From: Terriglobia bacterium
Lineage (GTDB): Bacteria > Acidobacteriota > Terriglobia > 20CM-2-55-15
Direction: 5' to 3'
DNA length: 64,000 nt
NCBI GenBank assembly: GCA_965218585.1
Contig: CBDCLE010000002.1
Coordinates: forward strand, 32,001 to 96,000
The translations under genes were made by a program, and so were the position numbers. Below the pieces are notes generated by a model. That model was not told the DNA's origin. It searched no databases and was given only the letters and a program-made list of their open reading frames with translations. This document shows, in pieces, positions 1 through 64,000 of the stretch; the stretch's first letter is position 1; each line of letters begins with the position of its first letter.

Positions 1-1389
1 CAGGCAAAGCACCCAAACCATGATTCCAACTATCGCTACGGGTATGCCGATCACGGTGATCATTGCCACCACAACGGCGACCGGAGTCGCAACCAGCACG
101 AGGAAACCTACACCTCCAGCCGTGACCAGTTGGCGTGGCGTATCGAGAGTCACAGTCCGAAGAACCGGCAGGAGCCAGAACAACAGCAGCCCCATTGTCA
201 GTGCAGCAACGATGCGGATCGCTTGTCCGACATAGAAAGGAACAGTGAGGAAATTACTGACTTCAGTCTCGATAATGTTGATATCTGTCTGGCCGCCAAC
301 GGAGGCGCCCGCGTCTACCTGAACCCGTTCTTCCGACCCTACGAAGGCTGTGAGGTTGCCGCCCACTCGACCCGGGGACTCGAGAGAAAACCGCGAGCCC
401 CTGAATCTGACGTTGTTGCCCACCTCTCCGGAAATATCCAGCCTCTCGCCGAACATCATGGCGTCATTGGAGACAACGCCATCTACAGACCCGGTAGCAC
501 CGAATATCAGAGCGTTTCCTTCGACCTGACCATTGCCGGTCACATCTACCGATTGACCAAAACCGTAAATATTCTGCCCGATCTCGCCGTCCGCCCGGAC
601 GTTCTGTGCAAATCCGAACACGCTTCCTTGAACAACCCCGGTGACTTCGATGCGCTGAGCTCCGGAGATCACATTACCAAGAACGGTCCCGCGTACGTTC
701 ACTTCCTGTCCCACTGCGATGAGGTCCCCGGTGACCGTGCCGTCGATATTGATAGTTTCGGCAGCCACAACCAACATGTCGTCCACAGTTTCGTTGGCCG
801 CTATCGTCACCGTCTGTTCGCCTGTTCTGATGTCCAGGGCGCCGCCGGGAGTCGCAAAAACCATCACGAACGCCAGTGTCCCTAAGACGAGGCTCGCACC
901 ACGGTAGCGTCGCGACAAACGAAACATCGCGAAGAATGCCAGGGCACCCGCGACGCTGAATGCTGCACTGTTTACGAGAGAAGTTATCATCGGTACTCCT
1001 TCAGCTGCTGCATACACAGTCAGGCCAGCCACAAGATTCAATTGACCCGACAGCTCGGACGGATCCAGCCAGGCGAGCGGGGCGGGCAGTTCTAAACCCG
1101 ACAGAATACCGAGCGCCACCTGCAGACCAACGGCAAGGCCCGACACAAGGGCCGCAAGCCAGAAGACACTCGGTTGTGCGGGCACATCCGACCAGGCAGG
1201 TTCCAACTCTTCTTCCCGGACGACCTCCTGGAAAGAGTGAACGAGCAGACGGTTCTCCGCGATCAATTCTGCTAACAGATCGCTGCAATGTGCGCATCCA
1301 TCCAGATGCCGAGACACCTCTTGTGTAGTTTCGGGGGACAATTCCGCATCCGCGTACAGCGCTATGTCGAACTCACTTGGACAGACCAC
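1..1389 (-). CDS. Membrane anti-sigma factor (zf-HC2) fused to a polymer-forming/beta-helical repeat domain; runs off the window edge
   Basis: Not in the ORF track; read by hand from GTG 1389 (RBS GGGAGAG, overlaps the sigma stop). MVCPSEFDIALYADAELSPETTQEVSRHLDGCAHC contains HxxxCxxC, followed by TM segments, repeats such as IDGTVTGDLIAVGQEVNVRGTVLGNV, then more TM helices. Confidence 0.8.
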   Translation of the reverse strand, partial: MVCPSEFDIALYADAELSPETTQEVSRHLDGCAHCSDLLAELIAENRLLVHSFQEVVREEELEPAWSDVPAQPSVFWLAALVSGLAVGLQVALGILSGLELPAPLAWLDPSELSGQLNLVAGLTVYAAAEGVPMITSLVNSAAFSVAGALAFFAMFRLSRRYRGASLVLGTLAFVMVFATPGGALDIRTGEQTVTIAANETVDDMLVVAAETINIDGTVTGDLIAVGQEVNVRGTVLGNVISGAQRIEVTGVVQGSVFGFAQNVRADGEIGQNIYGFGQSVDVTGNGQVEGNALIFGATGSVDGVVSNDAMMFGERLDISGEVGNNVRFRGSRFSLESPGRVGGNLTAFVGSEERVQVDAGASVGGQTDINIIETEVSNFLTVPFYVGQAIRIVAALTMGLLLFWLLPVLRTVTLDTPRQLVTAGGVGFLVLVATPVAVVVAMITVIGIPVAIVGIMVWVLCL

Positions 1390-1915
1390 TTTTGCTCTCC
1401 CTTTCAAATTTTTCCCGCAGTAATCGTTTTCCACGAAAAATCAGCGTTCCGACCGCCTTCGGATTTATCTGCAAAGCCGCACCGATCTCCTCGTAGCTAA
1501 ACTCCGAGTAATAGGCCAAGACCAGAGGCACTCTATATTTGGCTGGCAATGCTTCCAATGCGCGGCGGACGTCCCTGCCCCGCTCATTCGATAACAGCTG
1601 ACCGAGTGGGCCGGGAGCGGGTGAGCCTGGATCGAGGGAATCGGTGGCCTCGGGATGAAACAGCCGCCTTTCCAGGTTTCGACGACGCAACACATCGACG
1701 CAGTAATTCGTAGCTATCCCCAAGAGCCAGCTGGACATAGGGCGGGACGGATCGTAGCTCGCCAGCTTCCGTTGTGCGCGGAGGAAAACTTCCTGGGCAG
1801 CGTCCTCCGCTCCAGTTGTTGATTGGAGGAGATAGCGACACAGGACCAGCACCCGTCGATAATGCTCCTCGTAGATGTCGGCAAACTCGATTTCAAGCCG
1901 CATGGGCGCTTCCAT
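1373..1915 (-). CDS. ECF RNA polymerase sigma factor (SigW/RpoE-like)
   Basis: Region 2 AEDAAQEVFLRA..SWLLGIATNYC and region 4 LPAKYRVPLVLAYYSEFSYEEIG..VGTLIFRGK. Start is 1915 or 1903. Confidence 0.92.
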   Translation of the reverse strand: MEAPMRLEIEFADIYEEHYRRVLVLCRYLLQSTTGAEDAAQEVFLRAQRKLASYDPSRPMSSWLLGIATNYCVDVLRRRNLERRLFHPEATDSLDPGSPAPGPLGQLLSNERGRDVRRALEALPAKYRVPLVLAYYSEFSYEEIGAALQINPKAVGTLIFRGKRLLREKFERESKSGLSK

Positions 1916-2095
1916 AATTCCGTACACACTACTACTACGAAGCACGGGGAAGAAAATTGCACGAAAAGTTGGACTAAATTCGGAAACCTGCGGGTTTGTA
2001 CTTTTTCTCAGCCGAGTCGAATCGACACCCCGTTAGAAGGGCGGTGCGCTTGACCCCGCATCCCTCCGGTGGTAGCTTTTCTGTTCGACATTGTT

Positions 2096-2203
2096 TTGCA
2101 TCGAGAGTGGCTGAGGGACGGGCCCGAAGACGCCACGGCAACCGGCGCAGACGCGCGGCAGGTGCTAATTCCCGCAGGTCCGGTAGGGACCTGGGAGATG
2201 CGA
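2096..2203 (+). ncRNA. SAM-I (S-box) riboswitch
   Basis: Consensus elements in order: GCATCGAGAG-TGGC-TGAGGGACGGGCCC-GAAGACGCCA-CGGCAACC...GGTGCTAATTCC...GGGAGATGC. P1 is GCATC/GATGC. It lies upstream of a Met/Cys PLP lyase. Confidence 0.92.
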
Positions 2204-2222
2204 TAAACGGCGAGTATGCCGC

Positions 2223-2248
2223 ACCGCCTCTCCCGAGGCGGTTTTTTT
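2223..2248 (+). terminator. Intrinsic terminator (riboswitch expression platform)
   Basis: ACCGCCTC-TCCC-GAGGCGGT followed by a T run, between the aptamer and the start codon. Confidence 0.85.
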
Positions 2249-2297
2249 GTGCTATCTGAGTTCCCTACCGGAGAGGCAAGCGCAAAGGAGAACGCCA

Positions 2298-3503
2298 ATG
2301 GCGAGCGGCAACGGACAAGACGACCAGCATCCGCACAGCGGGATTTCAACCCGCTCGGTGCGGGGCGGTGAGCGCCGGCATAAGGGGGAAGACTCACTGA
2401 CGACCCCTATTTTTCAAACCGCGACCTTCACCTTCGAAGATTCCAAGGAGGTACGAGCCTACAACGCAGGCGAGAAGCAGCGATATGAGTATGGACGGTA
2501 TGGCAACCCGACCGTACGCGCGTGCGAACTGAAGATCGCATCTCTCGAAGGGGCAGAGGACGCGCTGTTGTTTCCGACCGGGATGAGCGCGATCGTCAAC
2601 ACGATGCTCGCGATCCTTCGCGCCGGACACCACTGCATCCTGTTCGAAGACTGTTACCGCAACACGAAAAAGTTCTGTGACAGGTACCTTTCGAAATACG
2701 ACGTGGACCTCTCGTTTGTCCGAGCAGGCGACTACGACCAGCTTGAGCAAGAGATAAAGGACAACACGCGTGTGATCATCGGCGAGTCGCCCACCAATCC
2801 GCACCTGCGCGTGTCCGATGTCCCGCGCATTGTCGAGATCGCCAAAGCGAATGGGGTGAACTTCCTGCTGGACAGTACACTCGCCACACCCTACAACCAG
2901 AGGCCTTATGAGTACGGCGTCAAGTTTGTCCTGCATTCTGCAACGAAATACCTGAACGGCCATAACGACCTGCTTGGAGGGGTGCTCGTCGGCGCTGCAC
3001 CCCAGATTGATGCGGTGCGAACGTTCTGCCACACCGTCGGGAGCGCTCCCGATCCTCATCAGGCATGGATGATCCTGCGCGGACTGAAAACTTTCGCTGT
3101 GCGTATGGAACGACACAACAGCAACGCCCTCGCCGTCGCCGAATGGCTCGACCAGCATCCGAAGGTGGAAAAGGTGTGGTATCCGGGATTGCGGTCACAC
3201 CCCGACCATGCCGTCGCCAAGAGTCAGATGCACGGTTTCGGAGGAATGGTGTCGTTTGAGGCGAAGGGCGATGAAGCCGAGACTTTGCGGTTTGTCGACT
3301 CGCTTGACCTCTGGTTGCTGGGACCCAGCATGGGTGGAGTCGAATCCCTTGCCAGCCATCCCGCGACCGTCAGTTACTACGAACTCAATCGCGAGGAACG
3401 CTACCGCATCGGCATCTATGACAACCTCGTCCGTCTCGCCGTGGGCATCGAAGACGTCGAGGACCTGATCGGTGATCTCGACCAGGCGCTGGGGAAGATG
3501 TAG
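2298..3503 (+). CDS. metB: Cystathionine gamma-synthase/gamma-lyase family PLP enzyme
   Basis: TPIFQTATF, YGRYGNPT, PLP-lysine motif HSATKYLNGH, GFGGMVSF, LVRLAVGIED. RBS AAAGGAG precedes ATG 2298. Exact specificity (MetB/MetC/MGL) is uncertain. Confidence 0.85.
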   Translation: MASGNGQDDQHPHSGISTRSVRGGERRHKGEDSLTTPIFQTATFTFEDSKEVRAYNAGEKQRYEYGRYGNPTVRACELKIASLEGAEDALLFPTGMSAIVNTMLAILRAGHHCILFEDCYRNTKKFCDRYLSKYDVDLSFVRAGDYDQLEQEIKDNTRVIIGESPTNPHLRVSDVPRIVEIAKANGVNFLLDSTLATPYNQRPYEYGVKFVLHSATKYLNGHNDLLGGVLVGAAPQIDAVRTFCHTVGSAPDPHQAWMILRGLKTFAVRMERHNSNALAVAEWLDQHPKVEKVWYPGLRSHPDHAVAKSQMHGFGGMVSFEAKGDEAETLRFVDSLDLWLLGPSMGGVESLASHPATVSYYELNREERYRIGIYDNLVRLAVGIEDVEDLIGDLDQALGKM

Positions 3504-3514
3504 TTGTGTAGCCC

Positions 3515-3895
3515 TCACCCACCGGACGAGAGGGCCGCTCTGATGTGCCCAAGATGCGTTCGGTTGTGATCGGCGACTTTATCGAACTCGTCCTTCAGGG
3601 TCCGGACCCCCGTCTCGCTGTGCACGAACTCGCGGCGATGACTTTCCGGGTAGTGAAGGTTCGCGAAGTAAATAATTTCTTCGCGCGTAATCCTGTAGAG
3701 CTCCCTGGACAACTCCAACGGTCGGTCACCATAGTTTAGATTTTTCGCCCAGGCGTCTTGATCGAACGCCCAGATGAGGGGGCGCGGCTCGCTGATCACA
3801 CGCCGGATCCGATCGAAAAGGACGGTCTCTGCATCGGACAGATGATGCAGTATTTCCCGCACACTCCATTTACCCGGACCGTAGCGCATCCCTAG
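3515..3895 (-). pseudogene. DinB/YfiT family protein, 5' end lost at the IS1182 junction
   Basis: RYGPGKWSVREILHHLSDAE...ADHNRTHLGHI. The frame runs into CTAG and the IS end with no native N-terminus. Confidence 0.8.
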
Positions 3896-5445
3896 GAGCC
3901 TGCGCCGTAGGAAGTGAATGAGATAATAGTGTCGCAGTTAGGAGGAGAATGCGATGCCGACGACGTTTCGCCCGTACCAGCCGGAGCAGGGGTTGCTGCT
4001 GGCGCCGGATATACGGGATTGGTTGCCGGAGGGGCACTTGGCACACCATGTGAGCGATCTGGTGGACGGATTGGACTTGACGGCGTTTTACGCGCCTTAC
4101 GAGGGGGACGGTCGTCGCAAGTCGCCGTATGAGCCGCGGATGATGGCGAAGGTGCTGATCTACGGGTACGCGACGGGGGTGTTTTCGTCCCGAGGGCTGG
4201 CGCGGAAGCTGGAGGAGGACGTGGCATTTCGGGTGTTGGCGGCGGGGAATTTTCCGAGCCATCGGACGATTTGCGAGTTTCGCCGGCGTCATTTGTCGGA
4301 TTTCAAGGCGCTGTTTGTGGAGGTGGTCGGTCTGGCGCGCGAGACCGGGGTTGGGAACTTCGGCAAGTTGTCGATCGACGGGACGAAGGTTCGAGCCAAT
4401 GCCAGCAAGCGCAAGGCGATGAGTTACGGTCGGATGCAGGAGGAGGAGCGGCGCCTGGAGGGCGAGATCGAAGCGTTGCTGTCGCGCGCGCGGGAGACCG
4501 ATGCGGCGGAGGACGCGCGTTTCGGGGAGGCGCATCGCGGCGATGAGTTACCCGAGGAGTTGCGCCGCCGGGAGGATCGGCTGGCGGCGATCCGGGCGGC
4601 CAGGGCGCGATTGGAGGCCAGGCAACGGGAGGCCGACGAGGCGCGGGGACGCGAGCCCGGTTCGAAGCGCAACCGGAAGAGCGGGCGGCCCTACAAGCGG
4701 GAATACGGCGAGCCGGACGAGAAGGCGCAGGACAACTTCACCGATCCCGAAAGCCGGATCATGAAGACCTCATCGGAGGGTTTTCAGCAGTGCTACAACG
4801 CGCAGGTGGCGGTGGAGGGAGAGAAGCAGTTGATCGTCGCCACCGAGGTGTCGTCGAACGCCAGCGACCAGGGTCGGCTGGTCCCGTTGGTGGACGAGGT
4901 GGAGGCCACCCATGGGGAACGGCCCGAGACGGTGCTGGCGGATGCGGGCTACTGCAACGAGGACGACCTGGAGGCGCTGGAGGCGCGCGGCGTGGACGGC
5001 TATGTGGCCTTGGGCCGGGAGGGCCGGCGCGCGGTCGCGGTAGACGCCGCCAGGCATCCGGCGAAGGCCCGCATGGCCGAGAAGCTGTCGATGGAGGCGG
5101 GACGGGTGCAGTACGCCCAGCGCAAATGGCTGTCGGAGGCGCCCAACGGGTGGATCAAGGAGGTGCTCGGCTTCCGCCGATTCAGCCTGCGCGGCCTGAA
5201 CAAGGTCCAGGGCGAGTGGAACTTGGTGTGTCTGGCATTGAACGTCAAGCGGATGCAGGGGCTTCAGGCAGCCTGATGACAGGGATACCGCCCGCAAATC
5301 AGGCCGAACGAGGGTCGATTCAAGCACCCGTGGCGCACCCATCGGCGCCTCGTCGTCCAAAACGCCCATTCCCCGGTCACCGATACCGATCAATCGCCAT
5401 ATCGCGAAATTCGCCGAGTCGAAAATCGTCCTACGGCGCAGGCTC
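3896..5445 (+). mobile_element. IS1182-family insertion sequence
   Basis: Terminal IRs GAGCCTGCGCCGTAGGA / TCCTACGGCGCAGGCTC, with CTAG on both sides (3892-3895, 5446-5449). Confidence 0.92.
3954..5276 (+). CDS. IS1182 DDE transposase
   Basis: WLPEGHLA, IDGTKVRANAS, NFTDPESRIM, LADAGY, LGFRRFSLRG. Confidence 0.95.
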   Translation: MPTTFRPYQPEQGLLLAPDIRDWLPEGHLAHHVSDLVDGLDLTAFYAPYEGDGRRKSPYEPRMMAKVLIYGYATGVFSSRGLARKLEEDVAFRVLAAGNFPSHRTICEFRRRHLSDFKALFVEVVGLARETGVGNFGKLSIDGTKVRANASKRKAMSYGRMQEEERRLEGEIEALLSRARETDAAEDARFGEAHRGDELPEELRRREDRLAAIRAARARLEARQREADEARGREPGSKRNRKSGRPYKREYGEPDEKAQDNFTDPESRIMKTSSEGFQQCYNAQVAVEGEKQLIVATEVSSNASDQGRLVPLVDEVEATHGERPETVLADAGYCNEDDLEALEARGVDGYVALGREGRRAVAVDAARHPAKARMAEKLSMEAGRVQYAQRKWLSEAPNGWIKEVLGFRRFSLRGLNKVQGEWNLVCLALNVKRMQGLQAA

Positions 5446-5449
5446 CTAG

Positions 5450-7186
5450 CCCGCATATTTCACCGATAGGACCAGAAAAGGCCGCCCTGTCTGGCATAAA
5501 GCGTTTTGAAATAAACGTTTAACAAGCCAAACGGAGACGGCCCTTATGAGAACAGAGTGTAACCAAACGACGTTCGAATTTCACGGACTTCTTCAACGAA
5601 AAGTGAAGGCGCGTTTTGACGGCGGAAAGATCACCTCCGACGCTGGGGTTCTGCTGTTGAGGGAAGTGGAAAAGCGAACGGGTCTGATCGCCGGACTGGC
5701 CGAGTGTTTCAGGGATTACCGGGACGCGAGGTTGATCGAACACACGGTGAGCGAGTTATTGGGGCAGCGCGTCTACGGACTCTGTCTGGGCTACGAGGAT
5801 CTGAACGATCATGACCAACTGCGGACCGATCCGATGCTGGCCGTGGCGGTGGATAAGGCCGATCCACTGGGGGAGAAGCGGCGGCAGGCCCGAGACCGGG
5901 GAAAAGCGTTGGCGGGCAAGTGTACGCTGAACCGGTTGGAACTGACCGGGGAGCAAGTCGATGGGAAGGAGCGGTACAAGAAGATTGCCATGGACCCGGA
6001 CAAGATCGACCGCTGGATGGTGGATGCATTTGTGGCGGCTCACGGATCGGCGCCCGAGGAGATTGTTCTGGACCTGGATGCGACCGATGATCCGATCCAT
6101 GGCCATCAGGAAGGACGGTTCTTTCACGGCTACTACGGCAACTACTGTTATCTGCCGCTCTACATCTTTTCGGGAGAGCATCTGCTATGCGCCCGGTTGC
6201 GGTGCTCCAATGTCGACGGTGCGGACGGCGCCGTCGAGGAATTGAACCGCATCATCGGCCAGATCCGGCAGAGCTGGCCGGAGGTGTCGATTATCATCCG
6301 GTCCGCCTCGGGCTTTTGCCGGGATGAATTGCTGAGTTGGTGCGAGGCCCACCAGGTCGATTACGTGGTGGGTCTGGCCAAGAACGATCGGCTCAAGCGC
6401 GAGATCGCTGAATCGATGAGTCAGGCCGAAGCCGAGTTTAACGACACCGGGAAACCGGCGCGGGTGTTTAACGATTTCCGGTATCGCACTCGGAAGAGCT
6501 GGACCTGCACCCGACGCGTCATCGGCAAGGCCGAGTTCCTGGAGAAAGGCGCCAATCCTCGATTCGTTGTGACCTCACTGTCGCCGGAACGCCTGGACGC
6601 CCGCGCCCTCTATGAAGACTTTTACTGTGCGCGGGGCGACATGGAAAATCGCATCAAGGAACAGCAGTTGGATCTATTCGCCGACCGGACCAGCGCGGCA
6701 ACCATGCGCGCCAATCAACTCCGGCTCTATCTGTCCTCGGCCGCCTACATGCTCCTGCACGCGTTACGCCGTCTGGGACTGAAGAATACCGATCTGGCCC
6801 GCGCTCAGTGCCAGACGATCCGCTTGAAGCTCCTCAAGATCGGAGCTCAAGTCCGTCTGACGGTTCGCAACATCTGGATCTCCATGTCGGAAGCCTATCC
6901 CTACGCCGAGGTCTTTGCCCTCGTCCATCGAAACCTGCAGGCGCTTCCTCTGCGCTGCTGAGAACCGACCCGATCCCCTGCGCCAAAATCGACTCGCTCT
7001 TTTCGGCTCCGCCGAGGTTTGTCTCAGTGCGTTTCGTCACCCTCTTCTGAACCCGAAAACGCAGCAACTCCCGCTTGTCGACACCGCCGAGTCACGCCAC
7101 ACATGCCCAATTCGAACCCAGATCCTCCCGAATCCGATTCTTACTGCCCAAATCCCCCTGATCGCCGGACTGGTGAAACATGCGGG
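5450..7186 (+). mobile_element. IS1380-family insertion sequence, copy 1 (1737 bp)
   Basis: IRs CCCGCATATTTCACC / GGTGAAACATGCGGG with CTAG flanks; near-identical to 12153..13889. Confidence 0.95.
5546..6961 (+). CDS. IS1380 transposase (RADSGF motif altered to RSASGF)
   Basis: FDGGKITSDAG, LDLDATDD, RGDMENRIKE. It differs from copy 2 at the RADSGF aspartate. Confidence 0.93.
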   Translation: MRTECNQTTFEFHGLLQRKVKARFDGGKITSDAGVLLLREVEKRTGLIAGLAECFRDYRDARLIEHTVSELLGQRVYGLCLGYEDLNDHDQLRTDPMLAVAVDKADPLGEKRRQARDRGKALAGKCTLNRLELTGEQVDGKERYKKIAMDPDKIDRWMVDAFVAAHGSAPEEIVLDLDATDDPIHGHQEGRFFHGYYGNYCYLPLYIFSGEHLLCARLRCSNVDGADGAVEELNRIIGQIRQSWPEVSIIIRSASGFCRDELLSWCEAHQVDYVVGLAKNDRLKREIAESMSQAEAEFNDTGKPARVFNDFRYRTRKSWTCTRRVIGKAEFLEKGANPRFVVTSLSPERLDARALYEDFYCARGDMENRIKEQQLDLFADRTSAATMRANQLRLYLSSAAYMLLHALRRLGLKNTDLARAQCQTIRLKLLKIGAQVRLTVRNIWISMSEAYPYAEVFALVHRNLQALPLRC

Positions 7187-7190
7187 CTAG

Positions 7191-9571
7191 GTCCGGACAC
7201 CCGGTGGGAGTCAGTGTTGAACTCAGGTCTCGGGCCGCGGGAGGGCATTCCTGACCTCTCCGAATCCCTGGAGATCGCCCAGCGGTTCCAGACTGAATAT
7301 GAGGATCTGACAGCAGCGGCTGTGCTAGAGCCGCTTCAGGGTCAGCTAAGGGATCGGGTAGTCGAACTCAGACTTCAAATTCAAGACGCCGTGGATGCGT
7401 ATCAGGAACAGCGATTCGGAGAGAGCGCCCAGATACTGATGTCACTTCGGCCTGATGCCGTTGCTCTCGGTTCCGAGTTCGATCGGCTATGGATAGATCT
7501 GAACCGTGCCCAAGCCCTCACCTGGATACCAAATCTGGCTGAAGCCAAGCAACTTCTGGACTCAGTCGCAGAATCTGCACGATCAAGCGGGTTCAAGTGG
7601 CTGCTGGCCGAATCTCTGACTGCGTACGGAGGGCATCCCGGACTTTCCGATAGCCCTCAAGAGCTCATTGATCGGCTCAAAGAGGCAATCCGACTATATG
7701 AATCTATTGCAGCGCAGACTGACTCCACGCGCGCTCGCTTCTATCTTGCAACGATTCTTTTCGCAGAAGGCAGTGCGGCAGAAAGTTTCAGTGCGGCGAG
7801 CCAAGCTCTGTCACTGACGCCGACAGACGCCCACAGCCGCCTGTACCAGCACTATTGGATTACGAGCCTCAATCCACTCGTCCAAGGCGGCAACTTAGAA
7901 CTTAAGTACCAGAATGAAACAGCCACAAAAGCCGTGTTGGCAGAACGTTCAGACGGAGTGGCATACGCCAACATGAAGCTGGCACAGCTCCACGAACGGA
8001 ATTCGAATCTGGATCAAACCGACCGCCACATGCGAATCGCCGAAGATGCCGTTCAGGAGATTGAGTCGGAATTCCTCCAACAACTTGTTGATACCGATCT
8101 CAGGCTCGCCAAGGCCGAAATTCTCAGAGGCCGTGAGCAACCGTCCGCAGCGGAACAACTCTTATCGGAAGGCCTGAACCTGCTGACACAAGTTGGCGTC
8201 GAGGTGTTCTATGAACAGCGATACAGAATGGAACTTGCCCTAGGCTACGGCCAGACAGGTGAAATGGACACGGCGAGCACACAGTTCAGCCTTGCTATCG
8301 AAGCGGTCGAAAAAGAAGACAGTACACTCGACTCTCAGGCAAGGCTGATGTTCGACGAACAGCGACGGGAGGTCTACGAGGCGGCAATCAACTTCGAGTT
8401 CGGACGGGGTGACGTGGACGCCGCAAGAAGCTACGCCCGACGCTACCGGACGAAACTGCTGACCGAGGCGGTGGAACAATACGCGGCGGATGATGGGGCC
8501 TTCACATCGCGTGTCGCTGCAATTCGCGAGGGGCTGGGCGAGCTCGGCGACGGGCGTATCCTTGAATATACGTTGCTCGAGGAACGTCTCCTGATATGGG
8601 TCAGATCCAGGGACGGCGTAGATGGCCGCTCCTATCCTATCCCCCGGAATGACCTGCAGGAAAAGGTAGAACAGTTTCTGTCCCTGATGCGCGACCTCGA
8701 CGGCGGCGACCGATTAGACTCCCTGGGCAGAGACCTCTATGACATTCTTGTCGGTCCCGTCGTCGATCTGCTGGAAGGAGCCACCTCGATCACTATCGTT
8801 CCGGATCGTATGCTCCATCGATTGCCCTTTGCGGCCCTCCGCTCACGGAACGATCGCTACCTGATCGAAGACTACGTTCTGGTTGAAACGTTGAATGCAC
8901 CCTACTTCCTGGATCTGCCAGCAGGTGACGGCCCTGGGATGCTGGTGTCTGTGGGTTCCCAGGAACAGAATTCTTCAATCCGAGTAGAGCTTGCTCGTAT
9001 GGGTGAGATCTACCCGGACATCAGTTCTTTTGACGGTGTTGAAGTCAATCGCACCCTCTTCCTGGATGCCATGAACGGCGCCAGCTTGTTCCACTACGCC
9101 GGTCACTCCGCACTCGATGGTTCGAATTCCCTTTCGTCATCGATTCTCCTCGACGGCAACTTTGAAGGACCGAATAGCGTCACGGCATCAGAGATAGTAG
9201 ACCGACGGTTGGCGACGAACGCACTTGTCGTTCTGGCTTCCTGCGACTCTTCTGTGGGGAATTCTATCGGGGGTGTGGGGTTTCGTGGTCTGACCTCGGC
9301 GTTCCTGGTCGCGGGGGCGGGATCGGTTGTCGGATCGCTGTGGCCCGTCGAAAGCACAGCTACAACCCAACTCATGCTATGGTTCCACCGCGATCTGGCC
9401 GCCGGTGTACCTATCGCCGAGGCCCTCCGAACAGCCCAACTCTCGCTGCTGGCCCAACGCTCTCATCCTTACTTCTGGTCCGGCTTTACAGTCACCGGCA
9501 ACCGCAGCGCGCTGGAACCCGCCGGGTTTCTCTCCCAACCCGCTACGGCAGCAGCAGGACCTTTCCTGTAG
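7191..9571 (+). pseudogene. TPR/CHAT-domain protein, N-terminally truncated by IS1380
   Basis: IVPDRMLHRLPFAAL, catalytic His in FHYAGHS, Cys in VLASCDS, AGAGSVVGSLWPV, HPYFWSGF. The track ORF starts inside the IS. Confidence 0.85.
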
Positions 9572-10509
9572 TTTTTCGTCCCTCCAGTGCCTTGTGCGCC
9601 TCGGCGGCTTCCGAAAGAGGATAGGTCTTCTCGATACGAAGCTTGAGCTCTCCAGCCTTATACCAGCGCAACAGATCGTTGGTCCGGGCAAAAAGTTCCT
9701 CACGGCTGGAAACATAGTTCAGCATGCTCGGCCGCGTCACAAACAATGCCTTCGGCCCCAGAGTGTTGACGCTGAAGGCATCGACCGGACCGCTGGACTG
9801 ACCGTAAGAGACCATATAGCCGCGCGGACGGAGGCAATTCAGACTACCTTGAAAAGTCGTTTGACCCACGGAGTCGTACGCAACATCAACACCGGCGCCA
9901 TCAGTGAATCGTTTAATCTCGGATTCGAAGTCCTTCTCGGTATAAAGGATGACCTCATCTGCGCCTGCCTCTCGCACCAACGCCGCCTTTTCCTCAGTTG
10001 AAACCGTGCCGTAAACGGTAGCTCCCTTCTTCTTTGCAATCTGAGTCAGCAAGAGTCCGACCCCGCCGGCCGCGGCATGCACGAGTGCCTTGTGACTCGA
10101 TTTCAACTGAAACGTCGAATAGCAGAGGTAGTGGGCCGTCAAAACCCTGGAGCATGATGGCAGCCCCGGCCTGGGCGTCCATGCCGTCGGGAAGAGTGAC
10201 GAGCTTCCACCCATCTACGGCTTGAAGTTCAGCGTAGGAACCCCGTGACATCGCGTAAGCGACCCGGTCGCCGACCTTGACTCCCTTAACTCCCTCACCC
10301 ACGGCGGTGACCGTCCCGGCAGCTTCAGAGCCGGGTATCAGTGGAGGATCGACGTGATAAAGCCCTGTCCGATGGTAAACGTCTATAAAGTTGACTCCGA
10401 TCGCCTCAACACGGACAACGGCTTGGCCTGCCTGTGGTTCAGGTTCCGGAACATCTTCGTAGGTGAGGACCTCGGGCCCTCCATGCTGATGCACTCGAAT
10501 CGCTTTCAT
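9543..10509 (-). pseudogene. qor: NADPH:quinone oxidoreductase (zeta-crystallin type), frameshifted near 10142
   Basis: MKAIRVHQHGGPEVL..GVNFID in one frame and [24 protein letters not shown] in another. One extra T in GGTTTTGAC; may be a sequencing error. Confidence 0.85.
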
Positions 10510-10623
10510 AATGCGGTTACGTTAGGGTAATTCGACCGTCGCGGTCAATGGCTTCCGGAAAATTGCAATCCCTCTGTCTCTTCTGAAGCAGTCAGCTCAG
10601 TGCGCTGATGACTAACGTCTTCT

Positions 10624-11586
10624 TTAATCCTGAGTTTCCCAGAGGGCCGTACTCATATACCGTTCACCGATATCGTTGAGTAAGGTGACGATCACTCCCT
10701 CGCCTATCCGACGCGCTGTTTCGTACACACCCTGAAGGTAGGCCCCGGAAGATTGCCCGGCAAACAAACCGTAACGGGCCATAAGCGCGCACATTCTTGC
10801 TGAGTCGTCACTGGAAACGCGGACCTTGGCATCGACCACACTGGTATCTAGAATTTTCGGGATGATATCGCCCGGGGCCTCCAGCGGTTTCAGCCCTTCG
10901 ATTCCGGGAAAGTCTTCGGGGATGATCTGCACTATTTCCACACCGGGAAGCTCTTCTTTCAATCGCTTTCCCACACCCGTCAAAGTGCCGCCTGTTCCGA
11001 CGCCCGTCACGAAATGCGTAACATTGCCTTCTGTCTGAGCCAGAATTTCCGAAGCAGTCGTGTGATAGTGAGCCAGCCAGTTGTTGTCATTCGAATACTG
11101 ATCGCAATGAAAGAAGCGATCGGATTCAGAGGCGGCGATTCGATGGCACTCGCGCAGCGCTTCGTCGTAACCCTCAATCGGGTCTGTCTCGATCAATGTT
11201 GCACCATGCGACCGAATCCGCAGTTTGCGTTCGCTACTTGCGTTGCCGGGAATGACAATGTGGACCGGGACCTCCATCATCGCGCCGATCATCGCGTAAG
11301 CGATCCCGGCATTACCGGAACTGGAATCCAGGATCGCCCGACCATCCGAGAGTTCACCGGCCAACTTTGCCTCCAGCAACATTCTGCGCACCGGCCGGTC
11401 CTTCAGACTTCCACCGGGATTGGTGTACTCAGTCTTGGCGTAAACGCGAACACGGGGAAACTCCTCGCGAAAGCACGGAATTTCGACCATCCTCGTGTTC
11501 CCGATCAGATCGAGAAGAGGGTATCTCCTATGCATTTCGGTGTAGCGTTCTTCGACCGGGATTGTTGCGGACAAGCTGAAACTCAC
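10624..11586 (-). CDS. PLP-dependent cysteine synthase family protein (CysK/CysM-like)
   Basis: NPGGSLKDR, SSSGNAG, DQYSN, GVGTGGT, GQSSGA, ERYMST. Confidence 0.9.
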   Translation of the reverse strand: MSFSLSATIPVEERYTEMHRRYPLLDLIGNTRMVEIPCFREEFPRVRVYAKTEYTNPGGSLKDRPVRRMLLEAKLAGELSDGRAILDSSSGNAGIAYAMIGAMMEVPVHIVIPGNASSERKLRIRSHGATLIETDPIEGYDEALRECHRIAASESDRFFHCDQYSNDNNWLAHYHTTASEILAQTEGNVTHFVTGVGTGGTLTGVGKRLKEELPGVEIVQIIPEDFPGIEGLKPLEAPGDIIPKILDTSVVDAKVRVSSDDSARMCALMARYGLFAGQSSGAYLQGVYETARRIGEGVIVTLLNDIGERYMSTALWETQD

Positions 11587-11662
11587 AGGTTTTCTCCCTA
11601 TCTAACCATCAACCGATAAGTTTACCGCAAGTGAAGATGCGTTGCAGGAGGGGCCGACAGAG

Positions 11663-11941
11663 CTAGTTCGCAGCGCGTGCGCGCGAATCAGAGGACTTCT
11701 CGAAAAATACGGATGAGCAGATCCTGACGATCGCACGCCACAATCCCTTCACAAAAGGAGTCGCTTCGACCAGGACGGGCTCTTCTTCATCGATCGAATA
11801 GGAGCGTCGCTTAGCCAGTTGCTTAACTGTTTCGTGGTAGGCGAATACGTTGCAATGGACGCAACGCAGGAGTGGATCGTGCACTTCCAGAACGGGCAGA
11901 AACAGGTGGTCGGTCGACTTACAAATCGATGACTCTTGCAT
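11663..11941 (-). CDS. Small hypothetical protein (C-x4-H...CxxC)
   Basis: Fills the intergenic gap upstream of the cysteine synthase; no family recognised. Confidence 0.4.
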   Translation of the reverse strand: MQESSICKSTDHLFLPVLEVHDPLLRCVHCNVFAYHETVKQLAKRRSYSIDEEEPVLVEATPFVKGLWRAIVRICSSVFFEKSSDSRARAAN

Positions 11942-12033
11942 ACCCAAACTTGAATATAACACGAGAGAACGCCATTACGACGCGTCGAAATGACTTCAAC
12001 CCGAAGTTAAACGTACGAAACGAAGAGGAGGAA

Positions 12034-12058
12034 TCAACGCAGAGGCGCAGAGACGCAG
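12034..12058. repeat. Left arm of a CGCAGAG-type palindromic (REP-like) element; right arm at 13913..13938
   Basis: TCAACGCAGAGGCGCAGAGACGCAG versus reverse complement TCAACGCAGAGACGCAGAGAACGCAG. A related hairpin lies at ~20603..20677. Confidence 0.7.
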
Positions 12059-12152
12059 GGGAAGAGACAGTTAGGTTGTTTAAATTTGGCCCGACGCAAA
12101 CTGTCTGGGTCGGCAAGAAACTGTTGAAAATCGATCGAGTTCGCACGCCTAG

Positions 12153-13889
12153 CCCGCATATTTCACCGATAGGACCAGAAAAGGCCGCCCTGTCTGGCAT
12201 AAAGCGTTTTGAAATAAACGTTTAACAAGCCAAACGGAGACGGCCCTTATGAGAACAGAGTGTAACCAAACGACGTTCGAATTTCACGGACTTCTTCAAC
12301 GAAAAGTGAAGGCGCGTTTTGACGGCGGAAAGATCACCTCCGACGCTGGGGTTCTGCTGTTGAGGGAAGTGGAAAAGCGAACGGGTCTGATCGCCGGACT
12401 GGCCGAGTGTTTCAGGGATTACCGGGACGCGAGGTTGATCGAACACACGGTGAGCGAGTTATTGGGGCAGCGCGTCTACGGACTCTGTCTGGGCTACGAG
12501 GATCTGAACGATCATGACCAACTGCGGACCGATCCGATGCTGGCCGTGGCGGTGGATAAGGCCGATCCACTGGGGGAGAAGCGGCGGCAGGCCCGAGACC
12601 GGGGAAAAGCGTTGGCGGGCAAGTGTACGCTGAACCGGTTGGAACTGACCGGGGAGCAAGTCGATGGGAAGGAGCGGTACAAGAAGATTGCCATGGACCC
12701 GGACAAGATCGACCGCTGGATGGTGGATGCATTTGTGGCGGCTCACGGATCGGCGCCCGAGGAGATTGTTCTGGACCTGGATGCGACCGATGATCCGATC
12801 CATGGCCATCAGGAAGGACGGTTCTTTCACGGCTACTACGGCAACTACTGTTATCTGCCGCTCTACATCTTTTCGGGAGAGCATCTGCTATGCGCCCGGT
12901 TGCGGTGCTCCAATGTCGACGGTGCGGACGGCGCCGTCGAGGAATTGAACCGCATCATCGGCCAGATCCGGCAGAGCTGGCCGGAGGTGTCGATTATCAT
13001 CCGGGCCGACTCGGGCTTTTGCCGGGATGAATTGCTGAGTTGGTGCGAGGCCCACCAGGTCGATTACGTGGTGGGTCTGGCCAAGAACGATCGGCTCAAG
13101 CGCGAGATCGCTGAATCGATGAGTCAGGCCGAAGCCGAGTTTAACGACACCGGGAAACCGGCGCGGGTGTTTAACGATTTCCGGTATCGCACTCGGAAGA
13201 GCTGGACCTGCACCCGACGCGTCATCGGCAAGGCCGAGTTCCTGGAGAAAGGCGCCAATCCTCGATTCGTTGTGACCTCACTGTCGCCGGAACGCCTGGA
13301 CGCCCGCGCCCTCTATGAAGACTTTTACTGTGCGCGGGGCGACATGGAAAATCGCATCAAGGAACAGCAGTTGGATCTATTCGCCGACCGGACCAGCGCG
13401 GCAACCATGCGCGCCAATCAACTCCGGCTCTATCTGTCCTCGGCCGCCTACATGCTCCTGCACGCGTTACGCCGTCTGGGACTGAAGAATACCGATCTGG
13501 CCCGCGCTCAGTGCCAGACGATCCGCTTGAAGCTCCTCAAGATCGGAGCTCAAGTCCGTCTGACGGTTCGCAACATCTGGATCTCCATGTCGGAAGCCTA
13601 TCCCTACGCCGAGGTCTTTGCCCTCGTCCATCGAAACCTGCAGGCGCTTCCTCTGCGCTGCTGAGAACCGACCCGATCCCCTGCGCCAAAATCGACTCGC
13701 TCTTTTCGGCTCCGCCGAGGTTTGTCTCAGTGCGTTTCGTCACCCTCTTCTGAACCCGAAAACGCAGCAACTCCCGCTTGTCGACACCGCCGAGTCACGC
13801 CACACATGCCCAATTCGAACCCAGATCCTCCCGAATCCGATTCTTACTGCCCAAATCCCCCTGATCGCCGGACTGGTGAAACATGCGGG
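12153..13889 (+). mobile_element. IS1380-family insertion sequence, copy 2 (1737 bp)
   Basis: Same IRs as copy 1; CTAG at 12149-12152 and 13890-13893. Confidence 0.95.
12249..13664 (+). CDS. IS1380 transposase (intact motifs)
   Basis: LDLDATDD, RADSGF and MENRIKE are all present. Confidence 0.95.
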   Translation: MRTECNQTTFEFHGLLQRKVKARFDGGKITSDAGVLLLREVEKRTGLIAGLAECFRDYRDARLIEHTVSELLGQRVYGLCLGYEDLNDHDQLRTDPMLAVAVDKADPLGEKRRQARDRGKALAGKCTLNRLELTGEQVDGKERYKKIAMDPDKIDRWMVDAFVAAHGSAPEEIVLDLDATDDPIHGHQEGRFFHGYYGNYCYLPLYIFSGEHLLCARLRCSNVDGADGAVEELNRIIGQIRQSWPEVSIIIRADSGFCRDELLSWCEAHQVDYVVGLAKNDRLKREIAESMSQAEAEFNDTGKPARVFNDFRYRTRKSWTCTRRVIGKAEFLEKGANPRFVVTSLSPERLDARALYEDFYCARGDMENRIKEQQLDLFADRTSAATMRANQLRLYLSSAAYMLLHALRRLGLKNTDLARAQCQTIRLKLLKIGAQVRLTVRNIWISMSEAYPYAEVFALVHRNLQALPLRC

Positions 13890-13944
13890 CTAGTGCGGAC
13901 AGCCTAGAACGTCTGCGTTCTCTGCGTCTCTGCGTTGAAATAAG

Positions 13945-15333
13945 TTAACGGAGGGGGTCGTCGGTGATGCCCTGGACGCGGGTGAGGAACAGAATGAGAT
14001 CGGACTTTGTGATGATGTCGAAGCCATCTCCCAACTGAACGAGAACGGCCGTCGTGTTTTCTTTCATGTGTTCGGCAACCAGGTTGATAGAGGCATCCCC
14101 GGGCAAGATCGGAAACGGTTCTTCCATATATTCGGCTACCGGCTTGCTCCGGGCTCCCGGATCGGAAACCAGGATGTCCAGAATGCGCGCCTCGCTTATG
14201 CTTCCCATAACGTCATCTTCAATCACGGGAATCTGAGATATCGCATGCTCGCGCATCAGGCCAACTGCGTCCTGAATGGATGTCGCCAGCGGAATTGAGA
14301 GGAGCCCCTCAGTCCGGCGCTTTTTACTCTCCACGACTTCACTCGCCCGAACGTTCAGCAACTGTTCCAGATACTGATTCTCCCTCATCCAGTTGTCGTT
14401 GTAAATCTTGCTCAGATACCGGGTGCCGGAGTCCGCTACGATCACTACCATCAGGGCACTCTCATCGAGTCCGGCGGCACACTCGAGCGCTACATGGACG
14501 ACCGAGCCGGACGAGCCACCGGCGAAGATGCCCTCCATCCGGGATAGTCTTCGAGTCATGACAAACGAATCCTTGTCGGACACCGGATGCATTTCGTCGA
14601 CAACCGAGAAGTCCATGTTGAGCGGCTTCTGGTCTTGCCCTATACCTTCCACCTTGTACGGTTGGGGTTCGGGTCTCTTGCCCGTTCTAAACATCTCGAC
14701 AAAAATCGATCCTACCGGGTCTACTCCGATGACACGGACGTCCGGATTCTTTTCCTTGAGGAAACGAGCTACACCGCTGATCGTCCCTCCGGTACCCGCT
14801 CCAACAACGACATGCGTCAGGCGGCCTTCGGTTTGTTCCCAGATCTCGGGACCCGTCGTCCTGTAATGGGCCTCGCTGTTGGACATGTTTGAATACTGGT
14901 CTGGGAAGAAACTGTTTGGGATTTCCCGAGTCAGTCGGCGCGCGACGGAATGGTAACTGCGGGGATCATCGTGCTCCACCTGCGTCGGCGTGACGATGAC
15001 TTCCGCGCCGAGGGCTCTGAGCGCATCGATCTTCTCCTGACTCATCTTGTCCGGCATCGTAAAAATGGACTTGTATCCCTTAACAGCTGCCGCAAGTGCG
15101 AGCCCCATTCCCGTGTTGCCCGAGGTCCCTTCGATTATCGTGCCTCCGGGCTTGATTTGCCCCCGGTTCTCTGCGTCCTCGATCATTTGAATTCCAATGC
15201 GATCCTTGACGCTGCCCCCGGGATTCATGTATTCGAGCTTGGCGAGAATGGTAGGAGCCAACCCCCGCGTCACCTTGTTCAGGCGAACCAGAGGCGTGTT
15301 GCCAATCACGCCCAGAATGTTTTCATGCCACAT
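13945..15333 (-). CDS. cbs: Cystathionine beta-synthase with C-terminal CBS domains
   Basis: NPGGSVKDR, EGTSGNTG, MPDKMSQEK, YKVEGIG, RYLSKIYNDNWM, CBS pair (ISQIPV...IITKSDL). Confidence 0.9.
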   Translation of the reverse strand: MWHENILGVIGNTPLVRLNKVTRGLAPTILAKLEYMNPGGSVKDRIGIQMIEDAENRGQIKPGGTIIEGTSGNTGMGLALAAAVKGYKSIFTMPDKMSQEKIDALRALGAEVIVTPTQVEHDDPRSYHSVARRLTREIPNSFFPDQYSNMSNSEAHYRTTGPEIWEQTEGRLTHVVVGAGTGGTISGVARFLKEKNPDVRVIGVDPVGSIFVEMFRTGKRPEPQPYKVEGIGQDQKPLNMDFSVVDEMHPVSDKDSFVMTRRLSRMEGIFAGGSSGSVVHVALECAAGLDESALMVVIVADSGTRYLSKIYNDNWMRENQYLEQLLNVRASEVVESKKRRTEGLLSIPLATSIQDAVGLMREHAISQIPVIEDDVMGSISEARILDILVSDPGARSKPVAEYMEEPFPILPGDASINLVAEHMKENTTAVLVQLGDGFDIITKSDLILFLTRVQGITDDPLR

Positions 15334-15419
15334 ATGAGAGACTCGGGACAGAGCCCTTTTCGTTCGGCGAATGGGAAGTCGGAGAGTTACCAATCGGGGA
15401 AACTGGCGCCGGAACTTTC

Positions 15420-16469
15420 TTAACGCTTCGACGCGCCCTGAGCCTTACGCGTTTTCCTCTTGGACTTCGCGCCCGACGGAGCCACCGTAACTTCAACGCG
15501 ATAGTTGTCCAGCATCCGGGCCAGATCGGTTTCGAGACGCCTGCGCAGCTTCTCCGGTGACAGGACGAGTGCGGATGGGCCGAAACTCAGTATCCAGGCA
15601 CCCAGTTCGAATTCCCCACCGACATGGAGGTGCATTACGATTTCACCACCACCCACTTCACGAACTTCTTGTGACGGGTGCCATAAGCGGGATCGCACAT
15701 ACGAGGCCACATCCGGCTTGAAAAGAATCTCGACGTCAAAGGGATCTTCTTTTACAAGACCGAACGACGACTCCAGGTAGGTTTCAACTGAAAAATCGGA
15801 CGGTTTTTCGAACGTGTCGGCTAGTTTTTCGAGCTCCTCGATTCTCTCGACCGCGAAGGTGCGAATCTGATCGTATTCCTCCACGTAACCGAACAGATAG
15901 AGGCCACCACGGAAATACATCAATCGATATGGATGGACCGTATAGGTCTTCCGCTTCTGGCTGTGGACCGAGAAGTAGTCCATTTGGATACGATGGTCTT
16001 CACTCATCGAGTCCATCAGTGTTCGGACGGTGTGCTTGTGCGCCTCAAGATCCTTGGGTGCATCGGCACGAACTGAAATCATCGAGTCCAGATTATCGAA
16101 GAAAGAAATGTTCTTTTCAGGCAACGCACCTTCGATTTTCTTGAAAGCCGAATCTATGTCTCCGGAGAAGGGAGGTGCGGCCAGGGCTCCGACAACGTTC
16201 CTGCTGAAATACAGCGCTGCCAGTTCGGACAGGGAGAGGTTCGCTAAAGGAAGTCCCTTGTACTCTTCGGCCAGCCGCCAATAAACCTTCCCTTCGTACC
16301 GGTCGTCATAGAGGGGGAACCCCGCTTCCATCAAAGCCGCCAGATCCCGGCGAATAGTCTTCGTCGAAACAGTATGGTGGGAAGCCAGATCGGGAATCGT
16401 GCTCCAGCGTGTGCTCTCGATCTGTTTGAGGATCGCCCATTGGCGAATCAACTGTGCGTTGCGTCCCAT
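15420..16469 (-). CDS. WYL-domain transcriptional regulator (YafY/PafB-like; HTH-WYL-WCX)
   Basis: HTH VSTKTIRRDLAAL, VHPYRL..GGLYLFGY..IRTFAVERI, WHPSQ, WILSFG. RBS GGAGG. Confidence 0.92.
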   Translation of the reverse strand: MGRNAQLIRQWAILKQIESTRWSTIPDLASHHTVSTKTIRRDLAALMEAGFPLYDDRYEGKVYWRLAEEYKGLPLANLSLSELAALYFSRNVVGALAAPPFSGDIDSAFKKIEGALPEKNISFFDNLDSMISVRADAPKDLEAHKHTVRTLMDSMSEDHRIQMDYFSVHSQKRKTYTVHPYRLMYFRGGLYLFGYVEEYDQIRTFAVERIEELEKLADTFEKPSDFSVETYLESSFGLVKEDPFDVEILFKPDVASYVRSRLWHPSQEVREVGGGEIVMHLHVGGEFELGAWILSFGPSALVLSPEKLRRRLETDLARMLDNYRVEVTVAPSGAKSKRKTRKAQGASKR

Positions 16470-16520
16470 GTTCAAACCTCCCTGCCGGATTGTAGTACCA
16501 GAACGGGACTCGGTAGTCGT

Positions 16521-16850
16521 CTATGGCCGTGGAGTCATGAAGACGAGTAATACCAGATTATCTTCACTTTCGTTTCTAACGCCGTGCTCTTCTGAGGGGC
16601 GCGCAATAATGGCATCCCCGGTAGTGCACTCGCGTTCTTTTCCTGCGATGTGGAGCGTTCCCCGCCCTTCGATCACGTAGTAGATCTTGTCGGATTCGGA
16701 GTGGCTGTGAATTCGCTGCTCCTGTCCCGGCTGGAGGCAGTACAGGTCACAGAAGTACTTCTCGGATCCGAAAAGAGGCACTTTCTGCATTTTCTCATCG
16801 GAAAACCTGACCAGCCGGCGCACATCCTTGAATGTATCGCCAAGATCCAC
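16521..16850 (-). CDS. Cupin domain protein
   Basis: LQPGQEQRIHSH..YYVIEGRG..EEHGVRN. Confidence 0.88.
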   Translation of the reverse strand: MDLGDTFKDVRRLVRFSDEKMQKVPLFGSEKYFCDLYCLQPGQEQRIHSHSESDKIYYVIEGRGTLHIAGKERECTTGDAIIARPSEEHGVRNESEDNLVLLVFMTPRP

Positions 16851-16855
16851 GGAGC

Positions 16856-19219
16856 CTATTGTAGTGGATAGACCTTCGCCTCGGGCACAATTTCCTCAAC
16901 GAGTTCCAGCAGGTGAGGGTGGCAGGTAAAAAGCAGTATTTGGTGGGTCTGGGAAAGCTCGCGGACAGCTTCGACCGAGCGCCGGGTCCGCTGGGGATCA
17001 AAGTTGACGAATATATCGTCAAATATCACCGGAAGTGGTTCCACGTGTCGGGAGTATTCCCGGACAAGAGCCAATCGCATAGAGAGGTAGAGTTGTTCCC
17101 CAGTCCCTCGACTCAGGTTCTCAGGGGAAACGCGGGCTCCATCAGCAGATTCCACGTAGATCTGGTCCCCCTCCAGTCCAGCAACAACACGACCCCATCG
17201 ATCTTCCGACATCTTGCGAAAGAATTCAGAAGCGTGCCGAAGCACCTCCGGCTGCCTCTCGGTCTCATATACGCGCCGCGTCTCATCCAGCAAGGTACGG
17301 CAGAGTGTCAGAACCGCCCACTCCTCAGAAGCTTCATCGATCCTGGCCAGAATGGACTCCTGACGAAGCCTGGCGCGTGAACGATCCTCGCTTCGGCCCA
17401 AGGCTCTCACCCTTTCATCCAGTCTCCCGGCCTCGGTCCGTGCCACTCCGAGCTCCTCTTCGGTCTGTTCAAGTTCGGCGACCGTTTTCAGATGGGCTTG
17501 CTGATCAAACGCTTCTATATCCTGCGTTTCCGGAGCCGTACCGACTTCCATCACAGGTGTCCGTGCCAACTCGTCGAGCAGCTGTTTTCTCTGGCGAAAC
17601 ACCTCGGCCCTCAGGAAGAACTCGGTTTCCGAGGTCGAGCCGCCCTTCTTGAACAAAGCCGCTATGTTTCGCTTGTTTTCCTCGATCCTGTGGCCAATAC
17701 GATCTCGCTGCTGGTCTTCGTTCGCCAACCTTTCGTCTATCGAACGGATACGATCCGCTATTTCCGTCAGTTCCTGAATCCTCAGGTTCTCTTTTTCCAG
17801 ATCCACGTAGGAACAGTCTCCCCGACCGCTCAATCCCTCGATCGTCCGGAAAATTTTCTGGCATTCGACCTCCAGCCGTGTCAGATCCTCCTCGGACGAC
17901 CGCAGAGCCCTTATCCGTGCCATGAGCTCGTGGTCCATCTGGGCTGTCTTCCGGTCCCTCGAGTAGTACCAGACACCGACCAGGGCCAGCGCCACAGCAA
18001 CCAGCGTCCCAGCTAACGTCTGTTCAGCCGTAAACAGACCCACACCGCCTACAGCCACGATGGCTATGAAAACGATGGTCGCCAATCCTGATGGCGGTCG
18101 GTTTCGGTCCCGCCGCACCCGGATTTCGTCTATCTCATTCCGAACACCTTCCCTCCTGGCCCCAGCCTCGGCAACTCTTTCCTCTGCCAGATCTCGCCGC
18201 GGCAGGAGAGAACGGAGTGAATCCACCCCGCGGCTGCGTCGAATCAACTCCTGCGGCGTGTACTTCGACGCCAGTTCGAGCCGTTCTGCGCGTACTCTCT
18301 CAGCTTCGATTCGCTGATCCTCCAACTCTTCTTCGAGCCCACGTCCCTGGTGCAACAGCAGATTCAATTGCTCGATCCCGCCGTTGGGAAAGTGATCGAT
18401 CTGATCGAGCTGGCCCAACGACTGTTCGATTTCGGCCCTCCGCCTCTGATGCGGCTCGGCTTCCTCGAGTTTGGCGTAGTGAGAAATTCGTTTCCTCAAC
18501 CGTTGGGAGCTTTCTTCCAACCTGTGGATCTCCCCGTCCAGGGAAACACGCTGCTGGTGCGCGGCCACATAGTCTTCGGGATCGCCTTCTGTTTCTTCCA
18601 GCTCATTCCTGACCGAATCGAGCTCTTTTAATGCGCGGTTGATCGTAGAATTCTGGCCGCGAGGGAGAAACAGGTTGCTGCGTCGTTCTTCGATGTCTTT
18701 CCATACACGGCTCCAGCGGGTCGCACCGACGCCCATCCCAGCACCGGATATATGCGAAGCTACATCGCTTTCCTCCAGCGTCCGAAAATGCTCCAGTTCC
18801 TCCAGGCCGAAAGCAAAAACGTTGTGATAGAGGGTTCGGGTCGTCCCTCCCAGCAGGCGCTCGAGCACCTGTTCATCACTGTCCTTGGTTTCAGGAGGCG
18901 AGGACTCAGGTTCTGATTCACTGAAATGAAGCCCGACTTCTCCCCGAACGTGACGACCTGCCTTTCTCTTAATTTGAATCTTTCGTCCGTCGGCCAAAAC
19001 GTCGAGAGTCCCGCCGTGGTTGCCTCCTCGCAACGGTTCATATCGACGCGGATGCGTGCGCCGCTCAAAACCGAAAAGAATCGAACGCACAAAACTCATT
19101 AGAGTCGTCTTTCCGGTTTCGTTCGGCCCGTGGAAGACATTGAGAGTCGGCGAGAGCTGGGACCAGTCACGATCGTTCCAGACACCGAAGCCATCTATAT
19201 GAATGTCGGAAATCTTCAT
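16856..19219 (-). CDS. YhaN-like SMC/Rad50-type ATPase with internal TM hairpin
   Basis: Walker A GPNETGKTT, signature LSRGT, Walker B/D-loop IFDDIFVNFD, H-loop FTCH, long coiled coils. Confidence 0.88.
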   Translation of the reverse strand: MKISDIHIDGFGVWNDRDWSQLSPTLNVFHGPNETGKTTLMSFVRSILFGFERRTHPRRYEPLRGGNHGGTLDVLADGRKIQIKRKAGRHVRGEVGLHFSESEPESSPPETKDSDEQVLERLLGGTTRTLYHNVFAFGLEELEHFRTLEESDVASHISGAGMGVGATRWSRVWKDIEERRSNLFLPRGQNSTINRALKELDSVRNELEETEGDPEDYVAAHQQRVSLDGEIHRLEESSQRLRKRISHYAKLEEAEPHQRRRAEIEQSLGQLDQIDHFPNGGIEQLNLLLHQGRGLEEELEDQRIEAERVRAERLELASKYTPQELIRRSRGVDSLRSLLPRRDLAEERVAEAGARREGVRNEIDEIRVRRDRNRPPSGLATIVFIAIVAVGGVGLFTAEQTLAGTLVAVALALVGVWYYSRDRKTAQMDHELMARIRALRSSEEDLTRLEVECQKIFRTIEGLSGRGDCSYVDLEKENLRIQELTEIADRIRSIDERLANEDQQRDRIGHRIEENKRNIAALFKKGGSTSETEFFLRAEVFRQRKQLLDELARTPVMEVGTAPETQDIEAFDQQAHLKTVAELEQTEEELGVARTEAGRLDERVRALGRSEDRSRARLRQESILARIDEASEEWAVLTLCRTLLDETRRVYETERQPEVLRHASEFFRKMSEDRWGRVVAGLEGDQIYVESADGARVSPENLSRGTGEQLYLSMRLALVREYSRHVEPLPVIFDDIFVNFDPQRTRRSVEAVRELSQTHQILLFTCHPHLLELVEEIVPEAKVYPLQ

Positions 19220-19233
19220 CGGTAAAAATTCTT

Positions 19234-19291
19234 CTGTAGGTGCAGTCTATGACTGCACAGTTGATTGTGCGCTCCGAGAGCGCACCTACAG
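19234..19291. repeat. GTAG-type REP doublet (inverted pair)
   Basis: CTGTAG-GTGCAGTC-TAT-GACTGCAC and, inverted, CTGTAG-GTGCGCTC-TCG-GAGCGCAC. A third copy lies at 21936..21960. Confidence 0.75.
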
Positions 19292-19294
19292 TTG

Positions 19295-20512
19295 TTACGG
19301 ATTTAGCAGCAGGTCAACCCCGAGCCCGCCGGCTTTTTCAATCCACTCTGCGACGCGATCCGGGTCGGGTGCCCCGAGCCCCTGTTTCCTGAACAAAGGC
19401 TTGAGGCTCTCGGCAAGGTATTCCCTGTAGGCGGGGTCTTCACGTGCCTTCTCGATCAAACCAACCAGGTCTCCTACCAGAGGTTCGGTCTCCATCAGGC
19501 GGACGCGGTCGACCTCGGGACCGGTAACGATACGCAGAGATTCGATGTCGTATTCCGCCCCCAGTTCGTGTTGCAACTGCTCCCGGACACCGTCTCGCCC
19601 GAGATCGGTGTGCAGCGATCCGTTGCCTATCAGACGGCACCTAATCACTGTCGCACCCTCGAACTCTCCTGCAATCTCTCCGGCACTTTCGCGCAACCCG
19701 TCTACAAGGCCGTCCATACGGGTGTGTTCTGTGATGGAAACATCCAACCGAGCCCACCTGACAACGTCCGTTTCGACAAACCTCAGCTTTGTTCGACCGT
19801 TGGCATCGACGTCCACCTGAAAACAGCCTCTGGGTCCCGTTTCACGCGCGTGGCGCCCTTGTGGATTTCCCGGATATACAATCGCAGGTGAAGAGGAAAG
19901 AACCGCGCCTGTATGAACGTGGCCGAGAGCCCAGTAGTCGAAACCGGCGTCTCGGAGATCGGTGATCGGGGCCGGCGCGTAATCTGCATGTCCGGACTGG
20001 TGACCGATGTTCGCATGCAGCATCGCGATCGAATAAGCTCCTCCCGGCGTGGGCACGAATGACTTCGCGAGGTTTTCGGTGACGCGTTCCTTCGTATAGC
20101 TCACACCGGAAACGCGGGCAATCTCTTCGCCGTTTCGCACGACGGGCTGCTCGCGGACTTCGCCGTCGAAAACAGTCACGTTGGCGGGCATTTTGAATTC
20201 GCTCCCCCAGCCGTTGAGAGGATCATGGTTGCCATGGACGACGTATGCACCGATCTCGCGTTCGGCCAGGCGTTCCATCTGGCGGCGGAACTCGACAAGC
20301 GCACGTAAGCTTCGATCCGACGAGTCGTAAAGGTCTCCGGCCAGAAGGACGAAGTCCGACTCCGATTCGATCGCATGATCCACAATGCGTTCCAACGCCT
20401 GGAACGTTGCCGAGTGCATCAAATCCCCGAGACGCCGCGAGGTCTGGGCCAGACCACGAAACGGGCTATCCAGATGCAGGTCGGCTGCATGGATAAACCG
20501 GAACTTTTTCAT
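19295..20512 (-). CDS. YhaO-like Mre11/SbcD metallophosphoesterase nuclease
   Basis: HAADLHLD, LAGDLYD, GNHD, ALGHVH, YPGNPQGR. Confidence 0.92.
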   Translation of the reverse strand: MKKFRFIHAADLHLDSPFRGLAQTSRRLGDLMHSATFQALERIVDHAIESESDFVLLAGDLYDSSDRSLRALVEFRRQMERLAEREIGAYVVHGNHDPLNGWGSEFKMPANVTVFDGEVREQPVVRNGEEIARVSGVSYTKERVTENLAKSFVPTPGGAYSIAMLHANIGHQSGHADYAPAPITDLRDAGFDYWALGHVHTGAVLSSSPAIVYPGNPQGRHARETGPRGCFQVDVDANGRTKLRFVETDVVRWARLDVSITEHTRMDGLVDGLRESAGEIAGEFEGATVIRCRLIGNGSLHTDLGRDGVREQLQHELGAEYDIESLRIVTGPEVDRVRLMETEPLVGDLVGLIEKAREDPAYREYLAESLKPLFRKQGLGAPDPDRVAEWIEKAGGLGVDLLLNP

Positions 20513-20715
20513 ATTATTACTCTTACAGGAAAAGCCGGACAGAACTGGTCCGAACCCAGGCTCGAGTGAAAATGCTACACTGGGGCCCGGAAACGTTCTT
20601 GACCGCAGAGGCTCGGAGGCACCGAGAAAAACCCTGTCCTTTCCTCATCTTCCGCTCGGTCCTCTGTGCCTCTGCGTATTAATTTCATAATTTCTCGGGC
20701 ACACCTGCAGCAGAC

Positions 20716-21468
20716 ATGCGGACTCTGATCTTATTGCGACACGGCCAGAGCACGTGGAACGAGGCCAATCTTTTTACCGGATGGACGGACGTTCCACTGA
20801 CCAGGAAGGGAGCTGAGGAGGCCAGTCAGGCCGGACGACTCATCAGAGAGGCGGGTAACTCCGTCGACATGGCTTTCACGTCCGTTTTGCAACGCGCGAT
20901 CAAGACATTGTGGCTGGCACTCGAAGAGATGGACCGCATGTGGATCCCTGTGGAACAGTCCTGGCGGCTCAACGAGAGACACTACGGCGACCTTCAGGGT
21001 GCGAACAAATTGGAAACGGTCGAAAAACACGGCGCAGACCAGGTGCAGATCTGGCGACGGAGCTATGACATTCCGCCGCCCGCACTCGATCCCAACGATG
21101 AACGCAATCCCCGGAATGATGCTCGGTACGCGAGCCTTGGATCCGAGGAGATTCCACTCACAGAAAGCCTCAAACTGACCGTCGATCGCGTCATGCCCTA
21201 CTGGCACGAACGAATCGCGCCCGAACTCAGTGCGGGAAAGCAGATCCTGATCGCTTCGCACGGCAACAGCCTGCGCGCCCTCGTAAAATATCTCGATGGT
21301 GTTTCGGAAAAAGATATCGTCCGCCTGAATATTCCGACAGGAATCCCTCTCGTATATGAATTAGAGGATGACCTGACGCCGATACGGAATTTCTATCTTG
21401 GAGATCCGGACGCGGTGGAAAAGGCCGTTCAGGCAGTGGCGGACCAGACCTCCAAAGACCGACCCTAA
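20716..21468 (+). CDS. gpmA: 2,3-bisphosphoglycerate-dependent phosphoglycerate mutase
   Basis: LLRHGQS, LNERHYG, WRRSYD, SHGNSLR, IPTGIP. Confidence 0.97.
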
Positions 21469-21838
21469 TTCCGGCTACGTTCCAGTTGATCTACTTTTCG
21501 TTCCAGCGTGGCGATCCGTTCTGCCAGCCGGTCAGCTTCAAGTTGATCGAAACGACCCTCGCGGCGCTTTAGAGCGGCGGTGATAGCATGATACTCGTCT
21601 TCGAGACGCTCGAACCGCTTGTCCATCCTTCACACAAGCCATGAAGTACGTCGAGACGCGTACCGAGACGGGACGTCGATTCTTCTAGAGATTCAAAGCG
21701 GGAATTGATCGTGACCAACTCCGCGAGAACGGAGCGCTGGGAAGACTCAAATCCTCCGATGCGATTCTGGATTTCTCCGGAGATCGAGCGAAATTCTTCA
21801 TAGAACGTTTGGAGGGTAATGCGTTTCTTTCGAGCCAT
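21465..21838 (-). pseudogene. Small coiled-coil protein, frameshifted near 21625
   Basis: MARKKRITLQ...LHGLCEG continues in another frame as MDKRFERLEDEY...[13 protein letters not shown]. Confidence 0.55.
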
Positions 21839-21897
21839 CGGATATACCTAGGGGGAAAGGATCGAGCGGATCGATTGTATAACCAGAGGCCTGTAGT

Positions 21898-21934
21898 AAA
21901 AAAAGCCCGGAGGGACATCCTCCGGGCTTTCTTT
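21898..21934. terminator. Intrinsic terminator downstream of ilvE (bidirectional form)
   Basis: AAAAAAAGCCCGGAGG-GACAT-CCTCCGGGCTTTCTTT. Confidence 0.8.
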
Positions 21935-21965
21935 CCCACGCTCATAGAGCGCACCTACAGAAGAA

Positions 21966-22904
21966 TCAACTTACGCGGTCGGCTACAAAAACAGGTTCGC
22001 ACCAGTCCCGGTACTTCCCCTCACGCCCCCGCACGATCCGGTAAAAGAGATCTCTCAATTCCAGCGTGAGCGATCCCATCTGGCCCGTACCGACCGGACG
22101 ATGATCCACCTTCGTGATCGTCGTGATCTGCATACCGGTACCGGCAAAGAAGGCCTCATCAGTGACAAACAGCTCCGTCCGATCGACGGGTCGTTCAATA
22201 ACCTCAACGCCCATTTCATCTCTCAACAGCTGGATGAGTGACCGGCGAACGATACCTTCCAGAATGTTATCGGTAATGGGCGGTGTGATCACTTTCCCCT
22301 CCCTGACGATAAACAGATTCGCTGCCGAACCTTCAGAGACGTGCCCGTCCGCGTTCAGGACGATCGCTTCGTCGAAGCCGGATCGTTCTGCGTCCGTCTT
22401 CACCAGTGCGGAATTGACATACGTACCGGTGATCTTTCCCCTGGCCGGTATCGCATTGTCGTCCACGCGTCTCCACGAAGAAACGGTCACGTGGGCTCCT
22501 TCGTCGTTAGCGACGTACAAGCCAAAGGGAATCGTAACGATGGATAGCTCAGCATTCATGTCTTGTAGGCGTACACCGATGAGTTCGTCCGATACAAATC
22601 CCAGCGGGCGAATGTAGCAGTCTTCCCTCATGTCTTCCTTCCGCAATAGTTCCCGGGTCGCTTCTACCAGGTCCTCTAGCGTGAGCGAAAACTCCATGCA
22701 CAGCAATCTCGCCGACTGCAGGAACCGCCGGTAGTGATCCTCCGGACGGAAGATGAATAGTTGCTCTTCCTCATCGTTCCAATAACCGCGAAGTCCGCCA
22801 AAAACGCCTGTCCCATAGTTGAGGGCATGCGTCAGGACTCCAACATTTGCTTCGCTGTAAGGAACGATGCGGCCTTTAAAGTACGCGTATTTCGGTATAG
22901 CCAC
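21966..22904 (-). CDS. ilvE: Branched-chain amino acid aminotransferase
   Basis: HALNYGTGVFGG, YIRP, EGSAANLF, LEGIVR, DEAFFAGTG. Confidence 0.93.
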   Translation of the reverse strand: MAIPKYAYFKGRIVPYSEANVGVLTHALNYGTGVFGGLRGYWNDEEEQLFIFRPEDHYRRFLQSARLLCMEFSLTLEDLVEATRELLRKEDMREDCYIRPLGFVSDELIGVRLQDMNAELSIVTIPFGLYVANDEGAHVTVSSWRRVDDNAIPARGKITGTYVNSALVKTDAERSGFDEAIVLNADGHVSEGSAANLFIVREGKVITPPITDNILEGIVRRSLIQLLRDEMGVEVIERPVDRTELFVTDEAFFAGTGMQITTITKVDHRPVGTGQMGSLTLELRDLFYRIVRGREGKYRDWCEPVFVADRVS

Positions 22905-23143
22905 TTCGTCTCCTTTTGATTTGATTCGAGCGTCTCCACCCTTACGGGCATAGACCGAAAATCGGCCTAATCTTTCTAGTATGGACGAAAGACAGGGTTT
23001 ACGTAGGAATTAGTTGAGACCAAATCGAAGGCGCAGGAAGTGCGAAAAACGCAAATTCTGCGCTCTTGGAGGCAGATTCAAGAAACGCGCGCCGGTCGTA
23101 ATGATCGCGAGTCCTTTTGCGGAAGCCGAGGCGGCAGGGATTT

Positions 23144-23656
23144 CTACAGTTCGGGTTGATTGTCTTTTATAGCTTGGTAGAACACCGGCTTGTTGGGCAC
23201 GGGCAGCGTCAAAGAAAGGCTTTCGCCCGTCCTCATGTGAACCATGAGTTCGGTCTCTCCAGCGGACTCGGACACCTCATCAATGTCGACTATGTTGCGG
23301 TAGAGAGCTTTCCGCATCCCAAGCCCGGTGCGTCCTGCCGTCACGAAATACTCCGGATAGAGGCCGGCGAACTGTCTGATGAGAAGAACAAACCCGAAAA
23401 CATACACGAGAACGGCGATGAAGAACCGAAGGAGGAAGCTGATCGGTTCGTCCATAGCGCCCTCATACATGCCACGTATGAAGATGACAACATTGGCGGT
23501 GATCAGCGCGATCAGGAAAAAGTTGGCCCATGCGGGCCACTGGCGATGGGAGAGCGCCAGTGGCTCGGGAAGATCCGTCAGGATGCGAAAGACCCATAGC
23601 AGTGGTACAGTCGCCACGAGGACCGCCATGGACAGAGCTGGAACCCAGTCGGACAT
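23144..23656 (-). CDS. Hypothetical membrane protein (about 3 TM)
   Basis: Hydrophobic segments; starts just after the helicase stop. Confidence 0.7.
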   Translation of the reverse strand: MSDWVPALSMAVLVATVPLLWVFRILTDLPEPLALSHRQWPAWANFFLIALITANVVIFIRGMYEGAMDEPISFLLRFFIAVLVYVFGFVLLIRQFAGLYPEYFVTAGRTGLGMRKALYRNIVDIDEVSESAGETELMVHMRTGESLSLTLPVPNKPVFYQAIKDNQPEL

Positions 23657-26381
23657 GCGCCTCAGGCCTGCCGCTCCTCAAAAGGCCATTCTCTCCATCC
23701 CTGCAACAAGGGAAAATACAGACCAAGACGGATCGGACGGGGGTCAATGGTGGCCATGACGCGAGCATAATCCTCGAGTTGCGCCCGATAACGCGCCTGC
23801 TCGCTGTCGAGGAACGCCTCGCGCCCACTCCCCTCATGCGAGCTGGTCTTGTAATCGACGATCCATCGTGTGCCCCCGTCCAGAAAAGTGTGATCCAGAA
23901 CGAATCGACGCACTCGCCCATCCACCGCCTCAGTCAACTTGAGTTCTCTTTCGTCGTCCGAGTGTGACGAAAGGATCCATTGTCCACGTTCATCGGACAT
24001 CGCGTTTCGGAGTGCCTCTCGGGTCCGTCTAACGGCTTCATCCAATTTTTGACCGTCCAGCCCTTCAGACCGAAGGGCGAGACGAATGGCTTTTTCGTCA
24101 GGTGTTTGACGATCAGGGAGCGTCTGTTGGAGCATCCGATGTACAACGACGCCCACACGACGTTGCAATTCGCCGGCCCACTCAAACACCGGCCGACGGA
24201 CTCGAGCGTCCTCTGAATCCGCGGCACCCACAGATGGCTTCCACGCGACGTCTTCCGGTGGCCCCAGAGCGCACCATTCCGCGCTGAGCCGCCTCAAGGC
24301 GACACCGTCGACTTCCTTGTCCACCATTTCTTCGTCACCGAATTCGGCCTCCATGAACGCCTCCGCGAAGTCCGTCTCGAGTGTGGCCCATATCTTCCGC
24401 AACAGGGATCTCGAATCCGGAGGCCTCAACAAAGTCCCGTCTCGATCGACGCTCACGTGACCCAGCAGATGCAACCTCTCTCGAGCCCGGGTCACGGCCA
24501 CATAGAGCAGACGTGTGCTTTCATGGTCGTCCTTCTCCTTGTAGATCATCCGCAGATACTCGTAGAGAGGATCACGGTCGCCACCCATTTCATGGATCGG
24601 TGCCAGCAACAGGCGGGATTTATTCCGGCCCATGTATTCCAACCACATCAACAGTCGTTGGTCTTCACCCCGGGTACGGCGCCCCAAGCCCGGGAGAATC
24701 ACCGTATCGAACTCCAATCCCTTGGACTTGTGGACCGTGAGCAATTGCAAATCCTCTCCGGCTTCGACATCGGGCGGAGCGAAGAGCCGGTCGACATCTT
24801 CGGCAAACTTTCTCTCATCGCGGATGTCGGTGCCCTGGGTCGATTCTTCCAGGAGATCCAGGTAGGCTCGGGCATCTTCCAATTCCCCTTTGCTTTCAAG
24901 ACAGGCAGGACCACCCAGAGCGATCCGTACACCTTCAACCCACCGCGGCAGAGGCAGGGTCCCACGACGTGCCATAGCGTCGGAAAAGACTGCAGACGTT
25001 TTCTCAAGACGGGAACGACCATCGAGAGACAACCGGTCCAGGGTTGCCGAATCCTGAACAAGGCTCCATATCGCAGAGGTGGCATCCCCGTTGACGAGCG
25101 TCTCCAGGTCATCCAAAGTCAGACCGCACCATGGAGCCCTAAGAATAGAGAGCCACGCCACCCGGTCTCCTGAATGCAACAGGGCCCGAGTCAGTGCCAG
25201 CAGATCCTGAACGGCGGGACGTTCTCCAAGAACGTCAATCTCTACGGCACGAAACTTTTCTCCAGATCTCCGCAACGCCGAGACGATGCTGAAAAGATGT
25301 GTACGCGACCGGACGAGCACCGCGATCGTGCCATCCGGATGCCTGGTCTTGGTCTCCTGAATAATTCTGAGAACCTCGTCCGATTCCGGTTCGGCATCGC
25401 TCACAAAGAAGGGGTGTATATCGACGGCATCCGGATCTGGTTCTGTTTTAAAAGGAATAGACGGCTCGTAGGTCACAGCCCCGGTCAACCTGTCTTCGAT
25501 CTCGGGAAACGCTACGCCGAGCGCGTTGTTTACCCACTCCACGATGCCCGCGCCCGAACGAAAATTGACCGAGAGTGTCAAGGGCTTCAGACGAAGGGAA
25601 GCCACGCCTTCTGTCCGCGCGCGCAAAAACAATCCGACCTCGGCCTCACGGAAACCGTAAATCGACTGCATGGGATCGCCAACCAGGAAAAGCGTTCGAC
25701 CATCAGTGGGCTGCCATTCGCGAACGATTCTCGTCAGCAGATCGTACTGACTCTGCGAAGTGTCCTGGAATTCGTCGATGAGCAGGTGATCGATCCGGCA
25801 GTCCAGCGCGAACGCAAGATCGGTCGGTTCGGCGTCCGAACCCAGCGCTGAGCGTGCGCCGATGGCGATCTCGGTGAAATCGACTCGCCCTTCCTCCTGG
25901 AAGACAAGGCGGAGCTGGGCGACGGCGAAGGGCAGCAGGACCAGGAGCGCACCGAGAACATCCCACTGTCCGGCTTCAAACCCGACAGGCGGCAGCGAAC
26001 GGAGAGCATGCAATCGATCCAGAATCTGTGGGTCCAACCGGACAGCCCGCAGTCGGTCCTTTGCGCTCCGCCCCACGTCGGTTGAGGGAAAACCTTCGTT
26101 CTTGGTCGGGCTGGCCCGCCGCTTGCCTCCGCGGGTGAGGAACATGTCGGTAAGGCCCAACCAGAGTGGAAGCGATTCGAGACGCGAACCTGGAAAATCG
26201 GAAAGGGCGCTGCATGCAGACATTGGCTTCGCACTTTCTGTCGCCGTCAGATTCCCAGCCGCAAAACGGATCAGCGCGAGGGTTTCGGCTTTCAAGCGCT
26301 CAGGGAACATGCTGCCAAGCTGTTCCAGTTCGTCTTCGATGATTTCGGAAACAGCCGACTCCAGATCGTCCCGATAATTCC

Positions 26382-27623
26382 TGCCGGCTCAACCGGTCGA
26401 TGCAACACATGCATTAAATGTTTCTGCCGGAGTTGCGAACTCCAGCGTCTTGCGGGGCCGCTCGTTGAGCTGCCGAGCAACCGCGTCCAAATGTTCCTGT
26501 GAGTGTACCGACAGATTCGTCCTTTTGGGAAAGTAGTATCGAAGCAGACCATTGGTGTTCTCATTCGATCCGCGCTGCCATGGACTCCGTGGGTCGCAGA
26601 AATAGACGGCAATGTTTGTCGCCAGGGTAAACCGCTTGTGATCCGCCATTTCCAGACCGCGATCCCAGGTCAGTGATTTGTAGAGTTCCGTCGGTAGTGG
26701 ATGCGCCTGTTCGATGAGCGCGTTGACAACAGTTTCGGTCTTCTTGTTGGGAACCTTCGCCAGCATCACATAACGCGAGTGACGTTCGACCAGAGTGGCG
26801 ATGTAGGTGTTCCTCGATCCGGCGATCCGATCCCCTTCCCAGTGACCGGGGACCGCACGATATTCGACTGAAGCCGGGCGCTCACGGATCGAGATCATGT
26901 CTTCGATCTGTCCCTTTCCATGGCCTTTCCGGCTCGCTTTTCCAGATCGGCGAATCGTGCGTCTTGTCCGCAGATACTGAGTCAGTTCTTTCTTCAAAAC
27001 CCCGCGGGCCTGGACAAAAAGGCTGCGATAGATCGTCTCGTGGAACACGTGAAGCGACTCGTCTTCCGGATATGAGTGTTTCAGCCAACCGGCGATTTGC
27101 TCGGGCGACCAGACCTTCTGCAGCTTCTCTTCAACAAGCTGCCGTAAGCGGGGACTGCGGGCTAACCGGCACGACTTCGGACGGCGCGCCCGCTCCCAGG
27201 TCCGCTCATCGGCTTCCGATGCCCGATAGCTATCAGAGCCCCCGTTTCGGCTGACCTCCCGGCTCACCGTCGATGGCGACCGACCCAGTCGCACGGCAAT
27301 CGAACGGAGCGATTCTTTGGCCGCAATACCTCTAGAGATCTCTTCACGTTCGACCAGAGTCAGTGCCCGCGCTGACCGGCAACGGGACTGCGGACGGATG
27401 CCCCCGTACACGGCCAGTTGACGATGAATCGCCGATCCCCCTCTGTCCAGCACGCGTCCGATCGATTGGGACGACTCCCCCCGCTGCCAGCGATCCCACA
27501 CCTCGACCCGCTCGATCGCTGTGAACCATCGCCGCTTCCTCATCCGCTTGTTCTTTCGTTTCTTGGCCATACACTTCACCTCTCTTCTTATGTGAAGTGT
27601 TGCATCGACCCCTTGAAATCACC
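26382..27623 (-). mobile_element. IS30-family insertion sequence
   Basis: Imperfect 26-bp IRs sharing TCAA..GGTCGATGCAACA; 2-bp TSD CC. Confidence 0.9.
26389..27579 (-). CDS. IS30 transposase
   Basis: WSPEQIAG, GHWEGD, LTWDRGLEM, PWQRGSNENTNGLLR, LNERPRK. Confidence 0.95.
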   Translation of the reverse strand: MKCMAKKRKNKRMRKRRWFTAIERVEVWDRWQRGESSQSIGRVLDRGGSAIHRQLAVYGGIRPQSRCRSARALTLVEREEISRGIAAKESLRSIAVRLGRSPSTVSREVSRNGGSDSYRASEADERTWERARRPKSCRLARSPRLRQLVEEKLQKVWSPEQIAGWLKHSYPEDESLHVFHETIYRSLFVQARGVLKKELTQYLRTRRTIRRSGKASRKGHGKGQIEDMISIRERPASVEYRAVPGHWEGDRIAGSRNTYIATLVERHSRYVMLAKVPNKKTETVVNALIEQAHPLPTELYKSLTWDRGLEMADHKRFTLATNIAVYFCDPRSPWQRGSNENTNGLLRYYFPKRTNLSVHSQEHLDAVARQLNERPRKTLEFATPAETFNACVASTG

Positions 27624-28254
27624 CCCATTGCCGGCATTACCGATGACATGCCGCAGCCACTGGTCACGACTCCCGAGCATCGTGCTCAAGAGTTTTTCAA
27701 TGCTCCCGACTTTGTTGTCCAGATGAGCGAGAAGCCCTCGCAACGCATTGGAAACCTGAGCGTCTGTCTCCTCCTCATCGAGCATGGCCAGCGTTCGTCG
27801 TGCGGCCTGACGGTACAGATGGGTGACGTCGTCCTCCGGCTGGGGCGGTGAACCCATCCGCGACACCCAGGGCATCCGCCGAACCAGCGTGGCGCAAAAC
27901 GAATCCATCGTCTGGATTCGGAGGCGCGAGGGGTGCTCTGTCAAACGCCAATCGAACCGGTCATTTTGAGCCAGTGCAGCCTCGGCAAGCTTCCAGGTGA
28001 ACTTCTCATGCGAGGAAACAGGTTCCGGCCCAGAAGCACTCTGGAGGGCTTCGATCACGCGGTGGCGCATTTCAGCAGCCGCCTTGCGCGTAAATGTAAT
28101 GGCCACGATGGACTCGGGCTGATCCGCTCGAGCCAGGAGTTTCAGAAACCGCTGAATGAGAAGTTCTGTCTTGCCGGACCCAGCGGGAGCCTGCACGATA
28201 AACGATCTGGAATGGTCCAGGGCCTCGCGACGTTGAGCCTGATCCAGAACCCGG

Positions 28255-30902
28255 TCAACCATTGGCATCCTCGGAGCCCAAATCCACAGAAAGATCGGCC
28301 TGGTGGATTCGGCAGAGCGTTCGAAGATGACAATACTCACAGTTGGTGCGGCAGTCTTTCGGATTGACCGCGGCCCGACCTTCCCGGAAATCCGCACCCA
28401 ACCGATCGAGGACCCTCTGCCAGTCGTCGATCCGGTCTTCCAGAGACATATCTCGAAGCGGGTTCACGCCTGGAGCGACACCTTCGGAATCGGTTAATCC
28501 TGTAAAGGCCACCTTGCCGGTCTTGAGCCGCCCGAACAAAACACCCGCAACAGGGGAATCGGCTGTGGCGGCATAGATCGGAAGCTGTGGCTGGTCCGGA
28601 CGATCTCCTTCCCAGTCGGAAGGGCTGCATTCTCCTGTCTTGTAGTCGAGGATGACCAGTCCCCCATCTGGGAGGCGATCCACGCGATCCATCCGAATCC
28701 GTACCTCGATGCCGCCGACCGTCACCCGCCGGTCGTTCTCCTGTTCGACAACCGTAAAGGATTTCCTTTCCTTCTCAAGACTCAGCCACTCGGTCACGAC
28801 GCGTTCCAACCGCTCCTGCTCGATTTCGGCGAAGAACCTCCTGCGAAGGGCACGTCGCTGTTCGCCTAATTCGCGGATCCCGGCCGAGACCGTCATTCGA
28901 ACCAGGGCCGCAAGCCTCTCGTCGGTCGTGGAGACAAGCGCCTCATGGGATCCCAATGAATCCCAGACCCGCTCGAGAACACGGTGGACGAGCTGGCCGC
29001 GATCCATCGCACTCAACCCGGCTTCAGCCTCCCCGGGCGCCTTCGCGGCGAGGCGCAATTGGGCAAATGCTTTGAACGGACACTCCGATTGAAGTTTGAA
29101 AAGAGACGTCCCTCCCCGGAGCGCGCCATTGATGTATGGAGGTCCTCGGTGATCCTCGAGAGTTTCCATCCGCGAGGACTCGGCAAGTCTTTGGGCGTAC
29201 CCTGCCGAGGTCACAAGGCCGAGTTCCCCACATTGCCCTTCAGGAAGCGATCGAAACAGTGGGCTGACCCTCAAATCCGAATCGGCCTCCCTTTGGGGGT
29301 GACTGACGATTACCCTCGGCGCACTGGCCAGGAGTCGCCGGGTCATCGAGTTTGCGAACTCCAGTTCTCTCTCAGGTGAGGATCGCGGCAGGTTCAGCCG
29401 ACGCTGGAGGCGAAACGGGAGGAACGGGTCCGGACCCGCCGGAGGCGGCCAGACTCCATCATCCATCCCCATGATCCAGACCTGTCGAAAACCAGACCTG
29501 CGGTCTCAAAGATCCCGAGGATCTGGACCGGGGCCGGATCGGACTCAGGCTGAAACTGCCTGGACGAGGCCAGGCGACGCAACGTGCCGACGGCGGCGTT
29601 CAGACGAACCGGACCGGAAACCCCGTCAAGCCCGGCACTCTCCGACAGCAATTCGTTCCAGACTTCCAACGTCTGGTATTCGGCACTGGTCGGGCTTCCA
29701 TCGCCCGGCCATCCGATGGCCTTGAGGAGACCGGAGAACGAAGCGGCCCAGTCGCTCGGCGACTGGATGGGTTCCAATATCTGACACGCCTCACTCCATG
29801 CCCTGAGCTGGGTCGCCAGTTTCGGACAACGATGTCCTCCACCGTTCTTTTCGGCCAGAGACAAAACAGCACCCAGGGCCAGTTCGGGCTCTCTCAACGA
29901 CCGCAGCGTGCCGTCCAGAAGCCCTCTCTCGGTCAGCTCCTCGCGCGCACCAGCAATGAACGGAGATCGGACGAGCCGCGACAAAGCTCCGATGGGCATG
30001 TCTTGAGGATCGGTCTCGAGAATAGACAGAGCGGTATCGATAATCGGGTAGGTGCTCGCCTTTGGTCCCAGTGAAATATTGAACAGACGCCGGGGATCGA
30101 GGTCGGGACGGAGCCGCCCCCGGGGATGGAACTCTTCGGAAAAGACGCGTTCCACCTGGCTGCGGCGCCGGTCAAGATCGGCGACAACAATGCCGATTCG
30201 GAATTCCGGCGTCGCAGCTTCAGGATCGGTCTCAAGAATCTGACGGGCCCAACCCGCAGCCGAACGGATCTCACGTTCGGGATCGATCAGACCGATACGC
30301 ACGGCTTCACCGGGCGAGTCAGGAACCGGACACTCCTGGACGCGTATCCCCGATACCCGTAGAGCATCGAACAGCCTCTTCTGTGCAGGCGTCGATTCCA
30401 GAAACCCTGCGATCTCGATGTCACAGGAAACGCGAATCCCGCCGTCGGAGATACGATCAGCAATGAACCCGGCCAACTCTGCGCTGGATAGCCAGCCGTT
30501 CCTACTCAGACGACGACGAAACTCCGTCGCCCATCGATAGAAGACTTCCGAATCGGTGGAGTCATTCCATTCGGGCGCGTCTAACGGCAGACGCCATTGA
30601 CAGAGAAGATTCCAGGAATCCAGCGCGGCTTCAGCAGTGGCAGGAACTTCCAGCAAAACATTGTCAGCCTCAGACCGCACGATGTCTTCCCAGATCGCCC
30701 GTTCCTCTAAGCGACGCAACAGCCGCAACTCACCATCGGCACCGCCCGAGTACAGCCATTCTTCCCATAACTCTGTTAGCCAGGCATTGAACGGAAGGAT
30801 GTGGGGCGTCGGTCAGGTGGAAAACCCGGCCGCAATCTGTTCGCGGTCATGGGCCTCGAGAAGTTCACGGGCAAGACGGGTGGTGGCGGTGATCAGAGTC
30901 AT
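28255..30902 (-). pseudogene. AddB-like PD-(D/E)XK nuclease subunit with a nonsense codon (30813-30815) and a frameshift (~29480)
   Basis: MTLITATTRLARELL..FST*PTPHIL..., then ETAGLVFDR / WIMGMDD across a frame change. C-terminus has SECPF, RMDRVD, ILDYKTG, QLPIYA, CEYCHLRTLC. Confidence 0.85.
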
Positions 30903-30994
30903 AGGGGAGTTCAAAGTGTGACGCGGAGGGTCACCAAGAGAGGTCCCCGAGACTGTAGAAGCGGTCTATGTTTGAAAACCTTGTCAGAGAATTC

Positions 30995-31149
30995 GGTAGT
31001 GTCTCAGTTTGAAATTGCCTTCTTGTAAGTTGAAGGGCGATTGGGCTTCTGCTGACGCCCGTCGATAAGGCCGATGATCCAGTCAATGTCGTGCAGCTTG
31101 TCGCTCACGCCAGCCGCCATAGCTGGGGATACTAAACTGAGACACTACC
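30995..31149 (-). mobile_element. 155-bp mini-IS1 (internal deletion derivative/MITE)
   Basis: IRs GGTAGTGTCTCAGTTT / AAACTGAGACACTACC; 8-bp TSD GAGAATTC. The interior encodes a transposase C-terminus, SPAMAAGVSDKLHDIDWII..ISN*. Confidence 0.88.
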
Positions 31150-31202
31150 GAGAATTCATTGGGGTGGCTAAAGGCAATCTTTATTCCGAACACCTCTCCC
31201 TG

Positions 31203-31238
31203 ATAACGCTTGACGTTAATAACGCATAACGTTATCAT
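31203..31238 (+). promoter_or_regulatory. higBA promoter with two TAACG-N5-CGTTA operators
   Basis: TTGACG (31210) -17 bp- TATCAT (31233), overlapped by TAACGcttgaCGTTA and TAACGcataaCGTTA. Confidence 0.75.
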
Positions 31239-31244
31239 CCTCGT

Positions 31245-31526
31245 GTGATTCGGAGCTTTGCGGATAAAGAGACCGAAAGACTGTTTGTCCGTGAGCGCAA
31301 TAAAGCACTTCCCAAGAAACTTCACCGAATCGCATTAAGGAAACTGCTTCAGATCGACGCTGCCGAGTCTTTAGGTGACTTACACACACCGCCAGGGAAT
31401 CACCTGGAGCGGCTTCGCGGAAAACGAAAAGGACAACACAGCATCAGAATCAACGATCAGTGGCGCATCTGTTTCATTTGGAGAGGCCCTGACGCTGAAG
31501 CGGTCGAAATCGTCGACTATCACTGA
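31245..31526 (+). CDS. higB: HigB (RelE-like) toxin
   Basis: MIRSFADKETE, PPGNHLERL, HSIRINDQWRICF, VEIVDYH. Confidence 0.95.
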   Translation: MIRSFADKETERLFVRERNKALPKKLHRIALRKLLQIDAAESLGDLHTPPGNHLERLRGKRKGQHSIRINDQWRICFIWRGPDAEAVEIVDYH

Positions 31527-31528
31527 GG

Positions 31529-31840
31529 ATGAACATGGGTAAGAAAGTCTTAGAACCGATTCACCCTGGGGAAATCCTTCTTGAGGATTTTCTGCGACCA
31601 CTCGGACTGAGTCAGTATCGGGTAGCAAAAGGTATTAGCGTACCTCCCCGCCGTATCAATGAGATCGTGCATGGAAAGCGTTCGATCAGTGCCGACACCG
31701 CACTTCGATTGAGTCGTTTCTTCGGAACATCGGAACGGTTCTGGCTGAACCTCCAGACTCGATATGACCTGGAAGCTGAAAAGGACCGACTCGGTGAAAC
31801 CTTGGAACAGGAAGTTGAGGTTCTTTCGAACGCAGGTTGA
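31529..31840 (+). CDS. higA: HigA antitoxin (Xre HTH)
   Basis: HPGEILLEDFL, RINEIVHGKRSISADTALRL, FWLNLQ. Confidence 0.95.
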   Translation: MNMGKKVLEPIHPGEILLEDFLRPLGLSQYRVAKGISVPPRRINEIVHGKRSISADTALRLSRFFGTSERFWLNLQTRYDLEAEKDRLGETLEQEVEVLSNAG

Positions 31841-31968
31841 GACGTCAAATCGCCCCATCTTTTCCGGTTGTCTTCAGCATTTTGTCGAACGTATCCTTAC
31901 AGGCCATCGAACCTTAGAAGAGCCGGGTGCGAGCGCGGTTCGAATTAGCGCCGCCCTCTGGAGGAACT

Positions 31969-33057
31969 ATGAATTCGAAGCGGTTTCTGACAACGGCCTT
32001 GTTTCTTCTCATTCCCGCGATCCTTATGAGCCAGGAGGTAGCCCCCAACCTGCCACCGGCGCCGGAAGACTGGCCACCGCCAGCAATGTCATCGCCCGAA
32101 CACCCGCTTCTGCCCCAACTACTGGCGATGTGTGAGGACCCGCCCCCTTTGCCCGGTGGCGGTGGGGGCGGACCGACCGAGCCCGCACCGGGACCCCGGG
32201 ACTACACGGTGAGCGGGATTCCTGGAGTCATCGCTGCAGGCGAGCGGTGGCGGTTTCTCTGGCAGGAGGATAGAAACGTTGGCGACGGCATTGTTGGCGC
32301 CGACGATGGAAGCCTGCTGATCGCGCAGGACAACAACAGTCAGGTCTTGAAACTTGAGACCGACGGGACCACTTCGGTTGAGTATTCGAATACCCGAACC
32401 GGGGGCTCGCTCTCCATCAACAAGAACGGTGAGGTGTTCATGGTCCAGAGGGCCCTCCGGAGTGCGATCGTCCAGATGGCCCCGGTTCGAAGAATCCTCG
32501 CGAATAATTATCGGGGTGGCCCGCTCGACTGCGTCGGCGGCAACCCCAACGATCTGACAGCCGACAGCAAGGGCGGAGCCTACTTCAGCCAGGGCGCGGT
32601 CTACTATGCGGCACCGAACGGCATCATCACGCAGTACGGCGAGAACATTCGACCCAACGGGGTCATTTTGAGCGCCGATGAACAGACGCTCTACGTGACG
32701 AACCGTCAGACGATTGCGGCGTTCGACGTCCAAACCGACGGTTCGCTGACCAACCAGCGCGTGTTCGCAACGCTCGAGGGCGGGGGCAACGGCGACGGAA
32801 CGACGATCGACGGCGAAGGCCGTCTTTACGTCAGCACGAACCCGGGTGTTCAGGTAATCAGCCCGGAAAGCGAATACCTGGGAATCATTCCGACGCCGCG
32901 CGGCATCATCAGCACGGCCTTTAGCGGACCCGACAAGCGGACGCTGTTCATCCTCGCCTGCGGCGCGTCCAATTCCGAAGGCGAGCAGATCCGCAACGCA
33001 GCGCAGGTCTATACGATCCCGATGATCGCACAAGGCTATCTGGGCCGCCCGAAATAG
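31969..33057 (+). CDS. Secreted SMP-30/gluconolactonase family protein
   Basis: Signal peptide, PNDL, RPNGVILS, GDGTTIDGEGRLYV. RBS GGAGG. Confidence 0.85.
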   Translation: MNSKRFLTTALFLLIPAILMSQEVAPNLPPAPEDWPPPAMSSPEHPLLPQLLAMCEDPPPLPGGGGGGPTEPAPGPRDYTVSGIPGVIAAGERWRFLWQEDRNVGDGIVGADDGSLLIAQDNNSQVLKLETDGTTSVEYSNTRTGGSLSINKNGEVFMVQRALRSAIVQMAPVRRILANNYRGGPLDCVGGNPNDLTADSKGGAYFSQGAVYYAAPNGIITQYGENIRPNGVILSADEQTLYVTNRQTIAAFDVQTDGSLTNQRVFATLEGGGNGDGTTIDGEGRLYVSTNPGVQVISPESEYLGIIPTPRGIISTAFSGPDKRTLFILACGASNSEGEQIRNAAQVYTIPMIAQGYLGRPK

Positions 33058-33084
33058 ACCGAGCAACAACTTACTTATCCGCAC

Positions 33085-33112
33085 GAGGGGGCCGGCCTGA
33101 AAGCCCCCTTTT
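33085..33112 (+). terminator. Probable intrinsic terminator
   Basis: AGGGGGC..GCCCCCT stem followed by TTT after the gene end. Confidence 0.55.
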
Positions 33113-33196
33113 GTGTGTCTGGTCGTCGAGTGCGAGTTGGGGGACGGGACCTGATATGAACCCGACTCCCCCGAACATGGTGTCAGGATCGACACC

Positions 33197-33931
33197 ATGC
33201 GGAGCCTGTTCCCATCGCGCTACATCGCCTTCGATATAGAAACAGCCAAGATATTGCCCGAAGGTGCCTCGGAAATTCTAGCTTACCGGCCCCTCGGCAT
33301 CAGCTGCGCCGCGGCGTGTTTGACTGACACGGGTGAAACTATGACATGGCATGGAAACGCTGCGTCCGGGGAGCCGGCCCCTCAGATGTCGTCGGACGAA
33401 GCAACAGCCATGGTGGATGACCTCCGACGCTACGTGAACGAGGGCTACACGCTCGTCACATGGAACGGCACGGGGTTCGATTTCGACATACTGGCCGAGG
33501 AATCCGGAAGGTACGCCGAGTGCGCTGAACTGGCCGCCCATCACGTCGACATGCTCTTCCATGCCGTCTGCGTTCTGGGCCATCCCATCAGCCTCCAGAA
33601 AGCCGCCGAAGGAATGGAGATCAGGGGCAAGCTGGCCGAGATGAGTGGAGCAGAAGCACCTCATGCATGGGCTTCGGGTCGTTACAAGGAGGTCCTTGCC
33701 TACGTCACCCAGGACGCCGCGGTCACAGCACAGCTTGCGACTCTCTGTGAAGAGAGGGACGAACTTGCGTGGATCACTCGGCGGGAACAACGCCGGGCCA
33801 TGCCTCTACCCAAAGGCTGGCTGACGGTAGAACAGGCCATAGAGTTACCGCTGCCGGATACGTCATGGATGAGCGACCCGCCCCGTCGTGATCGGTATAC
33901 CGGGTGGATGGATTCCCAACCCGTACGGTAG
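33197..33931 (+). CDS. RNase H-like DEDD 3'-5' exonuclease domain protein
   Basis: ExoI AFDIET, ExoII TWNGTGFDF, ExoIII YVTQD. Confidence 0.82.
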   Translation: MRSLFPSRYIAFDIETAKILPEGASEILAYRPLGISCAAACLTDTGETMTWHGNAASGEPAPQMSSDEATAMVDDLRRYVNEGYTLVTWNGTGFDFDILAEESGRYAECAELAAHHVDMLFHAVCVLGHPISLQKAAEGMEIRGKLAEMSGAEAPHAWASGRYKEVLAYVTQDAAVTAQLATLCEERDELAWITRREQRRAMPLPKGWLTVEQAIELPLPDTSWMSDPPRRDRYTGWMDSQPVR

Positions 33932-34174
33932 AAAAGCGCGAGCGGCGAGGGCCCTATGCACCGGAACGGGCGTAAACAGACGTCGGAATAACCACTTCCG
34001 GAAACTTCCGTAGCAGCTCCCTGTCAGAACTGACGAGCTTCGATCCTCGCTTGACAGCGAGCGCGACGAAGAACGTGTCTTAGACCGCGACATTTCGGGC
34101 CACAGCGAATTCAAGCGCCTGTTCCCTCAACTGTGACGCGGAGACAACCTCGGGCACCTCGCGTCCGCCTCGAC

Positions 34175-37100
34175 CTAATAAGTCGGAAAATCGGATAGCC
34201 ACTCATACTTCGTGTCCCTAAACAGGTCGGGATGCGCCACTAGCACGAGTTTCTTGCGGGCACGTGTCATGGCGACGTTAAAACGGCGGTCGTCGAAGAC
34301 GAAGCTGCTCCCGCGAGACCGGACCAGAGACAGGATAATCACGTCGCGTTCTCCGCCCTGGAAGCGCTCGACGGTATCGACCATCACACCGGTGCCGTCC
34401 AGCAACTGCCGCAGCAAGACGACCTGTGCGCGGAACGGCGATATCACACCGATACTCTCGGGTGGCGCATGTTCGGAGATTGAACGAACCAGATCTTTGA
34501 CCACACGGGCTTCGGCCCGATTTGCGCGGCCCTCGGAAACCGTATCAACGGGAACGAAGGACATTGGCTGGCCCATCGGTGGCTGACGTTCGCCGGCGTC
34601 GATTCCGGCTCTCAATGCACCGTCGTAATATAAACGGTTCGAAACGCTCATGATCTCCGGATGCATCCGATACTGGACATCGAGCAGCGTCATTCGATCC
34701 CGATGACCTGGTAAAACTTCATTTTTCAATCGTTCGAACAAAGAGGACTTCAGGCCGCTGGTGCGTACGACAGGTGGGAGTTGCTTATCGTCGCCAATCA
34801 ACACGAAGCGCCGGGCACGCATGACCAAGCCCAGCGTGAGGGGTTCGGTCAATTGTGCCGCCTCGTCGATCAGCGTCATTTCGAAGGAACGTCCGCGCAG
34901 ATAGGGGTGGCTCGACCCGCGGTGCGCTGTCGCAGCGACGAGCGGAATCTGATCCAGACGGCGACGTAGTTGTTTCGGACTCCGAATAATGTTTGCCAGG
35001 TCTTCGCTGAAATACTCGGGGGCACGCTCCCCGAGTCGGCGGGCAAGTTCGGGAGAATCCTTCGACCGACCCATCCTCAGGAACGGTGTTTCGGGATGCA
35101 CGTCCAATACGGACAGCAACATCTTGTCGAGCGCCGTGTTCGTGAAAGCGCCGAGGAGGACGCTACCGGAAACATGGCTAACGATCTCGGGTACGACCCG
35201 TGTCTTCCCTGTCCCCGGCGGTCCCCAGATGAGATGGAACACCGGACATCCAACGGCTCTCTGGACCGCCTGGACCTGACTCGGATTCAGACGGGACGTT
35301 AAACCGGACCGACTTCCATCGATGTCGGCTTCGTCAACTGTCCGCTCAGCAACGACGGCGTCCAGATCCCCAAGGACGACACGTCTGGATGGACTGGGGG
35401 GAGCGCGAAGAAAATCGAACAACGCCGTCTGGCTGACAATCGAAGTTTGATCCGATGGAAAACGGTCGATCGTCCACGAACCCTTTCCCAGCGTGTCTTC
35501 AGAAATATTGTTGAGGGGGATCCGGACACTGACCTGGTGGGCGTCCACCGACCGCACGTAGCCGTGATAGGAAGGTGTGCTCGATATGGCTCCTGAATGG
35601 ACCAGAACACGGTCACCCACACCGAGGTCGGACGTGTTTTCCTCGAACTCGAATCTGAAAAGGCCCGACTCCATTCCCACCGGACGAGCATCACAAATCG
35701 TCTTGAAGTTCCGGACACGGTAGCCCAACCGGCTGTCATCAAGGAGATCGGCAAGATCCTGATCGGCGTAATCGCGTTCGCGCTGCACCAGTCGTGAAAA
35801 CCTTCGGTAGTAAGCCAGGTCGGAGGGGTCCTCCTCAGGCTTAAGCAGGTGGGACACATCTCCGAACGTCTGGGAATCTTCCTGGCATCTGGATTTCGTC
35901 CACGACATACACGCTCCGCATACTTCGTCGTCGTAACCGGCGTAAGGCAATCGGACGTGAGGCTCCTCACGGCCAAGATCATTCGCGTGCGCTACGAATC
36001 GGTTCCGCGCTTCGAGAACGTGGAGAAAATCCGCATCTGTCTTAAGCGGCGTGCTGGTGCCGTCATGAGAAGAGAGCAGCCGGGAGGTCAATTTGATCGG
36101 GTCCTCTTTCCGGACCCGTGCTCGACGCACGTAGTCAGAGAACAAGAGTCGATAGATGAAAAGCTGGGCGTGGTCTTCCGGCCGAATGCGTTTGCCGGTC
36201 TTCAATTCAACGATGTCCAACCCGTCTTCGCCCTTGAACACAGCGTCGATCCGGCCCTGGATGCCAATCGTCGCCGAATAGCGCCGCAGTTCCACTTGAG
36301 GGTCACGGCGCATGTGAGGGTTGAGGTCGACGAATTCCTTGAGAGTCCGCGCATGCCGGAAGACGTCTTGAGTGAATGTCTCTTCGTCAAACAGATCATC
36401 AGCGATTGATGCCAACTGGACCAGAAAATCGGGCAGGACCTTTCGATAGCACGCCTCCAGATCATCTTCGCCCTCGATGATCCTGTCCAGTATCGAATGG
36501 ACAACCATGCCCTTGAGAGTGTGCACGGTGACGTCTCCCCGGCCTTTGCGGATCTGGTCGATCTGTGGCTTGGGACAAGCAAGGCTCCGGGCTACTGTTG
36601 TGGCGTTCACCTGGCGGAGCGGTTCGAGGACGAAGAACGTGTCGGCAGATGTTATGAAGTCAGTCGCCGTGTCCGGAACAAGGTTGTATGCCGCTATACG
36701 AGCGTGAACCCATAAATAAGGCACGATGAAACAGGCCGAAGGGTTGACCGAAGAGCGCGCGTGCACTTCGATTTCGCGATCACGCAACTCGCCGCTGGTG
36801 ACCTGCGCCTGGAAAGAGGCCTCCCACCCGTCATCTGACCGGACAAGCGAACCGACACGTAGTATGCGCGCTTCCGGTATGACAACACGGTTACTGTCTT
36901 CACTCTGGGAAGGAGATGCGGCTTCCAGAACAGGGGGATTGCGATCGAGAATCCCGTAGAGACCGGTAACGACCTCGTCGATGGATTCGTAGTCTCCGGC
37001 CAGTGCCCGCCAAACCACCTGGGCCAGATACCTTGAGACACCGTGCTCCGGCCCCATCAGGGTCTGAGGGTCCTTCCGGAACGCATCCCCCGATACGTTC

Positions 37101-37201
37101 CCGCCAGTCAACACCTCCAACATCGAAAGACCGGCTTGTTCAACACCCATACCCGGCGTCGAAGAGAGGGTCTCAATGAGGCTGGCAACGGGAGATGGCA
37201 T
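34175..37201 (-). CDS. Dna2-like PD-(D/E)XK nuclease fused to an SF1 (Upf1-like) helicase
   Basis: CP..GRIDAV..VELKTG..HAQLFIY..CGAC-x7-C; helicase motifs GPPGTGKT, DEAAQ, GDDKQLPP, QYRM, TVERFQGGE, NVAMTRAR. Confidence 0.88.
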   Translation of the reverse strand: MPSPVASLIETLSSTPGMGVEQAGLSMLEVLTGGNVSGDAFRKDPQTLMGPEHGVSRYLAQVVWRALAGDYESIDEVVTGLYGILDRNPPVLEAASPSQSEDSNRVVIPEARILRVGSLVRSDDGWEASFQAQVTSGELRDREIEVHARSSVNPSACFIVPYLWVHARIAAYNLVPDTATDFITSADTFFVLEPLRQVNATTVARSLACPKPQIDQIRKGRGDVTVHTLKGMVVHSILDRIIEGEDDLEACYRKVLPDFLVQLASIADDLFDEETFTQDVFRHARTLKEFVDLNPHMRRDPQVELRRYSATIGIQGRIDAVFKGEDGLDIVELKTGKRIRPEDHAQLFIYRLLFSDYVRRARVRKEDPIKLTSRLLSSHDGTSTPLKTDADFLHVLEARNRFVAHANDLGREEPHVRLPYAGYDDEVCGACMSWTKSRCQEDSQTFGDVSHLLKPEEDPSDLAYYRRFSRLVQRERDYADQDLADLLDDSRLGYRVRNFKTICDARPVGMESGLFRFEFEENTSDLGVGDRVLVHSGAISSTPSYHGYVRSVDAHQVSVRIPLNNISEDTLGKGSWTIDRFPSDQTSIVSQTALFDFLRAPPSPSRRVVLGDLDAVVAERTVDEADIDGSRSGLTSRLNPSQVQAVQRAVGCPVFHLIWGPPGTGKTRVVPEIVSHVSGSVLLGAFTNTALDKMLLSVLDVHPETPFLRMGRSKDSPELARRLGERAPEYFSEDLANIIRSPKQLRRRLDQIPLVAATAHRGSSHPYLRGRSFEMTLIDEAAQLTEPLTLGLVMRARRFVLIGDDKQLPPVVRTSGLKSSLFERLKNEVLPGHRDRMTLLDVQYRMHPEIMSVSNRLYYDGALRAGIDAGERQPPMGQPMSFVPVDTVSEGRANRAEARVVKDLVRSISEHAPPESIGVISPFRAQVVLLRQLLDGTGVMVDTVERFQGGERDVIILSLVRSRGSSFVFDDRRFNVAMTRARKKLVLVAHPDLFRDTKYEWLSDFPTY

Positions 37202-37445
37202 CGATGATCAGGTTACACGTGTTGGACCCATTGGTTGCCCGGATTTCGCAGATGGACCGGGCTTGCGCAGATTATGCGTTCTTATTGGTGAGGGACGACG
37301 GAAGTGAATCTGGTGGATCTTCAATTTTGGACACCGGAGCCGTCTCACGAAACCGCAACCGTGCTCAAATCCCTGATGGCAGCAAAGGGTATTCCGGTGT
37401 CCTCACCTGAACAAAACGTCACTCAGAAATGGGAGTCATGGTTCA

Positions 37446-38318
37446 CTAGTCGTTGAATTTCGCCGGCGTTGTATCGTCCGGGTACGGATTATTGAACGTC
37501 TGATACAGCTCGGTCAGTCCCGCATCGGGGTCACAGTCCCAGGTCTCAATCGGGTCCTCGTCGGTCCGCTCCAGCATCCCGGTGAACACGAACGGGGCTT
37601 TCAAGAAAAGCGGATCTTCCACCGTGATCTCCAGTTCCATAGTGTCAATCCCCGTAAGGGTGTATCGCTCCGTAAATCGCGCCAGATGGGATCGTGCGAT
37701 GTGGGAAAGATCGTCATAGCCGTCCGGGTCCCACGTCAAGTTCGTAGTCTCGACGACGAAGGTGTCGCCATCCATCCAGCCCAGGGAATGCCCGTGAGAA
37801 TACAGCTCCGAGGCTGGCGGATGTTTCCGCCCGTCCATCCAGATCCAGCGCCACCAGTTGGACTGCTCGTAGTGCATGACAAGCGCGTCTGGTCTTTTGG
37901 AGAAAGTTCTCAAGTAACCTTCGGTCAGAACGGTGCCGAGGCTCGCCTTGGCGCAGGCCCATTTCGGCGATATCGCGTCGTCTCCCTGTGAGAATTCCAA
38001 CCAGGCACGGCCTCGCCCGTTTAACATCGCTTCCAGCTCGTCGGCCGGCCACTGACAGAGAAACTCGCCGGGTGCCCCGGGCAGTATGCGCGGGTTGCCG
38101 TAGGAATCTAGACGGGAACCGCAACTCTGTCTCCCGGTTCGCCAGTCCCAGGTGCCGACAAACGCGAACGGCACGTCCGAGATCGTCGGGATCCTGTCGA
38201 GATCGAAGACCTGAGCTGACGCGTCGGTTGCGCCCGTCATGACGACGGCTGCTAAAAACGCAACACTCAGAGTTGCTTTCAAGATCGGCCTGTAGGATTT
38301 GCCCTTAGTAGAATCCAT
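37446..38318 (-). CDS. Secreted hypothetical protein (DUF6152-partner family)
   Basis: Signal peptide; RWIWMDGR..GHSLGWMDGDTFVVET..ERYT..EDP..WDC, shared with 60969..61664 and the C-half of 61731..62747. Confidence 0.75.
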   Translation of the reverse strand: MDSTKGKSYRPILKATLSVAFLAAVVMTGATDASAQVFDLDRIPTISDVPFAFVGTWDWRTGRQSCGSRLDSYGNPRILPGAPGEFLCQWPADELEAMLNGRGRAWLEFSQGDDAISPKWACAKASLGTVLTEGYLRTFSKRPDALVMHYEQSNWWRWIWMDGRKHPPASELYSHGHSLGWMDGDTFVVETTNLTWDPDGYDDLSHIARSHLARFTERYTLTGIDTMELEITVEDPLFLKAPFVFTGMLERTDEDPIETWDCDPDAGLTELYQTFNNPYPDDTTPAKFND

Positions 38319-38547
38319 GTTTCATTCTCCCTTTTGAGCTGCAAGATGCTGTCAACTTAGGTTCCCGCGGATTGCGGTCACTTGCCCGGTGTATACCCCT
38401 TGCAATATGGACTGTCAAGGACACCGTGCTTGCTGTCAGAGGAAAGCCCTTGACACCCACCATGCGCCTTGGTCTGATACGCTCGCATCGTCTCTAACTC
38501 AATGGGTATCGTCAGGGTGAAACAGGCTGGCGCAGAAGGAGAGAATC

Positions 38548-39426
38548 ATGTGCGACGAAGAAACAGTTAAAGACGCAAACAAATACCTCGAGAGCTCGGG
38601 GAAACTGACGCGGCGACAGTTCGGCACACTATCGGCCGCGGCCGGGTTGGCCATGATCTTGCCGAAGGCGGCCGATGCTCAGGCGGTTATGGAAACAGAC
38701 GTGAATGTTCCAACGCCTGACGGAACGGCCGACTGCTACTTCGTGCACCCGTCGAACGGTCAATACCCCGGCGTGATTATCTGGCCGGACATTCTCGGCC
38801 TGCGCCCCGCCTTCAGGATGATGGGAAAACGGCTCGCTGAATCGGGCTATTCCGTCCTGGTCGTCAATCCTTTCTATCGCGGGAGCAAGGCTCCTGTTGT
38901 CCCCGAAGGCGCGAGCTTTCAGGACGAAAAGACTCGCAACATCGTCATGCCGCTGGCGAGGTCGTTGAACGCTGAAACCCACATGACCGACGCCCGGGCC
39001 TTTGTCAGTTTCCTGGACCGGCAGACCCCCGTCGATACGAACCGGGGAATCGGAACGACGGGTTACTGCATGGGTGGGCCGATTGTGATGCGTACCGCAG
39101 CTGCAGTTCCTGGACGCGTGGGGGCCGGTGCGTCCTTCCACGGTGGAGGGTTGGTGACCGACGCGCCCGATAGCCCGCATCTGCTGGTCCCCGATATGGA
39201 CGCGCAGTTCCTGTTTGCGATCGCTGCCAACGACGACGAGAGTGATCCGGAAGCAAAGAACGTACTCCGGGAAACGTATAGCGACGCAGGACTAAAGGCA
39301 GAAATCGAGGTTTACGAGGGTGCCCTGCATGGCTGGTGTCCGCCGGATTCGGCCGTGTACAACGAGGTCCAGGCAGAACGAGCGTGGAGCCGCCTGCTGG
39401 TCCTCTTTGAGTCTGCTTTGGCCTAG
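38548..39426 (+). CDS. Tat-exported dienelactone hydrolase family protein
   Basis: LTRRQFG Tat motif; nucleophile motif GYCMGG; HGW. Confidence 0.9.
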   Translation: MCDEETVKDANKYLESSGKLTRRQFGTLSAAAGLAMILPKAADAQAVMETDVNVPTPDGTADCYFVHPSNGQYPGVIIWPDILGLRPAFRMMGKRLAESGYSVLVVNPFYRGSKAPVVPEGASFQDEKTRNIVMPLARSLNAETHMTDARAFVSFLDRQTPVDTNRGIGTTGYCMGGPIVMRTAAAVPGRVGAGASFHGGGLVTDAPDSPHLLVPDMDAQFLFAIAANDDESDPEAKNVLRETYSDAGLKAEIEVYEGALHGWCPPDSAVYNEVQAERAWSRLLVLFESALA

Positions 39427-39498
39427 CTAAAAGGATGGAATCGGGAACGCAACCGAAGTGTGAGACAATCCACCTCATTAGAGAGGGGAGGTTTGACG

Positions 39499-40218
39499 AT
39501 GGCTATCTCACGACGTAAAGCAATCGCTATTTCGGGCTCGACGCTGGCAGGGTTGTCTCTGGGTGTAGTCAAGCCAGAAGCCTTGGCAGCCCGGGTCGCA
39601 CAACAGGAAGACTGGCCGGACCAACTGGTGGAACGCCCGATGAGGGACGGTTTCCCCGCGCCTCTTCCACTCAACCCGGACGGTTCGGCGCCGGAACACC
39701 CCGAGAGCGAAGCCGGCCCCATCACAGACCCGCTCATGTGGCGTACTGCGGACCGCCAGGCGCCTGAAATCGAATTCGACTACCGGCAGATGGCGATCCG
39801 CGTGGACACCCGCGGGATGGCCCGGCTGGGTGGAACCCTGCGCTTTTCAGATCTCGAGGTGTTGCCGGTGGTCTCGAACACATTTCTCCTGCAGTGCGGG
39901 GCACCGAACCCGCGCGGAATAGTGAAGTGGACCGGCGTTCGCTTCTCGGACTTTGCCGACGTGCTGGGCCTGCTGCCCGAAGTGCACTATTGCCGGGTTA
40001 TGGGATCGGACGGGCGTTACGCTGACGAAACTGTGGAAACGCTTCGGCACCCGCAGGTGATGCTTGCGTGGATGATGAACGACGAACCGATTCCCCCAAG
40101 GCATGGAGCACCGCTTCGCCTCATCGTTCCTTTCCGGTACGGAGCCCGAAGCATTAAAGCGATTACCGAGTTCACCTTTTCGAGCCCGGCCCTTCCTGCA
40201 CCACCGCAGGCAGGCTGA
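39499..40218 (+). CDS. Tat-exported molybdopterin oxidoreductase (sulfite oxidase/MsrP-like)
   Basis: ISRRKAI; Mo-ligand Cys in LQCG; WTGV; HGAPLRLIVPFRYGARSIK. Confidence 0.85.
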   Translation: MAISRRKAIAISGSTLAGLSLGVVKPEALAARVAQQEDWPDQLVERPMRDGFPAPLPLNPDGSAPEHPESEAGPITDPLMWRTADRQAPEIEFDYRQMAIRVDTRGMARLGGTLRFSDLEVLPVVSNTFLLQCGAPNPRGIVKWTGVRFSDFADVLGLLPEVHYCRVMGSDGRYADETVETLRHPQVMLAWMMNDEPIPPRHGAPLRLIVPFRYGARSIKAITEFTFSSPALPAPPQAG

Positions 40219-40257
40219 CGGGCGGGTCAGAGGGCGGCGAAACATCAGGAAGCTTAA

Positions 40258-40293
40258 ATAGGGACATAGGGCTCTGACCCCTATGTCCCTAAT
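40258..40293. repeat. Hairpin between convergent genes
   Basis: TAGGGACATAGGGG-CTCTGA-CCCCTATGTCCCTA. Confidence 0.65.
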
Positions 40294-40984
40294 TGACTCC
40301 GCAGCGGGCTGCCAATTCCCTGCTGGTCAACCAGAACTGCCCGGTGATGACCCGCTGGCCGACGACCGGCTGGTAGAGACCTTCCAGTGTCCCCATGTTC
40401 CAGACCGTGACGGGTGAGGCGCCAACGTTGAGGTCCCACTCACCGGCCTCGTTATAGGTAACACCCGGCAGCGGATACCGGAAGGCGGGCGAATGAGAGC
40501 CGAAGGGAACAGCCGGTCCCATGCCGTGGACACGACTCAACAGTTGTTCCGTGTCACCGAAAGTTTCCGCATCATCGAACAAGACCTGGATGGCGCCGAC
40601 GCTCTCCTCGCAGAAGAGGAGATTGACCTGTTCGACTGTAAGATCTTCTGCAAACAGAAACGTCACAAGTCCCCGTCCGAAATTGGATTCCGAGAGCGGC
40701 ACCGTGTTGGTGGAAGGCAGGTTCTCCGGGGGCTCCAACGCCCCCTCGAGTCCGAGCGCCTCGTCCGGGGCCGTGGCCTCGAGTTCCCGGATCAGAGTTC
40801 GGTTCCAACCTTCGAGATGCCCCATAGCAGCGTCGAAGTCCGAATCGAGCAAGTCGCGCAAAACCCCTATGTTATCGATCTGCGCACCGGTTGAGACCGG
40901 AGGGTGCGAAACCAGGACTACCAACGCCGTAAGCAGTAGCAGCCTTCTTCCGAAACGCGTTTGTGTGTGCAGTGTGCGTTGCAT
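40289..40984 (-). CDS. Secreted hypothetical protein
   Basis: Signal-like RRLLLLTALVVLV after ATG 40984. The track ORF start lies inside the IS1 element. Confidence 0.65.
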   Translation of the reverse strand: MQRTLHTQTRFGRRLLLLTALVVLVSHPPVSTGAQIDNIGVLRDLLDSDFDAAMGHLEGWNRTLIRELEATAPDEALGLEGALEPPENLPSTNTVPLSESNFGRGLVTFLFAEDLTVEQVNLLFCEESVGAIQVLFDDAETFGDTEQLLSRVHGMGPAVPFGSHSPAFRYPLPGVTYNEAGEWDLNVGASPVTVWNMGTLEGLYQPVVGQRVITGQFWLTSRELAARCGVN

Positions 40985-41075
40985 TGGAACATGCCGTCGG
41001 GATGCAGAAATTCGGTACTGGTCTAGTTTGAATTTCACTGGAGGGACTGCCGCCAAGTCGTGAGACAATGGCTGC

Positions 41076-41330
41076 ATGCCAGAACCGCGCAAGAATAAGC
41101 GGCCCCGCGACATGAACCAGCTTGCCTACCAGATCGTCCAGGAAGCGACGGGGCAAGCCCCACCAGAACAACCGGATACCCGCAACCCTGCTGCTGTCGC
41201 GCTTGCAAAGCTGGGAGCTTCAAAGGGAGGGAAGGCTAGAGCTGAGAAACTCAGCCCGCTGAAACGGAAGCAGATCGCGAAGAAAGCGGCTCAAGCTCGC
41301 TGGGGACAGCAACAAAATGATACGGATTAG
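41076..41330 (+). CDS. Small basic protein of the IS1 element (GGKARA..LS..KAAxARW motif)
   Basis: KRPRDMNQLAYQIV..NPAAVALAKLGASKGGKARAEKLSPLKRKQIAKKAAQARW. Confidence 0.85.
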   Translation: MPEPRKNKRPRDMNQLAYQIVQEATGQAPPEQPDTRNPAAVALAKLGASKGGKARAEKLSPLKRKQIAKKAAQARWGQQQNDTD

Positions 41331-41848
41331 CGTTGCTTACGCGGTGCCGATACGCCAGCCCGCATCCTAGGGGTTGCTACTCCAGCGACACTCGCTATCA
41401 GATCACTTCGGAACAGTTTTTTCAATTGTCCAGTTTTACTGATCCTGACAACGAACGGTCGCGCCTGACTATTCGCTAAATTTAGAAGTCGTTCTTGGTT
41501 CACAGTCAGCATCGAGGCCCAGTGTCTTGGCCCAAGACTGTTGTCATTCAGGACGACAAAGAACGCCTTTGAACGAACTATCGTATCTCTATAAAGGCGT
41601 TCTGCCGCTCGGTCTGCACTGATTATCAGCCAGCCACGGCTTGCCACGTCAGCGATCCACACGTCATCATCTTCGTCGTGCTCAAAGTGATCGTAGTGCG
41701 GTTCGATCTTAAAGCCAACACCAGTGAGATGCTCGACCAATTCACTGCCAGTGATGTTGCGGTCCGTGAAGAATACGGTGTCTCGTTTCAGGTCTTCAAG
41801 AAGCGATAGACGCGAACCGGATCGCTGTTTCGATGTCATTCGACCCAA
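41327..41848 (-). CDS. VapC45-like PIN-domain toxin (true start probably near 41800)
   Basis: FFTDRN..DDVWIADVASRGWLIISAD; overlaps the antitoxin stop. Confidence 0.78.
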   Translation of the reverse strand: MGRMTSKQRSGSRLSLLEDLKRDTVFFTDRNITGSELVEHLTGVGFKIEPHYDHFEHDEDDDVWIADVASRGWLIISADRAAERLYRDTIVRSKAFFVVLNDNSLGPRHWASMLTVNQERLLNLANSQARPFVVRISKTGQLKKLFRSDLIASVAGVATPRMRAGVSAPRKQR

Positions 41849-42494
41849 TATGGTAGTCCTGAGCTAGCTTTCCGACTGATTCGCCCAGCCGATGCCGGTC
41901 TGCGATAACGGACACGAGCACACCGCTCTGTTTAACGCTTGGGCGACCCGATGAAACATTCGGATTCATTACGACGACGGTTTCTTCAATCAGCGGAGGA
42001 TAGAACCTCGACGGTATATTCGATGGGTCGAGGTCAATCCTCTGAAGATACTTCTGAAACATCGGAAGAAGTCTTTGACCCTGATTCTTGACGCTTGCAC
42101 TCACGTACTCTCCGTGCACGTCATCCGCGATTGCTTGGACATAGACTCTGCCACTGCCCAAATAGAATCTTCGATCTATCAGAGGGCGAGAACTTCCAAG
42201 TTGCTCGCTCACGTAATCAATGACGGAGCGCATGTGCTGGATCGATACATTGCCCTTTGCTCGTGCGAAATCTAGTACGTAGAGTTCGACCAAATTGAAA
42301 AAAGACAAAAAATGGGAGTTGTCCACCTGGATGAGCGGGCCGTATTGGTCACCTCGACCGAAGGCCCAGTAACGAACCGTGGATACAGGAATTCCAAGGT
42401 ACCGGGAGGCCTCTTGTGCCGTGTATGTGGGCGTATTTCTTCGATCTATCGTTCTCATCACCAGAGAATGTACAACTGAAAGTTGCATGGACAC
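41796..42494 (-). CDS. HTH + DUF433 antitoxin (VapB45/Rv2018-like)
   Basis: YTAQEASRYLGIPVSTVRYW, LSFFNLVE, NPNVSSGRP..GESVGKLAQDY..IETAIRF. Confidence 0.85.
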   Translation of the reverse strand: MSMQLSVVHSLVMRTIDRRNTPTYTAQEASRYLGIPVSTVRYWAFGRGDQYGPLIQVDNSHFLSFFNLVELYVLDFARAKGNVSIQHMRSVIDYVSEQLGSSRPLIDRRFYLGSGRVYVQAIADDVHGEYVSASVKNQGQRLLPMFQKYLQRIDLDPSNIPSRFYPPLIEETVVVMNPNVSSGRPSVKQSGVLVSVIADRHRLGESVGKLAQDYHIGSNDIETAIRFASIAS

Positions 42495-42676
42495 ACCTCT
42501 CTGCTATACTCAGGAAATAGCAGAGAGGATGCACCGCCATGCACCTCGGAGTTGCCCTCAGTTCCTAATCTACAGACAAGTTCAATACACCACGGAACCT
42601 GAACAGAACGGGTCCGCGCCTGCAATCTACAGGAGAAATAATATTCCGAAAAGAAAATAAGCCATCCACGAAATCG

Positions 42677-42705
42677 TTGACTATTCTTACACGTGTAAGT
42701 ATAAT
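42677..42705 (+). promoter_or_regulatory. Transposase promoter with a palindromic operator
   Basis: TTGACT -17 bp- TATAAT; the spacer contains the perfect palindrome CTTACACGTGTAAG (42686-42699). Confidence 0.8.
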
Positions 42706-42712
42706 GGCTAAT

Positions 42713-43540
42713 ATGAATCGGCTGAGTAAGGATCGCCAAAGACAGGTTGTCGCTGCCCTGGTTGAAGGGAACGGCCTTCGAGCGACTGCACGGATGACGG
42801 GCGTGGCACGAATGACCGTCGAAAAGCTCTTGAAGGATTTAGGTGCTGCGTGTACCAATCTCCAAGACGAATCCTTTCGCAACCTCGCCTGCAAACGCAT
42901 CCAAGTTGATGAAATCTGGGCGTTCTGCTACGCAAAGGAAAAGAACGTTCCATCCGACAGGAAAGGACAGTTCGGGTACGGGGATGTTTGGACGTGGGTC
43001 GCGATTGACGCCGACACCAAGTTAATTCCTTCCTGGTTGATCGGGCGGCGGGACGCGATCTGCGCCAGTGAGTTCCTGGCTGATCTGGCTGGGCGGCTGG
43101 CCAACCGCGTCCAATTGACCTCTGACGGTCACAAGGCCTACCTAGTGGGCGTAGAGGCTGCGTTTGGCGGCGAAGTCGATTACAGCCAGCTTGTGAAGCT
43201 CTACGGCAAGCCTTACGATGAACACCGCTACAGCCCACCGCAGTGCGTCGGTATCGCGATGAATCCGGTCGTTGGCGATCCAGATCCGGGACACGTTTCG
43301 ACCAGCTATGTTGAACGTCAGAATCTCACGATGCGGATGCACATGCGCCGGTTCACTAGGCTGACCAATGGACACTCGAAGAAAATCGAGAATCACGCAC
43401 TCGCTGTTGCGCTCCACTTCGCCTACTACAATTTTGTGAAGATTCATCAAAGCTTGAAGGTTACTCCAGCGATGGCCGCAGGCGTCACGGATCGACTGTG
43501 GGAGATCGAAGACCTGCTAAGGCTGATTGATTCAAACTAG
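42713..43540 (+). CDS. IS1-family DDE transposase
   Basis: N-terminal HTH (LVEGNGLRATARMTGV), QVDEIW, LTSDG, TSYVERQNLTMR, RRFTRLTN, TPAMAAG. The stop lies inside the right IR. Confidence 0.92.
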   Translation: MNRLSKDRQRQVVAALVEGNGLRATARMTGVARMTVEKLLKDLGAACTNLQDESFRNLACKRIQVDEIWAFCYAKEKNVPSDRKGQFGYGDVWTWVAIDADTKLIPSWLIGRRDAICASEFLADLAGRLANRVQLTSDGHKAYLVGVEAAFGGEVDYSQLVKLYGKPYDEHRYSPPQCVGIAMNPVVGDPDPGHVSTSYVERQNLTMRMHMRRFTRLTNGHSKKIENHALAVALHFAYYNFVKIHQSLKVTPAMAAGVTDRLWEIEDLLRLIDSN

Positions 43541-43661
43541 ACCAGTACCAGAAATTCTATCACGCTGCCGAGAACAGCTTCTGGCGTTATAATCGGGACA
43601 ACAAAGCGACTACTACAGGATCTAGCCGTCTGAAGAAGTATAGAACCGGGAGGTAGAGTCC

Positions 43662-44342
43662 ATGAAACGTACAGCCATCTTTGTTGCAGCACTGGTCCTG
43701 CTAGCAGCCTTACCTGCCGGCCTCGACGCACAGCAGGCCGGGTTCAGGGTCGGCATCGGCACCCGAATCGGAGTGGCACAGGCACCTTACGGAATAGGCG
43801 GGCCTATCTTCGTTGGACCGAATATGGTGGGCCGCACTCTGCCCGGAATCGGCGGATCTGTCGTGGTCGGAAACAGAGGCCGTTTCGCTCAACCACCCGC
43901 TTATGGCTTGCAGCGCGGTCGAGGGATTCGTCCAAGGCCTGGGATTAATCGACGAGGGTCGTTTGTTTTCGTGGGACCGCCTGCCGTCAAGATCGGGCCC
44001 GGTCACCAGCCTTTCACACCTACTCATCCGGTGGCGACCCCCGGAGTCACCGTCATCACACCGGGAGGAAATATCGTCTCAACGGGCACGCGCCCGAGAG
44101 GTGGGGTTAACCTAAGGCCTGGAACCCGGATCGTCCAGCAAGGAATCGGGCCCGCTATCGCAGTCAGAACCAATGACCCTTATTCCGGCATCCGGAACGT
44201 CGGCCGGGGGACACCGCGCCACGAAGTCATCACCCGTTTCGGCAGACCGAAAGTACAGATCCTGAACCGGGATTCGGAAACACTGATCTTCGGTGGGACC
44301 ACGGTTATCATTCAGAATGGCGTCGTGGCCCTCGTTCGCTGA
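43662..44342 (+). CDS. Secreted Gly/Pro-rich hypothetical protein
   Basis: RBS GGAGG, signal peptide, low complexity, C-terminal GTPRHEVITRFGRP (SmpA-like). Confidence 0.7.
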   Translation: MKRTAIFVAALVLLAALPAGLDAQQAGFRVGIGTRIGVAQAPYGIGGPIFVGPNMVGRTLPGIGGSVVVGNRGRFAQPPAYGLQRGRGIRPRPGINRRGSFVFVGPPAVKIGPGHQPFTPTHPVATPGVTVITPGGNIVSTGTRPRGGVNLRPGTRIVQQGIGPAIAVRTNDPYSGIRNVGRGTPRHEVITRFGRPKVQILNRDSETLIFGGTTVIIQNGVVALVR

Positions 44343-45003
44343 AATTACTTCCTGTAAGCGGTGTCCGCGCCTGGTGACGCACCGGGAGTCCATCGCCAAA
44401 CGTAAGACACGCCGTTTCGAGGAGTGGGACTACTGGGGCCGTCCGGTACCGAGTTTTGGAGACCGCAAGGCACGGTTACTGGTGGTCGGCCTCGCACCGG
44501 CAGCTCATGGCGCCAATCGCACGGGCCGAATGTTCACAGGCGACAGGTCGGGCGACTGGCTCTACCGGGCGCTCCACAAAGCCGGTTTCGCCAACCAGCC
44601 GACATCCACAGACCGCAACGATGGACTCGAGCTCAACGACTGCCTGATCACGGCCGCCGCCCACTGCGCTCCGCCGGAGAACAAACCCACACCGAAAGAA
44701 CTCGCCGAATGCCAGCCGTACTTTCTGGATGAATTAAAGCGTCTGAAGAGATTAAGGGTCGTCGTTGGACTCGGGCAGGTGGGCTTCAACGCCTACCTGC
44801 GGACAAGAAAGGCTCTCGGAATGCCAAACCCGAAACCCGCTCCCAAGTTCGGTCATGCCAAGGTCGTTGACCTATCGGACGGCATCGCGCTGGTCGGGTC
44901 CTACCACCCCAGCCAACAGAACACGTTTACGGGCCGGCTAACGGAACCGATGCTGGACGAGGTTTTTGAACTGGCCAGAAAACTAATCGAGGCGTCGCTT
45001 TGA
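44317..45003 (+). CDS. Uracil-DNA glycosylase family 5 (UdgB-like)
   Basis: CKRCPRL, GLAPAAHGANRTGRMFTGD, HCAPP, YHPSQQN. The last codons are supplied by the IS21 end. Confidence 0.92.
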   Translation: MASWPSFAEITSCKRCPRLVTHRESIAKRKTRRFEEWDYWGRPVPSFGDRKARLLVVGLAPAAHGANRTGRMFTGDRSGDWLYRALHKAGFANQPTSTDRNDGLELNDCLITAAAHCAPPENKPTPKELAECQPYFLDELKRLKRLRVVVGLGQVGFNAYLRTRKALGMPNPKPAPKFGHAKVVDLSDGIALVGSYHPSQQNTFTGRLTEPMLDEVFELARKLIEASL

Positions 45004-45197
45004 CAACGTAAAAAGAGCCCACCCCGATCGAGTAAAAAGGACCCACCCCCCGGGTTAATGGTTTGTAAGTAAATCCGCCGTCGGGGTTGCGGGAAGTGTG
45101 GAAGCCGAAAGCTTCCAAGCCGCGGTGGTAACGCGCCGGCTTTGCAGCGGGTTTCCACGGTGGCGACACTTTCCACAGCCGCTCGCTCGCGTGTGTT

Positions 45198-45989
45198 TCA
45201 CGCGGAACCTTGGGCGGACCGGGGTTTCTTCTTCCGTTTGCCCGCGGCACCGAGACTCTCGGTGAAGCGGATACTTTCCCAATCGAACTGATGAATCGCG
45301 CAGTGATGGGTCAATCGGTCCAACAGGGCCGCGGTCAGGGCGGCATCGCCGAACACGCTGGTCCACTGCGCAAACGGCAGGTTCGACGTCACGATGAGGG
45401 AACCCTTTTCGTACCGGTCCGAGAAGACCTGAAACAGCAACTGGGCACCCTCGGCCGAGAACGGGATATAGCCGACCTCGTCGACGATGAGCAGCTCGAA
45501 GCGGGACAACTTCGCCAGTTGCCGCTTCAACTGTCGCTCCTCACGGGACTCGATCAGCGTATTGACCCGCCCCGCGGCCGTGGTGAACCCGACGCGGTAG
45601 CCCCTCCGGCAGGCTTCCACACCCCACACCGTCGCGGCGTGAGTCTTGCCGGTGCCGTGTTTGCCCAACAGCACGACGTTCTCGCACCGGGTGATGGTGT
45701 CGCACTCGGCATAGTCGCGCACCTGGACCGCATCCAGTGCCGGCCACTTGTTCAGGTCGGTCGTTTCCAGGGTTTTCAACCGTGGGAACCGGGCCGCGCG
45801 CAACCGGCGCTGGATCTGATTGGCTTGCCGCTGTTCCAACTCACGACTGGCCAGAGCCAGCAGAAAGCCGGGGTACCCCTCGCCGGCTTCCTTGGCCTGG
45901 CGGCCGTATTCCCGCCATTCCCGGACCATGGCCGGCAACCGGAGCTGCCGCAATGCGTCGTCCAGGACCACCTCCTGTCCCGGAGTCAT
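45198..45989 (-). CDS. istB: IS21 helper ATPase
   Basis: GKHGTGKTH, IVDEVGY, TSNLPF, ALLDRLTHH. Confidence 0.95.
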   Translation of the reverse strand: MTPGQEVVLDDALRQLRLPAMVREWREYGRQAKEAGEGYPGFLLALASRELEQRQANQIQRRLRAARFPRLKTLETTDLNKWPALDAVQVRDYAECDTITRCENVVLLGKHGTGKTHAATVWGVEACRRGYRVGFTTAAGRVNTLIESREERQLKRQLAKLSRFELLIVDEVGYIPFSAEGAQLLFQVFSDRYEKGSLIVTSNLPFAQWTSVFGDAALTAALLDRLTHHCAIHQFDWESIRFTESLGAAGKRKKKPRSAQGSA

Positions 45990-47515
45990 CGCACACCTCC
46001 AGCCAACAGGTCGTATCGATTCAGATCGGTTCCGGCAATCGCCCGGTCCGTGATCCCGGGCATCAGTCCGGACTCAAGCGGGGCATGGGATCGGGCGGGT
46101 GCGTCCTCCCGCATCAGAATGTGCCGCACCGCTTCCAGTTCGGCGCAGTGGGCATCGAGCGCATCCTGGACGGCGGCCGACACCCGGCCCAGATCCCAGT
46201 TCTGGTGGAGTTGCAGGATGCTGATGAACTCCCGGGTGCCCCGGCTGTACCCATGCCGGTCCCGCAACCGCTCCAGCACCGTCTCGTAATGGGCCGGCCA
46301 CTGGGGCCGCCACTGCCGGATCGGGCGGGCACTCTCAAACGAGGCCACCTTCCGCCGGATCAACTCCAGGTAGTGCAACGGATCGGTCCGCCAGTCGCTA
46401 TGACCGAAGGCGCGGGCATGTTCGGCCACCTTCTTCTGGTCCGCGTAAAAGCTCACCCGGTCACAGCCGATATGGGCCCAGAGCCGGCGTCCCACATACG
46501 CGGTCGGCACCGAGTAGCGGTTCGAATCCACCTGGGCGGTCTGGTACCGGCTGATCCGCACGCCCACCACCTTCGTGTTTTCGAATGGCGTCTCGGGCAG
46601 CGCCAACAGGCGCTCTTTCTCGACCGCGTGCCGTTCCCCGATCGTGCGGGTGTCGGACCGGCCGCCGATCCGGCGCTGCTCGTCGGTCGCGCAGCGTTCC
46701 AGCAGCTGCGCGTTCAGTTCCTCGAAGTCGGCCACCTCGGGAATCGGCACCAGGAAATTCCGGCGTGCGAAACCGACCAGGCCCTCGACACCACCTTTCT
46801 CCTGGCCCCGGGCCGGATTACAGAACCGCGCTTCAAAGGTGTAGTGGGCTCGTAACGCCGTGAACCGGTCCTGCTCGATCCGGGCCTTCCCCCTCAGAAT
46901 CCGCCTCACAGCTGTCTTCAGGTTATCGAAGACCACGGCCGGGAATACGCCGCCGTACCAGCCGAACGCCCGGATGTGACCGTCCAGGAACATCGCCTTC
47001 CGTTCCCGCGGATACGCCCGCACGAACGACTTGCCCGAGTACCGGCTCCGCATGCAGAACAGTTTGACCTGAACGTCTTCACCCTTCATCCGGACCCAGC
47101 CCGTCCCCCAGTCCACTTCCGCTTCCCGCGCCTGTTCCGGATCCAGCGGCACCACCGCCCCCGGCCGGTGCCAGCCCAAACGCATCTTCCGCTCCCGGAC
47201 CCATCGCCGCACCGTCGGCTCGGCTCCGGTGAACCCATGCTCATCGACCAGGCGCCGCCATACCCGGTGCGCCGTGTGCCGCTGCTTGACCGGCTGCTCC
47301 CGATCGGCCCGCAGCCAGCCCTCCACGATCCCGGCCACCGGGTCCATCACCGGACAGGCCGGCTCCTTCTCCCGCCGATACTTCGGCTCCTGGCCGGCCA
47401 ATACTTTCCGGACCGTCCGTCTCGTGTGCCCGGTCTCCCGGGCGATCTGTCGAATGCTTTTCTTGTAAACTCGATGTGCGGTCCTGACCATCTCGTACTG
47501 ATCCATCCCTAACAA
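45986..47515 (-). CDS. istA: IS21 transposase
   Basis: EAEVDWG, FDNLKTAV, CNPARGQEKGGVE, NRYSVP. Confidence 0.95.
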   Translation of the reverse strand: MLGMDQYEMVRTAHRVYKKSIRQIARETGHTRRTVRKVLAGQEPKYRREKEPACPVMDPVAGIVEGWLRADREQPVKQRHTAHRVWRRLVDEHGFTGAEPTVRRWVRERKMRLGWHRPGAVVPLDPEQAREAEVDWGTGWVRMKGEDVQVKLFCMRSRYSGKSFVRAYPRERKAMFLDGHIRAFGWYGGVFPAVVFDNLKTAVRRILRGKARIEQDRFTALRAHYTFEARFCNPARGQEKGGVEGLVGFARRNFLVPIPEVADFEELNAQLLERCATDEQRRIGGRSDTRTIGERHAVEKERLLALPETPFENTKVVGVRISRYQTAQVDSNRYSVPTAYVGRRLWAHIGCDRVSFYADQKKVAEHARAFGHSDWRTDPLHYLELIRRKVASFESARPIRQWRPQWPAHYETVLERLRDRHGYSRGTREFISILQLHQNWDLGRVSAAVQDALDAHCAELEAVRHILMREDAPARSHAPLESGLMPGITDRAIAGTDLNRYDLLAGGVR

Positions 47516-47797
47516 CTCCTTATCCTCCCTCCGCCATGCCGGTTCATCCAGGCACTCGCCGGGGGAGGCTATCAGGGTGGGTCCTTTTTCCTCGATCAGA
47601 ACCCCGTTTGGTGGGTCCTTTTTATGCTATCGAAATCAGAGGCGAAATAGAAAACAGAACACTCCCCCCTACGGGAGTGGTGGAGGCGTGCCCGGGACAA
47701 GGAACGCAAGCGAGGGCACCGGAAACGTATAGGTAGTACGTTGAGGATGCCCGAGCGCAGCGTGACGCCGGATCCGGGTGCGGATCCGCCACTCAGG

Positions 47798-47926
47798 CTA
47801 CCGCTCCCAGCGGACATTACACACCGCACACATCCACCAGCCCTTCTTCCAATGGGCCACCTCCGAGACGGTATGTTCGTTGCCACAACGGACGCACTTG
47901 GGTTTCTTGGGCTTGGATTCGACCAT
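47798..47926 (-). CDS. 42-aa zinc-ribbon microprotein
   Basis: RBS AGGAG; MVESKPKKPKCVRCGNEHTVSEVAHWKKGWWMCAVCNVRWER* (CxxC..CxxC). Too short for the ORF track. Confidence 0.6.
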   Translation of the reverse strand: MVESKPKKPKCVRCGNEHTVSEVAHWKKGWWMCAVCNVRWER

Positions 47927-48080
47927 GGAGTACTCCTGTTAGAAAAACGTCAAAGGATTCGAGTTAAGGAGACGGAAGTATAGTTCACAAGGCTGTCACC
48001 CACAAATAATCGCGTACGCCCTCAGCCTAGTCCAGGAGCGTTGGACTCGGCATGGCAGGCTATGACAGAATTGCCGGGTC

Positions 48081-48164
48081 GCCGGAGTGGCGGAATGGCA
48101 GACGCAGCAGACTCAAAATCTGCCGAGACTTAGTCTCGTGGGGGTTCAAGTCCCCCCTCCGGCA
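48081..48164 (+). tRNA. tRNA-Leu(CAA)
   Basis: Acceptor stem GCCGGAG/CTCCGGC plus A, anticodon arm GCAGA-CTCAAAA-TCTGC, long variable arm, T-loop GGTTCAAGTCC; CCA not encoded. Confidence 0.96.
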
Positions 48165-48172
48165 TATACGTT

Positions 48173-49321
48173 TCAAGCACTTGCAACCTGACCGACTTCT
48201 CGCTCCTTGCTAAATTCGGCCAACTTTGCCCGTACCGTGCCCGCACTTTGCCCGAGGTACTCGTCCACGGCGTCACCGGCGGCTCTAATATCATCCTCAT
48301 TGACGATGTTGTAACGGTCAAAAACCGACCGTGTCTTGTGACCCGAAATCGCCATCGCGACTCTCTCGGGAACACCGGCACGGACCACAGGTTGCGAACG
48401 CCACAACGCCGGAGATCGTGGAATAGAGCACCGCTGAGTCCAACCTTCTCGCAGGCCGCTTTTCCAAGCCGCACGGAAATCCCTAATCGGCCTTCCCGTG
48501 GAATGGCTGAAAAATACGTGTTTACAGAAAGGGAACGACTGATCCCGAAGCTGGCGCTGAGCTAAGAGTTCGTCGTGCAACTCCTGGCCCATCGGAACAA
48601 TTCGAGGACTGTCGTTCTTAGTTGTGTGAGGTTCGAGACGGATTACACGGGCGTTGAAGTCGACCTGGTCCCAAGTCAGACTCAAGACTTCTCCGTGACG
48701 CATGCCCGTTCGGTAGGCGAGACTGACAACCGGTTTCAGGCGGTCTGGAAGGACTTTCTGCAACCGGATGTATGTGAAGTGATCGAAGAAGCCCTTACGA
48801 ACGTTCTTCTCCGCAAGCATCGGAACGTGAGGCACAACAGTGACTTTGCCGTCCTTTTTCGCGATGTTGAACATACGCTTGAGCGCGGATAGCTCGCGAT
48901 TCAGCGTTGCGTTCGAGGGCGGCTAGTCGTGCTGAGTCTCTTCCGTTTGCCTAACTGCGACGTACTCCCGGATCCTATCGGTCGTGATCTGAACGGCCTT
49001 GAAGCCACCGAAGTGCTTCTCTAACCGCTTCACGTAGTCACGAACGTTCCGGATAGCCTTCTTCCGGTTGATCCGGTAGTCATTCAATAAACCCTCTGCC
49101 ATTTCATCGAACGTTGTTCTCTCTGGCGTCAGGTCTACGAATGTACCGCCAGCTACGGCGCCTTCCCGCTTCTTGAGTAACTCCACAGCATCGCGCTTCC
49201 TGTGCGACCCTGAGGATTCACGGTACGGCTTGCCGTTCCGGTAATACTTCACCCAGTACTTACTACTCTCTTGATAAACCCCGTCACTGTTCTTGTAGCG
49301 GGGCTTGTAGATAGAACCCAT
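48173..49321 (-). pseudogene. Tyrosine integrase, inactivated
   Basis: In-frame TAG at 48923-48925 before PSNATLNRELSAL; TGMRHGE; FHDLRR moved out of frame by compensating +1/+2 insertions; SGHKTRSVFDRY. It converges on the tRNA 3' end. Confidence 0.9.
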
Positions 49322-49361
49322 TCTTGTTTTTCACTTCCTTTCGATAGTGATTTGTAAGCAA

Positions 49362-49750
49362 CTACTTTCTAAGTGTATCTATCACTCGCCAGTTGGTGGT
49401 CCCTGGCAAGAGACATTCCCAGAACCGCCAACCATTGACGTTTTTTCCGGTGATTGCCACAGCAGCCGCAGATGGCGTCGGATATCTGTTTCCGTTCACC
49501 TCCATAGCCCCGTTTTTTGCCAGACCGGGTATACCAGTCGGCCCTTGTAAGTCACCCTGAACTCTGTCCCAGGAGGGAAAGAAACTCCTTTTACTGTCCA
49601 GGACAGCCCTGGCGCGTCGACTTTTGAACGGTCTGCTGGCCCAGGCAGCTCCAGTAGGCCTCGGATCACATCATTTTCGGTCATGCCCTCTGTATCCCGC
49701 CTGGCTGTGAGTGCCTTGAAAACCTCGAAATCAACGTCAATCAAAGCCAT
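49362..49750 (-). pseudogene. RAMA/DUF4357-like DNA-binding protein, frameshifted near 49530
   Basis: MALIDVDFEVFKALTARR..ENDVIRGLL..FPPGTEFR, then in another frame YPTPSAAAVAITGKNVNGWRFWEC..IDTLRK*. RBS AAGGAGG. Confidence 0.72.
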
Positions 49751-50090
49751 TATTATTCCTCCTTTTTTATTCGAGAAGGAATAGTAGTACAATTAGTTTC
49801 AGGGTCAAGCACACTTTTGTAGAGGTGAGACGCGGCAGATTCAACATCTAAGCTATTTCTTCTATCGCAGATTCTACTACCATCGCCTATCAGCTTTTCC
49901 TCCTTCACCACCGTGCTCAAGAATATAATCCCTGTGGGCACGCCACGGACACTGGAAACCGTGATGGCGATGCTCACGTTGTCCACAGAATATCGACCCG
50001 CAGGACGCCGGCCAATTCATAAGGAGATCTTCAGATTGAACCGCCCCGGGTTTTCCGGAGACTCCATTTCTTGAGAGGATGGGAGTCATC

Positions 50091-51320
<1,230 letters not shown>

Positions 51321-51351
51321 AACGGTCTCCGGGATTCCCGGGGTGGTTCAG

Positions 51352-52530
51352 TTCAGCGCCGATGAAGAGCTCGGTTACGTATACATGCCGATCTCGTCAC
51401 CGACGAGTGACATGTATGGTGGCCACCGGATCGGCGACAATCTGTTCGGTCAAAGCCTCGTCGCGGTGGATGCGGAAACCGGGGAGAGAGTATGGCACTT
51501 CCAAACAGTGCATCACGGCTTGTGGGATTACGACCTTCCCGCAGCACCCATTTTGATGGACATCACGGTGGATGGCCAGCCGATCAAAGCAGTCGCGCAG
51601 ATCACAAAGCAGGCGTTCACTTTCGTTTTTGATCGCGAGACTGGCGAGCCGGTCTGGCCGATTGAAGAGCGTCTCGTACCGCAGTCGACGACACCGGGCG
51701 AGCAGACTTCTCCGACACAACCGTTCCCGACCGTGCCGGCACCCTTCGACCTGCAAGGCTCCACCGAGGATAATCTGATCGATTTCACACCGGAGCTTCG
51801 CGCTGAAGCGGTCGAGATCGCGCGGCGGTACGTCACGGGTCCCCTGTTCACTCCGCCATCGATTGGCGGCGATGGCCCCAATGACACGCTCGGAACGATT
51901 CAACTTCCAGGTTCGCAGGGCGGAGCTGATGTGCAGGGAGCGGCCTTCGATCCTGACACCGGCTATTTGTATGTCCCGTCGATTACATCGCCGTTCATGG
52001 CCGACCTCGAGGCAGGCGATCCTGAGCGAGGGAACCTACGGTACGTGAAGGGTACAAGGCGTTGGATTTCCGGGCCGCGTGGGCTGCCGCTGTTCAAGCC
52101 ACCTTACGGGAGGATCACTGCCATCGACATGAATACAGGGGAGCATGTCTGGATGGTTCCGAATGGCGACGGCCCCCGTGATCACCCGGCGATTGAACAT
52201 CTGAATCTAGGGCCGCTCGGCAACCCTGGGCGGCCGTCGCCTCTGCTTACCAGAACCCTGTTGTTCATAGGCGAGGGCTTGACGAACATCGATGTCGACG
52301 ATGACCCGCGAGTCCTGCCGGGAATGCCGGCCGATATCGTAACGAACAGCGGTGGTAACAAGTTCCGAGCCTACGACAAGGCAACGGGAGAAACTCTGTG
52401 GGAAACCGAACTCCCTGCGGGCACGACGGGACCACCGGTCAGCTACATGTTCGGTGGCCAGCAATACATCGTCGTAGCGATTGGAGACAGCCAACATCGG
52501 GCCGAGTTGGTGGCGTTCAGTCTTCCGTAG
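51352..52530 (+). pseudogene. PQQ-dependent (glucose/quinate-type) dehydrogenase, C-terminal fragment truncated by IS3
   Basis: [58 protein letters not shown]. Confidence 0.88.
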
Positions 52531-52761
52531 TTTAGACAGAATCGACCCTGACACGCGTGCAATGGATTCAAGGTTGTTCAGATAGGAAATCTGCGGCCTA
52601 TAGCACCTAACCCTTCGTCAAACGCACTGGCCGAAAGTCCTAGTCGAGTCAATCCGCCCCAACTATAATCGGGTGTTTCTGGCATCTTTCGGAATCTGGA
52701 CACACGCCAAGTGAGACTCTTAGAGCATCTGTTCACGCAAATAGGAAAAAATGAGGTCCCT

Positions 52762-53553
52762 ATGAAATTAACGATTTCTCTGATAGTGGCGACGCTGCTG
52801 CTGACCGGAACCGCTTTTTCACAAGAAACGGACACGATTTTTCTGGAGGAGCTCACATGGATCGAGGTCCGCGATGCGATCCAGAGTGGGACCACTACAA
52901 TTATCATACCGACGGCCGGCACCGAACAAAACGGCCCGCATAGTGTCCTGGGTAAACACAAGTACGTCATGAACCATGCTGCGGACCTGATCGCCCGTCG
53001 TCTCGAAAACACTCTCGTGGCTCCTGTGATGACGTATGTGCCTGAGGGTGACGTCGAACCACCGTCGGGGCACATGCGCTATGCGGGGACAATTACGCTT
53101 CCCAATGAATACTTCATGAAAGTCCTCGAATACGCAGCGCGCAGTCTGCGGGTCCATGGTTTCACCGACATCGTGTTCATCGGCGATAGTGGCGGCAACC
53201 AGGAAGGCATGCTAGAGGTCTCTCGAATGCTCAACGAAGAGTGGGAAGGTGGGGAAACCCGCGTTCATTTCATTGACGACTACTATTCCAACAATGGCAT
53301 TGACGAGTGACTGCTCGGCCAGGGAGAAACGGCTGATACGATTGGGCACGCGGGCATCAGCGACACTTCGCAACTGCTCTTCGTGGCGCCCGAACATATA
53401 CGGCGCAACGAACTGGCACCGGGGGGTGGTTTCGAGGGCAGCGGCGTCGGCGGTGATCCGTCGCGAGCGTCCACGGACTACGGCAGGAAAGGCATCGAAC
53501 TAAAAGTGGAAGTGGCCGTTCGGCAAATCATGGCCCTCATGGCTGGAAGGTAG
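52762..53553 (+). pseudogene. Secreted creatininase family protein with internal TGA (53308-53310)
   Basis: LEELTW, GTEQNGPH, GDSGGNQ; the frame continues after TGA with GHAGISDTS..GDPSRAS. Confidence 0.85.
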
Positions 53554-53625
53554 TCCCAAGAGTGCAGCCTCTCATGAATTTCGATACGACTCGAGTTTGA
53601 AACTTTTTTCGAGGAGGACTCCTGA

Positions 53626-55212
53626 ATGCATTCTCGTCATTGGATCGCAGCCGCCGCGCTGTTGGTGACAGTTCACGTTCCGGGCATCGCCCAAGACAAC
53701 GCCCAACTGGATCAGCTGAAGACCGAGGTCGGCCAGCGGGTCGATGATATGGAAACCTTCACACAGCAGATGGTCGACATGATTTTCAGTTTTGGAGAAT
53801 TGGGTTTCCACGAAACCCGCACCTCGGCGTACCTCACGGACATCCTCGAGGAAAACGGCTTCGAGGTGGAGCGAGGCATTTCGGGTATGCCAACAGCATG
53901 GATGGCAACCTGGGGATCCGGATCGCCTGTGATAGCTCTCGGCAGCGACATCGATGGCATTCCCAAGGCATCCCAGAAACCTGGCGTCGCCTACCACGAC
54001 CCGATTGTCGAAGGGGCTCCGGGACACGGTGAGGGACACAACTCGGGACAGGCTGTCAACATCACCGCAGCCATCGCCGTCAAGGAAATCATGGAACGGG
54101 ACGGCATACAGGGCACGTTGAAGATCTGGCCGGGGGTTGCCGAAGAGCAGCTCGGCTCGAAAGCCTATTTCGTTCGTGACGGATTCTTCGAGGATGTCGA
54201 CATCGTCCTGTTTTCACACGTGAGCAATAACCTGTCCACCTCTTACGGCCCGACAGCCGGCAGCGGGCTGGTCTCGATCGAATTCAGTTTCCATGGAGAG
54301 GCTGCACACGGCGCAGGCGCGCCGTGGAGGGGTCGAAGCGCTCTGGATGCCGTGGAGCTTATGAACGTCGGCTGGAACTACCGCCGCGAACACATGCGCC
54401 TGCAGCAGCGATCGCATTACGTGATTTCCAACGGCGGGGATCAGCCCAATGTCGTACCCTCAGAGGCTTCGGTCTGGTACTACTTCCGTGAAACGACCTA
54501 CCCGCGTATCGCAGACATGCTCGAAGCGGGTCAGGCGATGGCCGCCGCCGCCGCGATGATGACGGGAACGGAAATGGAACACCGAATCCTGGGCTCGGCG
54601 TGGCCCGCTCATTTCAACAAGACCTTGGCCGAGACGATGCAGGAGAACATAGAGGCGGTCGGCTTACCCGAGTGGAGCGATGACGACCAGACGTTGGCCC
54701 GTGCTGTGCAGGCAGAATTGGGCAACGAGGAGCAACCGGGTCTGGCCACCAGCATCGGCCCGCTGCCCGAACCGATCATAGAGTCCCAGGGAGGTTTTTC
54801 CGACGACCTCGGGGATATTTCCTGGAACGTGCCGACGGTGACTCTCCGATTCCCGTCGAACATTCCGGGTCTGCCAGGACACCACTGGGCCAGCGCAGTG
54901 GCGATGGCAACGCCGATCGCGCACAAGGGAGCCACGGCTGGGGCCAAGGTTCAGGCAATGACCGTTCTCGACTTCCTTCTCCAACCCGACCTCGGAGATG
55001 AAGCCTGGGAATACTTCCGGGAAGTCCAGACGAAGGATACGACCTACACGCCTTTTATCGGCACCGAGGACACACCGGCCCTCCATCTGAACCGAGACAT
55101 CATGGAGCAGTTCGGCCCTCAGTTGGAAGAGCACTATTTTGACCCCACAAGGTACGACACGTACCTGGAACAACTAGGAATCGAGTATCCGACTGTTCGG
55201 GATTCGCGCTAA
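53626..55212 (+). CDS. Secreted M20 amidohydrolase (AbgB-like)
   Basis: ELGFHE, GHGEGHN, AEE, GRSALDAVELM, QPNVVP, SDDLGDISW. Confidence 0.9.
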   Translation: MHSRHWIAAAALLVTVHVPGIAQDNAQLDQLKTEVGQRVDDMETFTQQMVDMIFSFGELGFHETRTSAYLTDILEENGFEVERGISGMPTAWMATWGSGSPVIALGSDIDGIPKASQKPGVAYHDPIVEGAPGHGEGHNSGQAVNITAAIAVKEIMERDGIQGTLKIWPGVAEEQLGSKAYFVRDGFFEDVDIVLFSHVSNNLSTSYGPTAGSGLVSIEFSFHGEAAHGAGAPWRGRSALDAVELMNVGWNYRREHMRLQQRSHYVISNGGDQPNVVPSEASVWYYFRETTYPRIADMLEAGQAMAAAAAMMTGTEMEHRILGSAWPAHFNKTLAETMQENIEAVGLPEWSDDDQTLARAVQAELGNEEQPGLATSIGPLPEPIIESQGGFSDDLGDISWNVPTVTLRFPSNIPGLPGHHWASAVAMATPIAHKGATAGAKVQAMTVLDFLLQPDLGDEAWEYFREVQTKDTTYTPFIGTEDTPALHLNRDIMEQFGPQLEEHYFDPTRYDTYLEQLGIEYPTVRDSR

Positions 55213-55343
55213 AGAGTTGGCCGCTGGGCTTTAAAATCGACCTTGTCGGAAGTTAAGAACAGGATCGATTTGCCCCTGTTTTTACCGAGGTGAATCTCGA
55301 TTTCGCCGTGCCAGGATTGGATTCCAAACGATTCGTTCCCCGG

Positions 55344-56342
55344 TTACCTGCTCAGGGATCCCTGCCCATCGATCCGATCGGCAAGATGTCCGACAGCGAT
55401 CGCGAAGAAGTGCGAGCGGTTCCAGCGAAGCAGGGCCCGGTAGTTCTGGTAGACGAGAAACGCGGGTTCGGAACCGTCGGAGGGGAGAATAACCGAACCC
55501 TCGATATCGACTGACGGGAGCGGGGTCCCGTCGATCCGGCGCACACCCAGCGCCTGCCATGCATCCAGCGGCATCGACGTGTCGAGACCAGCAAGGCTCG
55601 AATCGAACCCATCTGGCAGTTGGACCTGCCGGCCCCATATGTATCCGCGGCGCCAGGACCTCGACATGAAATTAGCCGCCGACTCCAGCGCGTCCGGAGT
55701 GCTCTGCCAGATATCGATCTGTCCGTCTCCATTGCCGTCTTCGGCAAAGTCAACGAAAGTCGATGGCATGAACTGGACCTGGCCCATAGCGCCGGCCCAC
55801 GAACCCTTCATGTCTTCCAGACCGATGTGGCCTTCATCGAGGATCCTCAGGGCCTGGATCAGCTCGCGGCGGAACATCGTGGCCCGGCGTGGGTCGTAAG
55901 CCAGTGTGGCCAGAGAATTGATCACGGAGAAACCACCCAGGTTCGAGCCGAAATTGCTTTCGATTCCCCAGACAGCCACCAGCATCGGCGCGGGGATTCC
56001 ATACCGGCCAGCAATATCGTCCAGCAGGTTCCGGTTTTCCGCGAGCAGCCGGCGGCCTCGCTCGATCCTTTCCTCGGAAGCGATCCGATCCAGATACGTC
56101 CAGAAATCCAACCGGACTTCCGGCTGATTCCGATCGAGTTCGATCACCCGTTCGACCGGCGTGATTTCACCGAGTGCAGTCTCCACTGTCGCCTCTGAAA
56201 TCCCAGCCTCAAGTGCCTCGGCACGGAGATCATTCAGCCACTGGGCGAAAGGCACTGACTGAGGGCCCTCAGATGTGGGGGATTCCAGACCTGGGGGAGT
56301 CATAGCCACCACAATTATCAAAGCAAGAGTTGCAACGTACAT
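55344..56342 (-). CDS. Lytic murein transglycosylase (MltB/SLT_2 family)
   Basis: LDRNQPE, WGIESNFG, GSWAGAMGQVQFMPS, DGNGDG, WNRS. Confidence 0.92.
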   Translation of the reverse strand: MYVATLALIIVVAMTPPGLESPTSEGPQSVPFAQWLNDLRAEALEAGISEATVETALGEITPVERVIELDRNQPEVRLDFWTYLDRIASEERIERGRRLLAENRNLLDDIAGRYGIPAPMLVAVWGIESNFGSNLGGFSVINSLATLAYDPRRATMFRRELIQALRILDEGHIGLEDMKGSWAGAMGQVQFMPSTFVDFAEDGNGDGQIDIWQSTPDALESAANFMSRSWRRGYIWGRQVQLPDGFDSSLAGLDTSMPLDAWQALGVRRIDGTPLPSVDIEGSVILPSDGSEPAFLVYQNYRALLRWNRSHFFAIAVGHLADRIDGQGSLSR

Positions 56343-56467
56343 TGTTCAGCCCCGATTGTGCCCTTTGATAGATTACTTCAATAAATTACTTCACGGGATC
56401 CTAGCCGATCCCACATCCGAAACCGGTCCAACGTGCAGAATAGAATGACCACAGTTAAAGGTAAATA

Positions 56468-56550
56468 AAGGGACACACTACTCAATCACCGAATTAGTCT
56501 CTAGAATTCCTGTGGCTGAGAATTCGGTGATTGAGTAGTCTGTCCCCTTA
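56468..56550. repeat. Long imperfect inverted repeat (REP-like) between divergent genes
   Basis: AAGGGACACACTACTCAATCACCGAATT ... AATTCGGTGATTGAGTAGTCTGTCCCCTT. Confidence 0.7.
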
Positions 56551-56598
56551 ATTGCACGGATCACGCATCATCGCCCCCTGTATTGAAAGGAGAACGCT

Positions 56599-57534
56599 AT
56601 GTCTTGTTTCTTCAGATCCTCTGTCCGTTTCCTTTGTTTCTTGATGCTGATCGGGTTGACCGCGTGCGGTCCTGCCCCGGAGACACCTGCTCCGGAACCC
56701 GAAGCCCAGCCCGCGGCGGACCCGTCAACGCCAATCTGGTCCGTTACCGAAGGTATCGACACACCCGAGAGCGTCTATGTCGATCCAGATTCCAATTCTA
56801 TTTTCGTATCGCAGATCGTGGGCGATCCGGGAGCGGCCGACGGGATAGGCCGGATCGTCCAGCTTGGCATGGACGGAACGCTTATCGACAGCGAATGGGC
56901 CTCCGGGCTCAATGCTCCGAAGGGGCTTCGCAGTGACGCCGGCGTTCTGTGGGTCGCCGACATGAGTACGGTCATCGGATTCGAGATCGCAACGGGCGAC
57001 GAGGTTGCCCGCATCGAAATCGACGGATCCCAGTTTCTGAACGACGTGGCTGTGGGCAGTGACGGTACGGTCTATGTGTCCGACTTTACGGCGAACCGGA
57101 TATACGGAATTCAGGATGGCAACGTGAGCGTTGTTGCTGAAGGAGAACAGCTGGAGTTTCCCAACGGATTGCTGGTCGAAGACGGTCGCCTCATCGTCGG
57201 AGGTTGGGGCGAACCTGCTGCAGACTTTTCAACAGAGGTGCCGGGCCGACTGTATGCGTTGGATCTGGAAACCGGAGAAAAGACGCTGATCACACCCGAG
57301 CCTTTCGCCAACATCGACGGTGTCGAGAGCGATGGTAGCGGCGGATATGTCATCACCAGCTACCTCGCCGGACAAATCCTGCATGTCACCCCCAGCGGTG
57401 CGGTCACTGAGGTGGCTGGGTTCGGTCCGGGAACGGCCGACCACGCGTTCGTTGCGGAGACCGGCACCGCGATCATCCCGCACATGAACGAGAACACGAT
57501 CTCCGCTTATGATCTTTCGGGCGTGTTGGACTAG
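56599..57534 (+). CDS. Lipoprotein, SMP-30/beta-propeller family
   Basis: Lipobox LTAC, TPESV, LNAPKG, FLNDV, FPNGL, IDGVE. Confidence 0.82.
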   Translation: MSCFFRSSVRFLCFLMLIGLTACGPAPETPAPEPEAQPAADPSTPIWSVTEGIDTPESVYVDPDSNSIFVSQIVGDPGAADGIGRIVQLGMDGTLIDSEWASGLNAPKGLRSDAGVLWVADMSTVIGFEIATGDEVARIEIDGSQFLNDVAVGSDGTVYVSDFTANRIYGIQDGNVSVVAEGEQLEFPNGLLVEDGRLIVGGWGEPAADFSTEVPGRLYALDLETGEKTLITPEPFANIDGVESDGSGGYVITSYLAGQILHVTPSGAVTEVAGFGPGTADHAFVAETGTAIIPHMNENTISAYDLSGVLD

Positions 57535-57550
57535 AGCGCGGCATGAAGAA

Positions 57551-57576
57551 AGCCCTCAGCCACGTGGCTGAGGGCT
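57551..57576. terminator. Perfect palindrome between convergent genes
   Basis: AGCCCTCAGCCACGTGGCTGAGGGCT. Confidence 0.65.
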
Positions 57577-57585
57577 CGCATCGCA

Positions 57586-58767
57586 TTAGCGTTGATCGGA
57601 AACAACGACGCCTTCCTTGATCGTCATCTTGACGTCCAGGTAGTTCCAGTAGCCTTCCAGCGGGTCTCCACCGAGAAGAACGATGTCGGCCAGTTTCCCT
57701 GTATCCAAGGTTCCAAGATCGTCACTCATGTCGACAAATGACGCCGAGCCTGGCCCCATCAGCTTGACGAGGTCCAGGGGGGAGAACATCAGGTTGAGCG
57801 ACCGTAATTCGTGCTGCAATGCTGATTTGGGCAGATACCCGGTGTCGGTGCCGTAACCATAGACAACGCCCGCATCCCAAAGCGTCCGCGCGTTCACAGC
57901 CTTCTCGCCTGCGGCGTTGGAACCGGTCCCAAGGATTTCCTCCGGCCACCGGCTGCCGTCCCGGAAGGTGGGGACGTTGTCGTTGTTGAAGACATCGAAC
58001 AGCGGAACGGCAAACCCGATGGTCGAGGAATTCTCGATTCCGGCGTCGGCCACGGCCTGCGCCTCTTCCGGAGTCATGAAGCTGTCGTGCGGCGTGTGGA
58101 CGAGCTTGTCGGTGCCGGCTGCCACCGCCGCGTTCATCGCAGGAACCGTCACCGCGTGGGTCATAACCTGGAGGTCAACCTGGTGCGCCTCTTCCACCAG
58201 AGCCGCAAGGACCTCCCTTTCCGTACCGGCCTCGGTCAGGTTGATGCTGGTCTTGATAATGTCAACGCCTGCGGCCGCCGCCGCTCGAACCTGCTCCCGG
58301 GCTTCATCCGCCGTACCGTTCGTGTTCGCCCGCGCGGATGTGATGATTCGCGGGCCAATCAATTCGCCGCTCTCCACCCTGCTCTTCAAGTCCGTGATTC
58401 CCGGAGGACGTCCCCCGCCTTCCATGAGCGTGGTAAACCCGGCGTCGAGAAACTCTTGCATGCTTACCGCCGCCCCGCTATCAAACCACTCGTCCGCCGG
58501 CCCACGGATGATGTGACGATGGCCGTCGATGAAAGCCGGCATCGCGGTCATTCCCTCGGCATCGATTTCTTCCAATCCCTCTGCCGTGGCTCCGGCACCG
58601 ACTGAAGCGATCCGGCCGTCCCGGATCACGATGTTGCCACGCTCGATTACTCCGTTTACATCCAAGATCCGGGCATTCCGGATCAACAGGTCCTGCGCTT
58701 CCAGATTCTCGGCAACGCCCAGGCTCATCAGAAAAGCCAGGCAGACAAAAACAAGCAGTCGTTTCAT
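57586..58767 (-). CDS. Secreted metal-dependent amidohydrolase
   Basis: Signal peptide MKRLLVF; PAFIDGHRH, IIK, THA, GTDTG, GKLADIV. Confidence 0.88.
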   Translation of the reverse strand: MKRLLVFVCLAFLMSLGVAENLEAQDLLIRNARILDVNGVIERGNIVIRDGRIASVGAGATAEGLEEIDAEGMTAMPAFIDGHRHIIRGPADEWFDSGAAVSMQEFLDAGFTTLMEGGGRPPGITDLKSRVESGELIGPRIITSARANTNGTADEAREQVRAAAAAGVDIIKTSINLTEAGTEREVLAALVEEAHQVDLQVMTHAVTVPAMNAAVAAGTDKLVHTPHDSFMTPEEAQAVADAGIENSSTIGFAVPLFDVFNNDNVPTFRDGSRWPEEILGTGSNAAGEKAVNARTLWDAGVVYGYGTDTGYLPKSALQHELRSLNLMFSPLDLVKLMGPGSASFVDMSDDLGTLDTGKLADIVLLGGDPLEGYWNYLDVKMTIKEGVVVSDQR

Positions 58768-58904
58768 TCCTCTCGTCCTCCTGATCAGATGCGCAGATGA
58801 TACCGCAACCCAATGCGATTTGCTCGTGCTGGACAACCCGAGCAGGCAAGCGGTCTGATGCCTCAGACAGGAGTTGAAATGTCTTGACGAAAGATCCAAT
58901 AGTA

Positions 58905-60368
58905 CTACTATGTTACAAACGAAGCGGTCCACAGAACGGACAACGAGGAAGCTGCTGAATCAGGAAGCGGGCGATGCGAATGCGAAGCGTGGCAATCGAG
59001 CAGGGGTTATGTCGTTCGGGCCGGATCCGGGGTTCCGCGGGGTTTGAAGTGTTTGGGGAGTTTGGGGACGGATAGTCCAACATGCTCGACAAATGCAGAG
59101 GGGGAAAAACGGCTCCGCTCGGCGACCAGGAACCCATAAGAGGCAATACATAAGGTGCCATGATGGTGAAATCCACGCCAGCCGCGACCTTCGTAGTGTC
59201 CCAGACCGAGTTCCTGCTTGAGTTCCTGATAGTCGCGTTCGATGATCCAGCGCTGTTTGGCCTGACCGGCCAGATCGGAAAGCGAGGTATGGGCCCCAAG
59301 AGTGGAGAGCCAGTACCGGATCGGTTCGGATGCGGTCTTGGGCCACTCGACCAACAACCACTCTTTCGGATGCGGCGAGTGGCGCTCGTGATCCAGATGA
59401 GCGGGACGAATGCGAACTGCGGCGAAACGGGAACGCAGGGTCTCGGAGGTGCCTTCGCGCCAGGAGACGTTCTTCCAACGCTGGGGAGACAACGAGAGGG
59501 CCAGTTGCTTGACCGAAACCGGTTGATGTTTCTTGTTGCGCTGCATGCGGGTCGGTGTCCGTCCGCGGCCGGTCAAGGATTTCGGCGGCAAGGGACCCTG
59601 GCCCGGTTTCCACACGGTCGTGGTGCCTTGCACCCCTAGGACGTAGCTAAGTCCGAGTTCGGTGATGCCGTGCCGGAACTTGTAGTTGTTGCCGTAGGCC
59701 GTATCGCCCAGAACCGGTGCCGGAGCAATGCCGTCATCGACGGCCTGCCGGATTTGTTCCAAAGCAATTTGAGGTTTAGTTTGAAATCGAACGTCTTCGG
59801 GAATAGCGGCTTTGCTTCGACGTTCCGGATCCTTCGCCCAGGTCTCGGGGAGGTAGAGTCGCCATGCCACCGGCAAGCTGGATTTCGCTGTCGCCACCGA
59901 CAGGCTCACCGCCACCCGGCAGTTCTCAGGTTTGCCGACCTGTCCACAGTATTGCCGGGCCACACCCACCGAGTGGGTCCCCTTTTTCACGAATCCGGTG
60001 TCGTCGACAATCCAGGCTTCAATCGGACCGTTGGCTTCCATCGCCCCCAGCGCGTACTGTCGAACTTCTGCCAACAGAGCCGCATCGTCCCAGGGCGCAT
60101 CCGCGACCAGATGATGTAGCGACTGGTGCATTCGGCGTACATTATCCGGAGCCAATCGTGCAGCCATCGGCTCCACACTCTTACGTTTGATCGGCAGCAA
60201 CAACCCGGTGCAGTACGACTTCAACGGTTCATGACGATCGGCGTGTCCTGCGGCCGACGCCAGGCGTTCCAAATAGGCCGCAAAACGTTTTTCCTGAGTG
60301 CCTGGCGCCTTCGATTTGGCGCTCATGACCGGATGCTAACATAAAATAGGCCGCTTGTAACACAGTAG
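58905..60368 (-). mobile_element. IS701-family insertion sequence
   Basis: IRs CTACTATGTTACAA / TTGTAACACAGTAG; 5-bp TSD TAGTA (58900-58904, 60369-60373). Confidence 0.9.
59007..60326 (-). CDS. IS701 transposase
   Basis: RKSVEPMA, VDDTGFVKKG.HSVGVARQYCG, GDTAYG, RWIIERDYQELKQELGLGHYEGR. Confidence 0.95.
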   Translation of the reverse strand: MSAKSKAPGTQEKRFAAYLERLASAAGHADRHEPLKSYCTGLLLPIKRKSVEPMAARLAPDNVRRMHQSLHHLVADAPWDDAALLAEVRQYALGAMEANGPIEAWIVDDTGFVKKGTHSVGVARQYCGQVGKPENCRVAVSLSVATAKSSLPVAWRLYLPETWAKDPERRSKAAIPEDVRFQTKPQIALEQIRQAVDDGIAPAPVLGDTAYGNNYKFRHGITELGLSYVLGVQGTTTVWKPGQGPLPPKSLTGRGRTPTRMQRNKKHQPVSVKQLALSLSPQRWKNVSWREGTSETLRSRFAAVRIRPAHLDHERHSPHPKEWLLVEWPKTASEPIRYWLSTLGAHTSLSDLAGQAKQRWIIERDYQELKQELGLGHYEGRGWRGFHHHGTLCIASYGFLVAERSRFSPSAFVEHVGLSVPKLPKHFKPRGTPDPARTT

Positions 60369-60558
60369 TAGTAGCGGATCACGTCAATTTATATGCGGAG
60401 GACGCCAAGGTTCAAGGAGGAGCGTACCACCACCCGATGGGACCTGCCACAGGCCACTATTCACAGCGTTCCAGAAGATTATCGTGCTGTCAGCACCATT
60501 AACGGTTAATATTCGCGTCAATGCACAAGCGAATCGCGGACTTAGGGGGAGACAGTTG

Positions 60559-60966
60559 ATGGCCAAACGACTCTTTAGCTTACTAAGCGCAGTCCTACTC
60601 ATTTCCTGCTGCGCCGACGCTCATCACTCCTGGACCTTTGGCTACCAGGCCGGCGATATCGTCGAAGTGGAGGGCGTGGTCAAGGAGATCTGGTTCGCAA
60701 GTCCCCATGCCCGCATCAGGGTAGAGATGACCAACGAGGCGGGCGAGGCGGAGCTCTGGGAGGGGGAAACCTGGCCTGCCAGCGTGCTCATCCGCCGAGG
60801 CTGGACCTACGACAAGATAGCGGTTGGTGACACGATCGTGATCGTCGGCGAACGAGCCAGAGGTGGCCGGCTCGGCCTGCACATCCAGACAATAGCGAGA
60901 CCCTCCGACGGCTGGGAAGCGTTTGTGGGCCTTGGCTCACCCAACAATTTCTCCCTGGGGAATTAG
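60559..60966 (+). CDS. DUF6152-like secreted protein (signal peptide + HHS)
   Basis: ADA|HHSW..EGVVKEIWFASPH..WEGE..GDTIVIVG. Confidence 0.8.
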   Translation: MAKRLFSLLSAVLLISCCADAHHSWTFGYQAGDIVEVEGVVKEIWFASPHARIRVEMTNEAGEAELWEGETWPASVLIRRGWTYDKIAVGDTIVIVGERARGGRLGLHIQTIARPSDGWEAFVGLGSPNNFSLGN

Positions 60967-60968
60967 CC

Positions 60969-61664
60969 ATGGATTTCCCAACGACTCTGACAACCGGAGC
61001 CCTCATGGCACTCTTCATACTCTCCGGATTCCAGGCAGAAGGGCAGACGAATCAAGGACCAGAGGACGCGATTGTGCCCGATCTAAGTGGAATCTGGGTG
61101 GCGGCGCCCGGTCGAAATCACGGCCGCAGTGGCTTCCTCTCCATGGAACTTCCATTTTCCGACGCTGGTCGGGCCGCCTGGCAGGACTACGTCCAGGACA
61201 CTGACCCGGCTATGGGTTGCTCGATCGATTACGGACGAGTAACCGGCACATCGTTCTTCCCGATGGAAATCCTGCAAGGAGAGGACGTCGTGCATATTTT
61301 GTTTGAGTACGATCACCAGGTGCGCCGCGTTTACATCGACGGGGTGAACCAGCCCCCGGGACAGCCGCCGAGCCGCATGGGGCTGTCGGTGGGTCGTTGG
61401 GAAGGAGATACGCTCATAGTGGAGGTCACTCACCTGATGAGCGGCTATTTTTACGAGCGCGGTTTTGGACCCTATTCCGATGATACCCAGATCACGGAGC
61501 GATTCTCTATCAGTGAAGATGGTCAATTGCTCACGGTGACGCGAACCATCAACGACACAACGTTTTTCACTCGACCCTTTGATTGGACGACGGAACATGT
61601 GCCAGGGGAGTACATCTACCCGTACGAATGCGAACTTCGTGACTACTTGCCCGCGCCGGAATAG
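60969..61664 (+). CDS. Secreted DUF6152-partner protein
   Basis: PDLSGIW, DPAMGC, PMEI, RRVYID, GLSVGRWEGDTLIVE, ERF, YEC; starts 2 bp after the DUF6152 gene. Confidence 0.78.
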   Translation: MDFPTTLTTGALMALFILSGFQAEGQTNQGPEDAIVPDLSGIWVAAPGRNHGRSGFLSMELPFSDAGRAAWQDYVQDTDPAMGCSIDYGRVTGTSFFPMEILQGEDVVHILFEYDHQVRRVYIDGVNQPPGQPPSRMGLSVGRWEGDTLIVEVTHLMSGYFYERGFGPYSDDTQITERFSISEDGQLLTVTRTINDTTFFTRPFDWTTEHVPGEYIYPYECELRDYLPAPE

Positions 61665-61730
61665 TACGGCCGTGGCGCCTTCGGTCCCCGGAATCGGCAT
61701 TTTTCTTTGTCGAAAGTTGCCCTCAGTACT

Positions 61731-62747
61731 TCACTCCACATCGCACTCATATGGTCGAATTTCTGTGCCCGGCACCCAACTCCAGGCTGCATCCCATATC
61801 GCAGGTTCAACAAGATTCGGCGGGTCGGTGACTGAGACTTTGTAGTTAAGGCGACTTCCGTCTTCGCTGACGGTGAATCGCTCGACCATCTCCACCTGAT
61901 CGCTCATCGGCGTACCCCCATCGTCCAGGTACGGAAAATCGATTCGTGCTGTTTCGATCAGTAACGTATTCCCTTCAAAGCGCCCGACCGAATAGCCAAG
62001 TGGACTTGTGGGCGCATCGGCGGGAATTCCCCTTGAGGTCATGTCGATCATCCGAGTGGCCTCCCACTCCTCTATCTCCAGGCGAATCTGGTCTCCCTCG
62101 TCGATGAACTCAATGGGATATGGGTTGAGTATTGCATTCGGCATGCCCGGCGCAATGCAGCGAAGCGCCAGCATGTCGGTTGAAGGATCCCAGGTTGATC
62201 TTGCGGCCTCGGCGGGAGGTGTTAACACGAACGGCATTCTAGGCCGGTACAGCGCGCCAAAACTCCAGACCCGAAATATGCTTCGCCCCAGGTCAGTATC
62301 AGTCAGGTCAGTGGTACGAATCGCTCGTTCCTCAGTCCATCTCAATGGAAAATCAATATCTGTCAAAATCGTCTCTTCCCCGTTGGGCAGGAGGATGTTG
62401 ATCGCAAATAGCTCTCGACGTCCACGTCTGGAAGGCCATCCCGCGACCCTGACCCGATCACCCACTCGGATACCTTCTCGGGTCAACCCTCTTCGTGCCG
62501 CCGCGTTCACAGAGTCGCCTTCCAGTTCCCATACCTCTTGCTCACCGGTGTCGTTTTCAACCATAAGCCTCAGCCCGAGGTGAGGATTTCTCCAGCGTAT
62601 TGCCGAAATCACTCCCTCCAATTCCGAGAAGGTATTCTGGTCATAGGGGGTAATTGAATGATGGGCGATCGCTGCATCGGCCTCTAAAAGAATCAAACCA
62701 ACTACGACAAAGCTCAAGCACCGTCTAAAAACGTGCTCCTGCATCAT
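61731..62747 (-). CDS. Fusion of DUF6152-like domain and partner domain
   Basis: AIA|HHS..EGVI..WRNPH..GDRVRVAG, then CIAPGMP..PIEF..GYSVGRFEGNTLLIET..ERF..DP..YEC. Confidence 0.8.
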   Translation of the reverse strand: MMQEHVFRRCLSFVVVGLILLEADAAIAHHSITPYDQNTFSELEGVISAIRWRNPHLGLRLMVENDTGEQEVWELEGDSVNAAARRGLTREGIRVGDRVRVAGWPSRRGRRELFAINILLPNGEETILTDIDFPLRWTEERAIRTTDLTDTDLGRSIFRVWSFGALYRPRMPFVLTPPAEAARSTWDPSTDMLALRCIAPGMPNAILNPYPIEFIDEGDQIRLEIEEWEATRMIDMTSRGIPADAPTSPLGYSVGRFEGNTLLIETARIDFPYLDDGGTPMSDQVEMVERFTVSEDGSRLNYKVSVTDPPNLVEPAIWDAAWSWVPGTEIRPYECDVE

Positions 62748-62880
62748 GATCTCCTCCTACTAATGTCCTCAGCAATTTGCCCAATTCTTAACTTCCGGGA
62801 AGATGATTTAACGGGCGTTGAGAATGAATTTCAGGACGGCTGAGGCTAGAAATTGTCTGCCGACCCTCGCCCAGCACCCC

Positions 62881-63470
62881 TTACGCAGTCGCGTGAATCG
62901 TTTTGACGACGTCCAGATAGACGTGTTGCACGTCCTGTAGCTCGAAACCGGCCGCTTGCACGTTGTCGACCGTCGGGCGGTTCATGTCGGGTCCGATCAC
63001 GCGCGTGATCAGCGTCATCAGGTTCAGCATCAGCTTGAACGGGTAGTACCGGCTGCCGGTGTGCTCGAACATGTATAGATCGCCGCCCGGCTTCAACACC
63101 TTGCGCAGTGCTTCGAGCCCTTTGATGGGGATCGGCACCGAGCAGAATGTGCAAGACGTGAACACCTGGTCGAAGTGACCGTCTTCGAACGGCAGGTCGA
63201 GCACATCCATCTGCTCCACCGTTAGATCACCCTGGTACTGGCCGACACGCTCTGCGGCCTGGTCGAGCATCTTCTGGCTGATGTCGATGCCGAGGATCGT
63301 CTTGCCGCTCGGAAAGAACTGCACGTCGAGCCCCGTGCCGACGGCGAGAAACAAGATGTTGCCGCTGCCCATGTTGTCGAAGAGCGCTTCTTTGTACGGA
63401 CCCCATCGTTTCTCCGGGCCGTAGGAGGCCATCAGATCGAAGTTGGGCGCCGCGCGGTCCCACTTTTTTT
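62881..63470 (-). pseudogene. Class I SAM-dependent methyltransferase; start lost at the IS256 junction
   Basis: KKWDRAAPNFD, LAVGTG, GIDISQKML, FCSVP, LKPGG. Confidence 0.8.
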
Positions 63471-63473
63471 GCG

Positions 63474-63902
63474 TTACGAGGTCGTTTTCCGAATGTAGGG
63501 AGGTACCAGGGCCGACCGGAACGTTACCGGGTCGCCAGTCTTCGCTCGGACTTTCGGGATCTGGACCGTTACCGGCCCCAAACCGGTCTGCAGTTCACGT
63601 TCAGGCAGATAACCGTTGCGCACCACCCCGGCGTTGCCCGTCTCGGTTCTCCGATCGCCGTGGTGGGATAGCAGTTCCGCCAATTCGGTTTCCACCGCGC
63701 GTTGGATCAGTTGCTGAGCTCCAACTCGTAGTAGCTCTGTTATCGGATCCTCAATCGTCTCTCGACCCTCCGGTCCATTCACGTTACTCTTGCTCATAGT
63801 GGCGTATCTCCCTTGGTTGCTTTGAAGTCTGGTAAACAACAAATCAACCAGATACGCCGCTCTTCCTCAATCCCTTAAACACCAGATTCGGTTATAACTC
63901 TC
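63474..63902 (-). mobile_element. IS256-family fragment (one end plus transposase N-terminus, ATG 63797)
   Basis: End GAGAGTTATAACC; ELLRVGAQQLI..VRNGYLPER..GPVTVQIPKVR..SALVPPY, then an abrupt stop. Confidence 0.88.
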
Positions 63903-64000
63903 AGGTACATTGTCGCGAACAAAACCAGATAGATGAACGCTTCACGCGCTTCTGACCTTCGCGGTTTTGGAACCGGGATCCCGTACGGGCTCTCACCGTA

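Follow-up and report, generated by a model that had tools for sequence, protein, structure and literature searches.

The element and its insertion site

The window, the whole 64-kb stretch of DNA analysed here, holds an element of 2536 bp with a small basic gene, a predicted toxin–antitoxin (TA) pair and one transposase open reading frame (ORF) (table 1). Its terminal inverted repeats (IRs) are complementary at 100% over 20 nt, GGTACTG forms both ends, and an 8-bp target site duplication (TSD) lies outside both IRs; a perfect 20-bp IR within 64 kb has a chance probability of about 2e-3, which the duplication multiplies by 1.5e-5. The repeats, the duplication and the four apparently intact genes described in an earlier note on this DNA were all found again, with all four ORFs uninterrupted in translation and the transposase stop codon (43538–43540) lying within the right IR as claimed. 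No tRNA or Rfam matches were found in the element. Contigs of run X1, possibly the source sample, cross both junctions with zero differences, which excludes a mis-assembly.

Table 1. Features of the element and its flanks (positions in the window)
Feature	Position	Strand	Details
Target duplication, left copy	41006..41013	.	AGAAATTC; present once in run X4's empty allele
Left terminal IR	41014..41033	+	IR pairing; family consensus built on 190 ends
Candidate -10 box of the small gene	41064..41069	+	6 nt before ATG, putatively leaderless; similar layout in relatives
84-aa basic scaffold protein	41076..41330	+	GenBank label "histone H1"; probable DNA-binding repressor
Predicted PIN_10 toxin (Mut7-C group, VapC45-like)	41327..41839	-	D26, D58, D76 retained
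Predicted HTH + DUF433 antitoxin (VapB45/Rv2018-like)	41796..42488	-	Overlaps toxin start
Palindrome, candidate TA operator	42496..42528	.	12-bp arms, just ahead of the antitoxin gene; role putative
Transposase promoter	42677..42705	+	TTGACT, 17 bp, TATAAT; 14-bp palindrome 42686–42699 in the spacer, candidate operator
Single-ORF IS1-like DDE transposase	42713..43540	+	N-terminal HTH; Pfam/NCBIfam profiles, alignment, fold
Right terminal IR	43530..43549	-	IR pairing; contains transposase stop
Target duplication, right copy	43550..43557	.	
Host promoter-like site at the register of the family	43565..43593	+	-35 at 43565–43570 weak (3/6 matches), 17 bp, TATAAT 43588–43593; precedes gene at 43662

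Empty alleles of the site were found in three congeners (G001–G003) and in two public runs; in run X4 the occupied site is matched with an exact skip of 2544 bp, leaving one copy of the duplication. This bears out the prediction of a recent insertion with an empty site in relatives: by comparison of these alleles, the element arrived recently between a divergent pair of host genes. The left gene has its ATG (40984) only 21 bp from the insertion, which probably cuts it off from its own promoter and is thus not clearly harmless; the TATAAT beyond the right end is retained in two of the three congeners. With regard to copy-paste or cointegrate transposition, a circle junction was sought among the joints of four contig sets and none was seen, although contigs cannot show its absence.

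The transposase scores 24.7 bits against Pfam DDE_Tnp_IS1 (PF03400; cut-off 24.1) and has its best match in NCBIfam NF033558 (61.7 bits, below the cut-off of 100); homologues at 53–60% carry the IS1 family annotation in GenBank/RefSeq. The catalytic D69, D141, and E204 (numbering from 42704) are invariant across 65 sequences, and the model shows an RNase H-type fold. The 63-residue interval between D141 and E204 forms a short helix and two strands in this model, whose best fold match is the IS256-family ISCth4 enzyme (TM 0.43). The conserved start is probably 42713 (275 aa, leaderless), a small correction to the earlier note. A GAAC-N7-GAAC string at 42595, which resembles a LexA box, was dropped as a candidate, none being present before recA, lexA, or uvrA of this genome.

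The IS1-like family and its cargo

By sequence, the element belongs to a large and widespread single-ORF IS1-like family, comprising at least 554 confirmed transposase loci and 14,518 clusters of the small protein at E 0.001 (fusions included in the count). The IS1 family is defined by ends of the form GGnnnTG, an 8-bp duplication, and a DDE enzyme (PMC10425158); the element shares all of these, its duplication being within 8–9 bp and DDE_Tnp_IS1 scoring just above its cut-off. In contrast to classical IS1, which spans 740–1180 bp and has two ORFs (InsA/InsB), it measures 2.5 kb with one ORF, and it has passengers, an extra small gene, and a fixed promoter register that is absent at classical ends. 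The earlier assignment to the IS1 family stands with regard to ends, duplication, and enzyme type; the element is not a classical IS1.

The same IRs with a duplication occur at 61 of 80 homologous loci (57 in a first set, four added later). A reading in which half of the homologues have no IRs was rejected: the right IR stood further out, behind downstream cargo. Relatives range from 1.3 to 5.4 kb (median 3.1 kb), and their duplications are mostly of 8 bp, with 9 bp in two. The scaffold of basic protein plus transposase proposed in the earlier note is indeed fixed, as the small gene is full-length in 63 of 69 elements and present as a short form in five more. The cargo, by comparison, is variable (153 ORFs of at least 100 aa in 123 clusters), but it does not occupy the one slot that had been proposed: more than one must exist, because more than 250 bp also follow the transposase in 35 of the 57 TSD-bearing elements. 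TA or defence matches, expected among homologues, were found in 19 of 69 elements, and anti-phage cassettes named among the cargo include BstA, PD-Lambda-2, PDC-M19, SoFic, and methylases. With its threshold relaxed, ARAGORN predicted tRNA-like genes in 12 of the 69 relatives. Three loci with IR-like strings by DUF433/PIN pairs (L299, L309, and L254), having neither a transposase nor the small gene, were left out of the counts.

IS that hold passenger genes within their IRs are termed transporter IS (PMC9330008, PMC7986276), and this element likewise carries passengers between its IRs. One IR pair and TSD enclose the cargo, the empty allele is exact, and congener G003 has two copies at different sites, 100% identical where alignable, with the same cargo and different TSDs, one of them interrupted by another insertion; within the limits of sequence comparison, the cargo is shown to move together with the element ends. 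A reading of loci L108 and L109 as one transposase with two cargos was rejected, these being one element of which one copy is interrupted by another insertion. Siguier et al. reportedly listed passenger-carrying IS1 (ISMhu11) and IS1595 members among transporter IS in 2009; the term ISMhu11 was absent from the searchable papers. Our search of openly accessible papers returned none that describes IS1-like elements with a promoter register or with defence cargo. Passenger-carrying IS and TA-carrying transposons being already known, this copy alone is of modest interest; the main point is the family, which is widespread, carries diverse defence cargo, and follows a single-base promoter rule. Given that diversity, new defence genes can readily be sought in what lies between its IRs.

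A single-base peak of promoters at a fixed distance from the ends

Both the insertion register relative to promoters and the operator inside the element were missed by the earlier note. In 30 of 120 flanks (background 1.2%) a -35-like hexamer begins 16 bp from the end of the element, with one each at positions 15 and 17; 26 of 28 elements have it on a single side, and -10 boxes peak at 39–40 bp. The family is thereby shown, at the level of sequence, to have a peak of sigma70-type promoters that is one base wide and stands at a constant distance from its ends. It should be noted that p-values for this peak are overstated, because the elements are related and four of them are located at tRNA-Gly promoters. 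In independent sets the promoter score is highest at 16 for 5 of 13 elements and for 6 of 21, and the register is present at 31 of 304 viral-contig ends versus 2 of 145 classical IS1 ends. All six elements with a second IR directly beyond the TSD have a -35 at 16 on the far side. Junctions lie inside long ORFs in 12 of 57 cases, compared with 163 of 228 control positions. The proportion of elements visibly in register is only about half in the first set and between a quarter and 40% in the validation sets. Neither of the two complete plasmid elements is in register, nor is the MITE of this window. The register at 16 is a property of the family as read from its flanks, which this copy follows by its -10 and a weak -35: its right flank scores highest at 16, before the TATAAT. 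A second peak one helical turn nearer (position 6) was too weak to claim.

In the mechanism we propose, the transposase would bind both IRs, cut, and join the ends to the target with an 8-bp stagger, while the transposition complex would dock on a sigma70 promoter and touch the promoter-bound RNA polymerase. Such docking would place the duplicated bases at about -50 to -43, spare the core promoter, and allow later elements to be stacked at the same site. We lean, with some reserve, towards this contact with RNA polymerase. An alternative, to which we give a fairly low probability, is that the transposase HTH, as binder of the TTTGA part of the IR, reads the target TTGAC directly, with the polymerase uninvolved. 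The TTGA of the IR is near-invariant at positions 15–18, one base off the target register, and a strict -10 is present in only 9 of the 30 flanks with a -35 match, as direct reading would allow; yet these 9 of 30 compare with 314 of 12,577 hexamers in the background, and flanks that have no -35 match, as here, are enriched in -10 boxes too (12 of 90 vs. 4.2% at other registers). Moreover, of the 47 flanks that carry TTG at 16, 7 have T as the preceding base, which is T in all 190 IR ends, and 30 have C at position 20, for which the corresponding IR base is A in 134 of 190; because of these base preferences, the target motif is promoter-like and not IR-like.

It is very improbable that insertion is near-random and that selection leaves survivors only upstream of promoters. 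Surviving insertions are mostly intergenic and many copies are out of register, which fits such selection, but it would yield a broad hump and not a spike with a single hexamer on either side, and the classical IS1 ends show no peak. The in-register state is, in addition, scattered over the transposase tree and not confined to near-copies (a quick tree of 65 rows, with 27 of 62 inner branches open).

Promoter targeting of this kind has a precedent in the Mutator-like elements TnGBS, ISLre2 (p-MULT 3), and the ISKra4 group (p-MULT 4), which insert at a fixed distance upstream of sigmaA promoters with a peak at 16 bp, in both orientations if the IRs are near-perfect, and for which a polymerase contact was proposed (Guerillot et al. 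2014, PMC3942029). The insertion about 16 bp upstream of -35 boxes is common to p-MULT 3/4 and the present family. However, according to that study the Mutator-like enzymes have a long alpha-helical insert and a C/D(2)H signature behind the second Asp (PMC3942029); the interval between D141 and E204 is of only 63 residues here and has no such insert, so that the element works like TnGBS, ISLre2, and ISKra4 but is no member of these groups.

The small basic protein and the toxin–antitoxin passenger

The 84-aa protein (pI 10.4) matches no Pfam (E 0.1) or NCBIfam family, three of its relatives have no Pfam match at E 0.01, and neither a match among GenBank phages nor a fold match was found. Its "histone H1" label stems from automatic names; the Pfam models of histone H1 and KGG-repeat proteins are not matched. 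The model has four helices (pTM 0.40; best structural Z 4.2). Whatever the cargo, most elements keep the small gene next to the left IR, with a median of 66 bp to the first start codon. A candidate operator, palindromic in 25 of 56 elements (shuffled 4%), overlaps the transposase promoter and often recurs at the small gene (a copy of at least 12/16 in 23 of 56; shuffled 0.7%). The match between the two copies is closer within an element than across elements, a result that none of 5000 permutations equalled. Because of this recurrence the small protein is probably a repressor: it would act on the transposase promoter and on its own through the 16-bp palindrome, a reading that we consider reasonably likely. 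That it is instead a transposition cofactor or a promoter-targeting adaptor seems to us rather unlikely. Its retention by the left IR regardless of cargo would suit such a role, as would the operator match near the small gene of this copy, at 9/16 no better than shuffled. An element with no detectable module (L033) and two with the short form only (L008 and L023) nevertheless all have a -35 at 16, and a zinc-finger IS1-like element of this genome (C7:13885-16727), with no small-gene match, is in register as well. In eight elements, moreover, cargo proteins (P63C, BstA, and RhuM) have the C-terminal module fused onto their N-termini, as expected of a portable DNA-binding unit.

Taken as a whole, we are fairly confident in describing the element as an autonomous single-ORF IS1-like transporter IS with proposed promoter docking, a probable repressor in its scaffold, and a predicted TA passenger. 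A wider reading is offered tentatively: the transposase of a large, barely described IS1-like family would tether it to sigma70 RNA polymerase at promoters, a rule reached independently of TnGBS/ISKra4; promoters would serve as re-usable landing pads on which TA and anti-phage cassettes are stacked; and a new family of small DNA-binding repressors would be in control, its C-terminal module grafted onto cargo. A transposase route to promoters was only proposed in the 2014 study of Mutator-like elements (PMC3942029), and the small system would offer a tractable test: if the reading is true, a 275-aa enzyme and 20-bp ends make the long-proposed transposase–polymerase contact directly testable. 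Gene-sparing integration is a possible use as a tool.

With regard to the passenger, the PIN toxin and HTH/DUF433 antitoxin of VapBC45-like type named in the earlier note are upheld by profile scores above cut-off (PIN_10, 40.7 bits vs. 26.2; DUF433, 37.6 bits vs. 23.6; HTH_66 sub-threshold) and by the alignment of antitoxin residues 16–223 with PDB 5af3 (Rv2018; deposited as VAPBC49; E 1.3e-10). For the antitoxin, 42458 may be the start in place of 42488, again a small correction. DUF433/PIN_10 pairs of the VapBC45 type (Rv2018/Rv2019) are termed potential or predicted TA (PMC5499597, PMC2701414). The present pair resembles them in the alignment to Rv2018 and in gene order, the HTH + DUF433 gene lying directly upstream of the PIN_10 gene and overlapping it, and differs in lying inside an IS, in a toxin tail of about 25 aa at the C-terminus, and in the toxin motif: D26, D58, and D76 align with conserved positions, but the sequence after D76 has diverged and has no IRY-type motif, which is found behind the third aspartate in most homologues. 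Tn3-family transposons also carry TA passengers by the transposition module, with stable invasion as the proposed benefit (Lima-Mendez et al. 2020, PMC7157771); they have a different transposase, the element here has no res site or resolvase, and DUF433 is absent from the main text of that paper. Direct searches for toxin relatives returned only the toxin itself and no close relative, a single-sequence antitoxin scan of metagenomes gave no match, no TA homologues were found among 309 viral loci with family IRs, and PADLOC (2023 library, E 1e-6) had no match for three passenger or scaffold proteins (P0001–P0003).

The pair is probably functional in our judgment; it would be a type II TA passenger that regulates itself and either makes loss of the element costly or defends against phages. 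In favour of a TA pair, a PIN partner adjoins 68 of 80 and 19 of 29 antitoxin homologues. Less likely, it is an inert or decaying chromosomal hitch-hiker of no benefit to the element. Such pairs are nearly always outside the element, which was found at none of the 29 genome loci (1.5-kb flanks) and at one of the 80 metagenome loci, of which only 22 have 1.2 kb on each side; this, like the divergence of the toxin, would agree with a hitch-hiker. Against it, the two ORFs are intact and overlap, the toxin retains three acidic residues, and an operator-like palindrome lies upstream. Judged from these loci, the pair is a rare passenger in the family that recurs in one other element: the distant L330 holds it in the same slot and orientation, with the antitoxin 35%, the toxin 23%, and the transposase 60% identical.

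The window element and its insertion site

The inverted repeats (IRs) of the window element (41014-41033 and 43530-43549) are 20 nt long and perfectly complementary, and AGAAATTC is present beside both ends; the chance of a perfect IR and a duplication together is about 3e-8 (the product of two separate figures), bearing out the earlier note's claim that the element is real. The gene set proposed there was also recovered, as ORFs for a basic 84-aa protein without a family, a PIN_10 protein, an HTH+DUF433 protein, and an IS1-type transposase. We conclude that this is a genuine IS1-family transporter element with a VapBC45-like passenger, as had been proposed; it is not a classical IS1. It occurs once in the genome, with a GC content of 52% versus 57% genome-wide.

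An empty site, for which a search had been suggested, was found in three congeneric genomes, where the flanking genes are adjacent and the element is absent, and in two of the four public sequencing runs examined (of ten listed). One contig of run X4 skips exactly 2544 bp, corresponding to the element plus one duplication, and a second carries the filled left junction with no differences; a contig of X6 is empty too, and X1, which may be the source sample, spans both junctions. Because IRs and duplication are perfect, and filled and empty alleles coexist among near relatives, these sequences indicate a recent insertion, in line with the earlier claim. The insertion falls between genes, 21 bp upstream of the left gene's ATG (40984), and the neighboring ORF previously read as extending into the element overlaps it by chance only.

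The antitoxin matches Rv2018 (PDB 5af3) across nearly its full length, and the toxin retains D26, D58, and D76, with the sequence past D76 unlike that of most homologues. DUF433/PIN_10 pairs are described in PMC5499597 and PMC2701414 as potential toxin–antitoxin (TA) systems; no PADLOC model matches the pair of the window element. By analogy with other TA systems, the predicted pair may act in addiction or defense. Its usual place is outside such elements: it lies inside one in 0/29 genome loci (including L271 from the unpublished genome G095) and in 1/80 metagenome loci. That single metagenome element (L330; protein identity to the window element 23–60%) has the same order of IR, small gene, convergent PIN and antitoxin genes, and divergent transposase gene.

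Scaffold and passengers across the family

For the family, we examined the 80 top-ranking loci (58–68% identity, many phyla) out of at least 554 with a confirmed transposase. Paired IRs with a duplication were found in 61 of the 80 (57 in a first pass, of whose duplications four have one mismatch and two are of 9 bp, plus four added); of the other 19, many run off their contig or show paired IRs that lack a duplication. Element lengths range from 1336 to 5383 bp. The small gene was scored in 69 elements, chosen for a duplication or an IR match of 17/18; it is full length in 63, as the claimed fixed scaffold predicts, present in a short form on the opposite strand in five, and absent from one. 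Two plasmids from cultured strains, one of Mesorhizobium loti (L395; CP050295.1, 1296-4665) and one of Hoeflea (L398; NZ_CP011481.1, 1055-5278), carry complete elements that are usable for experiments.

The cargo proved as variable as claimed: 153 ORFs of at least 100 aa, chosen by a length heuristic so that some are spurious or part of nested IS, fall into 123 clusters, and within supported clades of the transposase tree sister elements carry different passengers. The congeneric genome G003 has two copies at different sites, identical where aligned and with the same cargo. A Pfam search of 168 of the 191 picked cargo ORFs found TA families in 11 elements (SocA/Panacea, Gp49, PIN, PIN_3, PemK, MqsA, Fic, ParE, and HigB), and a PADLOC search of 106 gave matches below 1e-20 in 11 (BstA, two RmrA-like, three methylases, PDC-M19, SoFic, and three PD-Lambda-2B). 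Combined, TA or defense matches occur in 19/69 elements. P63C proteins occur in seven elements and an SDH-type protease in five; many elements lack named cargo. tRNA-like genes were seen, at a relaxed threshold, inside L003, L052, L065, and nine other elements, three with a Ser(GCT) anticodon.

Several relatives lie in the source genome. The palindrome L362 is either a minimal mobile unit or the scar of an internal deletion.

Related elements and neighbors (G000, source genome; C, its contigs)
Feature	Location	Remarks
Non-autonomous family derivative (MITE), 155 bp	window 30995-31149	IRs, duplication GAGAATTC, transposase 3'-end remnant; single copy; not in promoter register
higBA-like pair	window 31245-31840	155-bp derivative stands in front
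L362, 33-bp palindrome of two fused IRs	G000:C14:35620-35652	IRs nearly identical to window element's; own 8-bp duplication
L363, 69-bp mini-element	G000:C19:108686-108754	in promoter register; identical to C26 mini-element
L359, 69-bp mini-element	G000:C26:238753-238821	adjoins sister element across its duplication
L359 sister element, 5.4 kb	G000:C26:233319-238744	transposase 72% identical, frameshifted near end; small gene; SDH-type protease cargo with two other IS inserted in it
L360, zinc-finger IS1-like element	G000:C7:13885-16727	-35 at position 16; no small-gene match; N-terminal zinc finger, different IRs
L361, zinc-finger IS1-like element	G000:C22	N-terminal zinc finger, different IRs
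Zinc-finger IS1-like element	G000:C4:105652-109826	N-terminal zinc finger, different IRs
IS21-type pair istA/istB	window 45198-47515	
IS30-like transposase	window 26389-27579	identified by eye
tRNA-Leu adjoining split integrase-like gene	window 48081-49321	

Insertion register at promoters

Flanks were read outward from the element ends and scored with consensus -35 and -10 hexamers, the -35-like hexamer being TTG-anchored. Such a hexamer starts at position 16 in 30/120 flanks, compared with one each at positions 15 and 17 and a background of 1.2%, figures that are inflated by relatedness of the elements, with the register label unclustered on the transposase tree. Strict -10 boxes peak at positions 39 (12 flanks) and 40 (8 flanks). 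Independent sets matter here because the -35 criterion was fixed after a first look at the data: among their duplication-checked elements the -35 match recurs in 3/13 and 4/21, and the combined promoter score peaks at 16 in 5/13 and 6/21. Unpaired viral-contig ends match at 16 in 31/304 cases versus 2/145 for classical IS1 ends (Fisher 3.6e-4), the latter picked out by an IS1 motif.

Within the source genome, the C26 sister, the C19 mini-element, and the C7 zinc-finger element are in register; beside the window element, the best-scoring register is the one that pairs a weak -35 at 16 with TATAAT at 39. In six elements a further IR lies directly beyond the duplication, and in every one of them the -35 is on the far side, an arrangement that stacking of copies at a single promoter would produce. 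Counting against the rule, at least half of the elements do not show the register, among them the two complete plasmid elements and the window's MITE. In standard promoter numbering the duplication would span about -50 to -43. The right flanks of L004, L016, L041, and L044 lie at tRNA-Gly promoters, and L100 lies at a tRNA-Thr promoter.

The same 16-bp rule, with a proposed polymerase contact, is given for Mutator-like elements in PMC3942029. The window element works like these promoter-targeting elements without being one: Mutator hallmarks are missing from its transposase, although the best fold match of this enzyme is ISCth4. In the literature searched, ISfinder and the key 2009 paper aside, we found no description of the target rule or small gene of this subgroup.

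Transposase promoter and the small protein

The transposase promoter is near-consensus, and because its -10 lies only 6–7 nt upstream of the ATG in 37/62 cases, its layout suggests leaderless messages. A palindrome occupies the promoter spacer in 25/56 elements (4% in shuffled sequence), and a similar site lies near the small-gene start in 23/56 (0.7% shuffled); the two sites within one element are more alike than sites from different elements. The simplest reading is a putative self-encoded repressor acting via these sites, for which the basic, helical 84-aa protein is the candidate; the binder could also be the transposase itself. In the window element the promoter palindrome is strong (14/16), but the match at the second site does not exceed background. 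The C-terminal module of the small protein also heads eight cargo proteins. A full-length BstA homologue (L014:307-1452; E 2.8e-118) carries this module at its N-terminus.
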